DNA of 64,000 nt from an uncultured candidate division Zixibacteria bacterium (GCA_963801605.1 CAWDFP010000006.1:1216001-1280000); one strand, 5' to 3'. Counted from the first letter of the stretch, positions 1 through 64,000 are shown. The notes: generated from the sequence alone by a model not told the origin. Numbers and translations are program-made.

Positions 1-31
1 TATCAATGAACAACTCGGGATTCGAAGAATA

Positions 32-1903
32 ATGATCTTAGCATCATTTTCGGCAGTAGATAAAGCTTTTCCGTCACGAACAGTCTTGAACGGAGCCGCC
101 GGAGCCATCAAAAACGGCGACCGTATCGCTCTTTTAGGGATCAATGGTTCCGGCAAGACAACCCTGCTTGAAATCCTGGCCGGCCGAATCGATCCCGATA
201 TGGGGATTGTCGAAATACCCAACGCCGTTCGCCGAGGCTACCTGCCTCAGGTTATCGAGGTTAACGGGGAGGAGGTTCTGTTGGAGTATGTCCTGGGCGG
301 TTTGCAGCATCTTCTCGATATCAAAAGTCGGCTGGAGGAGATTCATGAGCTTCTGCCACACGATTCAGGAAATACGGCTCTGCTGAGCGAAATGGGCTCC
401 CTGCAAAAAATCTTCGAATCGTCAGGCGGATACGATCTCGAATCAAGGGCAGCGGACGTTCTGCGCGGTCTGGGCTTCAAGGATAGCGAATTCGGCATGA
501 AAGTAATCGAGCTTTCGGGCGGACAGCGCAACCGAGCCGCGCTGGCCCGTACTCTGATTGCCGCACCGGAGCTTATTCTTCTCGATGAGCCAACCAATCA
601 TCTCGATATTTCCGGTCTGGAGTTTCTGGAATCGTATATGCGTTCGTTCCCCGGCGGAATCCTCTATGTTTCCCACGACCGTGCTTTCATTCAGAAAACC
701 GCCACAGCTATTTGGGAATTGACCCTGGGCCGCATAGCCTCGTATCCGGGGGATTATGAAAATTATACCGTGGAACGCCAGAAGCGTCTGGAGACCATGT
801 CCAAAACCTACGAGGCACAGCGCGATTTCATCCTGAAAACTGAGGATTTTATCAGGCGCAATATTTACGGGCAGAAAACGCGGCAGGCGCAATCGAGACG
901 AAAAATGCTCTCCAAGCTGGAGCGGCTGGAACGTCCGCCGGGGGCAGCGGATGTTGCTCATATCAGGTTTTCGGGCGCCGATCGCTCTGCCCGGATAGTA
1001 GTGCAGTGCCAGTTGGCGGGCTTCGCATACTCCGAAACGCCGATCTTGCGAGACCTTGATTTCGAAATCGAACGCGGTGACAGAATCGGCCTCGTCGGTC
1101 CTAACGGCTCCGGTAAAACTACGCTGATTAATCTTATCACCGGTAAACTTGCCCCTCAAACGGGTCGCCTTGAATTGGGCAAGAAACTTTCGATTGGTTA
1201 CTATGACCAGCTAACCGAAAACCTCAATCCGGATTCAACCCCGCTGGCTACGCTCTGGGAAATAAAGCCAGAATATAATGAGGGCCAGGTACGCTCTTAT
1301 CTGGCCAGGTTTCTTTTCCGTGGCGACGATGTTTTCCGCACAATTGATTCCTTTTCTGGTGGAGAACAGTCCCGTTTGGCTCTGGCTCGTTTGATAGCGA
1401 CTGCTCCCAACTTCCTGGTGCTTGACGAGCCGACCAACCATCTCGATATACCGTCCCGAGAAGCTCTGGAATTAGCTCTGGCTGAATATGATGGCACCAT
1501 CCTGTGTGTTTCGCATGACCGCTATTTCCTGGATCATTTTGCAGAGAAGATTTTCGCTCTTGAAAACGGTACCGTTAAAATTTATTTGGGCGATTTTTCC
1601 GAATATCGAGAAAAGATTCGAGCTGCACAGGAGCAAATCAAACCTCAATCGGTGAAAACGCAGTCGCAACAGGAAGTGTCAGCCAAGCCCCGTGAGAAAC
1701 GGATAAACCCGATTATCATTCAAAAACTCGATTCCGAGATTGCCTCGTTAGAGGAAAAAATCGTGGAAACTGAAATCACCCTGACCGCCTCAGAGACATC
1801 CACGGACTGGCAGCGTCTGGCGGTGCTTCTTAACGAACGGGACCAGCTATATGACGATCTTGAGCGGCTATATCAAAAGAAAAATGAACTTTTAGGTTCC
1901 TGA
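32..1903 (+). CDS. ABC-F family ATPase (Uup/YheS-like ribosome-associated)
   Basis: Two NBDs (GINGSGKT/LSGGQ/LLDEPTNHLD and GPNGSGKT/FSGGE/VLDEPTNHLD), no TM segments, C-terminal coiled coil. Confidence 0.92.
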   Translation: MILASFSAVDKAFPSRTVLNGAAGAIKNGDRIALLGINGSGKTTLLEILAGRIDPDMGIVEIPNAVRRGYLPQVIEVNGEEVLLEYVLGGLQHLLDIKSRLEEIHELLPHDSGNTALLSEMGSLQKIFESSGGYDLESRAADVLRGLGFKDSEFGMKVIELSGGQRNRAALARTLIAAPELILLDEPTNHLDISGLEFLESYMRSFPGGILYVSHDRAFIQKTATAIWELTLGRIASYPGDYENYTVERQKRLETMSKTYEAQRDFILKTEDFIRRNIYGQKTRQAQSRRKMLSKLERLERPPGAADVAHIRFSGADRSARIVVQCQLAGFAYSETPILRDLDFEIERGDRIGLVGPNGSGKTTLINLITGKLAPQTGRLELGKKLSIGYYDQLTENLNPDSTPLATLWEIKPEYNEGQVRSYLARFLFRGDDVFRTIDSFSGGEQSRLALARLIATAPNFLVLDEPTNHLDIPSREALELALAEYDGTILCVSHDRYFLDHFAEKIFALENGTVKIYLGDFSEYREKIRAAQEQIKPQSVKTQSQQEVSAKPREKRINPIIIQKLDSEIASLEEKIVETEITLTASETSTDWQRLAVLLNERDQLYDDLERLYQKKNELLGS

Positions 1904-2022
1904 TAATTGCAATTAGCATTTTCAGTTAATTTTTTATATAATATTAAATTAAGTCGCCTCAGAGATTGGGCTCTAATAAGGTTTTGTAGTCGTTTTGATC
2001 GAATAAATGGTGATTGTGAAAG

Positions 2023-3135
2023 GTGGGAATAATGATCGATCCGCGAATTACCAGGCTGGCCGAGGTTCTACTCGGCTATTGTGTCAAACTAAAAAAAGAT
2101 CAGCTTGTTGTCATCAACAGCACAGAGTTAGCCGCGCCGCTGGTGCGTGAACTTTATAAAAAAGCCCTTCGGATGGGAGCTCATCCTTACACCAGGATCG
2201 CTATCGAAGGTATTGAGGAGATCTATTATAAATATTCCTCGCTTGAACAACTTAAGTACATTTCTCCTATAAGTAAATTCGAGATAGAGAAAATTGACGC
2301 CGCGGTCGGAATCATGTCAATCTATAACACTCGTTCACTAACTAATATTGATCCTCAAAAGCAGGCTATTTCGCATAAAGCGTCAGCGTCATTAATGAAA
2401 CGATATATGGAACGGGCCGCTAAGGGACAGCTCAATTGGGTAGGTTGCCTGTATCCGACCTATGCCTCGGCTCAGGACGCTGGTATGTCGCTGGTCGATT
2501 ACGAGGATTTCGTGTTTGGCGCCTGCGCGCTCGATAAAAAAGATCCGGTTGCCGAATGGAAGAAGATTTCAGCCTACAATCGCCGCATTGTCAATTATCT
2601 CAAGCGCAAAAAAGTGATCAGAATCAAGGCTCTTGATACGGATTTGACATACAATGTAGCCGGTCGTACCTGGATCAATTGCGATGGCGCCAATAATTTC
2701 CCCGATGGCGAAGTTTTTACGTCACCTCATGAGGATTCGGCAAATGGACATATCCGTTTCTCGTTTCCCGCCGAGTTTTCTGGTCGTGAGGCCGAGGATG
2801 TGCGTCTGGAGTTCAAGAACGGCAAAGCTATCAGCGCCAAAGCCGCTAAGGGCGAGGATTTCCTCAATGCCATGCTCGATGTCGATAAAGGCGCCCGTTT
2901 TTTGGGTGAGGTGGCTATAGGCACCAATTTTGGTATCAAGCAGTTTACCAGAAACACCTTATTCGATGAGAAGATCGGCGGTACGATTCACATGGCTCTG
3001 GGCCAGTCATATCCCGAATCCGGCGGTAAAAATCAATCCGGTATCCATTGGGACATGGTATGCGACCTTCGCAAGGGCGGCGAAATCTATGCGGATGGAG
3101 AATTGTTTTTCAAGAATGGCAAGTTTTTGAAATAG
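2023..3135 (+). CDS. Aminopeptidase, M29 family (AmpT/AmpS-like)
   Basis: NFPDGEVF, GEVAIG, LFDEKIGGTIHMALG and IHWDMV motifs; alternative start ATG 2032. Confidence 0.9.
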   Translation: MGIMIDPRITRLAEVLLGYCVKLKKDQLVVINSTELAAPLVRELYKKALRMGAHPYTRIAIEGIEEIYYKYSSLEQLKYISPISKFEIEKIDAAVGIMSIYNTRSLTNIDPQKQAISHKASASLMKRYMERAAKGQLNWVGCLYPTYASAQDAGMSLVDYEDFVFGACALDKKDPVAEWKKISAYNRRIVNYLKRKKVIRIKALDTDLTYNVAGRTWINCDGANNFPDGEVFTSPHEDSANGHIRFSFPAEFSGREAEDVRLEFKNGKAISAKAAKGEDFLNAMLDVDKGARFLGEVAIGTNFGIKQFTRNTLFDEKIGGTIHMALGQSYPESGGKNQSGIHWDMVCDLRKGGEIYADGELFFKNGKFLK

Positions 3136-3156
3136 GGTATATCTGCGAATGTTTAT

Positions 3157-3186
3157 TGGCTGGCACACGTCCTCGTATGCCAGCCA
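3157..3186. terminator. Hairpin after aminopeptidase (terminator or REP-like)
   Basis: TGGCTGGCA...TGCCAGCCA inverted repeat followed by TTTGTT. Confidence 0.55.
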
Positions 3187-3349
3187 TTTGTTATGCGGTT
3201 GAATAAATCCTGATACGCCTTTGCCTGATAATTACCAGGCAATCCGATAAAAAAGATTGCCAAATCGTTCCTCACCCTATTAGTTTATCTATTGTCAAGT
3301 GATGGAAGTTAATATCCATTTAGAATAGGAATAGATACGGGAGGAGAAT

Positions 3350-4328
3350 ATGACACTGCTCTTATCGCGAAACGATGTGATGAAGGTCCTGGATATGCCG
3401 GATTGCATGAAAGTTGTTGAAAAGGCGTTTGGCGAACTGGCCTCCGGCACTGCGGTGCTGCCTCTGCGTATCAATATCACTCCGCCGGATGGTCTGGCTC
3501 TATATATGCCGGCATATCTTAAAGAAATGGGCGCATTGGCTTGTAAGGTCGTCACAGTCTATAAAAATAATCCTACCAGGCACAGCCTGCCCACCACAAT
3601 CGGTAAGGTGCTTCTGCAAAATCCTGAGACCGGCGATGTTATTTGCATTATGGATGGCGGTTACCTGACAGCGGTGCGTACCGGAGCGGTATCCGGAGTG
3701 GCAACGGAGTATTTGGCTCGCAAGGACAAAGGCCAGGTGGCCGGAATTTTCGGGGCGGGTGTACAGGCCAGAGATGCAGCTATGGGCGGTGGCAATCGCC
3801 AGAGAAATTTCCAAAGCGTATGTCTATGATAAAATAGATGATTCCGCAATTAAGTTTGCCAAAGAAATGAGCGATAAGCTGAAAATTGATGTCATTAAAG
3901 TTGATTCGCCGGATAAAATTCTCACGGCCGATATAATTTGTGCTGCCACCTCATCGCCTACTCCCATTTTCGATGGTAAAAAAGTCAAAAACGGAACTCA
4001 TATAAATGGTATTGGCAGTCATACTCCTGGGGCCCGTGAGCTTGATGCCGAGATTATCAAGCGCTCCAAATTGGTAGCCGATTCCCGCGAGGCTTGCCTG
4101 AAAGAAGCTGGCGATATCATGATCCCGATCAAGGATGGCATAATTAACGAAAATCATATCTGGGCGGAATTGGGCGAGATTATCAATGGCAAAAAAGCCG
4201 GACGGGCAAACGATAATGAGATTACCCTGTTTAAATCTAACGGCCTGGCGATTCAAGATACCGCCACTGCCAAACTCGTCTATGATAAAGCCCGAGTCGC
4301 CAGAATCGGTACTAATGTAGAAATCTGA
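3350..4328 (+). CDS. Ornithine cyclodeaminase / mu-crystallin family (alanine dehydrogenase-like); apparent +1 frameshift near 3770
   Basis: ORF 3350-3829 (LTAVRTGA, GAGVQA) joins ORF 3759-4328 (ADIICAAT, HINGIG, LFKSNGLAIQD) after removing one base. Confidence 0.85.
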
Positions 4329-4385
4329 TGATAGCTTAAATCCCGTAATAGATTTGATAATTCAATATCGTATGAGAATATCAGA

Positions 4386-5039
4386 ATGATCGATAAACGC
4401 AATCCGGGTGCAATTAGCTATTTCGATCGACGCATAGATGATTTCGACAGTATCTACCGTAGCGAGCGCACCGGTTTGATGGCCTGGCTGGATAAAACCT
4501 TGCGGGCCTCGGTGCGTGAACGATTTCAACTCGCTTTTGAACTCGCGGGAGACTTAAGCGGCAAATCGGTACTCGATATAGGTTGTGGCAGCGGGCGGTA
4601 TATGTTCGAGGCTGTACGGCGCGGCGCAATTGACGTAGTAGGTCTTGACGCAGCCCCCGGAGCCATTGACGCTGCCCGAAAATTCGCGGGTGAATTGCAG
4701 CTTGAAAAGAATGTCAAATTTATCCAATCAGATTTCATGGATTTGAAATTTGAACGTCAATACGACATTGTTTTCGCAGTCGGTTATTTTGATTATATTT
4801 TAGCTCCTCAGCCGCATCTTGAAAAAATGTTGGGACTATGTGATCAATTCCTGTTTGTTTCATTTCCGCGCCTCTGGCATCCAATGACCCCGGTCCGTAA
4901 AATCAGACTGGCGCTAAACAATTGTCCCGTAAGGTTTTATTCTCGCTGGCAAATCATGGAAATGATCCCAAAAACAGACTATAAAAAACTCGATCTGCGT
5001 ACCGTATCGCGCGATTTTACGTTAATTATAAAAAAATAA
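4386..5039 (+). CDS. Class I SAM-dependent methyltransferase
   Basis: Motif I VLDIGCGSG, motif II VVGLD. Confidence 0.85.
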   Translation: MIDKRNPGAISYFDRRIDDFDSIYRSERTGLMAWLDKTLRASVRERFQLAFELAGDLSGKSVLDIGCGSGRYMFEAVRRGAIDVVGLDAAPGAIDAARKFAGELQLEKNVKFIQSDFMDLKFERQYDIVFAVGYFDYILAPQPHLEKMLGLCDQFLFVSFPRLWHPMTPVRKIRLALNNCPVRFYSRWQIMEMIPKTDYKKLDLRTVSRDFTLIIKK

Positions 5040-5091
5040 AAAATCCATACTGCCGTTATTCAGTCGGACTATTAATTACTATAATTTTAAT

Positions 5092-7272
5092 CTAAGGAAG
5101 TCGATACCGTTTGCGCAAAGCCCATTCGAGACATAGGCCTGCTAAAAGAAGGCCGAGGAGTAACGGCAATCCAAACGGTCTGATACTCGCCTGATTTTCC
5201 TTCACATAAGGAATAAGCTTCAGCTGTTCCGGGAATTTTTGAAAATCATCGGCACTATAAGCAATGGCGCCGGTAGCATCGGAAATGCGTCTGGTGAGAT
5301 TATAATCGGGGGCGCTTGACGCCATCTCCAAACTGAAGTTTTCTATTGTAAATTCCCCCGATGTCTTGCCAACCGTATCACCGTAACTTGTGGCGTAAGC
5401 TTTAAAGTTGTAATGCCCGGGTCCCAGAGAAGATATTTCTTCAGAATATATACCATTGTTTACTGGGGGCAGAACAATATCTTTTACACTGGTCTGTTGG
5501 CTATCGGGTAAAACCGAAATCGCGACATAGGCGCCATTTTTGGGACGATTAGCCTCATCATAGAGATAGCCCGTCAAGCGGACGGGCTCGCCCAGACGAT
5601 ACACTTTGCGGCCCGTAATAACCTTGAAATTCTGCATCTGGTCGGTGGCGGCCGACCACTTAACGAGATTTCGCCAGAAATTCGGAATTGCCCCTGCGAT
5701 CTTCTGATCACTGACTGAGCCGAAATAGCTCTGCCACCAGGGATATCCGGTGATTGCGGCCACTCGACCTTTGCCGTGCTGGGCGACTGTCAAAACAGGC
5801 TGTCCATCCAGCCTGGTCGGATTTGGTATTCTGATATTTAGAAGCGAATCATTTATGCTTATCCCGGCTTCCAAAAGAACAATTCCGGTAGGCTCGATTC
5901 CCGTGATGATATCTCTGAATGGCGGCAACGAATGCCAGAGTCGCGCGCTCTGATCGGGATCATCATTCATCAGAATTGCCGCATGCTGTTTTCGGGTTGG
6001 CGCCGGTTCGAAAGAATATTCGCTTTCTCTTATCTGAGGATTCGTTAGTTTTATCGGAAGCAGATCTCCAAACGCCTTTATATTATAAATTGCATTTGTG
6101 CCAGCCAGATAGATCAGGGAGCCGCCTTCATCGAGATATTTTCCAAGGTCGGCCGTGGAGATATGTAAATCGCCGGGAGCGCTGTTTACAAGAATTATTG
6201 TATCATACTTTTTTAGGCCCTCAAGCCCGCGAAGAGTACCGGGTGATGCAAAATTCCCCGGAGCCAGCGAATAAACCGCGTCAATATCAAACTCCTCAAA
6301 TTTCGAAAGCGCCTGTTTTACAAATTTGAATTCCCAATTAAGAGCTGACGATCCTATGAAAAGTTTGAGCTTGTTTTTAAGCACGCGAATGGCGAAAATC
6401 CTATCATTGTCGACCTTATTGGTTTCGCCTTCGAGAATTGGAGTCGATACCGTATATTCGTAATTTCCCGGTTCAGGCGCTTTTAGATCGAAACTAACTT
6501 TAACTTTTCTGCCTTCCTGGGGGATATCGAAGGGCTTGTCCGATATCACGTTGGAACCAAGCTTGAGGAACACTCTTGATTTACCCGCTGGCAGACCCTC
6601 CGCCGAAAGTTCAGCTTCGATCTTTAAATCCGCTCCGCTATATGCTACGGCGGGGTAGATGGTGTTATCTATTGAAATATTTATTTCCGGTATTTGATGT
6701 CCGACCGTCAAGGTATAAACCGGCATGTTTAGCTTACTCGCCGCCGTAATTGGATCCTCGCCCAAATTCTGACGACCATCCGTTACAACTATGGCGGCGC
6801 CATAATTATCAATATCTTTTCTCGAGGCCAGATCCCGCAACGCGTTGGCAATCGAGGTAGCATCGCCCGTGAGGTCCGATTCGGCCGGAACGCCGTCCGC
6901 TTCCTTGATGCCTGTGGAAAAATCGAATATGTGGTGTTCCGCTTTTATATTCGCTAGCGCCTTCTGAGTTAATTCGCTTGCTTCCGCAATACGGCTCGTA
7001 GTTCCCTCTCTGACCCCCATGCTCTTGGAGATATCCATGAGGACCGCAATTTGAGGCTTGATGGTTTTGGTCGAATATAAATTTATCAGCGGCTCGATCA
7101 GGAAAATTCCCAATAGCAGCAGCATAACTGATCTCAGGGCGGCCAGGAAGAATTTTTGAGCTTTTCCCAGCGGAGGAAAGCTGCTACGATACGAAATTAT
7201 TCCAATCGCGATGGCTATAATTGTAAGAAGTATATACCAGATGATGTGATGAGAGATTAACTGGATTTCCAT
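5092..7272 (-). CDS. Membrane-anchored VWA-domain protein with class I GATase-like domain
   Basis: Two N-terminal TM helices, MIDAS DISKSM and VTDG, C-terminal TM ending EWALRK. Confidence 0.7.
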   Translation of the reverse strand: MEIQLISHHIIWYILLTIIAIAIGIISYRSSFPPLGKAQKFFLAALRSVMLLLLGIFLIEPLINLYSTKTIKPQIAVLMDISKSMGVREGTTSRIAEASELTQKALANIKAEHHIFDFSTGIKEADGVPAESDLTGDATSIANALRDLASRKDIDNYGAAIVVTDGRQNLGEDPITAASKLNMPVYTLTVGHQIPEINISIDNTIYPAVAYSGADLKIEAELSAEGLPAGKSRVFLKLGSNVISDKPFDIPQEGRKVKVSFDLKAPEPGNYEYTVSTPILEGETNKVDNDRIFAIRVLKNKLKLFIGSSALNWEFKFVKQALSKFEEFDIDAVYSLAPGNFASPGTLRGLEGLKKYDTIILVNSAPGDLHISTADLGKYLDEGGSLIYLAGTNAIYNIKAFGDLLPIKLTNPQIRESEYSFEPAPTRKQHAAILMNDDPDQSARLWHSLPPFRDIITGIEPTGIVLLEAGISINDSLLNIRIPNPTRLDGQPVLTVAQHGKGRVAAITGYPWWQSYFGSVSDQKIAGAIPNFWRNLVKWSAATDQMQNFKVITGRKVYRLGEPVRLTGYLYDEANRPKNGAYVAISVLPDSQQTSVKDIVLPPVNNGIYSEEISSLGPGHYNFKAYATSYGDTVGKTSGEFTIENFSLEMASSAPDYNLTRRISDATGAIAYSADDFQKFPEQLKLIPYVKENQASIRPFGLPLLLGLLLAGLCLEWALRKRYRLP

Positions 7273-7290
7273 AAGCGGTGATCTCTAACA

Positions 7291-7327
7291 AAAGCGCCAC
7301 CCATCAGGTTTGGTGCGAGTGGCGTTT
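7291..7327 (-). terminator. Putative intrinsic terminator after polyprenyl synthase
   Basis: AAGCGCCAC...GTGGCGTTT inverted repeat; the A-run gives a U-tract on the minus strand. Confidence 0.5.
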
Positions 7328-7364
7328 CACGAAATCCTCATAAATCGAAACTTATTTACGCATA

Positions 7365-8330
7365 TCATTTATCTCTGACGGCGGCCAAAGTTGCCAGGCT
7401 TACCAGCGCTTCTTTGGTGGGCAAGCCGTCCATGCCGCGTAAGATTGCAATCGCTTTTTCAACGTATCCTCTGGCTTTTTGTTCCGCGTATTCGATTCCC
7501 CCGTTATTCTTGACGAAACTTACAACTTTTTCGAGTTCAGATTGGGCGATATTGGCTCCGAGGATATTCTTGAACTCTTTCTTATATTCGCCGTTGCCAT
7601 TTCTAAAGGCATAGATAAGCGGCAGGGTCACCCAACCTTCGCGGATATCGGACCCCAGCGATTTGCCTGTTTTGGTTGTTTCTCCGATCAAATCCAGCAG
7701 ATCGTCGGTAATTTGAAAAGCCAGCCCCAGATTTTCGCCATACATTTTGAGCAACTGACAGGTTTTTGAGTCCTGTCCAGAACAAATTGCTCCGGCCTCA
7801 GCTGAGCATGCGAATAGCGAGGCCGTCTTATCCGATATGATTTGAATATACATTTCTTCGCTGATATCGAAATTACCGGTATAAAAAGCCTGATTCAATT
7901 CGCCGACCGATACCCGCTCAGTGGCAGCTGCGAAAGATTGCATTAGCTCTGGTTTGCCGGCTTTAACCAAAAGGCCGAAAGCTTTGGCAAACAGATAATC
8001 GCCCATCAGCACGGAAATCAAGTTATTCCATTTGTGATTGACAGTATCGATACCGCGCCTGGTGGGAGATTCATCGATGACATCGTCGTGCAGCAATGTG
8101 GCGGTATGGATAAGCTCAACTGCCAGGGCAGGATAGAGAGCCGAATTATCATTTTTGCCGGATGTCAGATACAATAGTGCCGGACGCAGCCGCTTGCCGG
8201 AGGCGCCCATAAGATGATCGGTGATCTGCCGCACAATGACAGAATCCGATTCCAAAATCTCTTTATATTGGGTTTCGAACCGTTCAAGCTGGCTCGATAT
8301 TGGGTTAAATACTGCCGAAAAATCCATCAA
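7365..8330 (-). CDS. Polyprenyl diphosphate synthase (IspB/HepT-like)
   Basis: GKRLRP, FARM LLHDDVID, RRG, SARM FQITDDLLD. Confidence 0.92.
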   Translation of the reverse strand: MMDFSAVFNPISSQLERFETQYKEILESDSVIVRQITDHLMGASGKRLRPALLYLTSGKNDNSALYPALAVELIHTATLLHDDVIDESPTRRGIDTVNHKWNNLISVLMGDYLFAKAFGLLVKAGKPELMQSFAAATERVSVGELNQAFYTGNFDISEEMYIQIISDKTASLFACSAEAGAICSGQDSKTCQLLKMYGENLGLAFQITDDLLDLIGETTKTGKSLGSDIREGWVTLPLIYAFRNGNGEYKKEFKNILGANIAQSELEKVVSFVKNNGGIEYAEQKARGYVEKAIAILRGMDGLPTKEALVSLATLAAVRDK

Positions 8331-8404
8331 TCCCCACGGTACAAAATAATCTTGCTCCGCAACACTCTGCCATCCATAATCTCATGGACAAGCGGTAAAA
8401 CATC

Positions 8405-8433
8405 AAAATATCGGTTGAGGTTTCGGATGTCAA
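8405..8433 (-). promoter_or_regulatory. Sigma-70-like promoter for polyprenyl synthase
   Basis: Minus strand TTGACA-17 nt-TATTTT. Confidence 0.55.
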
Positions 8434-8459
8434 CCCCAAACGATTAGAATTCCCATCGA

Positions 8460-9216
8460 TTATCCCGCAAGAACCGCTCCGCCATTGACATTAAGGATTT
8501 CTCCGGTAATAAAACTGGCCCAATCGGATGCCATAAAGACTATCGGCCCGGCGATTTCGTCGGTTGTTCCGGCCCGTCCCAGGGGAATGATGGGAAACGA
8601 ATTTAGGGCCATCGGGACCGCTTAACGAGGCGTGGCTCATATCGGTATCGACCCAACCAGGCGCCACGCAATTGACCCTGATATTATGGCCCGCCAATTC
8701 CGGAGCTAACGATTTTGTAAGCGAGATCAACGCGCCTTTTGAGGCCGCATAGTGGGAGTGCCAGGCTTCGCCCCGCTGCCCGGCGGTGGATGCTATATAA
8801 ATTATATTTCCCATCTTTTGACGTTTCATATACGGCACCGCCGCAGACGTGGTATAAAAACAGCCCTTGATATTAATATCAAGGGTTCGCTCGAGGATTT
8901 CATCGGTCATGTTCTCGATTGCCGCCTCGGTCCAGATTCCGGCGTTATTAACCAGAATATCGATCCGGCCGAGTACCTTTGCTGTCGAATTCACCAGATT
9001 TTCGCAGTCTTTTCGCAATCCCATATCGGCTTTAATGACTAAACATCGCCTTCCAATTCGCTCGATATCGGCACTAACCATCTCGGCGGCCTTTTGATCG
9101 GAATAGTAATTAATTGCCACATCGGCCCCAAGCTTCGCAAATAATTTAGCAGTCGCGGCCCCGATGCCTCTTGAACCCCCGGTGATTAACGCAACCTGAT
9201 TATTAAAATTAAACAT
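8460..9216 (-). CDS. Classical SDR oxidoreductase (FabG-like); apparent +1 frameshift near 8593
   Basis: TGGSRGIG, NNAG, YAASK; removing one C restores IPLGRAGTTDEIA...ITGEILNVNGG and a stop at 8460. Confidence 0.85.
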
Positions 9217-9425
9217 GAATCATCCTTTTAAATAGGGCTAAAATCCTGCAAACGCCGCAAATAAACAGTTGTGACGATATTTGTCAAGCGTCAGGCGTTA
9301 TAATACCACGGAACTCCACGCTCAAGATCATCGTTTGTCGTGAAGAACCGACCGAAAATGGCCGGAATATATATTGACAAAAATCTTAAGTTTTACAAGA
9401 TTAGCCTAAACTAAAAGGAGGACCT

Positions 9426-10695
9426 GTGGCGACATATCCATCGACAGACATGCAGCTCTCGGCGCTTGAAAACGCTATGCAACAATTTGACGAGGCCGCG
9501 GCCAAGCTCAATATCGATCAAGCTATGCTCGATATTTTGAAACTGCCGCGTAAGGCGATTATTGTAACGCTTCCTATTTTGATGGATAATGGCAAATTCA
9601 AAGTATTCACCGGCTACAGGGTTCAGCATTCCATAGTGCGTGGCCCGGCCAAGGGAGGTATCCGCTATCATCCCAATGTGAATCTCGATGAAGTCTCCGC
9701 CCTGGCCGCCTGGATGACATGGAAATGCGCCGTGGTCAATATCCCCTTCGGAGGCGCCAAGGGCGGTATCGCCTGCGATCCCACCAAAATGTCGGCCAAT
9801 GAACTCGAACGATTAACCCGTCGCTACACGGCCGATCTCATGGATTTCATCGGCCCGGAAAAAGATGTTCCTGCGCCTGATGTTAACACCGATTCGCAGG
9901 TCATGGCCTGGATCATGGATACCTACTCGATGCACGCTCGCCATACGGTGACATCGGTAGTGACCGGCAAACCTGTCGAGCTTGGCGGCTCGCAAGGCCG
10001 GCGAGAAGCCACCGGCAGGGGGATAGTCCTTGCTATACGCGAGGCTTGCAAGCACAAGAAGATCAATCTTAAAGGATGCCCGTTGCGTGATCCAGGGTTT
10101 TGGTAATGTTGGATCTGTGACGGCTGAGATTCTTCATAAGGAGGGCGCCAAGGTTATCGCCGTTTGCGATGTCTTTGGCGGTGTATCCAATCCCGATGGG
10201 CTAAATATTCCGGCCCTGATTGCACATGTCCATAAAGTTAAAAAGGTGGTCGGCTTCGAGGGTGGAACGCCAATCACTTGCGATAATATTCTGCACATGG
10301 AATGCGATGTGTTGGTACCGGCCGCGCTGGAGAATGTCATTACCGCCCAAAATGCTCATGAAATTAAAGCCACGATTATAGCTGAAGGCGCCAACGGCCC
10401 CACCACTGCCGAGGCCGATAAGATTCTCGATTCGCGCGGTGTTTTCCTTATCCCTGATATTCTCTGCAACTCCGGCGGCGTGACTGTCAGCTATTTCGAA
10501 TGGGTTCAGGATCGGATGGGGCTGTTCTGGAGTGAAGAGGAGGTCAATCAGCGGCTCGAGGCGATTATGGTTAAGGCTTTTGATGATGTCCTGCAAACCT
10601 CCCTGACTAATAAAACCAATATGCGAATTGCGGCTTTCATGCTCGCTATAAAAAGAGTGCTTGATGTCAGCCTGATTCGAGGAGTTTACGCTTAA
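9426..10695 (+). CDS. gdhA: Glutamate dehydrogenase (Glu/Leu/Phe/Val DH family); apparent +1 frameshift near 10075
   Basis: [15 protein letters not shown] and DVPAPD in the first ORF; QGFGNVG, EGANGP and [12 protein letters not shown] in the second; RBS AAGGAGG. Confidence 0.9.
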
Positions 10696-10697
10696 CA

Positions 10698-11336
10698 ATG
10701 ATTGATAGATTAATTATCAGGCTTCTCTATTATCTGCCGCCGTTACTTCTGGCCCTTTCGTTTCATGAGAGCGCCCATGCTTTTATGGCCTATCGTTTCG
10801 GAGATACTACAGCCAGAGATGAGGGACGAATCTCCCTCAATCCGATAGCACATATCGATCCTTTCGGACTTATCGCGATTCTTTTTTTCCCCATCGGATG
10901 GGCTAAACCGGTAATGATTAATCCCTATAATCTTAAAAATCCAATTAAGGATAATATTTGGATTTCATTGGCCGGGCCGGCCTCAAATCTAATCCTGGCT
11001 GCCATTTTTGGAATAATATTCAGACTTACTTACGGAGCGCTTTCATCATCGGTGGCTGGCCAGTATTTTAGCCAATTGATTCAAATCTCCGTTCTCCTGA
11101 ATATCAATCTCATGGTATTCAATCTGATTCCAATCCCGCCGCTGGATGGCTTTCATATTCTCGAGGGAATCGTTCCTACCGAAACCTACGTGAAACTTCA
11201 GCAAATCCGGCAGTTTGGGCCGCTTCTGCTCATTGCCATGGTAATATTTGGCGGAAGCATATTGTGGGCGATACTTGGCCCTATACAGCAAGTTTTGGGA
11301 GGATTCCTGCTTGGCATGCCTGTGGTGCTGCAATAA
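10698..11336 (+). CDS. Site-2 protease family (M50) membrane metalloprotease
   Basis: HESAH (HExxH), AGPASN, FNLIPIPPLDG. Confidence 0.9.
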   Translation: MIDRLIIRLLYYLPPLLLALSFHESAHAFMAYRFGDTTARDEGRISLNPIAHIDPFGLIAILFFPIGWAKPVMINPYNLKNPIKDNIWISLAGPASNLILAAIFGIIFRLTYGALSSSVAGQYFSQLIQISVLLNINLMVFNLIPIPPLDGFHILEGIVPTETYVKLQQIRQFGPLLLIAMVIFGGSILWAILGPIQQVLGGFLLGMPVVLQ

Positions 11337-12028
11337 AACTGCCCTGACAGGCATTATTATATTTACTTTTCTATTTGCCTGTGGGCTTCCGCCCAAAGAT
11401 AAACCTCTTGAGCCGCGTCTGCTGTTTACGACCGGCTCATCTTTTTTAGACAATGTCAGCAGCGTGGCGTTAAAGGGGCAAATTTCATTCGAGGGCGGGT
11501 AAAATCGATCAATCCGGTGGTTTCCAGTTATTCATCAATGGCCGGGACTCACTCTCATTCATAGTCGATGGCCCCTTCGGAACTGATATTTTTAGAATGA
11601 TTATTGTTGGCGATACCGCTTTCCTGCTTTCAAACAAAGAGGAGGGTTGGGTAACTCTGAAAAAAGATGAGGATATATCAATCCCTGAGTATGGTATCGA
11701 AAATATATCTCCTTTTTTGCTGGGCTTGTTTGCTTTTCCGCAATATTATCTGAATTCCAATTCGGGTGATTCGCTTTCTGATGAGTACTCTTTTCGCAAT
11801 CAAAAGATTGTCAGCCAGTTTGGACGGAACGACCGTGAGTTTTTATTGATCGACCCGCATTCGCTGGTGGCCGGAGCCTACACAAAGCGAAAAAACTTTA
11901 ACGATGGATTCTTTCCGTCAATGGTTAGGATTTTTGAACCCGGCCGCGATTGGCAGATAACTCTTCAGATCGATAAAATTCGCCTCAGCCCGCCACTCCC
12001 CGAAAGCATCTGGAAAAGAGGATTATAG
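11311..12028 (+). CDS. Putative lipoprotein (LolB/DUF4292-like); apparent +1 frameshift near 11498
   Basis: GGAGG RBS, TTG start, hydrophobic stretch ending in lipobox LFAC; removing one G at GGCGGGTAAA joins it to ORF 11597-12028. Confidence 0.6.
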
Positions 12029-12045
12029 TATTTGCCTCTAAAAAT

Positions 12046-12074
12046 AAAAAAATCCCGACGATAGCGCCGGGATC
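12046..12074. terminator. Putative terminator between convergent genes
   Basis: ATCCCG(A)CG-ATAG-CG(C)CGGGAT hairpin preceded by an A-run. Confidence 0.5.
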
Positions 12075-12097
12075 AATATAAAATATATTAGCAAAAA

Positions 12098-12301
12098 CTA
12101 AAGCTTCATCACCTCCGTGGCCTGCGGCCCTCTCGGACCCATGGCAAAATTATATTCCACCATTTGACCCTGCGTTAAGGTTTTGAAGCCCTCGTCCTTG
12201 ATGGCTGAGTAATGGACGAAGATGTCGGTGCCACCCTCCGGCGGCTTGATGAACCCGAATCCCTTTTTCTCGTCGAACCATTTGACCACGCCAGTCGGCA
12301 T
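12098..12301 (-). CDS. Cold-shock domain protein (CspA family)
   Basis: GVVKWF, RNP1 KGFGFI, RNP2 IFVHYS; RBS AGGAGG. Confidence 0.95.
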
Positions 12302-12347
12302 GAACTACCCTCCTAAAAAAGTTAAAACTGTAACGAAACCGTTAATT

Positions 12348-12375
12348 TTATCGGCATCTAAAGACGATTATTTAG
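12348..12375 (-). promoter_or_regulatory. Sigma-28 (FliA/SigD)-type promoter upstream of csp gene
   Basis: Minus strand CTAAA-15 nt-GCCGATAA, an exact consensus match. Confidence 0.6.
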
Positions 12376-12434
12376 CACGTTGGACTGCCGCACTCGATTA
12401 GCTGATAGTTATTTCTAAAGAGTAGCCCGCAGGC

Positions 12435-13691
12435 TTATGTTCCCATTTCCCAGGAAGTCAGATACTCTCTCTGCTCTGCAGTGAGCTTGTCGATAGTGAC
12501 TCCCATTGTTTGCAGCTTGAGCCGAGCGATTTCCATATCTATCTTATCCGGCAAAGCATAAACTCTGCGCTGCAATTTGGAGGCATTCCGCAAAACCCAT
12601 TCGGCCCCCAGCGACTGATTGGCGAAACTCATATCCATCACGGCTGCCGGATGTCCCTCTGCTGATGCCAGGTTGATCAATCTTCCCTCGGCCAAAAGCA
12701 GGATATGCTTGCTGCCCTTAAGCGTATACTCCACCACGTTCGGACGAATATCGCGCTTTTTGGTAGCCATTTTTTCGAGCGATTTGATATCGATCTCAAC
12801 ATCAAAATGGCCGGAATTTGCCACGATGGCGCCATCTTTCATAAGCTTGAAATGCTCGCCAGTGACAACATTGATATCGCCGGTTAAAGTCACAAAGATA
12901 TCGCCAATCTTCGCGGCCTTGCTCATCGGCATGACCCGGTAACCATCCATAACCGCCTCGATTGCCTTGAGCGGATCGATCTCGGTTACGATGACGTTAG
13001 CGCCCAGCCCGGAGGCCCGTCTGGCTACGCCTCGCCCGCACCAGCCGTAACCGGCTACCACGAAATTCGAACCGGCCAGAAGATAGTTGGTGGCCCGCAG
13101 AATACCGTCGATAGTGGATTGTCCGGTGCCGTAGCGATTATCGAAAAGATGCTTGGTAAGCGAATCGTTGATCGCCAAAACCGGGAAAAGGAGCACACCT
13201 TTCTTTTCCATCGCTTTTAGCCTGATAACACCTGTGGTTGTCTCTTCCGAGCCGCCCATTATCTCCGAGGCTTGTTTTTGACGCTTGGTATGAAGAGTGC
13301 TCACCAGGTCGGCCCCATCGTCCATGGTAATGGATGGGTGGATATCGAGACAGGCGTTGATATGATCGTAATATACTTTATTGGATTCGGCCCTGATTGC
13401 AAATACCGGAATTTTGTGATCTGCTACCAGCGAAGCAGCTACATCGTCCTGAGTAGATAGAGGGTTTGAGGCACACAGGTAAGGCATAGCCCCGCCCGCC
13501 TTGAGTGTAATCATGAGATTGGCGGTTTCAGTCGTCACATGCAGGCAGCATGCCATCTTAACCCCTTTGAGGGGCTTATCTTTTGAAAATCTTTGCCGGA
13601 TTGAACGCAGCACAGGCATGAACTTTTCAGCCCATTCGATTCGGTTTTTGCCGGTTTTGGCAAGCTTTAGGTCTTTGACATCGTAATTCAT
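12435..13691 (-). CDS. ahcY: Adenosylhomocysteinase
   Basis: [43 protein letters not shown]. Confidence 0.97.
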
Positions 13692-13709
13692 TCGGCCCTC
13701 TATGGTAAT

Positions 13710-14873
13710 TTATGCGTCTTTTATCAGTTGGTCGACTTTGTCGGTTTTTTCCCAGGTGAAATTGGGCATCTCACGTCCGAAATGGCCATACGCGGCGGTC
13801 TCATTGAAAATTGGCCGTTGAAGGTTAAGGTCGCGGATGATGCCTCGCGGGGTAAGATCAAAATGCTTTCTAACAAGCTCTGTTAATCTCGAATTAGGCA
13901 TAAGCCCGGTGCCGTTGGTAAATACCATAACGGAGACTGGCTCGGCCACTCCAATAGCATAAGCTAATTGTACCATGCACTCCGCGCATAACCCGGCAGC
14001 CACCAGATTTTTGGCGATATACCTTGCCATATAAGTTGCAGAACGATCCACCTTGGTCGGGTCTTTTCCGGAGAAAGCGCCGCCGCCATGAGGCGCGGAA
14101 CCGCCGTAGGTATCAACGATAATTTTGCGGCCGGTCATTCCGGTATCTGATTGGGGTCCGCCGATAACGAATTTTCCGGTAGGATTGACGAGATACTTGG
14201 TATTTCTATCAAGCATTTCTTTGGGCACGATTGGCATTACCACTTCCTGGATAATCTCTTCTTTGGCGCGGTTGGTAATTTTTTTTCCGGTACTATCCAG
14301 GATATCCTCAGTATGCTGCGAGGAAAGAAGCACCGTATCGATTCGGCAGGGACGTCCATCGGCAAATTCCACTGTAACCTGGGTTTTGCCATCGGGGCCG
14401 AGATAGGGGAGAACGCCTGTTTTTCTAATCTTCGATAGCTGCATGGCCAGCTTGTGCGCCAGGCTTATCGGAAGAGGCATTAGTTCAGGTGTTTGATTGA
14501 TCGCATACCCAATCATTAACCCCTGATCGCCGGCTCCACCGGTATCGACTCCCTGCGCGATATCAGGTGACTGCGACCCGATAGCATTTAGTATTCCGCA
14601 GGTCTTATGATTAAAACCGTATTTGGAATCGGTATATCCAATCTTGCGTAAAACGTCTCTAACGAGACCGTTGACATCTACATAACCATTTGTGGTGATT
14701 TCGCCTCCGACAATAACGAGCCCCACAGTAATAAAGGTCTCGCAAGCTACCCGGCCGTTGACATCTTGTTTTAAGACATCATCAAGCACGGCATCGGAAA
14801 TTTGATCGCATACTTTGTCAGGATGCCCCTCCGTCACCGACTCGGAGGTGAATAGGTATTTGTCTTTAATCAC
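13710..14873 (-). CDS. metK: S-adenosylmethionine synthetase
   Basis: [35 protein letters not shown]. Confidence 0.97.
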
Positions 14874-15005
14874 TTTGCCTCCGCAAAACTTGGTTTACCC
14901 CTCCTGAATTGGGGCAATTTAAATAACTCTGGTCCCCCAAGCAAGTAATTCTTGGGTTATTATCAATAACATTTATAAATGATTTCACTTAAGATAAAAA
15001 CGCCC

Positions 15006-15980
15006 TTAATATCCGATCTCCGAGGAATCCCCCAAATTAACCTTTTGATAGTGGCCCAAAAGATAAGAATGATTTCCCACCAGCGACGAATCCAACATCG
15101 AATCGACTACCTCAGCCGACTCTGAAATGATGCTGTCTTTGACTATCGAGCGGATGATCCTGGAATCGTCACCCACGGAGACATAAGGTCCTACCACCGA
15201 ATTCTCCAGAATCGCCGTTGGCGAAATAAAAACAGGCGGAATAATAACGTTTCCTTCGCGGCGATCTATCGATTTAATTTGTGAAAGCAGATAGCGGTTG
15301 GTGGCTAATAAAGCATCTGGCTTACCGCAGTCAAACCAACCATCGACATTGAAAGTCGTCATCTGGCATCCGTATTTAAGCATCAGCGCCAGGGCATCGG
15401 TTAGCTGATATTCGCCTCGGGTAGTGATTCCCTTCTTCATTAACTCGTCCAAACATTTCGAAAATAGATCGATCGATTTTATATAATAGATTCCTACCAG
15501 GGCCAGGTTCGATGTGGGGTTTTCCGGTTTTTCGACGAGGGCTGTTACAAATTGCCCTTTGGTTTCCGCTATCCCGAAACGTCTTGGATCTTCCACGGTT
15601 TTTGTTCCGATGGAGTCATAAGCGCCTGTAATAACCTTATTTAAGTCGGTCTCGAAAATTGTATCACCCAGGATAATCAATAATGGCTCATTATTAAAGT
15701 GTTCGCGCGTCAGATAGATCGCCCATCCCAGCCCTTTCAATTCTTCTTGCGTCACAAATGTAGATTTCAACGCGGGATAGTTCTTTTTAACATATTCAAC
15801 GATTTGGTCACCCAAAAAACCCACAATGATTACAACCTCCCGAATCCCAAAGGCGCGCACCTCGTCGAGAATGTGCCCTAAAATCGGTTTTCCCGCTACG
15901 TGTAATAGCGCCTTGGGAGCGGTGTGGGTATGCGGTCTGAGACGGCTTCCAATTCCCGCCGCCGGTATGATTGCTTTCAA
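15006..15980 (-). CDS. Sugar-phosphate nucleotidyltransferase (glucose-1-P thymidylyltransferase-like, with C-terminal beta-helix)
   Basis: IPAAGIGSRLRP, PK, VEKP, RGEYQLTD, WFDCG. Confidence 0.88.
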   Translation of the reverse strand: MKAIIPAAGIGSRLRPHTHTAPKALLHVAGKPILGHILDEVRAFGIREVVIIVGFLGDQIVEYVKKNYPALKSTFVTQEELKGLGWAIYLTREHFNNEPLLIILGDTIFETDLNKVITGAYDSIGTKTVEDPRRFGIAETKGQFVTALVEKPENPTSNLALVGIYYIKSIDLFSKCLDELMKKGITTRGEYQLTDALALMLKYGCQMTTFNVDGWFDCGKPDALLATNRYLLSQIKSIDRREGNVIIPPVFISPTAILENSVVGPYVSVGDDSRIIRSIVKDSIISESAEVVDSMLDSSLVGNHSYLLGHYQKVNLGDSSEIGY

Positions 15981-15987
15981 TCCAACC

Positions 15988-17040
15988 TCAATTCGTTAAC
16001 TTTTCTTTTAAATAGTCAATTGCCGCCACCGGATAAGGATCGACCTCATTCAATAGCGCCAGATAGTAACTCGTAAAATCCAGATATTGGATGAAGAAAA
16101 AGATCCTTTCCAGGTCTTGTCCGGCCCGGTTCTCAAGTGTAATTACTCTAAATCCTTTATCTTTGAGATACTGGGTCACTATTTCCATTCGGGCTTTTAT
16201 ACGCTTATGCTCCTGAATATCTTTCAGGATAACAATTGTAAATTTTTTGTCGAGATCATAGAGTTTATGCCAGCCGACAAGTTCATTGTGATTTTGCTCA
16301 GGGAAAACATTTGTGAAGGCTAACGTCTCGGCATTTTCGCTTATCTGTCCCTTAAAGCGCGTGGCTACGGCATCAAATTTCTCATAACCTGAATAGATTA
16401 CGGGCACTGTGCCGTGAATCTGTAGCGCCAACCATAAGGCCGGATTTTTATCATCATTCGATTCGTAATCCTTTGCCCATCTCTTCATGGACGATGCCGC
16501 CAGCAATATCTCCTCCGATTGCTCCTCGCATAACCCCAGACGCGTCAGAATCATTAACAGCGGGGCAATCGAATATCCCAGGGCGGCCCTTGGCGGTAAT
16601 CCGCCCTTAATCTTAACGACCGGTATTCCATCGCTATCGGCTTTTTGGGCAAGTTTTCCGCCGCTGGTGATCGCAATGATATGAGCCCCGTTATCGATGG
16701 CGTTATCGTAAGCTGCCAGAGTTTCTTCGGTATTGCCTGAATATGACGAGCATATCACCAGCGTTTTGCGATTAACAAAACCTGGTAAACGGTAGTGACG
16801 GCAAACTACAAAAGGAATCTGCATCGATCTATACAAATAGCTTCTGGCAATATCACCGGCTATGGCCGAACCGCCCATCCCGGCCACCACGACGGAGTGA
16901 AACGTTTCCAGCTCCAAACCTTTCAAATCGGCTTGCCTGCCTAATGAGACGCCCTCTTCCAGATTAAACGGCATAGCCTTGATCAAGCCATGCATATCGT
17001 GGCTATCATACATTTCCCTGAGCGCCTGAATATCAGACAT
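15988..17040 (-). CDS. Bifunctional phosphoglucose/phosphomannose isomerase
   Basis: SIS domain GMGGS, SYSGNTEET, PPRAA, ENA, PEQNHNE. Confidence 0.9.
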   Translation of the reverse strand: MSDIQALREMYDSHDMHGLIKAMPFNLEEGVSLGRQADLKGLELETFHSVVVAGMGGSAIAGDIARSYLYRSMQIPFVVCRHYRLPGFVNRKTLVICSSYSGNTEETLAAYDNAIDNGAHIIAITSGGKLAQKADSDGIPVVKIKGGLPPRAALGYSIAPLLMILTRLGLCEEQSEEILLAASSMKRWAKDYESNDDKNPALWLALQIHGTVPVIYSGYEKFDAVATRFKGQISENAETLAFTNVFPEQNHNELVGWHKLYDLDKKFTIVILKDIQEHKRIKARMEIVTQYLKDKGFRVITLENRAGQDLERIFFFIQYLDFTSYYLALLNEVDPYPVAAIDYLKEKLTN

Positions 17041-18829
17041 GCGAATTTCTCCTCGAAAACTCTATGACCGGTATGATATCCGGAAAAACTCGAGCAATTT
17101 CCTTCTTCAGATACGATTCTATGTCGCTATGGCTTTTCATTTCCATTGCAGTTTCGGCTATCTGCTTGGCATCCGAAAAAGTTATCGATCTTATCACCTT
17201 TTTCAATATCCCGGTCATGCGGAATCCACCGGAAAGCTGATCGACACCCAGCCCGATCAATAACACTGCCGCCAGAGGATCGGATGCCATCTCGCCGCAA
17301 ACGCTCACCTTACGTTTATACTTATGCGCTGCTGTTACCGATGTTTTAATAAGGCTTAATATTGCCGGATGGAAACTCTGATAAAGTTTGGAAAGCAGTT
17401 CATGGTCACGATCGACAGCTACCGTATATTGAATAAGATCATTGGTGCCGATTGAAAAGAATTCGGCCTCGCGCGCCAGATGCTCCGAAATTATTGCAGC
17501 GGACGGTACTTCGATCATTATTCCCAGAGGGATATTTGCTTTATAATTAACATTCTCAGCCCGCAACTCCTCCTTAGATTCCTCCAAAATCCGTTTGGTG
17601 GCGATGAGTTCATCGTAATTTGAAATCATCGGAACCATGATCGAAAGATTTCCCAACACCGAAGCCTTAAGAAGAGCTTTTAATTGTATTTTGAAGACAT
17701 CGGGACGATCCAAACAAAACCTGATAGCCCGCCATCCCAGAAAGGGATTAGCCTCGGCATAAGTCCCTGCCATCCCCGGGAATTTGTCGCCCCCGAGATC
17801 AAACGTTCTTATCACAACCGGTTTATCACCCATCTGGCGCAAAATTTCGGAGTAGGCCTCGTACTGTTCGTCAAAAGAGGGGAAATCGGTTCTGGTTAAA
17901 AATAAATACTCAGTGCGATAAAGACCGATACCCATAGCGCCGGCCGCCAGAACCTTGGGCACTTCATTGGGCAGCTCTATATTGGCCAACACCGAAATCT
18001 CTACACCGTCTTTAGTGATTGCAGGCTTGGTCCTGAGTTCCTCGAGCTGACGGTGAAGATTAACCTCAGATTGTTCAAGCTTACGATACTCCTGAATTGT
18101 GCTCTCCGAGGGATTTAATATGAATACCCCTCTGTAACCATCGATAATTACCCTTGCCCCGGAGGGCACTTTTTCAGCAAGCTCGCCTAATCCCAATACG
18201 GCTGGCACTCCCAGGGATTTTGCCATCAAAGCTGCATGCGATGTTGGGCCGCCGACTCCGGTGGCAAATCCTATATTTTTCTTAGATGAGATTGCCAGAA
18301 TATCGCCGGGGGAGAGGAACCGCGATACAACCACGGTTGGACCATCAATATCTCGCAGAATTGTTTGTTTTTCGCCCTTAAGAGAACTTATAAAGCGTGC
18401 AGTTACCGCCTGTATGTCCTGAATGCGTTCTTTAAGATAAGAATCTTTCGATTCTTCAAGTTTGGCGATAACCTTGCGGGCTTCATCATTATAAATATAT
18501 TCGACGCATAAGCCTTCTTTTAATATACGCTGTTCGATCGTCTTATTCCATACTTCATCGCCGGCGATCATCGCTTGAGCATCGAATATCCTCGCAAAAT
18601 CGCGGCCATGCCTTTGAAGCACTACCGCCGCCGTAGTTTCCAGCGAATGTTTAACCTGCGCAATTACATTACGAAAAGTTTGTACTTCGTTTTTTGCGTC
18701 GGATACCTTCGTGGGCGTAATGTTGTTGTTATTTCGCGATAAAGTTCGAGCAATGCCAATAATTATTCCCGGTGATGCGGGAATGCAGTAAAATTCTTCC
18801 TCTTTATCATTATACAACATGAAACTCAT
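17033..18829 (-). CDS. ptsI: PTS enzyme I (PEP-protein phosphotransferase)
   Basis: GGPTSHAA phospho-His motif, GLYRTE, RTFDLGGDK, SIGTNDL, CGEMA. Confidence 0.95.
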   Translation of the reverse strand: MSFMLYNDKEEEFYCIPASPGIIIGIARTLSRNNNNITPTKVSDAKNEVQTFRNVIAQVKHSLETTAAVVLQRHGRDFARIFDAQAMIAGDEVWNKTIEQRILKEGLCVEYIYNDEARKVIAKLEESKDSYLKERIQDIQAVTARFISSLKGEKQTILRDIDGPTVVVSRFLSPGDILAISSKKNIGFATGVGGPTSHAALMAKSLGVPAVLGLGELAEKVPSGARVIIDGYRGVFILNPSESTIQEYRKLEQSEVNLHRQLEELRTKPAITKDGVEISVLANIELPNEVPKVLAAGAMGIGLYRTEYLFLTRTDFPSFDEQYEAYSEILRQMGDKPVVIRTFDLGGDKFPGMAGTYAEANPFLGWRAIRFCLDRPDVFKIQLKALLKASVLGNLSIMVPMISNYDELIATKRILEESKEELRAENVNYKANIPLGIMIEVPSAAIISEHLAREAEFFSIGTNDLIQYTVAVDRDHELLSKLYQSFHPAILSLIKTSVTAAHKYKRKVSVCGEMASDPLAAVLLIGLGVDQLSGGFRMTGILKKVIRSITFSDAKQIAETAMEMKSHSDIESYLKKEIARVFPDIIPVIEFSRRNSHV

Positions 18830-19091
18830 TCCTCACCGAATTTGGATTGAATAACCTGGATGATTGCCTCCACAGCTTCCTTTTCATCCGGTCCTTCTGC
18901 GATAATCGTGATTTTCGATCCCATTTCTGCGGCGAGCATCATCACTCCCATGATGCTTTTGGCATTTACCTCGAGATTGAACCTCTTGAGCTTTATTTCA
19001 GCTTCAAATTTCGAGGCGCGTTGTACGAGTTGCGCCGCCGGACGGGCATGCAGTCCTAATCTATTGATAATTGCGACTTCTTTCTCGAACA

Positions 19092-19092
<1 letters not shown>
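18826..19092 (-). CDS. ptsH: PTS phosphocarrier HPr
   Basis: GLHARPA (His15) and NAKSIMG (Ser46). Confidence 0.95.
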
Positions 19093-21918
<2,826 letters not shown>

Positions 21919-21922
<4 letters not shown>

Positions 21923-22749
21923 GATTTGCTTGCTCCGCTGATTTTTTCAATCATCGAAATTGCACGTTTAGTCTCAGCCACGTCGTGTACCCTTACAATA
22001 TCGGCCCCGTTTAATACCGCATAGCAGGCCGCGGCGATAGAGCCTTCGAGGCGATCTGGCATTTCAAGTTCTTTCCCGACAAATGATTTTCTCGATACAC
22101 CAACCAAAAGGGGATAATCCAAATCGAGAAAACGATGTAGGCTCTTTAGTATCGAAAAATTACCTTCAACTGACTTTCCAAATCCAATGCCTGGATCGAT
22201 GATAAGTCTGTTATTCGCGACTCCGGCCCTGGCTGCTTTATTCGTTGCCGCTTCAAGGTAGGAGTGAATCTCGCCGATCAAATCGTTATATTTGGTGTCC
22301 TTTTGCATTTCCTTGGGGGTTCCGCGCATATGCATCAATATAAGATAGGCTCCGTATTTTGCGGCGACTTCGCCAATTTTCTCATCGAAATTCATTGCGG
22401 AAATATCGTTTACGATTGATGCTCCGGCTTCGAGAGCGCGGCTTGCCACCTCAGATTTGGTTGTGTCGATTGAAATCGGAATATCGAATTCGTCTTTCAG
22501 CTTTTCAAGGATAGGTATTACGCGTTGAATTTCATCTTCGGTAGAAACGCTCTCGGAACCCGGCCTTGACGATTCCCCTCCAATATCGATAATATCTGCT
22601 CCTTCGCTTGCCAGGCGCCTGGCATGCTCTACCGCCTTATCCGGCGCGAAAAATTTACCTCCGTCGGAAAAGGAATCAGGAGTGACGTTGAGAATTCCCA
22701 TGATCAGGGGCCTTTGGCCCAGATCTTTGATTTCTCGGTATCTCGACAT
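21919..22749 (-). CDS. folP: Dihydropteroate synthase
   Basis: MGILNVTPDSFSDGG, GGESSRPG, DPGIGFGK, SRK, RVHDV. Confidence 0.96.
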
Positions 22750-22774
22750 AAAAAACGAGGCTCTCCTCTTATTT

Positions 22775-23332
22775 TTAGTTTGATTTAATCAGCAACAGAG
22801 CTTCCTGTCGTGTTGCTTCATTTTTTAGAGCTCCCCTGACTGCGGAACTTATGGTCCTTATCCCCGGTTGCCTGAGGCCCCTCATTGTCAGGCAGAGTTG
22901 TTCGGCCTCTACCACTACCAAGACGCCCTTGGGATGTAAAACCTCGACAATCGTATCGGCAATTTCGGTGGTCATGCGTTCCTGAATTTGGGGACGACGC
23001 GATAATAACTCAACGACCCGCACCAGGCGCGAAAACCCGGTGATAGTGTTATTCTCGGGAATATAAGCTAAATGCACTTTGCCAAAAAAGGGGAGAAGAT
23101 GATGCTCGCACATTGAGAAAAAGGAAATGTCCCTGGCGATTATCAATTCATCGCGGTTTTCGGCGTGATAGAGTTTAAGCGAGGCCTTTGGATCTTCATC
23201 CTTACCCGCGAAAAATTCACTATAAAAATTGGCTACCCGGCTGGGAGTATCCTTTAATCCTTCGGATTGAAGATCCACTCCGAGGCCTTCCAAAATCAAA
23301 TCAACGCCCTTTTGAATTTTCGCCTTATCCAC
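22775..23332 (-). CDS. folE: GTP cyclohydrolase I
   Basis: [28 protein letters not shown]. Confidence 0.95.
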
Positions 23333-25325
23333 GGGGTGATTCTCCGCCGGGATCTACGCCGGCTGTTTTTACTTCCAACTGCTCTTCATCATCAACTTGC
23401 TTTAGTATCGCATCGATCTCGGGGCCATCCAGGATTTCCTTTTCAAGCAGGCTCTTGGCCAGTGTGTCGAGTTTTTTGACATTGGCTGTCAGAAGTTCGG
23501 TTGCATTCTTCTCGGCTTCGACGACAATATCCCTAACTTCGTTATCGATTTCCACAGCAATTGCTTCGGAATAATCCCGACGCTTTGCAAAATCCCGGCC
23601 CAGAAATATCTCATCATCTTTTTTACCAAATGTCAGCGGCCCGAGCTTTTCCGACATTCCCCAGTCGCATACCATCTTTCGAGCCAAATTCGTGGCTTGC
23701 TCAAGATCGTTTCCAGCGCCTGTGGTTAGTTGATTAAATTTCAATCTTTCAGCTACGCGGCCTCCCATCATATGTACCAGTCTCGTCTCCAGATACTCCT
23801 TGGAGAGCGTGTGACGTTCATCGATTGGCAGATAATGAGTGAGGCCCAAGGCCATACCGCGAGGAATTATTGTCACCTTGTGAACCGGATCCGAACCCGG
23901 AATAAGCTTGGCTACGAGAGCATGACCGGCCTCATGATAAGCGGTGGTCTTTTTCTCTTCGGGAGAGATGACCAACGACCGTCTCTCGGTGCCCATCATT
24001 ACTTTGTCTTTGGCATCCTCAAAATCGTTCATGCTAACCGAGGTGCGATTGCGGCGAGCGGCCAGCAGCGCGGATTCGTTAACCAGATTGGCCAGATCGG
24101 CGCCCGACATGCCCGGCGTTCCGCGGGCCAAAATCTTGAGATCCACATCGTCAGCCATCTTGATCTTTTTGGCGTGAACTCTCAGAATGCCCTCGCGACC
24201 TTTGATGTCGGGTTGATCGACTACTATCTGACGGTCAAATCGGCCCGGACGAAGCAGCGCAGGATCGAGTACATCGGGACGGTTGGTGGCCGCGATCAGG
24301 ATTACTCCCTCGTTCGATTCAAAACCATCCATTTCGACGAGCAATTGATTTAGCGTTTGTTCACGTTCGTCATGACCGCCGCCAAGCCCCGCGCCGCGGT
24401 GACGGCCCACGGCATCGATCTCATCGATAAATATTATGCAGGGAGCGTTGCGTTTGCCCTGATCAAACAGATCCCGCACACGCGATGCGCCAACGCCCAC
24501 AAACATCTCTACAAAATCGGAACCCGACATCGAGAAAAACGGTACCTGCGCTTCGCCAGCTACGGCCCGCGCCAGCAAAGTCTTGCCTGTTCCGGGAGGG
24601 CCTAAAAGCAGCGCGCCTTTGGGGATTTTTCCGCCAATTTTTGAAATTTACCGGGATCTTTGAGAAATTCGATTATCTCCTCGAGTTCTTGCTTGGCTTC
24701 ATCGCACCCGGCGACATCCGCAAAGGTTACTTTGGGACGAGAGCCCGTTAAGAAGCCGAGCCTTTGATTTTCCAAACGAGAAAATTCCCTTCGGGCCCGC
24801 CCTGCATCTGGCGAAGCATGAAGATCCAGAAAAATATTAAAAAGAGCCAGGGGAGGGTTGCGATCAGCAGGCTGCCCCAATTGCTTGACGGCTTTGGCCT
24901 CGATCGGTACATCATGATCTTCCATAAGCTTGAGAAGTTCGGAATCGCTTGCAAACGGAATCATGCTGGTGAATTTCTTGGCGGTGACAGTCTGGTTTCC
25001 AACCTTTTTGGTGAAATCGTTCTTAAAATCGCCGCTGACCCGACGTTCCTCAAAAGTGACCCGCGATACATTTCCCGCTAAAATCTGATTTTGCAGATCA
25101 GTATAGGTTATTTCCACCGTATCCCGTCCGGTGCCGAAATAGTAGTTGAAAGCCCAGAAGGAAAGTAGGATAATCACTGCCCAGAAGGCCAGCGTCTTTA
25201 ACGGTTTTCTGCCAGTTGAAATCCGGGCCGCTTCCGTCGGGTGCAGGCGGTTTGCCCCGGGGATTGCGACGGTCATCGTCCGGTCCTCCGCGGCTGAAGC
25301 TTATTATCAAGTTTTTGATCGTCAA
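23325..25325 (-). CDS. ftsH: ATP-dependent zinc metalloprotease FtsH; several apparent indels (near 25205, 24893, 24795, 24749, 24633)
   Basis: Two TM helices, [31 protein letters not shown] and HEAGH spread over successive frames; start codon uncertain. Confidence 0.92.
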
Positions 25326-25342
25326 ACTGCTGATTCATTTAC

Positions 25343-25846
25343 TCATCCTTTGGCAATATATGGCAATTGCCGGTACTTTTCATTGTCATCTAATCCGTAT
25401 CCCACCACAAAAACTTCCGGGATGTCAAACCCAACATATTTTATGTTTAAGTCGACTTTTCGTGCCGTTTTTTTATCAAGTAATGTCACGAACTCAACCG
25501 ATTTCGGTTTCCTGAGCTGGATATATTGCATGATATAGTTGCCGGTCAGGCCGCTGTCGATTATATCCTCGACGATTAGCACATGCCGGCCCTGGATATT
25601 TACATTAATATCCTTCAGAAGCCGGACTACTCCCGTGCTGCGATTATTCGAACCGTAAGATGCCACACCCATGAAATCGATCTCGCATTGGATATCGGCC
25701 GCCCGAATCAAATCCGCCATAAAAATAAAGCTTCCCTTTAAAATACCTATAAAGATCGGGTCCTTATCTTTGTAATCGGATGCAATTTTGCGGCCTAACT
25801 TTCGCACCCCGGCCTGGAGCTTCTCCTTAGTTATCAAAGCGCGCAT
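25343..25846 (-). CDS. hpt: Hypoxanthine phosphoribosyltransferase
   Basis: GILKG, VLIVEDIIDSGLT, FVVGYGLD; lies between tilS and ftsH. Confidence 0.95.
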   Translation of the reverse strand: MRALITKEKLQAGVRKLGRKIASDYKDKDPIFIGILKGSFIFMADLIRAADIQCEIDFMGVASYGSNNRSTGVVRLLKDINVNIQGRHVLIVEDIIDSGLTGNYIMQYIQLRKPKSVEFVTLLDKKTARKVDLNIKYVGFDIPEVFVVGYGLDDNEKYRQLPYIAKG

Positions 25847-27200
25847 AACGTAGATTCAATACCTCTCGAGTTTGTTCAGTGAGCCTGAAATCATCCGAGA
25901 TCATTACCCCGGGAATCCAGGCGATATTCTTATCCGATAAAACTATTGGAACAATTTCTCTTTCATACTCGGGGATTTTTCGGTTAATGAAAATATCGGA
26001 TAACAGTTTATGTCCTTTCATCCCCAGCGGCCTGATCTTATCACCGTCCTGCCAGAATCTGGCCGTAATATCCCCCAACTTCTCCTGATCGAGATAGATA
26101 TTCAAATTACTTTGGTCGAGTTTTTCGATCCTGTCGCGCTTCACGATTTTGGCTTCAATAAGGCCTTCGGGAAACTCCGTTTTTCCCGGGATTGCCAGCC
26201 GGTAGTTGCCTTTGCCTGCTTGAGGTTTTAAGATTGCAATCCCGCCCTGGGATTTTTCGATGCAAATTCCTTGTGTTAGTGGCGCTTTTCGCCCGCTTTC
26301 TCCGTTAACGATGCTCAAGGCTCGGGAAATACTTTGAGACGATAGGCTATGGATGTCCCCGCTCAGGATCCTAAAGGCCTCCTTGATCACCTTTTTTATC
26401 AAACTTTTATCATATTGCACAAGTTTCCCTAAATCAAGGACTATTTTGCTCTTACCGCTCTCAAGCAGTGCTGCCTTATAGGCTAATACCGTCAAATTGG
26501 CATTAAATTCAACCTCATCCGAAACTATCTCACTTAGCCGCATGATATTTTGTCTGGCGCCGGAGTTTATTTTCTCTAACTCTGGGATAACCTTCAGCCG
26601 GATACGGTTTCGCGAATAATCAAGCGAGCGATTGGATTTATCCTGTATAAATCTGATTTTTTGCACTTTCAGCCATTCAAGCAGTTCCGCTTTTTCAATA
26701 TCCAATAGCGGACGAATAATCTTGCCTCGTTTTCGGGGTATTCCGGCCAGGCCGGAAAGGCCGCTGCCTCTAATCATGTTGAAAATGACCGTTTCCACGG
26801 TGTCATCGAGCGTATGGCCGGTGGCAATTTTATCACATCTATATTTTTCCGTCAAAGAATCGAAATAATCATATCGAGCCTTACGGCCGGCTTCTTCAAC
26901 CGAAAGCTTATTGCGCCCGGCCAGCGCAGGGATATCAAGGCGTTTGGAATGAAACTTGATATGGAGATTGCGGCATGCTTCCTTGCAAAATTTCTGGTCT
27001 TTTGCCGACGTTGGCCTGATGGTATGATCCAGATGAGCGGCGGCCAACTTTATATCGTATTTAGCCTTAAGCGAATTAAGGAGATGCAAAAGCGCCATCG
27101 AATCAGGACCGCCCGATAGGGCTATAAGGATATGGTCCCCTTTTGAGAAAAGGGAATATTTTTTAATAGCCTGCTCGATCTTATAAACGATATCTACCAT
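25827..27200 (-). CDS. tilS: tRNA(Ile)-lysidine synthase
   Basis: ALSGGPDS, AAHLDH, ARY, TGHTLDD, RNRIR. Confidence 0.95.
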   Translation of the reverse strand: MVDIVYKIEQAIKKYSLFSKGDHILIALSGGPDSMALLHLLNSLKAKYDIKLAAAHLDHTIRPTSAKDQKFCKEACRNLHIKFHSKRLDIPALAGRNKLSVEEAGRKARYDYFDSLTEKYRCDKIATGHTLDDTVETVIFNMIRGSGLSGLAGIPRKRGKIIRPLLDIEKAELLEWLKVQKIRFIQDKSNRSLDYSRNRIRLKVIPELEKINSGARQNIMRLSEIVSDEVEFNANLTVLAYKAALLESGKSKIVLDLGKLVQYDKSLIKKVIKEAFRILSGDIHSLSSQSISRALSIVNGESGRKAPLTQGICIEKSQGGIAILKPQAGKGNYRLAIPGKTEFPEGLIEAKIVKRDRIEKLDQSNLNIYLDQEKLGDITARFWQDGDKIRPLGMKGHKLLSDIFINRKIPEYEREIVPIVLSDKNIAWIPGVMISDDFRLTEQTREVLNLRYARFDN

Positions 27201-27314
27201 TGATACAAATTAACAAAATTGGCCCATGAAGTCAATTGCGGATATGGAGGAAATCGAATGCAATCTGGCTGCCAGTTCGATAACATTCGTTCGGGGCGAA
27301 TAGGAATATCAAGG

Positions 27315-29492
27315 CTATCTCAATAGCACCATCTTTCGCGCCGTCTGGTTCCGTCCTTCGATGATATAGAAATAAACCCCCGAGGACGCATCCCTGGCAT
27401 CCCAGATCAATTCATGCTTTCCCGCGGATTGAAAGCCCGTTTCGAGTGCAGCTACTTTGCGTCCCAGGATATCATAGATCTCAAGCGTCACCTCAGTGGC
27501 GTTAGGAAGATAATAGCTTATCGTCGTCTGCGCGTTGAACGGGTTGGGGTAGTTTTGTAAAAGCGTAAATTCTTTCGGCGTGTTCGGAATTTCCCGCGTC
27601 TCTATGCCCGTTGGCGCGCCCCAACGAAGATGCTGAAGAGAGTAGTAGTCTGAGGCAAAAAAGTTATTGCCGATTGTACATACCTGATTGATAACGTTGC
27701 CGGTAGAGTAGCCGCCTTTATATTGAAGATCATTGTAAGGCATATAATTGAAAGTAAAAATCTTTATTCCATTGACACCATCGGCGATATAAAGAGTATC
27801 GTTTGAGGAATAAATTTGCTTTACGTCGGAGAAGTACTCAGGGCCGAGGAATGCCAGGCTGTCGAACGTGTTGATATCAAAAATATGGGTGCCATGACGG
27901 CCCGAGGCCCAAATTATGGCATTTAATATATCAAGATTTTGCAAAGTATCCGCTGGCAATTGCAATTCCAGCTCTATTACTGGTAGAGTAGGGTTGGCGG
28001 CGTTAATCTTAACCAACTTCGCCAAATTCTCCTCGAGAAGAACCGAGGTGTTTAGATACTGCCCTATCGATGTCAGGCTGCCTGCGGGAAAGTCCATACG
28101 CGAGAGGATGGCCATGCCGTTTAGAGAATCATAATCGATGACATAATATGATTGATCGGTTATGGCAAACAAGAGGCTGTCGTAAGCCGCGCAATCCAAA
28201 ATCTCAGCCTCAAAACCGATTAGGAAATGGCTGACCACCGGCTGGGCCGGATTCGCCAGGTTGACCTGGAAAATTCTATCCCGGCAAAAACAGATTGCAG
28301 ATGAGCCGATAGTTATAATTTTGGTAGGCTCTACTCCATCCAATGCTGCAATGAGATTCAGTTGATTTGACTGATCAATCTCGTGCACTAACAGCTCCCC
28401 GCCATTAGATTCCGCGCCAGAAAGAATGTAATTGCCATAGGTGGCAGTGGAGAGGATGCCATAGTGCTCTGGGCCGGTAGAGGCTAAAAGGGGCATCTGT
28501 ATATTATATGAAAAGGTAGCTTGATAAATATCTATTGAATGGATTTGATCTTTAATAAAATACTGATTATTGTATATTTCAAAATTGCAGTTAATTCCCA
28601 AAGTATTCGGTGACAGGGGACCCAATATTGACATATTACTATAGGAAAAGACGTCACCTACATCCGTAAATATATCTGAAAATGCATATCCGTATTTGGT
28701 ACATTGGTATTCAATGGGATCAGAAAAGGGATAACCGGTAATATCTCGCCAAGCGCTGTCTGGCAAAAATTGATAAAAAAGTAATCCGCTACTAAACATT
28801 ACGGTCGAATATCCTATTGCCAAAGTATCACCGTTTCCTTGAGTCATTCCATAGGACACAGAGCCAACGCTAACCGTGTCGGAATATCCCAGGACTATAT
28901 TATCAGGCATTCTTATATCATAAATATCATAATAGATGACAGATATAACGAGAATATAGTATTCCGCATATACTATTACCAAAGGCGATTGTTACAAAAA
29001 TTCCATGAGGTATGCTTCTATATAATGAAATTGAGAAACTAATGTTGGATTATTGATATCGCTGATACTATATGTCCTGATAGAATCATCATTCGAAACG
29101 GCGAATAAATAATTACCCGCTAATTTCCAATTGAGCATGCCCAATAAGGAAATATGACCTGCAACTCGCGTGCTATCAAAATCTGCGAAATCGACCAAAC
29201 TTAATTCGCCAGATTCGGCTTTCGCCATCAGCCGTCTCTGAAAATCTATCTGGTCAAAACCCGAGACCTCCTCGCGGCCGATAAATACCGGATTGGACGG
29301 ATCGGCTATGTAATAGCGCTCCACACCGTGACCATTAAGCGTATTAACATAAAGTGTATCGCCGTCAAGGGCCAACTTGCCGTATCCCGACGGCCATAAA
29401 GTATTGATATGATCTATTTCATTTTGGGCAATTGCCGGATAGGTAAATATAAAAAGCGCACAAATGATTTTGATAATCTTACACATGCGCAT
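27315..29492 (-). CDS. Secreted LVIVD/beta-propeller-repeat protein with FlgD/T9SS-like C-terminal domain; interrupted by an in-frame TAA at 28992-28994
   Basis: Signal peptide in ORF 28992-29492, repeats such as IADPSNP, ISDINNP and LYIADG, C-terminal QNYPNPFN...SSGVYFY; both ORFs are in the same frame. Confidence 0.7.
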
Positions 29493-29569
29493 CTCCAGTT
29501 TTATTTAGTGGCCTGCAAGTAAATAATATGATTCGTGGAGATACTTGTCAAGCTATATTTTAGTCTATT

Positions 29570-29595
29570 GTAGGTTAGTTCGCCCGCAACCTGAC
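29570..29595 (+). repeat. Degenerate GTAG-headed REP-like palindrome
   Basis: GTAGGTTAGTTCGCCCGCAACCTGAC is 21/26 identical to the copy at 39035-39060. Confidence 0.55.
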
Positions 29596-29601
29596 TTTTT
29601 A

Positions 29602-29877
29602 TTACCCGCCAATTACCACCGTCCAGGGCCGAACCTGCCATTTGGTAATCAGGCCTTGCGTCACATAGATATCATTTTTCGCAAAGTTTTCGGCGACTGC
29701 GGGGCTAACTCCCTTGAATATGAGAACTGCAGTATCGGTGGGGTCCGCCAGCGCTCCGGCCAGCAGCAGCTCTCCTCTGTCATGAGCCGCGGTGGCATAT
29801 TTCAGATGAGTGTCGCGGAAAGGTACGCGTTTTTCGATGTAGTTATCGACTGTCGTATAAAAGAGTATGTAATACAT
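29602..29877 (-). CDS. YciI family protein
   Basis: R..HL.Y, LLAGALADP, A..F...D.Y...G pattern; RBS GAGGAG. Confidence 0.85.
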   Translation of the reverse strand: MYYILFYTTVDNYIEKRVPFRDTHLKYATAAHDRGELLLAGALADPTDTAVLIFKGVSPAVAENFAKNDIYVTQGLITKWQVRPWTVVIGG

Positions 29878-29921
29878 TCAAATTTCTCCTCGTTTTTTCG
29901 GATGATAAATCAGGGACGTCC

Positions 29922-31373
29922 CTACTTCACCAACACTAACTTGATAGAGCTCCGCCTTTGCCCGTTTTCAAGCCGCGCAAAATATACCCCTGACGATTGA
30001 CCATTCCCGTTCCACAAGACCTTGTGCTCGCCAGCGTTTTGATTGCCATCGCGTAGCGTAGCCACCATCTGTCCCGTCAGATTGTATATCGTTAGCCTCA
30101 CATCACCTGGCCCGGTAAGGTTGTAACGAATCAGCGTACTGCCGTTAAATGGGTTGGGATAGCACTCCAGCAGCGCTGTCCTTTCCGGTATCGGTTCATC
30201 TTCGATCCCCTGAGTGGGGATCATGATACTTATCTGCGATTCGCTGTCCGGTTCCGAATATTGCCCGCAGGATGTTCGCGCGAAAACCGTGTAATAATAA
30301 CGCACTCCGGGCGTGAGCGTATCGCCGATCAACTCCTGGCCCGGTCCCTCATAAACGATATCGCCGTCAAACGGCGTCTGCGGAAAACCGGTGGTGCTCC
30401 TGTGAAGAATCGCCTCTGTAAAAACACTCATCCAGACCGGGTTTGTCCAGCCAATATCGGCTTTTCCATCGATAGTGTCAGCATGGATGCCTATTACCTT
30501 AAGCCCCGGGATGTAGAAACGGTTGGCAGCGCCGCGGCTTGGAAAACCATCATTGAAACTGAACGATGTAATATCATTGTAGCCCCAGAAAGCTCGAGAC
30601 CAATTCTGTCGAGTTGTATCACCATCGGGGTAGCGCATAAAAGAAACATCCGCGCCATGATCGCTTGACCACCCAACCTGATCAACCAGGCAACTATCGG
30701 TATCAATTAAATAAATATTATCAGCTTCAAAATCCATATCGAAAATGGACGGGAAATTATTTTCATCTAAGACATAATATCCATGAGGGCCGATTCTGGC
30801 ATTCTCGGGTAAATTGTATATAGTATCACAAACAATTTTCCAATCTGCAAGATTGACCTCGCTATTAGTAATATTATAAAGCTCCACGAAATTGCATCTA
30901 TTAGCCCAATCGCAATGGGAATTTATTTCATTGATCACCACCTGATTTCCTCCATGGTACGACCATACGAAATCGAAGCTCAGGCAATAGAGCATTGGAG
31001 AATACAATTTGCGATCAACTGAATAACCTTTGATGGGTGGAGTGCTTATATCCCACGTACCCCATTTAACCGGTTCCATTCCAGGAAGATTTGTTGTTAA
31101 TGAATCTGTTTCTGAATTGAAAACAAATCCGGAGGTATTAGAAGAATCAAGTATGATAGAATAAGAGGAATTTACTCCTGAATCAATTAAGGCTATTCCT
31201 GTTGACGTATATATGGTATCGCCGGAAAGATCAGTCGGCTGATATGTACGAATGCGAAATTCTGGCGGATATGCCCTTACATACTCGATATAAAATGGCG
31301 GCAACGGATTTGCCATCGCTCCATTCATGGCAAACATGCCCGCCAAAAGAATAAGTATCAGCAATCTTTTCAT
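29922..31373 (-). CDS. Secreted protein with lamin-tail-like domain, FN3-like domain and FlgD/T9SS-like C-terminal domain
   Basis: Signal peptide, VVINEI...FVELYN, YYYTVFA, CYPNPFN...SSGVYF. Confidence 0.75.
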   Translation of the reverse strand: MKRLLILILLAGMFAMNGAMANPLPPFYIEYVRAYPPEFRIRTYQPTDLSGDTIYTSTGIALIDSGVNSSYSIILDSSNTSGFVFNSETDSLTTNLPGMEPVKWGTWDISTPPIKGYSVDRKLYSPMLYCLSFDFVWSYHGGNQVVINEINSHCDWANRCNFVELYNITNSEVNLADWKIVCDTIYNLPENARIGPHGYYVLDENNFPSIFDMDFEADNIYLIDTDSCLVDQVGWSSDHGADVSFMRYPDGDTTRQNWSRAFWGYNDITSFSFNDGFPSRGAANRFYIPGLKVIGIHADTIDGKADIGWTNPVWMSVFTEAILHRSTTGFPQTPFDGDIVYEGPGQELIGDTLTPGVRYYYTVFARTSCGQYSEPDSESQISIMIPTQGIEDEPIPERTALLECYPNPFNGSTLIRYNLTGPGDVRLTIYNLTGQMVATLRDGNQNAGEHKVLWNGNGQSSGVYFARLENGQRRSSIKLVLVK

Positions 31374-31394
31374 AACCCCAAACCTCCGTCAAAT

Positions 31395-32003
31395 CTATTT
31401 TGACTTCCAGCTTATCACCATATCTCTATTAGGCATAAAATTAGTACGACGCGCCAGATATTCGCAATTGTCACCCTTTATTATCGAACTGTCCGGCTCG
31501 GGCCAGGCCTGGACGTCCTTAAAACGCTTAGGTATGATAAATCTATAGGCGGCATCTTCTAATGGTTTTCCCCAGGCGTTTGTGGACGTTATTATATAGA
31601 CCGCTCTATTGCTTTTTATCTTCTGGCTATAATCCAAATGCCAAACTGTAATGCCATTCGCTTTTATCGGGATGGAGATCCTCACCGCATTTTTCATTCT
31701 TGATGATCTAATATCCAGCTTGCTTGTATCGGCGCCGTTCAAGACATAAGCATACATCGAATCGGGGAATAGGCTCAAGCTATCGACATAAAATGGAAAT
31801 ATAATCGGTATAATTCCGTCACGATCAGTATTGCTGCGAAAATAATAGATACCCGACACGTTGGATACACCCTCACCAACCGTAAGCGTTATCTCTTCTT
31901 TGAAAAAATCGAGAAGAGGAGTATCCGGTATCGGCTGTTTATCCTGGGCAAGGCAAACCGCGATGGAACTCAGCAAAATCAAGATACAAATCGATTTTAT
32001 CAC
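31395..32003 (-). CDS. Secreted hypothetical protein (DUF4424-like)
   Basis: Signal peptide; E.I.L, Y.F and YIITSTNAWGKPL resemble DUF4424 (from memory). Confidence 0.55.
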   Translation of the reverse strand: MIKSICILILLSSIAVCLAQDKQPIPDTPLLDFFKEEITLTVGEGVSNVSGIYYFRSNTDRDGIIPIIFPFYVDSLSLFPDSMYAYVLNGADTSKLDIRSSRMKNAVRISIPIKANGITVWHLDYSQKIKSNRAVYIITSTNAWGKPLEDAAYRFIIPKRFKDVQAWPEPDSSIIKGDNCEYLARRTNFMPNRDMVISWKSK

Positions 32004-32459
32004 TATTCATTCTCCGGGCAAAAAGCGGTTTTGAATATCAAAATAATTATAATTATCGTAGGTAGGCTTGTCAATAAATATTGTTATCGCAAAACTGCCT
32101 GTCGATGATTTGGGCCGGCAGGGCAAATTATATCCCAATTGTGCAGCCTGTATTTTTTATCCACGATGAATTTTCAATATTTATTATGAAAATGAATATT
32201 AATATCAAAATAATCCTTGACCGGAAACATAACTTTGAATTATCATGTTTTTATGACAAATTAGTAAAGGATGACTGATATGGTTTTTCCGCAAATGTTA
32301 AGAAGTCCGATATTGGGAATCGCTCCAATAAAAATCCCGATTAAATCTTTCAAATCATCTACATCATTTTCTATAGGCAAAAAACGCGGAGATCAAATCA
32401 TATCCTCGTCCATTTGTGCCAATTTTATAGCTTAGTACAGTGTTAAAAGGAGGGAAGCG

Positions 32460-32882
32460 ATGAGCAGAGAACAAATTTACGCCGAAATCAAGGAAATGCT
32501 GGGATTGGTACCCGGTTTCCTAAAAGCTATTCCCGATTCCTCATTGGAACTCGAATGGCGGCTTTTTAAGAGAGTGCAATTCGAAGAGGGGCCCATTCCA
32601 AACAAATATCGCGAATTGATTGGACTGGGCATCGCGGCCGCCACCAAGTGTCGTTATTGCGCCTTATTCCATACCGAGGCGGCCAGGCTAAATGGCGCCA
32701 CCGAGGCCGAAATCGAGGATGCTGTGCATTTCGCTAAGTCCAGCGCCGGCTGGAGCGCGTATATCAACGGCTTGCAGATCGATTACGACGAATTCAAGAA
32801 TGAGGTTCGTCAGATTACCAACTATATCCGTAACAATGCGCCGCAGGAAAAAGTAATGCAGACTGCCAAAATGGGAAGGTAA
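32460..32882 (+). CDS. Carboxymuconolactone decarboxylase / AhpD-like protein
   Basis: RELIGL...CRYC...H...GATEAEI; RBS AGGAGG. Confidence 0.88.
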   Translation: MSREQIYAEIKEMLGLVPGFLKAIPDSSLELEWRLFKRVQFEEGPIPNKYRELIGLGIAAATKCRYCALFHTEAARLNGATEAEIEDAVHFAKSSAGWSAYINGLQIDYDEFKNEVRQITNYIRNNAPQEKVMQTAKMGR

Positions 32883-33186
32883 ATCGAATTTACCCATAGT
32901 CACCGGCGCCAAATTAGGGCCGGCCTTGAGACGGCCGGAAATGAGAATCTGAATTAGGATTTCAGGAGGGGAATTCTTCAGATCGTTTGGCTCATTAAAT
33001 TGGGTAAGCGATCCAAAATTTGGCGTGAATTAGAAGGGAGAAATTAGATACGAGTTTTCACCGGGGGAGAGAATATTTAGATTTCTCCCCCGCAGCATTA
33101 AAAAATCATTTTATGGTTGAATGTTCAAATTTACCTCCTAATTGAGCGTAGAACATTCATACCAAACATTAAAAAGGGAGGGCGTA

Positions 33187-33504
33187 ATGGGTAATCAGCA
33201 GAAAACTGAAACCCGGATTCGCGAAGAAAACAGAACCATGGTTAAAAATTGGTATCTGGTGACATCACCACATACTCAGGAGGAATGCATGCAGGCGCTG
33301 GACAAAGTAGCATCTTTGGGCCAGCAAAACGCATCCCAATGGAAATGGGGCTGCATGTCGGGTGACCATACCGGATATGCCTTTGTTCATGCCGATAGTC
33401 CGGAACAAGCCTTGAAAATGGTTCCTGATATTATCAGGGAAAAAGCCAAAGTAGAAAAGGTAAACGAGTTTACGGTCGATCAAATCAGGGCTATGCATAA
33501 GTAG
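33187..33504 (+). CDS. Small hypothetical protein with HxxxxC and WGCxxGDH motifs
   Basis: RBS GGGAGG before ATG 33187 (alternative start 33238); followed by a terminator. Confidence 0.65.
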   Translation: MGNQQKTETRIREENRTMVKNWYLVTSPHTQEECMQALDKVASLGQQNASQWKWGCMSGDHTGYAFVHADSPEQALKMVPDIIREKAKVEKVNEFTVDQIRAMHK

Positions 33505-33535
33505 TCCGATAATTTATTCCACATTGTAATCGCAG

Positions 33536-33560
33536 GGAGGAGTCGAAACAAAACTCCTCC
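33536..33560 (+). terminator. Putative intrinsic terminator
   Basis: GGAGGAGT-loop-ACTCCTCC followed by TATCATTTT. Confidence 0.6.
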
Positions 33561-33673
33561 TATCATTTTCTCCCAAATTAGAGATAAAGTACTGTCAAAT
33601 TAATATATCCTTGCTCCTCTTTTCATAAGACTATCAGCGGTTAAGGCTATAACGGCGTAATTGGCGATAAGGC

Positions 33674-33701
33674 TTGACAATAGAAGAGCCCGTCATATCT
33701 T
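33674..33701 (+). promoter_or_regulatory. Sigma-70-like promoter
   Basis: TTGACA-16 nt-TATCTT; implies the true start is ATG 33760. Confidence 0.45.
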
Positions 33702-33759
33702 TACGCCGAATGAGTTCTGTATTCAATTGAACAAACCCGGAGCCATTCAGGCGGATCGA

Positions 33760-36700
33760 ATGTCATTATTCAAGCCTCAATTGTTAAATCTCTCTAAAAA
33801 TACTTCGATTTTTATAATCCTGATTTTTCCGATTCTATCAATCGTATCCCGCGGAAATGCCGCAGAAAAAGATATATGGGCTAAGGATCATTCGGAGAGC
33901 CTCATGCCCAAAGGGTCTGAATTGGACGAACTCCTCAATTTTGGCGGTCCGGATAGTTATGGCTACTATTTTTTTGATTCGCAGGATAGCGCTGCCAACG
34001 CTCCTCATTACCGCTGGGTAGAATTGGCGGCAATCGGCGACAGCATAAATTTATATGAGGACGATCAGATATCCAGTTCACTTGCTATCGGCTTCCCGTT
34101 TTTCTTTTATAACCAGAACTTTACGACTTTTAGAATCTGCTCCAACGGTTGGATAAGTTTCAACTCGACAATCCCCAGCTATCAGAATCGTCCTATTCCC
34201 ACCGCCGACGAGCCCAATAATCTTTTGGCTGCTTTCTGGGACGACCTGGTGCAGGATTCCGGAATGGTCTATTATTATACCAATAATACCGATACCTGCA
34301 TTGTGGAATGGCGTAATTATCACCATTACAACGCCGTCGGCAATTACACTTTCGAAATAATTTTAACCCGTGACAACAGTATCCATTTCCAATATCAGCA
34401 TCTGAGTGGCATACTCGATTCACACACCATCGGCATCGAAAATTCATCCGGCTCATCGGGATTGCAATATGTCTACAATAGCTATCTTGATGAAACAGGC
34501 AGATCGGTTTACTTCGGTACACGCCCGCCGCATTATGCCACTCACGACGTCATGCCATCGGCAATCAGATCGCCCGGGGTCAGAGGTCTGGTGCGCATCG
34601 CAATTGCCCCCTCGATCAGATTCACCAACGCCGGAAACGTATCCGAAACTTTCGATGGCCGCGTAATAATTTCCCATAACGGCGAGCTTTACAATCAGGT
34701 CCGACATCTAACTTCACTTCGTTCCGACAGTTCTCTGCAAGTTTCATTTCCGGCATTCGCGCCGACCGACACCGGCTCTTATCAGATCGTGGCGATAAGC
34801 CAGTTGGCAACCGATTTACTGCCGCGCAACGATACGATCAGTATGTCCTATTTCGCTTATGGGGCCATGATATCGCAAAATTTCGAAACCAATTCCGGCT
34901 CATTTCTGGGCAACCACGATTGGCAATGGGGAACCGCTACGCGCGGGCCGAGTAGCGCTCATTCGGGCGTTAAGGTATGGGGAACGATATTGAACGGCAA
35001 TTATACGGTTGGTCCCCTGCTTTCGACTTTATATTCCGATACTCTTTTCTTAAGCGATAGCGCCATCCTTACATTCTGGCAATGGCATAACACCGAAGCC
35101 CTTTTCGATGGCGGCAATGTCAAGATTTCTACTGACGACGGCATTAACTGGACGCTCTTAACTCCCGAGGGCGGGTACGATGGAGTGCTTTCCAACGCTT
35201 TTGAAAACCCAATGGGGGGACAGCCGGCATTTTTCGGCATTTCGCCGGGCTGGATAATGGAAACTATCGATCTTTCATCGTATGCGGGTACAACCGCCAT
35301 AATAAGATTCGATTTCGGCTCGGATAATTCCGGGGTGTCAACCGGCTGGTATATTGATGATTTCGCTCTAATAGACGGAGGATTGGCAAAGCCCGGTTGG
35401 ATTAGTGGCGTTGTTAGAAATGATTCTGCCCGCGCCATTCCGGGGGCAATGATTCGAGCCGGAAATCGAAATCGTGCTGCCGATTCACTGGGCCGTTATT
35501 TTTTGGAAATCATTCCGGGGACCTATTCCGTTACAGCCTCCGCGCCGTATCATAATACTCTTACATCAAGTGGAATTGTGGTCTATGCCAGCGATACCAC
35601 ATCCCTTGATTTCGCTCTGACTGCTCCGCGTATCGCAGTAGATACCGCGGCTATCGATACCTCATTACGGCAGGAACAAACTATCGATTTTACTCGCCAG
35701 ATCACCAACAATGGAAGCGGCCCGCTTGATTTTAATATCAGAATAAATAGCGAAAATATCATCCCCAAGAACGGTCGGGGAAAGCTCGATGCGAATGGCA
35801 GAGATAACCCCGATAATCCGCCTCAAATTGCTGATTTCGGAGACGAGTCTTTCATATTCGATCCGCAGACTCCCACTCAGGATGACGGCTGCGTTGGAGT
35901 GGAGTTTGACGGCAAATATTTCTGGGTTACGGGACGGCATGGGATCGACGAGTTCCACAAGCTTCACAAATTCAACGCCTCCGGTGAACTAATTGAATCG
36001 TTTGAACAAAACACCCGCTCCGTGTGGGGCTGGCGAGATCTGGCTTTCGATGGCCGCTACCTGTATGCCTCCGATGAAAATGGGCTGGCCGTGATCGATA
36101 CTGCCACCGGGCAAAAAATTGACACTCTTCATGCTCCATCGGGCATTCCGTTGCCCTTGCGCGCCCTGGCTTATGATCCTCGAAATGATCATTTCTGGAC
36201 GGCCAACTTCTCATCCAACATTATTGAATTTGACCGTACCGGCCAAACGATCAGGTCTTTTCCCAATGACCGCCATATCTTCGGCCTGGCCTGGGATGAT
36301 GCCTCCATCGATGGCCCCTGGCTTTGGGTTTTCTCGCAGGATAGTATCCCGCCACTGAAAGTTTCGCAGTTTGATCCCAGAAATGGCGTCTTTACCAATG
36401 TCACCTTTAGCGCCATCGATCATAATGGAGGCGATCCTGATCTGGCAGGAGGCGCCTGTTTTACAACCGAGTGGAATCAGTCCAAAGGCATTTTATTTTG
36501 CATGGTTATGGGACGAACCGATCCTTTCAATATTTTAGACCGAGTTCAGGGATATGAAATCACTCCTGTTAGACGATGGTTGCGGGTAGATCCAATGTCC
36601 GGCACAATCGCACCCGGCGGCAGCCAGGATTTATCAATCTCATTAGATTTCAGTGATTCGCTCTTCACCGCCGATTCGCTCTATCGCGGCGCAATTTCTA

Positions 36701-37050
36701 TCCTCAATAATGGGCCATACTCCCCAACCATTCCAATCACTGTTGGTTTGCTTTCGGATGTTTTGGAGAATGGGCAGACTTTGCCTCGCGAATTCAGTCT
36801 GGAGCAGAACTACCCCAACCCGTTTAATTCCTCAACGATAATCAACTTCTCATTACCGCGAGAATCTGCTGTCAGGCTCGAGGTTTTTAATATCCTGGGG
36901 CAAAAGGTCGTAACTTTGATCGATAAGCGCCTTCAGTCGGGATATTACAGCGTAAATTGGGATGCCAACGACGTGGCATCAGGTGTCTACTATTATCATT
37001 TATCTGCCGATAACGCCTCTCAAATCGGCAAAATGACTCTTCTAAAATAA
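33760..37050 (+). CDS. Large multidomain secreted protein (beta-sandwich/immune-inhibitor-A-like, carboxypeptidase-regulatory-like and beta-propeller domains, FlgD/T9SS-like CTD)
   Basis: Signal peptide, GGPDSYGY, AAFWDDL, DGGNV.ISTD.G..W, GWYIDD, QNYPNPFN...ASGVYYY. Confidence 0.75.
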   Translation: MSLFKPQLLNLSKNTSIFIILIFPILSIVSRGNAAEKDIWAKDHSESLMPKGSELDELLNFGGPDSYGYYFFDSQDSAANAPHYRWVELAAIGDSINLYEDDQISSSLAIGFPFFFYNQNFTTFRICSNGWISFNSTIPSYQNRPIPTADEPNNLLAAFWDDLVQDSGMVYYYTNNTDTCIVEWRNYHHYNAVGNYTFEIILTRDNSIHFQYQHLSGILDSHTIGIENSSGSSGLQYVYNSYLDETGRSVYFGTRPPHYATHDVMPSAIRSPGVRGLVRIAIAPSIRFTNAGNVSETFDGRVIISHNGELYNQVRHLTSLRSDSSLQVSFPAFAPTDTGSYQIVAISQLATDLLPRNDTISMSYFAYGAMISQNFETNSGSFLGNHDWQWGTATRGPSSAHSGVKVWGTILNGNYTVGPLLSTLYSDTLFLSDSAILTFWQWHNTEALFDGGNVKISTDDGINWTLLTPEGGYDGVLSNAFENPMGGQPAFFGISPGWIMETIDLSSYAGTTAIIRFDFGSDNSGVSTGWYIDDFALIDGGLAKPGWISGVVRNDSARAIPGAMIRAGNRNRAADSLGRYFLEIIPGTYSVTASAPYHNTLTSSGIVVYASDTTSLDFALTAPRIAVDTAAIDTSLRQEQTIDFTRQITNNGSGPLDFNIRINSENIIPKNGRGKLDANGRDNPDNPPQIADFGDESFIFDPQTPTQDDGCVGVEFDGKYFWVTGRHGIDEFHKLHKFNASGELIESFEQNTRSVWGWRDLAFDGRYLYASDENGLAVIDTATGQKIDTLHAPSGIPLPLRALAYDPRNDHFWTANFSSNIIEFDRTGQTIRSFPNDRHIFGLAWDDASIDGPWLWVFSQDSIPPLKVSQFDPRNGVFTNVTFSAIDHNGGDPDLAGGACFTTEWNQSKGILFCMVMGRTDPFNILDRVQGYEITPVRRWLRVDPMSGTIAPGGSQDLSISLDFSDSLFTADSLYRGAISILNNGPYSPTIPITVGLLSDVLENGQTLPREFSLEQNYPNPFNSSTIINFSLPRESAVRLEVFNILGQKVVTLIDKRLQSGYYSVNWDANDVASGVYYYHLSADNASQIGKMTLLK

Positions 37051-37087
37051 CCGGCTTAATTTAAATATTATGTAAACATTTCTATAG

Positions 37088-38032
37088 ATGTGCCGAAACA
37101 GATATTGTATGGTTACGTCTATGCCAGAGAGCCTGCAGCGCTACCTCGATTACCTCAGTCTCGAGAGAGGCTTAGCTAATATGAGTCTCGAATCCTATCG
37201 CAACGATATTGAGAAGTTTCGTCATTATCTCGAAGAGCGTAAGCTTGCTCCGGATAAGCTGCGGCAAACGGACTTGACCGGCTTTCTCGAATACTTGCGT
37301 AAGAGCGGCATGGCGCCCAGTTCTATTGCCAGAAATTTGAGCTCCATTAAGGGATTTTTTCGCTTCTTAAAAAAATCCGGCGAAACTAACAGCAACCCGG
37401 CCGAGTCAATAACCGGCCCCAAGCTTTTCAGGCCGCATCCCGGAGCACTTTCGGTCGATGATGTCTTTAAGCTTTTGGATGGCGCCAGGCTGGCTCGTAA
37501 AAGCGATAAGACCAAAAAATGTATGGTGCTTCGGGACCAGGCGCTTTTGGAATTCCTCTACGGCACCGGGGCCAGAGTATCCGAGGCCGCCAATGCTAAG
37601 AAGGCCGACCTTTATTCCGAGATGGGACTTGTCAGGCTCTTCGGCAAAGGGAGCAAGGAGCGAGTGGTTCCAATGGGCAAAGTGGCCTGGGCGGCGGTGA
37701 AAGAATATCTCGATGGTTGCAGGCCCAAGCTGGTCGGAGCTCTAAGCGCCGATTACCTGTTTCTGAATAATCGCGGCGGGCAACTCTCTCGTATGGGGAT
37801 TTGGAAGATACTCAATAAATATGTGACCCTGGCAGGCATCACAAAAAATGTCAGTCCGCATACGCTCAGGCATAGCTTTGCAACTCATCTTTTGGCTGGT
37901 GGGGCGGATTTAATTGCAGTTCAGGAGCTTTTGGGTCACGCTGATATCACTACAACCGAAATATACACACATCTCGATAACGATTTCTTAATCTCTGAGC
38001 ATCGGGAGTTCCATCCCAGGGAAAAATGGTAA
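37088..38032 (+). CDS. xerD: Site-specific tyrosine recombinase XerD
   Basis: ERGLA, TGARVSE, GKGSKER, HTLRHSFATH, LGH and catalytic Y in TTEIYTH; likely start ATG 37121. Confidence 0.88.
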   Translation: MCRNRYCMVTSMPESLQRYLDYLSLERGLANMSLESYRNDIEKFRHYLEERKLAPDKLRQTDLTGFLEYLRKSGMAPSSIARNLSSIKGFFRFLKKSGETNSNPAESITGPKLFRPHPGALSVDDVFKLLDGARLARKSDKTKKCMVLRDQALLEFLYGTGARVSEAANAKKADLYSEMGLVRLFGKGSKERVVPMGKVAWAAVKEYLDGCRPKLVGALSADYLFLNNRGGQLSRMGIWKILNKYVTLAGITKNVSPHTLRHSFATHLLAGGADLIAVQELLGHADITTTEIYTHLDNDFLISEHREFHPREKW

Positions 38033-39006
38033 CGCTTTTAGAAAGAGAAGTTGGCCACGAGGCCAGGGTACAATCGCATAAATTACATTGCGGTTTATGC
38101 CAGCGCAATGTTGCCATCGAGGCAATGTTGACTGCTTCGCTTTCCGGTTACGAGGTCGTCATCCATCACTTCGATACCATCAGCGCTCTCTATGAACAGA
38201 ACCAGCGTTCCTATATCGATCTGATCGTCTTTGCGGCCGGCGAGGACCCCGAATGGTTGATGCCCTTAGTGCGCGAGATAAAGGCTCACTCAATTCTGCA
38301 ATTTATCCCCATACTGATCTTTGCGCCGGCGGCGGGGAAAAATTATGTTGTTGAGGCCTACCGCTTGGGAGTCGAGGAGTGCATTACCGGTTTCTGGGAT
38401 CATCAAATCGAGGCTGCCAAGATTGAGATGCTGATATTCCGTTCGCGGCGCGATCTGAGCGTCAACCCATCCTCGAAACTGCCCGGCCCCAACGCCATCG
38501 AATATGAGATCGATAAACGCCTCCAGATCGGTGATAAGTTCGCGGTCTGCTATGGCGATCTCGATAATTTTAAAGCTTATAACGATTATTACGGTTATGT
38601 TTATGGCGATAAAATGATTCGGATAACGTCGCTGATCATCCGCAACGTTGTACAGGATTTAACGCCGCAGGGATTTGTGGGGCATATCGGCGGTGACGAT
38701 TTTATCTGGATTGTGCCGGTGGAGATGGTGGACCCCATCTGCAAAAACATAATCGCTACCTTCGATCGCATGGTGCCGTTTCGCTACGCCGAAACTGATC
38801 GAAATCGCGGCTGGATCGAGGTTGCCAACCGTCGCGACGTGGTGGAACGATTCCCGATCATGAGCATCTCTATCGCTGTGATAATCAATCAGAAGCGGAT
38901 GTTCAAACATCCCGGCGAGATGAGCCACATGATGGCCGATCTCAAGAAATACACCAAATCCCTGCCCGGCTCCAACTACATGGTTGAGCGCCGCAAAAAA
39001 TATTAA
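38026..39006 (+). CDS. Diguanylate cyclase with degenerate receiver domain
   Basis: DLDNFKAYND, GD, GHIGGDDF; N-terminal REC-like fold lacks the phospho-Asp (DLIVFA). Confidence 0.82.
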   Translation: MVTLLEREVGHEARVQSHKLHCGLCQRNVAIEAMLTASLSGYEVVIHHFDTISALYEQNQRSYIDLIVFAAGEDPEWLMPLVREIKAHSILQFIPILIFAPAAGKNYVVEAYRLGVEECITGFWDHQIEAAKIEMLIFRSRRDLSVNPSSKLPGPNAIEYEIDKRLQIGDKFAVCYGDLDNFKAYNDYYGYVYGDKMIRITSLIIRNVVQDLTPQGFVGHIGGDDFIWIVPVEMVDPICKNIIATFDRMVPFRYAETDRNRGWIEVANRRDVVERFPIMSISIAVIINQKRMFKHPGEMSHMMADLKKYTKSLPGSNYMVERRKKY

Positions 39007-39034
39007 ATCCCAAAAAAATAATTATTTAGCTGCC

Positions 39035-39283
39035 GTTGGTCAGGTCGCCTGCGACCTGACTCTTTTTGATGGCGCATTTTATGCGCGCGAAAAAGTAGCC
39101 GGGGGTCCCTGTGGTCCCCGGCTTATTTTTCATCTTTGGCTGTAGCATCAGGTCCCCGAACCTGATGCATAGGGTAGGTCGGGTTCCGGCGGTGGCATGC
39201 TTCCCGAGTCCCTTGGACGAGGAAAGCTTGTGCAGGGCTAAATGAAAATAAAAATGGCGCCAGGCCGTTTGACCTGACGCCAC
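39035..39283. repeat. Cluster of REP-like palindromes in convergent intergenic region
   Basis: Hairpins at 39035-39060, 39095-39123, 39142-39168, 39174-39207 (degenerate) and 39255-39283, headed by GTAG/GTTG/GTGG. Confidence 0.7.
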
Positions 39284-39303
39284 TTGTAACTCGTAACTCT
39301 CTC

Positions 39304-40552
39304 TTACATCCCGTACATCTCGATAATCTCTTTTTTGCCTTTGCCAAGAATATTGTATTTGGCGCCGACTTTCGTGAAGGCGGCAATAGCCAGATCGAGA
39401 TGATGACTTCTCATGCGCCGCTGAAAGCTGGGTGCGAATCCTGGCCGCGCCTTTGGGCACCACCGGGAAGAAGAATCCTACCGCGTAAATCCCTTCGGCG
39501 TAAAGATCGCGGGCGAAATCCTGAGCCAGCTTGGCGTTGTAGAGCATTACCGGCACGATCGGGCTGTCGCCTTCTTTAAGATCGAATCCGGCTTTCTCCA
39601 AAGCGCTTCGCCAATATTTTGTATTCCATTCCAGCTTATCGCGACGTTCGGTGGTTTTGGAAATCAGGTCCAGCACCCGAATCGCTCCCGCCACTATCAC
39701 CGGCGCTACAGTATTGGAGAATAGATACGGTCTGGCGCGTTGACGGCACAGCTCCACCAACTCGCGACGACCGCTGACACAGCCACCCGATGCGCCGCCG
39801 AGCGCCTTGCCCAATGTGGTTGTGATGATATCGATCTTGCCGACTACGCCGCAATGCTCGTGCGTACCGCGACCGGTCTTGCCGATAAAGCCCGATGAGT
39901 GCGATTCATCGACAAATACCATCGAATCATATTTTTCGGCCAACGCCACAATCTCGTCAAGCTTGGCCAGGTCGCCATCCATTGAGAAAACGCCATCGGT
40001 GATAATCATCCGGAAACGCTTATCCTGATGTTCCTGAAGCTTTTCCTCGAGATGCCCCATATCGGAATGCTTATAGGTGTCCTGCATCGCTTTGCAGAGA
40101 CGCATACCATCGACAATCGAGGCATGCACCAGGCGATCGGCTATCATGATATCTTTATCTGTTAAAATTGCCTCGAAAACGCCGGCGTTGGCATCCATAC
40201 AGGATGGAAACAGCAGGGTGTCCTCGGTGCCGAGGAAGGTTGTCAGCTTGCTTTCCAGTTGACGGTGAATATCCTGGGTGCCGCAGATAAAACGTACCGA
40301 TGACATTCCGTAGCCGCGGGAATCAAGTCCCTCATGCGCCGCTTTGATAACCTCGGGATGGCTCGATAGCCCGAGATAATTATTAGCGCACATATTGATT
40401 ACTTTTTTAAGCTCGGCGCCGTTGGGAAATTCCACCACAATATCGGCGTTCTGAGGAGCGTGAATATAGCGCTCCTCCTTGAAAATCCCGGCATCCTTAA
40501 TACCACGAATTTCAGTTTGATATATTTCGCGGGATTTATCACTGTAAGCCAC
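39304..40552 (-). CDS. kbl: Kbl-like alpha-oxoamine synthase (glycine C-acetyltransferase paralog) in the ACP operon; apparent +1 frameshift near 39406
   Basis: [32 protein letters not shown] Lys in TLGKALGG; removing one T restores AHEKHHLDLAIAAF...MYGM and a stop at 39304. Confidence 0.85.
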
Positions 40553-40611
40553 GCTTACCTCCTAACATCAACATTTTACGAATTGATCAAATTCTACGCC
40601 AGGTTCGCAAG

Positions 40612-40869
40612 TTATGCTTTTGTGAATCGATTTACCAAATCCACAATTTTGTTGACCGAATCGAATGCTTCCGGCGATGCATCGGCATCCGGTATTGTGA
40701 TAGTGTATTTCCGTTCCAGGAACCGCTTGAGCGAAACCATCGAAAAGGAATCGACGATACCGCCTGAAATGAGCGGGGTGTTCTCGTCCACAGTACGGTC
40801 ATCATCTTCTTCCAGATATTCACGTTTGACGTAGTCCAGTACGACCTTTTTCATCTCATCCATACTCAT
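40612..40869 (-). CDS. Stand-alone acyl carrier protein
   Basis: 85 aa, acidic, GIVDSF phosphopantetheine attachment motif, C-terminal F.SV..I. Confidence 0.9.
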   Translation of the reverse strand: MSMDEMKKVVLDYVKREYLEEDDDRTVDENTPLISGGIVDSFSMVSLKRFLERKYTITIPDADASPEAFDSVNKIVDLVNRFTKA

Positions 40870-40971
40870 TCATCCTTTCAGAAATATTGTTAATATTATT
40901 ATTTTTCAATTTCCTTATCACTTACCGGATATTTTCATCCGATAAATGTATGACCCGCGACTCATGACTCC

Positions 40972-42678
40972 CTAATCATTTTCAAGAGTCGAAATATCGC
41001 CGATCGGCTCGCCCCATTCCTGGGCGCGTAATACTCGACGCATAATCTTGCCGCTCCTGGTTTTGGGCAGCGATTTTACAAATTCGATCTCCTGCGGCAT
41101 TGCCAATGGCGACAGCCTCTTTCTGATAAAATTCATGATCTCGAGTTCCAGATCGTCACCGGGTTCAAAACCGGGCTTTACTGCTACAAATGCCTTAACC
41201 ACTTCCATATTGACCGGATCAGGCTTGCCCACGGCTGCCGATTCCGCTACCGCCGGATGTTCCAACAGCGCCGATTCTATCTCGAACGGCCCTACCAGGT
41301 GACCGCCGGTGTTGATAACATCATCATCGCGGCCGACAAACCAGTAATAACCCTCTGCGTCGATACTGGCTCTGTCGCCGCACAAATACCAACCATTCTT
41401 GAATTTATTTTTATATATCTCTTCGTTTTTCCAATAAGTGCGGAACATCGAGGGCCACCCCGGACGAAGCGCTATCAGGCCAACCGTGCCGACATTATTG
41501 ATCGGCTCGAATGTCTTGGGATTGACCACCGTGGCGGTTATGCCGGGGAATGGTTTGCCCATCGAACCGGGTTTAATCGGCATACCGGGATAGTTGGTAA
41601 TAACTATTGAACCGGTTTCGGTTTGCCAGAATGTGTCGTGGAACATCTTCCCAAACGCCTCTTTCGACCAGATGACCGCCTCGGCATTTAGAGGCTCGCC
41701 TACGCTGCAGAGATGACGAAGACAGCTTAGGTCAAACTTTCTGACCAGATCAGTGCCGTCACGCATTAAAAGCCTGATGGCCGTGGGGGCTGAATACCAG
41801 ACCGTGATTTTATGTTTTTGAATGAAGGCGTACCATTTCTCGGAACTGAAACCCGCATCGAGCACTGCCTGCGTTACGCCGTTTACCCAGGGCCCGATAA
41901 TTCCATAGGATGTGCCCGTTACCCAGCCGGGATCGGCATTACACCAGTAGATATCATCGTCTTGTAGATCGAGTACCCATTTGGATGTTAGGTATTGCGA
42001 GATAAGCGAATAATGCACATGTTGGGCGCCCTTTGGCTGGCCGGTAGTCCCCGATGTGTAATGCAGCACTGACGGCGTCTCCGCTACTGAGGGGTAAGCA
42101 TCCCAATTTTCCACGCGAGGCTCGGTTTCCATATTGAAAGCGACCTCACGTTCGCGAAGCAGCGAGGAATCATCTGCATCAACTACAATGATATGCCGAA
42201 TTTCGGGTAGCTGCTTTAGTATTTTGCGCACTTTCGCGACATGCTTTTTCTGAGTCAGTATTGCTGATGTTTTAGCGTTATCAAGTCTCGTAAACAGAGA
42301 TTCATCGCCGAATGCCGAAAATAACGGTTGGGCAATTCCGCCCATCTTGAGGATTCCCAAAAACGAAATATAAAGCTCCGGTACTCTATCCATGAAAATG
42401 CAGATGCGCTCGCCCGGCTTGAGACCCAATTTGGTGAAGAAGCTGGCAAAAGTATTCGAGAGTAGGCGAAGATCGTTGTAGGTAAATGTTTTATTATTGC
42501 CAAGATGATCTTCCCAAATCATCGCTTTCTTGGCGCCTTTGCCCTGGTTGCAGATACGATCGCTGCAGTACCATCCGATATTTATTTTATCGCCTTTTTT
42601 GTATCCAAGCTCTTTTTCGGAAATTGACCAATCAAATCCCTTTAATCTCTGTTCATACGATTCAATGTTTGACATCAC
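40972..42678 (-). CDS. acsA: Acetyl-CoA synthetase-like adenylating enzyme (possible acetate--ACP ligase)
   Basis: YTSGTTGQPKG, ADPGWVTG, SVGEP, WQTETG, GRDDD, LPKTRSGKIMRR. Confidence 0.85.
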   Translation of the reverse strand: MMSNIESYEQRLKGFDWSISEKELGYKKGDKINIGWYCSDRICNQGKGAKKAMIWEDHLGNNKTFTYNDLRLLSNTFASFFTKLGLKPGERICIFMDRVPELYISFLGILKMGGIAQPLFSAFGDESLFTRLDNAKTSAILTQKKHVAKVRKILKQLPEIRHIIVVDADDSSLLREREVAFNMETEPRVENWDAYPSVAETPSVLHYTSGTTGQPKGAQHVHYSLISQYLTSKWVLDLQDDDIYWCNADPGWVTGTSYGIIGPWVNGVTQAVLDAGFSSEKWYAFIQKHKITVWYSAPTAIRLLMRDGTDLVRKFDLSCLRHLCSVGEPLNAEAVIWSKEAFGKMFHDTFWQTETGSIVITNYPGMPIKPGSMGKPFPGITATVVNPKTFEPINNVGTVGLIALRPGWPSMFRTYWKNEEIYKNKFKNGWYLCGDRASIDAEGYYWFVGRDDDVINTGGHLVGPFEIESALLEHPAVAESAAVGKPDPVNMEVVKAFVAVKPGFEPGDDLELEIMNFIRKRLSPLAMPQEIEFVKSLPKTRSGKIMRRVLRAQEWGEPIGDISTLEND

Positions 42679-42702
42679 TTTTCCCTCTAATCATGTACGA
42701 AT

Positions 42703-43080
42703 TTATGATTCCAATATCACATTTGCCGAGGCCCATTCTGCGGTATGCGACAAAGAGACGAAGATATTTTTTATCCCCAGCCGCTTGGCCGTTTCCCGCA
42801 CCCCACCGCATAGTATAATAAACGGTTGACCGTTTTCCCTGTTTTGTATATCGATTTCAAGCCAGGACATTTCCGGCGTCAAACCGGTTGAAAGAGCCTT
42901 GAGTAACGCTTCCTTGGCGGCAAACCTGGCTGCAAAATGACGTTCGGGATAGCGCTTGCATTCGCAGTAAGATATTTCTCCCTGCGTAAATATACTGTCT
43001 TTGATGCCGGAACCGTTGCGATCAAGCTCGCGACGCATTCTGGCGACTTCAAAAATATCATTGCCAATCCCGACGATCAT
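42703..43080 (-). CDS. acpS: Holo-ACP synthase (phosphopantetheinyl transferase)
   Basis: GIGNDI, F...E, AARFAAKEALLKAL, G.P, SLSH. Confidence 0.93.
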   Translation of the reverse strand: MIVGIGNDIFEVARMRRELDRNGSGIKDSIFTQGEISYCECKRYPERHFAARFAAKEALLKALSTGLTPEMSWLEIDIQNRENGQPFIILCGGVRETAKRLGIKNIFVSLSHTAEWASANVILES

Positions 43081-43108
43081 CTCATTGTATTACCGAGTCT
43101 CTGTATTG

Positions 43109-43146
43109 TATGCGTCAGGATGGAAAGCTTCCAACATCCAGACGCC
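43109..43146. repeat. REP-like palindrome inside the operon
   Basis: GCGTCAGGATG-loop-CATCCAGACGC; 32/38 identical to 50596-50633. Confidence 0.65.
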
Positions 43147-43159
43147 TAAACTCACAGCT

Positions 43160-44273
43160 CTACTTGCGCTTCATCGCTTCGTCCAATTCCTTTTTATCCG
43201 GGAACAGAACTATCTTACCGGCTTTTCTTTCCTTAAACGGCACCAGTAACTTGTCGAATCCAGCCGCAAAATCCTGAAGCGCCATTTTGTGTGTTACCAC
43301 CGGGGAAACATCAAGCCGTTTTGGATGCCAATAAATTCCTGACTCGATACCAGGTATCGAACATCTTACGTCCGTTGATACCATGAATCTGGCATCCTTT
43401 GAAAACGATACTGTTATTGTAATCGATTGTCATTGTAGGTTCAGATAACACCCCAAACGCTGAAAAGCGTCCGCCCTTGCGAAGCATCCCGAAACCTTCC
43501 TGGATCGCCTGCTGGACTCCTGCCATTTCCACAACAATATCAGCCCCATAGCCGAAGGTATGATCCTTGACATAGCTTATGCGATCAATCTTGGCGTCAT
43601 CAGCGTAAAGGATATGATCGGCTCCCATCCGACGGCCTAATTCGAGATTAAACGGGCTCATTCCAACCATAAAGATATTAGTGATGCCAACCGCGCGTGC
43701 CACACCCACCGCAAATAGCCCGATTGGGCCATCGCCTAAAATAACCATTGATTTGCCGGCCACGTCATTATCCTCGCCTAATACAGCGTAAGTGGCGTTA
43801 CCCAATGGTTCCTGAATCGTGGCATATTCCGGCGGGATCGATTTGTCATTCACCCAGCAAACCACCTCCGGGATAGCCACATACTCCGCGAAAACGCCGT
43901 CGCGATCCACACCCAGGATTTGCATTCTCTCACCCAGATGCATCTGGCCTAACAGCGCCTGCAAATCACCGGAATAGGGGATATGTGTTTCGGCGGAGAT
44001 GTAATCTCCAATCGCGATCTTTTTGACGAATTTGCCTTTATCGACAACTACGCCCGCCACTTCATGGCCGAGTATCTGAGGCAGGCCCTTGGCCCCGATC
44101 CTCTTGTCCGACCAATCATCCCATTTATAAATATGAACATCAGTTCCGCAAATGGATGTTGCGCTGACTTTTACCAGCACCTCATCATCACCTATAACTG
44201 GCAGCGGTACTTCCAGAAGCTCCGCACCTTTTTCCGCTTTGGTTTTCACCACGGCCATCATTTTTTCGGCCAT
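43160..44273 (-). CDS. tdh: Threonine 3-dehydrogenase-like MDR zinc oxidoreductase (divergent); apparent +1 frameshift near 43320
   Basis: ICGTD, WDDW, GHE, AETHI, GDGPIG, HGINGRKMFDTW; removing one A joins it to KRLDVSPVVTH...GKIVLFP. Confidence 0.8.
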
Positions 44274-44688
44274 TTATTTCACCTCTTCAAAACACAAGTT
44301 ACACATTTAGTTTCCCAATCTAATTCTTTATCTCCATGCAGGCAAATCATTTTTGGCCATAATAAACTGCGCTTGGTTTTTGCAGGAGAGTTCAAATTCA
44401 ATAACTGCCGTCGAGCATTTTCGCGCCGTCAAATTGCTTAGACAATCATCGAGTCGAACGTGCAACAGATCTTGTTCAAGGCCTTTATAAAACCGATTCA
44501 GAATGGGGTTTCTCCATCGCCTATAGGAATTAATCAATATTTTATCGGGTCTCGAAGTTGCGCCAGGATTTCCTGCATTAAAATAACGCTCGTAAGATAA
44601 TATATCATAAAGATTTGCATATCCGTAAACGCTTGCTCAGAGTGGCATGTTAATTGCCATAATATTGGAATGGAAATTGGGTGAATTT

Positions 44689-45177
44689 ATGAAATTTAGA
44701 TACTTGATTACAATTTTGGCAATCCTCGCAGTTTTTGAACCGGTTGCTCTAGCAGGTCCCGGCCGCACAAGTGCCGTATTTTACTTGTCAGAAAACAGCC
44801 TTGATTATGCCAATAATATTAATTATGTCCCGGATGATACTCATCAGTTGTCTTTTACTTTGCGGTTTGAACATTCCCGGGACGCCATAAGTTTCTCTCA
44901 GGAATCTATTTCACCTCAAAAGCGAGGTGCTGCCAGGTCGGACGCCCAAACGAAGAAAGTGATTTATCTGGTTTGTGCCGCAAGGTACAGCACCAGGGCG
45001 GACGCCGAACGGCATGTGGAAACCTTACGCCGTTTCGGTTTTTCGTCGAAAATCGAATTAAAAGACCGGGACAACTTCAGGGTTGTGCTGGAAAAAACGG
45101 ATCAAAGATTGAAGGCAGAAAAAGCAAAAACCAGTTACGAGAAAAGGGGGGTGTCCTGTTTTATTGAAGAAGAGTAG
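44689..45177 (+). CDS. Secreted SPOR-domain protein
   Basis: Signal peptide; C-terminal Y.V..A.Y.....A......L...GF.....FRV...A pattern. Confidence 0.65.
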   Translation: MKFRYLITILAILAVFEPVALAGPGRTSAVFYLSENSLDYANNINYVPDDTHQLSFTLRFEHSRDAISFSQESISPQKRGAARSDAQTKKVIYLVCAARYSTRADAERHVETLRRFGFSSKIELKDRDNFRVVLEKTDQRLKAEKAKTSYEKRGVSCFIEEE

Positions 45178-45213
45178 TTTCCTCCTTTTGGGTGAGTCCC
45201 GACCTGTAGTTCC

Positions 45214-45247
45214 AAGGGGGCCTGGTCCACGGCCCCCTTCTTTATTT
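45214..45247 (+). terminator. Intrinsic terminator
   Basis: AAGGGGGCC-loop-GGCCCCCTT followed by CTTTATTT. Confidence 0.65.
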
Positions 45248-45261
45248 GACTCTAATTAATA

Positions 45262-45312
45262 GTAGGTCAAATCTCTTCAGAGATTTGACGCTCAGCTTTG
45301 GAGATTTGACGC
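45262..45312 (+). repeat. GTAG-headed REP-like palindrome with a duplicated right arm
   Basis: GTAG GTCAAATCTC TTCA GAGATTTGAC; GAGATTTGACGC is repeated at 45301. Confidence 0.65.
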
Positions 45313-45317
45313 CCAGA

Positions 45318-46412
45318 CTATTTCCGCGATTTGTACATCAAAACAAATCCGACCGAAAGAAAAACAATATCCCCGATAGAGGCCGCCAGAAGCGGTTGCA
45401 GTTTACCCGCGTTGCCAAAACTCTGCCCAATTCGGATGAGGACGAAAAATATAAATGAGATAATAATCGAAATACCAAATCCCACGGCCGGACCGGATCG
45501 TCGAGGATTGGCCGCTAAAGGAGCCCCGATAAGAACCAGGATAAAATTCGCCAGCGGAAATGTAAACTTTAAATACAGCTCCACTTGATCTTTATAAACC
45601 TCCTCGCCAAGCTGCCTCTTTTGCTTGATTCGTTTAACCAGATCAAAGTAGTTAATCTGTCTGGGAGGAATTGGTATCTCTGCCAGCATTTCAGGTGTCT
45701 GAGTAAGGAATGGCGCCGCCAGGGTATCGAATTTCTCGAATCGCACCGGTGGCCCGGCTGGGTCGGGCGAAAAGACCTGTCCCGTGCCCTTTATCAAAAT
45801 CCATCCGGAATTTGTATGCGCCAGCTTCTGGGCAGTGTAAGTTTCCATAATCCTGTTATCGATAATCCTGTGTATCTTTACTCCGGTCGCTGTCTGTTCA
45901 CCGATATTGTAAAGATCGCCGATAATAATCCATCCATTCTCGCCTGGCACTTTAATATCGTTCCTGGTCATTTTGGAAACGGGGGGCCGTTTTTCGATCT
46001 GATATTCCTGAATCTCGTCCTTCCGTCGTTCGGTGGCGGTTAAAACAAATTCGGCAAAAAACATTACCCCGATGGAAATCAATAGCCCCGCGATCAACAG
46101 CGGGTTAACGATTCTATAAAGGCTCAGCCCCGATGCTTTCATGACATCGAGTTCATGATTTTTGGCAAGCGATCCTGTCGAAAATAACGTTGAAACCAGC
46201 ATCGCTACCGGGAATGCCAGGATTATATAGAATGGAAGATAGTTTATATAATAAAGTGTAATTACTTTGACCGAAACATTGTAGCGTTCCATGATACGCC
46301 AGCCGCGTTCGACGAAATCGACCACAAATACAATTACAGTAAACGAAAATACTGTCCCGATTAAGGCAGTGAAAAACTTTTTTAGAATATATCTATCGAG
46401 AATATTAAGCAT
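45318..46412 (-). CDS. lptG: LPS export permease LptG-like
   Basis: ILDRYI, ELDVMKASGLS, 3+3 TM helices flanking a periplasmic domain. Confidence 0.85.
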   Translation of the reverse strand: MLNILDRYILKKFFTALIGTVFSFTVIVFVVDFVERGWRIMERYNVSVKVITLYYINYLPFYIILAFPVAMLVSTLFSTGSLAKNHELDVMKASGLSLYRIVNPLLIAGLLISIGVMFFAEFVLTATERRKDEIQEYQIEKRPPVSKMTRNDIKVPGENGWIIIGDLYNIGEQTATGVKIHRIIDNRIMETYTAQKLAHTNSGWILIKGTGQVFSPDPAGPPVRFEKFDTLAAPFLTQTPEMLAEIPIPPRQINYFDLVKRIKQKRQLGEEVYKDQVELYLKFTFPLANFILVLIGAPLAANPRRSGPAVGFGISIIISFIFFVLIRIGQSFGNAGKLQPLLAASIGDIVFLSVGFVLMYKSRK

Positions 46413-47788
46413 TATACATGCTCCGCTTTTGACCTGCGGAAAAGATCGCGGACCCTATCGAATATTGAAACCACGGTCGATTGGCGAATAAACATGATAG
46501 TTAAGATCACGCCCGCTCCGCCTATAATAAAATTGGGAAGCCACATTGCCCAAAACGCTGGAAGAACATCGATATCCGCAAGCTGTTCACCTCCGATTAA
46601 AAAGGCCCAATATACAATGAAGAATAAAAGCGAAAGTCCGATTCCCGTAGCGAACCCGCCTTTTCTGGCTAATGATCCCAGCGGCGCTCCGATCAACGCA
46701 AAGGCGATACAGGCCGCCGGAATCGAAAACTTCTTGTGTATTTCCACATCCAGCGAATTAATTTCCTGATCGTAACTCTGGGCGCTCTTTTCTAAAAACG
46801 CCAATTTGGCCGCGACTTCCTTATTGTCGTTTAGGACTCTATCTTCCGGTTTTGGAAGTAATGCCGCCAACTCGGGCTTTATATCCCTGGCCCGATATGC
46901 GTTCGATATCGTAGCGCTGATTATGCTGTCCGCTTGCGCCATGACTCCCTGTAACCTCAGCCTCCGCCCCCTGTTCTGTTCTATCATCATTCCGATGGTC
47001 ATTTCCCGATCGCCTCTGGTGCTTTCGGTTGTTCGTTGCATATCCGATGATGCACCAGGTATGGCTATGGTTTGTTTGACAAACTCGGTTCGGGTATATC
47101 CGCTGGGATTCTTGGGATCATAATCCAGCACCTCGCCGGATTCGAGCTCCAAAATCAAAGTCGTGCCGTCGGCTGAAAAAAACATCTTGCCGTGCTTGGC
47201 GGTAATCACCCGCTGGGAATTCGCTGATTCAATAATAACTATATCCGCAATTTCCGATGTCTGCCGTGATACCGTTTTTACCCGGATACTATAACCTTCA
47301 AAACGATCCAAAAAAATGTTTTCTTCGAGCGACCAGGTCGGCTTTTTTCGGGTTATATCGGTCAGGAGCATCCGGGCGCGATGATTCGATTCGGGCAGCA
47401 CCCGATCATTGAACAGTATCATCAGTACCGCTAATACAAAAGCCCCGCCTAACATCGGGACTAAGAGTCGTTTAAATGAGATACCGCAGGCCTTACAGGC
47501 GGTTATTTCGTTATCCGAAGATAACCGTCCAAATGCCATTAGCACCGCTACCAGAACTGCCATCGGAACCGCCAGGGCCAGCATCCACGCTAAATTGAGT
47601 GCAAAAAGCTCTATCACCGTGGCGATATCCAAGCCTTTGTCGATGATGAGATTCATGATATCCACCAAAAAATCCATAATCAACACCAGCGTGATTACTG
47701 CCAGGCCAAAGAAAAATGGCCCTATCGATTCTCGCAGTAGATATCGTGATAGAATCTTCATCCCGTCGATTATACGTGCCATGTCCAT
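46412..47788 (-). CDS. lptF: LPS export permease LptF-like
   Basis: ILSRYL, GRLSSDNEITACKACGIS, EIHKKFSIP, WLPN; likely start 47761. Confidence 0.85.
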   Translation of the reverse strand: MDMARIIDGMKILSRYLLRESIGPFFFGLAVITLVLIMDFLVDIMNLIIDKGLDIATVIELFALNLAWMLALAVPMAVLVAVLMAFGRLSSDNEITACKACGISFKRLLVPMLGGAFVLAVLMILFNDRVLPESNHRARMLLTDITRKKPTWSLEENIFLDRFEGYSIRVKTVSRQTSEIADIVIIESANSQRVITAKHGKMFFSADGTTLILELESGEVLDYDPKNPSGYTRTEFVKQTIAIPGASSDMQRTTESTRGDREMTIGMMIEQNRGRRLRLQGVMAQADSIISATISNAYRARDIKPELAALLPKPEDRVLNDNKEVAAKLAFLEKSAQSYDQEINSLDVEIHKKFSIPAACIAFALIGAPLGSLARKGGFATGIGLSLLFFIVYWAFLIGGEQLADIDVLPAFWAMWLPNFIIGGAGVILTIMFIRQSTVVSIFDRVRDLFRRSKAEHV

Positions 47789-47844
47789 TTATCTCAAGCA
47801 GTTTCTGCTTGACATAAGCGCCGCAATTCAAATATTGGTACCAC

Positions 47845-48790
47845 ATGAAGTCCATCTTTGTGATTGATCTATTGGCCGGTAATGCGGTTGACGAGCTTTT
47901 TGCCCTGCGAAAAGTCGAACTTAAGGAATATTCCAACGGCAGGATGATTGTCATCGAGGCGGGGGACCAAACCGGACGAATCAAAGGCGTCATCTGGTCG
48001 GGATCATCCGAGCTATATAAAAGCCTTGCTCCCGGCGAGGTTTACCGAATCAAAGGCACCGTCACCACCTACAAAGGGGAGACTCAGATCACGGTTGAGC
48101 GCATGGAACCTGAACAAAACTACGATCCCCGGGATTTTCTTCCATCGGGCCCCTTTACGCTTGAGGAACTTGAAACCAGGCTCTCTGCCGCTATCGATGG
48201 AATCTTAGATAACGATTACCGTTCGCTGGTTGGGATAATTTTCATAGATGAAAAACTTCGCCGCGGATTTCTTTCCGGAGTTGGAGGAAAACTCTGGCAT
48301 CATAATTATATCGGGGGATTGGCCGAGCACACTTTTGGGGTTCACGATCTTTGCTGCGATTTTGCCGCCAGATATAAGGAACTCGACGGAGACCTCATGG
48401 CTGCCGGTGCGCTTCTTCACGATATCGGCAAGGTGGAAAGCTATTCTCTTGAAAATTTTATCGATTACACTGACAGCGGCCGCCTTATCGGCCATATCGT
48501 TATTGGTGATGAAATCTTAAAATCCGCAATTTCGCGCCTTCCCGATTTCCCGGCCTCGAAAAGCCTGAAAATCAGGCATCTCGTCTTATCGCATCAGGGC
48601 TCTCCGGAGCAATCGTCTCCGGTGCCCCCGATGATTCCCGAGGGGGAGGCTCTTTATATAGCCGATCTGCTCGACAGCAAACTGGCCGCTTACAGGCGAA
48701 TTACTAATAAAGAAAAGCGCGCCGGGGTTAAATGGTCGGCATTTGTAAACCTTTTGGATAAGCACATATTTTTTGGAGATGACAAAGCAG

Positions 48791-48798
<8 letters not shown>
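47845..48798 (+). CDS. yhaM: 3'-5' exoribonuclease YhaM-like (OB fold + HD domain)
   Basis: D.TG.I..V.W OB fold, HHNYIGGLAEHT, LLHDIGK, SHQG. Confidence 0.85.
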
Positions 48799-50502
<1,704 letters not shown>

Positions 50503-50525
50503 CACTAAATAATTTTCATAATGCA

Positions 50526-50644
50526 GTTGCGTCAGGTCTTAGGCTTCCGAGACCTGACGCCTTTATATGTCTAATTGCGAGGAATCCGGTTTTTTTATGC
50601 CTCAGGATGGAAGGATTCCGACATCCTGAGGCCGTTGTAACGGC
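50526..50644. repeat. Pair of REP-like palindromes after tgt
   Basis: GCGTCAGGTCT...AGACCTGACGC (50529-50560) and GCCTCAGGATG...CATCCTGAGGC (50599-50632). Confidence 0.65.
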
Positions 50645-50774
50645 AATCGACCCTAATTTTCTTGAATTTAGCGCAAAATTCATTGACGAAATTCGCCAAT
50701 TATGCTAAATAATGCCGCGTGAAAAATGACGATACGTTAGGATATGCGTTGGGGCTTACCCCGATCAATATAAA

Positions 50775-52277
50775 ATGAATCTTCCCAAAAGCTACGCTAA
50801 CAGAAGCCAGACCCTTCAGGCTCGCGTTCTCAGGCGATTAATTTATCTGTTACTTTTCCTCTGCATCTTGGTGGGAATTCTGGTTTTCGCACCCCAGGTG
50901 TTGGCAGATGAACTTGATAATATCAAATTAGCCGGAGTGATGCGCGTTGGGACCGATGCCACCTATCCGCCTTTTGAATATGCCGATGATAAAACGCGGG
51001 AGATTATCGGTTTCGATATCGACCTCATGAAAGCGCTCAGCGAACGATTGGGGGTCAAACCGGAGTTTGTCGTGGTTCCTTTCGATGCGATCATCTCCGG
51101 ACTCAACTCCGGAAAATATGATTGCGTCATCTCCTCGATGACGATAACGCCTGAGCGGTCTCAGGCGATTCTTTTTAGTGAGCCATACTATGATGCCGGC
51201 CAATCTATCGCCGTTAACGCTGATAACCAAACCATTAGATCATTTGACGATCTTGCTGGTAAGCGGATCGGCGCCCAACTCGGCACCACGGGGGAGATGC
51301 TTGCCAAAAAAATCCCCAATGCCGTCGTTCGCTCCTTTGATAATATCGGCGAGGCTTTCCGCGACATGGCCAATGGAAATCTTGACGCCATCGTTAATGA
51401 TAAACCCGTTTCGCAACGCATTATTATGGCCCGCGGCAAAGCCAAGCTTGTGGGACCTGTTCTTTCTACCGAGCATTACGGTATTGCAATGCGTAAGGGC
51501 GAGGATCGTTTCAAACGCGCTATCGATAACGCTCTCTCCGAGCTTCGGGTGAGCGGCGATTACGCCAGGATAAATGAAAAATGGTTCGGGGCGCCGATTG
51601 CCCTGCAAACCGGCCAATCGTTTTTTCCCATGCTCTGGTCAATCTTGAAATATCTGGCCCCCGCAGTGCCGATGACGATCTTAATCACGCTTTGCTCATT
51701 TCTCCTGGCAGTCATTTTGGGTATCATTGCCGCTTTGGGACGAATCGCTCGTAGCCGAATCGCAGTCAATATCGCCAAAATATATTCTGATGTTATTCGA
51801 GGCGTGCCTCTTATCGTGCAGATATTCTTCATCTATTTTGGTTTGGGCTCGATCTTTCATCTTGGTGAATTCTGGGCCGGCGTGGCTGCCATCGGATTAT
51901 GTTACGGAGCTTACCTCGCCGAGATTTTTCGCGCCGGTATCCAGGCTATTCCTCGAGGACAATCCGAGGCGGCGCTTTCGTTGGGCATGAGCCGTGCGCA
52001 AGTGGATCGCTTTGTAATCCTGCCTCAGGCTATCCGATTGGTGATTCCGCCCGTATCGAATGAATTCATCGCCTGCCTTAAAGATTCATCGCTGGTTTCA
52101 ATTATTGGATTGCGCGAACTGACCCGCGCCGGACGGGAATACCTTTCCTGGTCTTATGTCGATTTCGCAACCTGGCTAATGGTCGGATTACTTTATCTGA
52201 TTATGACTCTTGCTCTGGCGCGTTTCTCGCGAGTGCTGGAAAGCCGTTATAAAATCCCTGGACTGGGGACTCATTAG
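50775..52277 (+). CDS. Polar amino-acid ABC transporter, fused substrate-binding protein + permease
   Basis: SBP family 3 (YPPFE, GFDIDL, ITPER) followed by a HisM-type permease ([22 protein letters not shown]). Confidence 0.92.
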
Positions 52278-52279
52278 CG

Positions 52280-53011
52280 ATGCCCATAGTCTCGATAAAA
52301 AATATCAGCAAAAGCTTCGGCGCCACCAAAGCAGTCGATGATGTCTCCTTTGATGTCGAGAAGGGGGAGGTAATTGTCTTAATCGGACCATCGGGCTCCG
52401 GCAAATCAACTTTCCTGCGCTGTATTAACGCCCTGGAACGGATTGACAGCGGCCATATAATTATCGAAAACGAAATTCTCGATAGCGCCGGCAAAAATAT
52501 TCATGATGTTCGGCTGGAAGTGGGCATGGTTTTCCAGCAGTTCGATTTATTCATGCATCTGACGGTGCTTGATAATCTGATGCTTGCCCAACGCGTGGTG
52601 CGCAAACGGTCCCGCGATGAAGCCGAAAAGATCGCCCGGGAATATTTGGCTAAAGTTGGTTTATCAGATAAAGCCGATTCATATCCGGCCTACCTTTCAG
52701 GCGGTCAGAAGCAACGCGCCGCAATTGCCCGGGCCCTTTGCATGAATCCCAAAATTATGCTCTTCGATGAACCAACCTCGGCTCTTGACCCGGAGATGAT
52801 AGGAGAGGTCCTCGATGTTATGAAAAATTTGGCGCTTGGCGGCATGACCATGATCGTTGTGACCCACGAGATCGGTTTTGCCCGCGAGGTCGCGGACCGA
52901 GTTGTCTTTTTTGAATCAGGTCAAATCCTGGAATCAGGGCCGACCAGCGATATCCTCGATTCAGCTAAACATCAGCGTACCAAAGACTTCCTTTCGAAAG
53001 TCCTCAAATAA
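52280..53011 (+). CDS. Polar amino-acid ABC transporter ATP-binding protein (GlnQ-like)
   Basis: [32 protein letters not shown]. Confidence 0.93.
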
Positions 53012-53072
53012 TCCGGTATCAAGTTTCATTCCAGTCATTTTAATATTATAAACTCTTGGCTTTGCATTTTGT

Positions 53073-53090
53073 TTGTGATTTTTTTCGCAA
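53073..53090. promoter_or_regulatory. Rex/CRP-like box
   Basis: TTGTGA-N6-TCGCAA, one mismatch to TTGTGA-N6-TCACAA. Confidence 0.4.
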
Positions 53091-53263
53091 CAAAACCTAT
53101 ATTATCTTAGTTCAATACTTTCGAGATGCAAAACAAGCGCCGGTTCATCCGGTTTGAGTTCATTCCGATTTGAGGGAAATTAATTTTTTAATCTAAAATC
53201 AAAGCCGTTAATTTAAGTGTTAATAAAAATAGTAATATTTACTTAAAATGTTTGATTAATCTC

Positions 53264-53306
53264 TTGACACTATGAAATAGCCGGAGTATTATGACAAAAG
53301 TCATAA
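53264..53306 (+). promoter_or_regulatory. Sigma-70 promoter with overlapping palindromic operator
   Basis: TTGACA-17 nt-TATTAT; perfect palindrome TTATGAC-AAAA-GTCATAA at 53289-53306. Confidence 0.65.
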
Positions 53307-53339
53307 AAAACGCATGCATTTCACTGAGGAGGTAGTTAA

Positions 53340-53939
53340 ATGAAGAAAATTGCAGTATTACTAATGTCAATTGCCATGCTGATGCTTGTACTATCGGCCG
53401 TATCAATCGCCCAGGAGAAGGCCGCCCCGCCCGCCAAGGTTGTCCACAAATTTGTCGGAGCTGCCAAGTGCAAGATGTGCCATAATTCACCAGCTAAAGG
53501 CGATCAGTTCAAAATTTGGAGCGAGTCCAAACACGCCAAGGCTTTCGAAGTCTTAGCCACTCCCGAAGCCGATTCAGTCGGTAAAGCGCTCGGAGTTGAA
53601 AAGCCCCAGTTGAGCGACAAGTGCCTGGGCTGCCACCTGACCGGTTATGCCGCCGCTGCCGATGCTAAAGCCGCTACCTATAGCGCCACCGAAGGCGTTG
53701 GTTGCGAGGCTTGCCACGGCGCTGGTTCTGACTATATGCCTATGGGCGTCATGAAAGACAAAAAGGCAGCTATTGCAGCCGGCCTGGTTATTCCTGATGA
53801 GAAGACCTGCGTTACCTGTCACAATGATAAAAGCCCGACTTACAAGACATTCGTGATGGCGGATTTTGTAAAGAAAATCGCGCATCCGATTCCCAAGGCT
53901 AAGACAGAAGAGCCTGCCGGGAAAGCTACAACCAAGTAG
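53340..53939 (+). CDS. Periplasmic tetraheme c-type cytochrome (c554-like)
   Basis: Signal peptide; four CxxCH motifs (CKMCH, CLGCH, CEACH, CVTCH); W..S.HA and EGVGC; RBS GAGGAGG. Confidence 0.9.
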   Translation: MKKIAVLLMSIAMLMLVLSAVSIAQEKAAPPAKVVHKFVGAAKCKMCHNSPAKGDQFKIWSESKHAKAFEVLATPEADSVGKALGVEKPQLSDKCLGCHLTGYAAAADAKAATYSATEGVGCEACHGAGSDYMPMGVMKDKKAAIAAGLVIPDEKTCVTCHNDKSPTYKTFVMADFVKKIAHPIPKAKTEEPAGKATTK

Positions 53940-53961
53940 CAAATTTCTCCTGGTAAAAATT

Positions 53962-53992
53962 AAGGGAGGTCTCTATTCGGGACCTCCCTTTT
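53962..53992. terminator. Bidirectional intrinsic terminator
   Basis: AAGGGAGGTC...GACCTCCCTT flanked by A/T runs between convergent genes. Confidence 0.75.
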
Positions 53993-54011
53993 AATTGTAT
54001 ATCAAATTTTC

Positions 54012-54293
54012 TTAGTCTAAGAATTTTAAATTGTCCTTAATCTTATTTTTCAGAAACTGTGGAGCTTTTTGATCAAAGCAGCTTTCCTGAATTAAGGATT
54101 TGATCTTTTTCTCGAAATCAAAATGATCGCAGCAGCTTTTGCAAATTTCCAAATGACGATCTAACTGCGCAACGGTTTCTTTATCCAGTTCCTTATCGAT
54201 ATATTCATATAACTTTTTTACCGCTTCTTCGCACGTCATTTCATAATTCCTTTCCATGTCGCTCGTGCTCAAACTGCTGCCAGGGGACATCAA
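54012..54293 (-). CDS. Zinc-binding anti-sigma factor (ZAS, RsrA/RshA-like)
   Basis: MTCEE...LYEYID.EL...HLEICKSC (HxxxCxxC); likely start 54239. Confidence 0.88.
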   Translation of the reverse strand: MMSPGSSLSTSDMERNYEMTCEEAVKKLYEYIDKELDKETVAQLDRHLEICKSCCDHFDFEKKIKSLIQESCFDQKAPQFLKNKIKDNLKFLD

Positions 54294-54656
54294 ATCCTTT
54301 ACGATTTACCCCCCAAAGGCCGCCAATTTCCAAAATTATCGCAGGACCAGAATATTGTTATCAACTTATTGCCTGCATCATACTTAACAACCATACCGCT
54401 CCCAAATGTTCCGGCGCGACTCATAATTGTCAAAATCTCCTTCTAATCATCACACTCAATGTTTATATCGGTCTGATGTGCTTCCGAATTATATTCCTTC
54501 ACTGTTTTTATTCTGATTTAACATAGCGCTTATCAGTCCATGATGCCTTGTTTGCGGGATTAATCGCTTTTCGCTATTGGAAAGAAGAATCATTTTCCCT
54601 TAAGATTTTTGATAATTAATAATGCGAATTTCCGATTTTCGCCCCCGGCGTTACTG

Positions 54657-55268
54657 TTATCCTTTCACTATGCCGCGCTGCCTGGCGAAATCCCATAATT
54701 GCTTCTGAAGTATTTTTCGTCCTCTAAAGATTCGCGATTTGACAGTCCCCACGCTGATTCCCAGGATCTCCGAAATTTCCTGGTAGCTGAATCCTTCAAC
54801 GTCGGATAATAGTACAGCCATGCGGAACTGATCAGGAACGCTTTCGAGCGCCTTGATTATATCGTCGGAAACATAATCCTTAAGGACCGTGGTCATGGCC
54901 TCCGCCCCCTGCGCTTCCGATTTATCGGCGGCGGTAATCTCTTTGACCATTTCGTCGGCTAAGCAAAAATTTTCCACAGCCTCGAAATCAACCATATTCG
55001 GTTCCGCTTTTTTCTTGCGATACCTGGTTCTGAAAGTATTGGTCAGAATAGTTAAAATCCAGGCGCGGGCGTTGGTGCCGCGTTCAAAACGATGGAAGAA
55101 TCGAAAGGCTTTAAGATAACTCTCCTGGACTAAGTCTTCAGCATCTTTTTCGTTACGAGTCATACGGAGAGCGATGCTGTAAAGGTTGTCGAGGAGGGGT
55201 AGAAATAATTCTTCGAACTCTCGTTTTTTTACTTGATCTGTTTTGTTTTCTGTCATAGAATTATCCAC
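54657..55268 (-). CDS. ECF sigma-70 factor (SigR/SigH-like)
   Basis: DAEDLVQE, GTNARAW, SYQEISEILGISVGTVKSRIFRGR; GTG start after a GGGGG RBS. Confidence 0.9.
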   Translation of the reverse strand: MDNSMTENKTDQVKKREFEELFLPLLDNLYSIALRMTRNEKDAEDLVQESYLKAFRFFHRFERGTNARAWILTILTNTFRTRYRKKKAEPNMVDFEAVENFCLADEMVKEITAADKSEAQGAEAMTTVLKDYVSDDIIKALESVPDQFRMAVLLSDVEGFSYQEISEILGISVGTVKSRIFRGRKILQKQLWDFARQRGIVKG

Positions 55269-55341
55269 GATGTATTCCCCCTTCGAACCAATTCTAAATG
55301 TATGCGAAAGTTTTGTCAAGCCTAAATATCCGGTGAATGCA

Positions 55342-57020
55342 ATGATTAAATTTAATCATGTTTCGATTTCATTTCTAATGCTGCTTACATTCCTTATAAC
55401 CATTGCCTCTGTTTTCTCCGTTATACGCTCAATCCGGCGATACGGGAGAAGAATCCTACTGGATTTTCTTTACTCAAAAAAATTCATTTATCCCGGTGGA
55501 AATACCGCAACAGACTATGGATCGAAGGTTTATGCGCGCAGGATTGACAATCAGGAGCTGGTTCGATCTGCCTGTGGATGAAGCCTTTATCAATAATATC
55601 AGTTCGCGCGGCGGACATGTGAAAACTGTTTCACGATGGCTCAACGCCGTCAGCGTTAAAGCTGATCAGGAGGCGCTATCGCAAATCAGCGGCCTTTCGT
55701 ATGTTTCTAGAATTACTCGTGTAGCGGTATCCTCCAGGCCTCTTCCTCAATTTACTGAGGCAGCCTATTTTCCTGAAATTTCCATGATAACCGCATTCGA
55801 TTATGGCCCCTCATTCAAACAAATTTCTATGCTGGCGATAGATTCTCTGCATAATTCCGGCCTATCAGGCCACAATGTTAAAATCGGAATTATGGATACC
55901 GGCTTTGATACTACTCACGAAGCTTTTACTCAGATGGCCGCCGAACACCGTATTATTGCCACCCGAAATTTCCTGAGCGGTGGCGATGATGTCATGGGAA
56001 GCCCCACTGATATCCAAAGATCGCATGGTACCGCCGTGCTTTCGGTAATCGGAGGGTTTCATGAAGGAAATATTATCGGCCCCGCTTATGGCGCCGATTA
56101 TGTTTTGGCCAAAACGGAGTCGGTGAGCGTTGAAATGCGATTCGAAGAAGATGATTGGGTTGCCGCCTCTGAGTGGATGGAATCATTGGGAGTCGATATC
56201 ATTTCGTCATCCGTTGGTTATATCGATTGGTATGACACCACACAGCTTGATGGTCAAACTGCGATTATTACCCAGGCCGCCAATATTGCAAATCAGTTGG
56301 GAGTGGTTGTTGTCAATGCCGCTGGTAACGAGGGCAGCAATATCCGTTGGAGAAAGGTCACCCCGCCTGCCGATGGTGATTCCGTGATCGCTGCCGGTGC
56401 GGTTGATACCTCGGGCCTGGTGGCCGGCTTCTCCTCGCGCGGCCCTACCGCCGATGGCCGTATTAAGCCCGATGTCTGTGCGCTGGGAGTGAATGATTAC
56501 TTGGCTATCAGCAGCACCGACGGATATGGTCTATCTTCCGGTACTTCATACGCGGCCCCTTTGATAGCCGGAGGCATTGCGCTTCTGCTTGAGGGTCATC
56601 CCCAGTGGAGACTTGCCGATATCATTTCAAACCTCAAACAGGCATCATCTAATGCCGATGAGCCCAATAACGCCATGGGCTGGGGTTATCCCAATTTCGT
56701 TTCCGCTTATTTTGGATTGCCATTTCATCCACCGTCAGAAGTTCCGGAAGTTCTTACTTATTTTACCTCAACCGGCTCGCGATTCGGTGATCTTTAAAAT
56801 TATATTTGCCAATCCTGGTTCGGCAGTGCTTTCCGTCCATGACCTTTCAGGAGCCAAGGTGCAGGAATGGAGTATTACCGCTACTGAACCGTCAATCGTC
56901 ACCCAGGTTTGGGATGGGAAAAACCTTTCGCATGATAAAATCGCCTCCGGTATTTATATCTGCGTCCTGAAGCTCGGCGATACCGAATATCGTCAAAAGC
57001 TGGCTTATTTTTCTAGATAA
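55342..57020 (+). CDS. Secreted S8 (subtilisin-like) serine protease with FlgD-like CTD; apparent +1 frameshifts near 55412 and 56755
   Basis: Catalytic D (MDTG), H (HGT), N (AAGN) and S (GTSYAAP); the signal peptide and the WDGKN...ASGIY tail lie in adjacent frames. Confidence 0.88.
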
Positions 57021-57049
57021 TATTAATTGTGTTAGTTAATGTCGGATTG

Positions 57050-57075
57050 GTAGCCGGGGACCCTCGCGGTCCCCG
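57050..57075 (+). repeat. GTAG-headed REP-like palindrome
   Basis: GTAGCCGGGGACCCTCGCGGTCCCCG, same family as 39095 and 62000. Confidence 0.7.
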
Positions 57076-57095
57076 TTTATTTTTAATAATCCGGT

Positions 57096-58308
57096 TTATA
57101 TCACTCCGTATTTTTTACCCACTCTCCTGAAGGCTTCAATCGCCATATCAAGTTGCTCTGTTGTATGAGCTGCGGAAATTTGCACCCTGATCCGCGATTG
57201 CCCCTTCGGTACCACCGGATACGAGAACCCGATCACATAAATGCCTTCAGCTAACATATCGCGTGCAAAATCCTGTGCCAGTTTGGCGTCATTAGGGAAT
57301 CGTCCAAACAAAATTGGCACTATGGGATGAATACCCGGCTTTATCTCAAACCCGGCGTTAGAAATCTCTTTACGGAAATATTGAGTGTTACGTTCCAGGC
57401 GGTCGCGAAGCTCGGTGCTTTCCCAGAGCATATTGATTGCCTCGATTCCGGCGGCTACTATCATTGGCGGCATCGTATTGGAAAACAGATACGGCCGGGC
57501 TTTTTGACGAAGCATATCTATTATCTCTTTACGACCGGATACACAACCGCCGCTGGCTCCGCCCAACGCCTTACCAAGAGTAGTGGTAATAATATCGATC
57601 TTGCCCATTACACCGCAATGCTCGATACTTCCGCGACCGGTACGCCCCATAAAACCGGTGGCGTGGGAATCATCTACCATTGTTAATGCCCCGTGCCGTT
57701 TTGCTATTTCTACGATTTGATCCAGCTTGGCAATATCGCCATCCATTGAAAAAACGCCATCGGTGGCGATCAGCTTAATCTTGGCCCCGCCTTTTTCGGC
57801 TTCCTCAAGCTGCAGTTCAAGGTCTTTCATGTCGCTATGCTCGTAGCGGAAGCGTTCGGCTTTGCAGAGCCTGATGCCATCTATAATCGAGGCGTGATTG
57901 AGTGCATCCGAGATAATCGCATCCTGACCGCTGAGGATAGCCTCGAATAATCCTCCATTAGCGTCAAAACAGGATGAAAACAGGATCGTGTCGGCCGTGC
58001 CCAGAAATTCGCTGATCGTATCCTCGAGCTTTTTATGCAGGTCCTGCGTTCCGCAAATGAACCTTACCGATGACAACCCAAAACCATGCGTATCGAGCGC
58101 CCGCTTGGCAGCCGTCTATTAACCTGGGATGATTGCCTAACCCCAGGTAGTTGTTGGCGCACATATTGATAACCTCGCGGCCCGGCGCCACCGTTATTTT
58201 GGCTCCTTGCGGGCTGGTGATTACCCGTTCCTCTTTGAACAAACCTTGATTCCTGATGTCATTCAAAGTGGTGCTTAAATTATCGAGTTTTACAGTATCC
58301 ATATCCAA
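57096..58308 (-). CDS. kbl: 2-amino-3-ketobutyrate CoA ligase (canonical); apparent +1 frameshift near 58112
   Basis: [59 protein letters not shown]. Confidence 0.9.
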
Positions 58309-58445
58309 ATCCTAATCCTCCAAAATTCGCCAATTAGCCTAATTACGTCCCAAAACTCAAGTAGATTCGCTAAACTTTGTGATTATTCCTTTTGTCTTGA
58401 TAAACCCTTTCCGGGAAACGTTATGTTTCCGGCGGCTTTACCGTC

Positions 58446-58474
58446 TTGACATTTCACCCCATTCGCTGTAGAAT
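58446..58474 (+). promoter_or_regulatory. Sigma-70 promoter of tldD operon
   Basis: TTGACA-17 nt-TAGAAT. Confidence 0.7.
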
Positions 58475-58521
58475 CTTCGCAGTTTATTCTTTTATGAGAT
58501 TTAATTTAGAAAGGAGCGTCG

Positions 58522-59964
58522 ATGAAGGACAGGCTAAGGGAACTTATCGACTATATAAAAAGCAAAAAAATCGATTATGCCGATGCCCGATACGTCGAGC
58601 GTAAAAGCGAATCCATCACGGTTAAAGATGGTCAGCTTGAGGCGCTCTCGCGTGACGAGGGTCGCGGCGTTGGCATAAGAGTCTTGCATGGCGGCTGTTG
58701 GGGATTTGCCTCCAGTGCCAGTATCATGCCGAACGATCTAAAACGGTTGGCTGATAGAGCCGTTGGGGTCGCCAAAGCGTCGACAGTTACCAAAGGGAAA
58801 CCGGCTGCGCTGGCCCCCACGCAAATTTATCAGGATAAGTATAAATCGCCAATGATCGAGGACCCCTTCAAGGTTTCTCTTGACGAAAAAATCGGTTTGC
58901 TCATGAAGGTTAGCGATATCCTGAGAAAGCAGAAAAAGATCAAAATCACCGAATCCAGCCTCGATTTCTTCAGAACCGATAAAATATTTTGCTCCACCGA
59001 AGGCGCCCTTATCGAGCAAACTATCGTTGAATCCGGTGGTGGTTACGAGGCCACCGCGATCGAAAAGGGTGATGCTCAAAAACGAAGCTACCCCAACTCG
59101 CACCGCGGCGATTTCCGATGTGCCGGTTACGAATTTATCCGTGAATTGGACCTGCCCGGCAATGCCGAGCGAGTAGCCGAGGATGCCGTCGCGCTGCTTT
59201 CCGCTCCGCCCTGTCCCGTAGGAAAAACCGATATCATCATAATGGGCGATCAGATGGCGCTTCAGGTTCACGAATCCTGCGGTCACCCGACCGAACTGGA
59301 TCGCGCTTTGGGCACCGAGATATCTCTGGCCGGCGGTTCGTTTATGACACCTGACAAGCTCGGCTCGCTCCGCTATGGTTCTCCCTTGGTCAATATCGTT
59401 CAGGACGGCACTATTCCTTACGCTCTGGGAAGTTTCGGTTACGATGATGAAGGCGTTAAAGCGTCGCGAACTGATGTCATTAAGGAAGGGCTTTTCGTCG
59501 GCTATCTTACATCTCGTGAGACAGCTCAACTTGTCAATGCCGCTCCTAATGGCACCATGCGGGCCGATGGTTGGGATAAAATCCCTCTCATTCGCATGAC
59601 CAATATCAATCTCTTGCCCGGCGAATGGGATTATAACAATCTCGTGGCCGATACCAAAAACGGCATTCTGCTGGCCACTAACAAAAGCTGGTCTATCGAT
59701 GATAAGCGGCTCAATTTCCAATTCGGAGTTGAGGTCGCCTGGCAAATCAAGGATGGCCGGATCACTACAATGTATAAAAATCCTGTCTATACTGGCATTA
59801 CGCCGGAGTTCTGGAATTCTTGCGATGCCGTCTGTAACGCCAACCATTGGAGGATCTGGGGTATTCCGTCCTGCGGCAAAGGAGAGCCGATGCAAAGCGC
59901 GCACGTGGCGCATGGCACCGCTCCGACCCGGTTCAGAAATGTCATGGTGGGGGTGAGCAAATGA
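58522..59964 (+). CDS. tldD: TldD metalloprotease
   Basis: GVGIRV, HESCGH (HExxxH), YDDEG, RMTN, CGKG. Confidence 0.9.
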   Translation: MKDRLRELIDYIKSKKIDYADARYVERKSESITVKDGQLEALSRDEGRGVGIRVLHGGCWGFASSASIMPNDLKRLADRAVGVAKASTVTKGKPAALAPTQIYQDKYKSPMIEDPFKVSLDEKIGLLMKVSDILRKQKKIKITESSLDFFRTDKIFCSTEGALIEQTIVESGGGYEATAIEKGDAQKRSYPNSHRGDFRCAGYEFIRELDLPGNAERVAEDAVALLSAPPCPVGKTDIIIMGDQMALQVHESCGHPTELDRALGTEISLAGGSFMTPDKLGSLRYGSPLVNIVQDGTIPYALGSFGYDDEGVKASRTDVIKEGLFVGYLTSRETAQLVNAAPNGTMRADGWDKIPLIRMTNINLLPGEWDYNNLVADTKNGILLATNKSWSIDDKRLNFQFGVEVAWQIKDGRITTMYKNPVYTGITPEFWNSCDAVCNANHWRIWGIPSCGKGEPMQSAHVAHGTAPTRFRNVMVGVSK

Positions 59965-61310
59965 TTGGAAAAGAAAAAATCGTCCGTCTCTTAAAAGAAG
60001 TTCTGACTGAATCTAAACTCGAAGTGGCCGAGGCGGTTTTCATCGGCGCCGAATATGGACTGACACGCTATGCCAATTCCGCAATCCATCAGAATATGGC
60101 GGATCAAAATCATAATGTCTCATTCAAAGTGGCTCTTGGTAAGAAAATCGGCGTGGCTGCCACCAATATATTCGAGAAGGAAGCTCTTAAAAGGGCTTGT
60201 CTGAACGCCGTCGCTATCGCCGAACGGGCCATGCCCAATCCCAATTTCGGCGGATTGGCAAAACCCTCGAAATATAAAAAGCTCACCAATTATTTCGATG
60301 TCACCGCCAAAGTAACTCCGGCCAAACGGGCCGCGGTAGTCAAGAAAATTTGCGATAAAGCGCTAAAAAATGGTTTGAGCGCCTCCGGGGCGTTAAGCAC
60401 TTCTCAGTCTGAAATTGCCATCGTCAACACCCGGGGATTAGTGGCCTACCAGCCGAGCACGTCCTGCTCAATTAATATTATCATGTCCTCCGAGGATTCC
60501 TCCGGATATGCTCAGGGCCTTTCGAGAAGATTCGATAAAATTGATTTTGCCGCTCTATCCGATAAAGCGCTTGCCAAATGCCTCAAATCGCGGAAGCCGC
60601 AAACCCTCGAACCGGGGCATTATGATGTTATCCTCGAACCAACAGCGGTTGCCAACCTCATGGAATGGCTGACATTCATCGCTTTTTCGGCCAATCCCTA
60701 CCATGAGAAAACCAGTTTCTTGAGCGACAAGAAGGGCAAAAAGATTGCCGCGACCGCTCTCTCGATCTATGATGATGGTCTTGACCCCAAGAGCATCGGT
60801 TTTCCATTCGATTTCGAGGGTGTGCCAAAGAAAACGGTATATTTTATTCGCAAGGGTCTTGGCGGCGGACCGGTCTACGACTTATCAACCGCAAAAAAAT
60901 ATAAAGCTAAGACTACCGGGCATGGTATGCCTCCGGGCGGCAGCGGCGGGCCAACACCGCTCAACGTTCATATCGCGTCCGGTACCAGGCCGTTCGATAA
61001 GATGCTTGCTTCGATTAAAAAAGGCATCCTCGTTACCAGATTCCACTACATCAATGGATTCCTCGATACACCCAAAGCTCTGCTTACCGGCATGACCCGC
61101 GACGGCACGTTCCTGGTCGAAAATGGCAAGATTGTCTCCGGTATCAAGAATTTGCGTTTTACCGAGTCGATGCTGCGTGCTTTTGGCAATATCGAGGCTA
61201 TTTCGAAAGAAAGCGAACTGGTGGATACCTGGTGGGGTGATATCGGTTGTGTCCAGGCGCCGTCCCTTTTAATCAAGGATTTCAACTTTTCGGGAAAGAC
61301 TGAGTTTTAA
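59961..61310 (+). CDS. TldE/PmbA family protein
   Basis: TRYANSAIHQN, PFDFEG, TGMTRDG; no HExxxH; ATG overlaps the tldD stop. Confidence 0.85.
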   Translation: MIGKEKIVRLLKEVLTESKLEVAEAVFIGAEYGLTRYANSAIHQNMADQNHNVSFKVALGKKIGVAATNIFEKEALKRACLNAVAIAERAMPNPNFGGLAKPSKYKKLTNYFDVTAKVTPAKRAAVVKKICDKALKNGLSASGALSTSQSEIAIVNTRGLVAYQPSTSCSINIIMSSEDSSGYAQGLSRRFDKIDFAALSDKALAKCLKSRKPQTLEPGHYDVILEPTAVANLMEWLTFIAFSANPYHEKTSFLSDKKGKKIAATALSIYDDGLDPKSIGFPFDFEGVPKKTVYFIRKGLGGGPVYDLSTAKKYKAKTTGHGMPPGGSGGPTPLNVHIASGTRPFDKMLASIKKGILVTRFHYINGFLDTPKALLTGMTRDGTFLVENGKIVSGIKNLRFTESMLRAFGNIEAISKESELVDTWWGDIGCVQAPSLLIKDFNFSGKTEF

Positions 61311-61311
61311 T

Positions 61312-61923
61312 TTGAAAATCAAACTGGCTATTATTCTGGCGGCTCTGCTCCTGGTAACGGGAGCAGAGTCCAGGGCTGCGGTCTTTGGTATTCGGTTTTC
61401 CAATACCCAGGAACAGCCTTTGAGGGCTTTGGTCGATAAGGGCATTGGCGATTCCGGCGCCAAGGGACGATTCGGTCTTTATGCCGGCACTACGCAGGGA
61501 AGCAGCTACTTTTTGATCGGCGCGGATTATGATCGATTCAAGATGGAGCGCGGCGATTCGCTTCTATATTCGCGACGACTGACGATTGACTTCGGTTATC
61601 GCTACCAGCTTCTCGGGGCGGATAAGGCTAAAGCGATGAATTTCATGCCGTTCTTAGCTTTGCATCTATTCAAGAGCTATTCCAAAGTTGAGGCCGATTC
61701 CGGCACGCTGCGCCCGGCTGAAGTTAAATATTTTCAAGACCTCTCCAATGACGAAGGCGGTTGGCTTTCTGTGGGTGCAGAATATTTCTTTGCGCCGGTG
61801 TTCAGCCTCGGCGCTGAGGGTGGTTTGCGTTACACCCGCGCCAACTCCAAGGCCCTGGGTTGGGATGTTAAAATTCGCCAGTACGATACTTTTGTTGCGT
61901 TGTTGCTGAGCTTTTATATGTAG
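61312..61923 (+). CDS. Putative small outer-membrane beta-barrel protein
   Basis: Signal peptide, alternating amphipathic strands (GAEYFF, LGAEGGLRY), aromatic near the C-terminus. Confidence 0.6.
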   Translation: MKIKLAIILAALLLVTGAESRAAVFGIRFSNTQEQPLRALVDKGIGDSGAKGRFGLYAGTTQGSSYFLIGADYDRFKMERGDSLLYSRRLTIDFGYRYQLLGADKAKAMNFMPFLALHLFKSYSKVEADSGTLRPAEVKYFQDLSNDEGGWLSVGAEYFFAPVFSLGAEGGLRYTRANSKALGWDVKIRQYDTFVALLLSFYM

Positions 61924-61937
61924 TTATGCTTGGATTT

Positions 61938-62027
61938 GCGGGTCGGGTTCCCAGCGAACTTCGCGAACAAGAAACCCGATCCCAATTTGTTTTTGGGACA
62001 TAGCCGGGGTGCCTGTGGACCCCGGTT
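61938..62027. repeat. REP-like palindrome pair between convergent genes
   Basis: GTCGGGTT...AACCCGAT (61942-61980) and ATAGCCGGGGT...ACCCCGG (62000-62025). Confidence 0.6.
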
Positions 62028-62040
62028 TATTAATTAGACA

Positions 62041-63387
62041 TTACTCCTCAACCACATCCCCTTTTAGTGTTACCGCCGTGGCCGAATGAATCTTAACTGA
62101 CTCATAATCACCGGGCTTTTCGTCATTATAGGGGAAAATCACATTTAAGCCGAAATCGTTTCGTCCGCTCCACTCTGACGATTTTCGCCGGCTGGGGCCT
62201 TCGACTAATACCTCAAATACCTTGTCAATATGACGCTGATTTTGAGTCTTGCTGATTTTATTCTGGATTTCGTTTAAGAGCGTGATCCGATATTTCTTTT
62301 CATCCGACGGTATATCGTCTGGCCAGCGCCGAGCGGCCACTGTGCCCTTGCGTTCCGAATAGTTGAATATAAAAGCCGAATCAAACCTTACTTTTTCGAT
62401 TATCGCGACAGTTTCTTCAAACTCCTCGCGCGTCTCGGTCGGATATCCCAGAATTATATCGGTGGTCAGCGAAATTTCGGGAATTATTTCTCTGATATGG
62501 TCTACTAACCTGAGATACTCCTCGGCGGTATGCCGACGGTTCATCATCTTTAGAATTCTATCGCTGCCCGCCTGTAGCGGCAGATGGATATGTTTGCAAA
62601 CGGGGGGATGCGTCTTTATCACATCTAAAAGATCATCCGGAAAATCTTTCGGGTGAGGCGATATAAACCGCACTCTTTTAATGCCTCGAACCTCTGCCAC
62701 CGCGCGCACCAGAGCGGCAAACGATTTTCCTTCGTGTTTGTAAGAATTGACATTCTGCCCCAAAAGAGTAACCTGGCTATAACCCTCACTGACAAGTTTC
62801 GCAGCTTCGTCCACAATACTCTCAAGGGGACGGCTCCGCTCCCGTCCGCGAGTATAAGGCACCACGCAGAACGTGCAGAAATTATCGCAGCCGCGCATCA
62901 CTGCAATCCAGGCGTTGACGCCATCCTTGCGGGCCGGATAGATATCATCATAAGTCTCAAATTCAGAGAGATCAATCGAGAGAGCCTGTTTGGCGCCATC
63001 ACGAGCTTCGCGTATCAATTGCGGTAGATTTCGGTAGCTATCAGGCCCGGCTACCAGATCGACATGCAGATCGTTTTCGAGAAGTTCAAGTTTGAGATTC
63101 TGTGCCATGCACCCCAGCACGCCAATAGTTAGCTCTTTATCTTTGTAGAGATGTTCAAGTTGTTGAAGCCGTCCATAGACCCGGTTATGGGCATGTTCCC
63201 GTACCGCGCAGGTATTGATTAATACCACTTCGGCCTCGCCAGCATCGGAAACCTCAATAAAATTGCTCTTCAGAAGAATAGCCCGCACCAGTTCGGAGTC
63301 ATACTCGTTCATCTGGCAACCGTATGTCTCAATAAAGACTCTCAGTTTTCCGTTTGAATTCGATATTTTAACTTCGTTGTCATTCAT
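62041..63387 (-). CDS. miaB: tRNA-2-methylthio-N6-dimethylallyladenosine synthase
   Basis: TYGCQMN, NTCAVRE, GCMAQ, radical SAM CDNFCTFC, LLGQNVN, C-terminal TRAM domain. Confidence 0.95.
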   Translation of the reverse strand: MNDNEVKISNSNGKLRVFIETYGCQMNEYDSELVRAILLKSNFIEVSDAGEAEVVLINTCAVREHAHNRVYGRLQQLEHLYKDKELTIGVLGCMAQNLKLELLENDLHVDLVAGPDSYRNLPQLIREARDGAKQALSIDLSEFETYDDIYPARKDGVNAWIAVMRGCDNFCTFCVVPYTRGRERSRPLESIVDEAAKLVSEGYSQVTLLGQNVNSYKHEGKSFAALVRAVAEVRGIKRVRFISPHPKDFPDDLLDVIKTHPPVCKHIHLPLQAGSDRILKMMNRRHTAEEYLRLVDHIREIIPEISLTTDIILGYPTETREEFEETVAIIEKVRFDSAFIFNYSERKGTVAARRWPDDIPSDEKKYRITLLNEIQNKISKTQNQRHIDKVFEVLVEGPSRRKSSEWSGRNDFGLNVIFPYNDEKPGDYESVKIHSATAVTLKGDVVEE

Positions 63388-63494
63388 AATACGTCCGAAT
63401 GTTAGTGCTAAGTTATCTATAAGTGCCCGAATATCAAGAGAGAATTGTTAATCTGAGGAATTTGATTGATAGTTAATAGGTAATCGGTCTGAAA

Positions 63495-63914
63495 TTATTG
63501 ATTCTCGCAGCCGCTATCGCATGGACCGCAGGCCTTAATCTTATCAACCATGATATCGACCTCGATATCAGCGTCGATAATTACCCCCGATTGATCATAA
63601 TTTATCTCGGCAATCTTACAAGCAGAGCTTACAGCGCCCGATGATTGGCCGGTATATGTTTCGAGCGCCAATTGAAGCGCAAAAAGATGCTTGAGCCTTA
63701 AGAAATTTTCGATTCCACTATCTTTTTCGCTCTGAAATTTAGCTGGTTCCAGAGCCCTGATTTCCGAAATGGACATATCGCGGACCCGATCCAAAATTAA
63801 CGATTCCGCCCCGATAGATTTGCCGCAAGTCATAAGCTGCAACTTGTACGATTTGAGCCGCTCGTCCGAATCGAGTGTAATTCGAATAAGCTCGAGTACA
63901 TTATCGCACGGCAT
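63495..63914 (-). CDS. Hypothetical Cys-rich protein, possible divergent IscU/NifU-N fold
   Basis: MPC..., TCG.SIG.ESL, C-terminal CGPCDSGC; RBS GAAAGG before ATG 63914. Confidence 0.5.
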   Translation of the reverse strand: MPCDNVLELIRITLDSDERLKSYKLQLMTCGKSIGAESLILDRVRDMSISEIRALEPAKFQSEKDSGIENFLRLKHLFALQLALETYTGQSSGAVSSACKIAEINYDQSGVIIDADIEVDIMVDKIKACGPCDSGCENQ

Positions 63915-64000
63915 CGGATGTCTGCCTTTCAATCTTCACGAAAATCATGATAATGACAATTAATATCAGACGCACTCCAAAGTCAAGTTTCGTGATTAAT

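Follow-up and report, generated by a model that had tools for sequence, protein, structure and literature searches.

Several described systems share parts with the locus reported here. Threonine cleavage by Tdh and Kbl, as encoded by kbl-tdh of E. coli, uses the same two enzyme families; solved members are 1fc4, 7bxp and 3tqx for Kbl, 2d8a and 3gfb for Tdh, and 7ol1 and 2yy7 for the SDR-type threonine dehydrogenases (TDHs). Caulobacter and other Rhodobacteria have the AasR-AcpR-Spt system, whose ligase acylates no carrier but its dedicated acyl carrier protein (ACP) and whose synthase favors acyl-ACP; it runs in the condensing direction (PMC9386255), and no other trio of ligase, ACP and alpha-oxoamine synthase (AOS) is known to have been characterized. 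In Syntrophus aciditrophicus, which has a membrane PPase and in which soluble PPase was not detected, Acs1 forms ATP by using up an acetyl thioester together with AMP and PPi (PMC4992975), and a second paper attributes this ATP-forming bias to G196/T197 determinants in the CoA loop (PMC13404658).

The window, which is the whole 64,000-nucleotide stretch of DNA analyzed here, comes from an uncultured candidate division Zixibacteria bacterium. Five co-directional genes on its minus strand, separated by 79, 24, 102 and 59 bases, encode a Zn-type (MDR) L-threonine 3-dehydrogenase-like protein (43160..44273), an AcpS-type phosphopantetheinyl transferase of 125 aa (42703..43080), a 567-aa AMP-forming acetate ligase of the NF003313 family and an ACP-associated clade (40972..42675), a stand-alone acidic ACP of 83 aa (40612..40863), and Kbl2, a 415-aa glycine C-acetyltransferase paralog (39304..40552). 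An intrinsic-terminator-like hairpin of 15 pairs followed by a T run (39252..39285, minus strand; a consensus match only) closes the operon 18 bases past the conserved kbl2 stop. The original prediction named these five genes correctly: AcpS, the ligase and Kbl2 score over curated cutoffs, Tdh is the best family for the first gene, and the small acidic protein has a carrier-protein fold. It also noted a separate canonical kbl, which is present outside the operon (kbl1, 57096..58302, minus strand) and is frameshifted too. A literature search found no paper describing the five-gene module.

The ligase scores 761 bits on NF003313 (cutoff 729). Its V253, T254, V326, W351 and K544 match V310, T311, V386, W414 and K609 of E. 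coli Acs; we take the first four to line the acetate pocket and K544 to be the catalytic lysine. This match upholds the C2 acyl group that had been proposed. The closest solved relative is the 572-aa CoA-using AcsA 9g79 (E 1e-169). The R191/R194 CoA loop is absent, as it also is from CoA-using Bacillales AcsA, and of the other CoA-binding elements the A8 Arg526 has become Leu461 and the Arg584 equivalent is kept as R519. The module ligases are sister to the ligases of acsA-pdhA-pdhB-pdhC-acp operons (UFBoot 100), with Bacillales AcsA outside. Both ACP-linked clades share S121 and G124 in the pantetheine loop and H460 and L461 in the A8 loop, unlike all four Bacillales AcsA. The acsA-pdhABC-acp operon, whose genera include Desulfotalea, Rhodococcus, Streptomyces, Ralstonia, Sinorhizobium, Methylocystis, Leisingera and Tropicibacter, occurs at 8/8 non-Bacillales loci inspected, and its E1-alpha is over the PDH cutoff in 3/3 tested; a literature search found no relevant paper on this cassette. 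Since PDH can only supply acetyl groups, the ligase would be the sole encoded consumer of acetyl-ACP in these operons. By analogy, the sister clade points to a ligase that consumes acetyl groups rather than supplying them.

The ACP has no Pfam match and weak NCBIfam carrier-protein matches (best E 2e-17). A model of the ACP from a relative, locus L009 (pLDDT 85), has a helical carrier-protein fold with Asp-Ser starting helix II and is closest to PigG (Foldseek, TM 0.81-0.83), with PigG/PltL/DltC-type carriers nearest. The serine, which is Ser39 within GIVDSF in the window (codon 40749-40747), is invariant in 40/40 loci. The protein is 60-85% identical across phyla, and its gene sits between those of the ligase and Kbl2 in nearly all loci. 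AcpS scores 96 bits on TIGR00516 (cutoff 59.8) and is encoded by the second acpS of the genome, the other copy (C6:1120244) being 39% identical.

Kbl2 exceeds both Kbl cutoffs (562 vs 493 bits on TIGR01822; 561 vs 460 on NF005394), and K249 (PLP lysine), H143 (stacking His), R371 (carboxylate Arg) and V86 are invariant in 30/30 sequences. V86 is equated with ThAOS V79 from the motif rather than from a pairwise alignment; PMC11906848 describes this Val as a KBL mark that limits the amino-acid side chain. These features agree with glycine as the partner substrate, as first proposed. M119, V142, R303 and a 13-residue C-terminal extension are specific to the clade. Kbl2 resembles solved Kbls (E 1e-140) far more closely than it does the AOS enzymes that decarboxylate. 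Its relative kbl1, 60% identical and with no adjoining tdh, is presumed to be the CoA-using counterpart. A single Kbl match is found in 55/80 module genomes and a second in 25/80, the window's genome included. Kbl2 is the sole Kbl over cutoff in 5/5 near-complete module genomes and often replaces the ordinary kbl. A sphingolipid module of the AasR-AcpR-Spt type was considered and rejected, with Kbl2 at no more than 307 bits on Spt models whose cutoffs are 500-670 and an acetate-type ligase pocket; the window's genome has an Spt-like gene elsewhere (C6:420659).

A predicted complex of the Kbl2 dimer with its ACP, modeled for the L009 relative, scores 0.58, compared with 0.00 for the best of three controls; at least 86% of contacts recur between runs, and partner pLDDT is at least 83. 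The docking mark is reached by 116/157 solved pairs and 2/215 mismatched pairs, and scores of 0.60 or lower within this set occur for 18/157 solved pairs and both mismatches. The model thus lends weak support to docking of the ACP on Kbl2, and together with synteny it points weakly to ACP rather than CoA as the acyl carrier. The proposal of a carrier-bound acetyl group is to this extent supported, by inference only.

Tdh is still the top family for the Tdh-like gene, although the 320-aa frameshifted piece that was scored falls under both cutoffs (334 vs 458 bits on TIGR00692; 325 vs 380 on NF003808), and each of its closest matches among solved structures is an L-threonine 3-dehydrogenase (E 1e-86). 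The catalytic-zinc motifs (ICGTD and GHE, with Cys/His/Glu) and QEPLGN are kept. The four structural-zinc cysteines are gone from a loop that now has no Cys, and Gly204 stands where solved Tdhs carry Glu/Asp. Gly at this cofactor-selecting position is found in 32/33 module-linked Zn-type Tdhs vs 39/76 unlinked ones, and it could favor NADPH use and reduction. However, zinc loss and Gly204 are both clade traits that are also present in Tdhs beside plain kbl. Across the host phylum, a TDH is present in 77/80 module genomes vs 78/121 module-less genomes and lies within 4 kb of the module in 48/80 (21 Zn-type and 27 SDR-type), which substantiates the predicted coupling to a threonine dehydrogenase. 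Two unrelated TDH families thus fill the same slot. The Asp that usually selects NAD is kept in 20/20 SDR-type copies from the fetched loci.

The module ligase occurs in 80/201 host-phylum genomes (68-87% identity), with the ligase-ACP-Kbl2 trio in 40/40 loci fetched. The trio also recurs in 62/66 and 65/66 informative metagenome loci, and about 2300 metagenome stretches carry it by the tool's estimate. Among Acidobacteriota, 20/241 genomes have the ligase; the trio is intact at 17 of these 20 loci, and the other three have neither ACP nor Kbl adjoining. Genomes L171 and L176 retain the ACP and Kbl2, but a ligase was not detected in either. The synteny anticipated for all five genes therefore holds for a fixed core of three and not for the whole unit: a dedicated acpS is present at 22/40 loci, and the window's Zn-type Tdh clade mostly adjoins plain kbl (19/32 closest loci). 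A TDH adjoins the trio in the same orientation at 1/20 Acidobacteriota and 3/80 metagenome loci, many of the latter on short contigs. TDH-like genes lie elsewhere in 5/5 Acidobacteriota genomes tested (three Zn-type over cutoff and two SDR-type, one of these at only 39%). ActP/MctC-like symporters of the high-affinity acetate/monocarboxylate type lie upstream of the module at two loci, which suggests acetate uptake, and SatP flanks it at three.

We judge the chances even that the operon serves threonine catabolism: glycine and acetate would be its end products, the ACP would act as a private carrier, and the ligase would work in reverse, making ATP from AMP and PPi. AcpS, by its family, would attach phosphopantetheine to Ser39 of the ACP. 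Tdh would oxidize L-threonine to 2-amino-3-oxobutanoate, as its family and its replacement by an unrelated TDH suggest. Kbl2 would then cleave this product to glycine and acetyl-ACP instead of acetyl-CoA, a step indicated by synteny and, weakly, by the docking model. Finally, as its sister clade and Acs1 of Syntrophus suggest, the ligase may turn acetyl-ACP, AMP and PPi into acetate and ATP. With the thioester kept apart from CoA on a carrier of its own, all of the free energy released by threonine cleavage would go into driving the AMP/PPi reaction. Catabolism is supported by coexistence of the module with full thr pathways in Acidobacteriota and by the frequent replacement of the ordinary kbl by Kbl2. 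It is also supported by the PPase set of the window's genome, which resembles that of S. aciditrophicus: it includes a membrane PPase, and a search for family-I soluble enzymes gave none. This route was the third alternative of the original prediction and fits better than its headline of threonine synthesis, which is still live.

Synthesis, a possible but clearly less favored reading, would have the ligase spend ATP on acetyl-ACP, Kbl2 join the acetyl group to glycine, and TDH reduce the product to L-threonine, with the private carrier letting ATP push a near-equilibrium reaction toward threonine. It could provide threonine to lineages without thrABC or serve as a sink for acetate, glycine and NAD(P)H. 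The threonine-to-acetate sum is estimated at about -1 to -5 kJ/mol, close to equilibrium and a much smaller driving force than the -20 to -24 kJ/mol of the PDH sister cassette, so abundant acetate and scarce PPi could turn the enzymes around. By the same kind of estimate, 10 mM acetate with 0.05 mM PPi favors synthesis by 17-21 kJ/mol. Tdh and Kbl can reportedly form threonine (Marcus and Dekker 1993). The condensing AasR/AcpR/Spt precedent, the transporters beside five loci, the second Kbl in 25 genomes and Gly204 all favor synthesis and count against catabolism, as does soluble PPase, which is no rarer with the module (24/80) than without it (31/121). Catabolism is further weakened by its small driving force, by ACP-less sister Kbls that share Kbl2 signatures, and by L171 and L176. 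The loop with the bias determinants of Syntrophus Acs1 is missing from this ligase family and so offers no guide to direction. In the window's genome, catabolism is already covered by a second Kbl, a canonical Acs and a gene resembling ADP-forming ligases.

The threonine biosynthesis genes are less favorable to synthesis. The window's genome (87% complete) has no hom and no thrB over cutoff, and the neighbors of its thrC-like gene are ssnA/preA/cysK-like, as synthesis would suggest. However, the idea that the operon substitutes for Hom/ThrB/ThrC fails as a rule, since hom, thrB and thrC are all present in 6/17 Acidobacteriota genomes with an intact trio. The predicted anti-correlation with thr genes is also absent from this phylum (hom in 19/20 genomes with the ligase vs 29/40 without; thrC over cutoff in 11/20 vs 30/40). 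An apparent anti-correlation of hom in the host phylum (5/80 module vs 35/121 module-less genomes) says nothing on threonine, judging by gene context, because hom there lies outside thr operons: an aldehyde dehydrogenase adjoins it at 20/20 fetched loci and an unknown 410-aa protein at 19/20. With hisD in 7/201 genomes and ilvD in 1/201, the host phylum looks broadly auxotrophic, and a phylum without His and branched-chain synthesis would be unlikely to keep a two-ATP threonine route. The PDH-linked sister ligases also point the opposite way.

It is unlikely that the ACP is dispensable to Kbl2, with Kbl2 and/or the ligase also using CoA and the carrier acting as a buffer, a regulator or a relic, perhaps inherited with the ligase from a PDH-type cassette. 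CoA use by 9g79, the retained R519, the M119, R303 and C-terminal extension of nine ACP-less sister Kbls (most of the Kbl2 signatures), the three Acidobacteriota ligases without neighbors, and L171 and L176 fit this view. It is opposed by the cross-phylum conservation of the ACP and its serine, its position between both enzymes, the dedicated acpS genes, the residues shared by ACP-linked ligases and, weakly, the docking model.

Still less probable is that acetyl-ACP and glycine yield aminoacetone, with loss of CO2, 1-amino-2-propanol or a pyrazine in place of threonine. Most AOS enzymes decarboxylate (PMC11906848), most Acidobacteriota and metagenome loci have no adjoining TDH, and structural zinc is gone from the Tdh encoded in the window. 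However, Kbl2 is nearer to solved Kbls than to decarboxylating enzymes, two unrelated TDHs share one slot, the five Acidobacteriota genomes tested encode TDH-like genes elsewhere, the zinc loss is a clade trait, and no tailoring, export or cobamide genes recur around the module loci inspected.

One-base frameshifts, on which the original prediction was silent, break two of the five operon frames, tdh at a run of four A (43319-43322) and kbl2 by an extra base near 39406, but true pseudogenes in a decaying operon are scarcely credible: both conserved C-termini are kept in the shifted frame, kbl1 (near 58100-58110) and unrelated genes of the assembly are broken likewise, and a same-genus Kbl2 is intact and 90% identical. 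Since relatives' versions of the broken genes are intact (their Kbl2 has 415 aa), assembly errors are the likely source.

The trio is common, and annotations list its members as the housekeeping genes acsA, ACP and kbl. If acetyl rides on the ACP, central metabolism would include a thioester reaction independent of CoA, an arrangement demonstrated to date in the making of lipids and natural products. A catabolic module would recycle AMP and pyrophosphate to ATP, and the energy captured per threonine would exceed that of the ADP route by about 10-14 kJ/mol, a gain that would matter to energy-starved sediment fermenters; a synthetic one would make threonine from acetate and glycine by a natural, ATP-driven route. 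At somewhat less than even chances, the whole acetyl-ACP ligase clade performs ACP-insulated substrate-level phosphorylation, plugged into Kbl and PDH E1/E2 donors. This would be an undescribed CoA-free energy-conserving route across many phyla, misannotated as acsA and kbl, with the Kbl version serving threonine in anaerobic peptide fermenters and the PDH version found in cultured bacteria. The acsA-pdhABC-acp link shifts the question to these tractable organisms.

The module resembles the Tdh-Kbl pathway in its over-cutoff Kbl, KBL-type Val and linked TDH of either family. It differs in placing an acetate ligase, an ACP and often AcpS between tdh and kbl, in a separate 415-aa Kbl2 clade with DRLVHAS for DALNHAS near the PLP-stacking His, and in its doubtful use of CoA. 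Bacillus-type AcsA (9g79, NF003313) shares the size, acetate pocket and missing R191 loop of the module ligase; it is a stand-alone, CoA-using enzyme beside acuABC in 3/4 loci seen, with an FEAFM loop and SGER motif in place of FSAFG and GGHL. Like Syntrophus Acs1, the module ligase is an AMP-forming acetate ligase, with ATP formation here suggested by the genes; unlike that canonical Acs, which acts on acetyl-CoA and has an R199/K202 CoA loop, it is loopless and ACP-tied. With AasR-AcpR-Spt, the module shares an adenylating ligase, a dedicated ACP and an AOS, but it has an acetate-sized rather than long-chain fatty acid pocket, Kbl instead of Spt, a TDH partner and no lipid genes, and its reversible reaction probably runs in the opposite direction. 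The acsA-pdhABC-acp cassette likewise encodes a small acidic ACP and no other acetyl-ACP consumer within its operon; its donor is PDH E1/E2 where that of the module would be Kbl, and the ACPs are only distantly alike.

The predicted operon at 39304..44273 proved to have its five genes (tdh-like, acpS, ligase, ACP and kbl2) at the positions originally assigned to them, all on the minus strand, with spacings of 24-102 bases and a terminator-like hairpin immediately 3' of the final stop codon. AcpS, the ligase (NF003313) and the Kbl paralogue, Kbl2 (TIGR01822), all score above curated cut-offs. The dehydrogenase is nearest to the threonine 3-dehydrogenases, yet it scores below their cut-off. The 83-amino-acid protein has no Pfam match, and the fold of a relative resembles the PigG, PltL and DltC carriers, with an invariant Asp-Ser; this ACP is presumably pantetheinylated. 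A promoter scan returned 8 sites, a number not above that in shuffled sequence. Converging on the operon is a GGDEF-family gene (38026-39006) whose product has a GGDDF motif and, by eye, a receiver-like N-terminus; it overlaps a gene labeled XerD-like from its motifs (37088-38032). Two opposed hairpins (39038-39123 and 39252-39285) lie between the GGDEF-family gene and the operon.

The fixed unit is the trio of ligase, ACP and Kbl2. Of 201 host-phylum genomes, 80 encode the ligase, with identities of 68-87%. When 40 of these 80 loci were fetched, picked across families and for longer contigs, the trio was found in all 40, acpS in 22 and the complete order TDH-acpS-ligase-ACP-kbl2 in 19, so the predicted five-gene synteny is conserved in its core but not as a whole. 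Where the best 80 of 579 metagenomic ACP loci are informative, the gene immediately upstream of the ACP encodes the ligase in 62 of 66 cases, and the gene immediately downstream encodes Kbl2 in 65 of 66. In an Acidobacteriota sample (n = 241), 20 genomes have the ligase (at least 63%) and 17 of these have the trio. The ligase is absent from the five genomes of other phyla searched, and a class-level search around genome G201 took in 3 genomes only. Neighbors of the module include an oligopeptide transporter, tryptophanase, PEP carboxykinase and phosphofructokinase. Two loci (L171 in G021 and L176 in G181) are arranged as tdh-(acpS)-acp-kbl2 and contain no ligase, which was not found elsewhere in those genomes either; three genomes (G380, G261, G321) have the ligase alone.

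Either of two unrelated TDH families can occupy the dehydrogenase position: in the 80 module genomes, 21 Zn-type and 27 SDR-type enzymes lie within 4 kb. This ties the module to threonine/2-amino-3-oxobutanoate. A TDH is present in 77/80 module genomes versus 78/121 without the module, and the two types occur together in only 1 of 155 genomes. At the cofactor-selecting position, Asp is kept by all 20 SDR-type copies fetched. The Tdh clade of the window itself is not module-specific, since its 32 closest loci have plain kbl beside 19, the module beside 5 and neither beside 8. This clade (window 43160-44273; L001-L031, L080) spans phyla and usually adjoins kbl. None of the four structural-zinc cysteines survives in it, and its NAD-selecting position is occupied by Gly. 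The zinc loss and Gly204 were rejected as marks of the module because both are clade traits.

We infer that the module could catalyze ATP-yielding threonine cleavage, a direction to which we assign an even chance. The most telling result on direction is the ligase tree (32 sequences), in which the module ligases are sister to those of a pyruvate dehydrogenase (PDH) cassette with a bootstrap of 100 and four Bacillales AcsA fall outside. Residues S121, G124, H460 and L461 are common to both ACP-linked clades, unlike Bacillales AcsA. The cassette, acsA-pdhA-pdhB-pdhC-acp, is present in 8/8 non-Bacillales loci inspected, and the E1-alpha subunits exceed the PDH cut-off in 3/3 cases tested. These loci (L282:4935-10164; L284, L287-L289, L291, L294, L295) come from cultured bacteria and are without E3, and universal-stress-protein genes adjoin 3 of the 8. 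Pyruvate dehydrogenase works in one direction only, and the ligase is therefore the only encoded outlet for acetyl-ACP in the cassette, which would imply the reaction acetyl-ACP + AMP + PPi -> acetate + ATP. With standard values, the coupled sum for threonine comes to -1 to -5 kJ/mol, against -15 kJ/mol by the ADP route, and that for pyruvate to -20 to -24 kJ/mol, against -33 kJ/mol. A preprint on the serine-threonine cycle offers no thermodynamic values. If the carrier is private, its thioester could rise as far as the donor pushes, undrained by CoA enzymes. According to PMC4992975, Syntrophus Acs1 runs the ATP-forming reaction on acetyl-CoA and needs PPi above about 0.2 mM. A catabolic role would fit the position of Kbl2 in the kbl slot of tdh-kbl operons and its standing as the only Kbl match in 55/80 module genomes (six loci of one family, f3, have a more distant Kbl-like gene under the threshold of this count); in 5/5 near-complete genomes no other Kbl scores over cut-off. 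The genome of the window also has two 460-470-amino-acid beta-eliminating lyases of tryptophanase/tyrosine-phenol-lyase size (contigs C7:251827 and C11:206627), which together with its threonine-aldolase-like gene are in line with amino-acid fermentation.

Several observations count against cleavage. With 10 mM acetate and 0.05 mM PPi, synthesis is favored by about 20 kJ/mol. A second Kbl is kept in 25/80 module genomes, including that of the window, which further encodes a canonical Acs, the threonine-aldolase-like enzyme and, with a score below cut-off, an ADP-forming-ligase-like enzyme. The Zn-type Tdh has Gly at its cofactor-selecting position, and the module is sometimes split or reduced, as in the two loci and three genomes described. 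Soluble PPase is found in 24/80 module genomes versus 31/121 others (p = 0.52), and for lack of association it was discarded as a direction test; in the genome of the window no family-I soluble PPase was found and a membrane PPase is present. ActP/MctC-like symporters precede two module loci and SatP flanks three, and the Km of E. coli ActP (5.4 uM; PMC7419537) is typical of uptake. The one ligase-ACP-AOS trio known to be characterized, AasR/AcpR/Spt (PMC9386255), runs in the condensing sense. The residues that set the bias of Syntrophus Acs1 (PMC13404658) belong to a loop missing from the module ligase family, so the direction is not readable from them.

The original prediction was threonine synthesis from acetate and glycine in place of Hom, ThrB and ThrC, and we consider this direction rather unlikely. 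In its favor, the genome of the window (87% complete) has no hom and no thrB over cut-off, and its thrC-like gene, which is above the TIGR00260 cut-off, lies in foreign company. That gene and a cysK-like gene (contig C6:71256-79912) are found among ssnA-like, preA-like and molybdenum-hydroxylase-like genes, and with these neighbors and no hom or thrB it was not counted as a threonine pathway. In the host phylum, hom occurs in 5/80 module genomes versus 35/121 others (Fisher p = 5e-5, for kin that are not independent), and no genome of family f3 is shared between the 20 with the module and the 21 with hom. We discarded hom as a sign that threonine is made here, because 20 of the 40 hom loci were fetched and none is a thr operon; an aldehyde dehydrogenase adjoins 20/20 and an unknown 410-amino-acid protein 19/20. 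These loci (L151:2599-6692, L152-L170) form a conserved Zixibacteria set of the ~410-residue protein, a ~119-residue cupin-like protein, the homoserine-dehydrogenase-like protein and the aldehyde dehydrogenase, present in 19, 17, 20 and 20 of 20. The ~410-residue protein has no Pfam or PDB match, and in the Atlas it matches only phage GP88-like clusters at 0.91. The set is nearly exclusive with the ACP module and possibly serves homoserine catabolism. The phylum has hisD in only 7/201 genomes and ilvD in 1/201, so absent thr genes say little. Acidobacteriota offer a fair test: hom is found in 19/20 module genomes versus 29/40 others and thrC over cut-off in 11/20 versus 30/40, with the 40 comparison genomes taken next in order from the sample and not lineage-matched (one of them, G229, is unpublished). 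At seven of nine Acidobacteriota thrC loci fetched, thrB over cut-off adjoins thrC, and six of these seven genomes have an intact trio and hom. As a rule the module is therefore no substitute for thrABC, and in Acidobacteriota the expected anti-correlation with threonine genes does not hold.

The acetyl carrier is very probably ACP instead of CoA, and an ACP that is non-essential to the module is improbable. Set against 34 ordinary Kbls, Kbl2 is distinguished by M119, V142 (DRLVHAS in place of DALNHAS), R303 and a 13-residue tail, but most of these signatures also occur in nine sister enzymes without an adjoining ACP. These sisters (L172-L175, L179, L184, L185, L141, L036) are 67-70% identical, share the C-terminal tail and sit behind Kbl2 or directly behind tdh without ACP or ligase; they are a natural control for ACP versus CoA use. 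A FastTree of 95 of the 135 Kbl sequences separates the module clade from this sister with a support of only 0.39. A predicted complex of the Kbl2 dimer and ACP from one locus (L009) scored 0.58, versus 0.00 for the best of three controls, with at least 86% of contacts shared between runs and a partner pLDDT of at least 83. The docking mark is reached by 116/157 solved pairs and 2/215 mismatched pairs, and scores up to 0.60 include only 18 of the 157 solved pairs but both mismatches. This model hints that Kbl2 may dock the ACP.

The residues that form the acetate pocket of E. coli Acs, and its catalytic lysine, have matching counterparts in the ligase, and Kbl2 keeps K249, H143, R371 and V86. 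Judged from these residues, the chemistry would be that of C2 and glycine, not of a long-chain lipid; the pocket residues and family scores led us to reject a sphingolipid-like or other long-chain product. Another aminoketone as the product could share this chemistry, and set against the tie to two TDH families it is quite improbable. A valine of the V86 type is described as conserved among KBL enzymes in PMC11906848.

One-base breaks interrupt the frames of kbl2 (at about 39406) and tdh (43319-43322). The canonical kbl (57096-58302) and several unrelated genes of the assembly are equally broken and relatives are intact, so these are probably assembly errors, and local decay of the operon is very improbable. 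Sites of this kind include C6:870557-872075, C6:1077850-1080292 and C10:20572-23077; one-base frameshifts are numerous assembly-wide, and gene calls here will split or shorten proteins.

No paper on either the module or the PDH-ACP cassette was found in the open-access literature. The module would work like Tdh-Kbl with its parts connected as in AasR/AcpR/Spt; as those two systems are defined, it belongs to neither.
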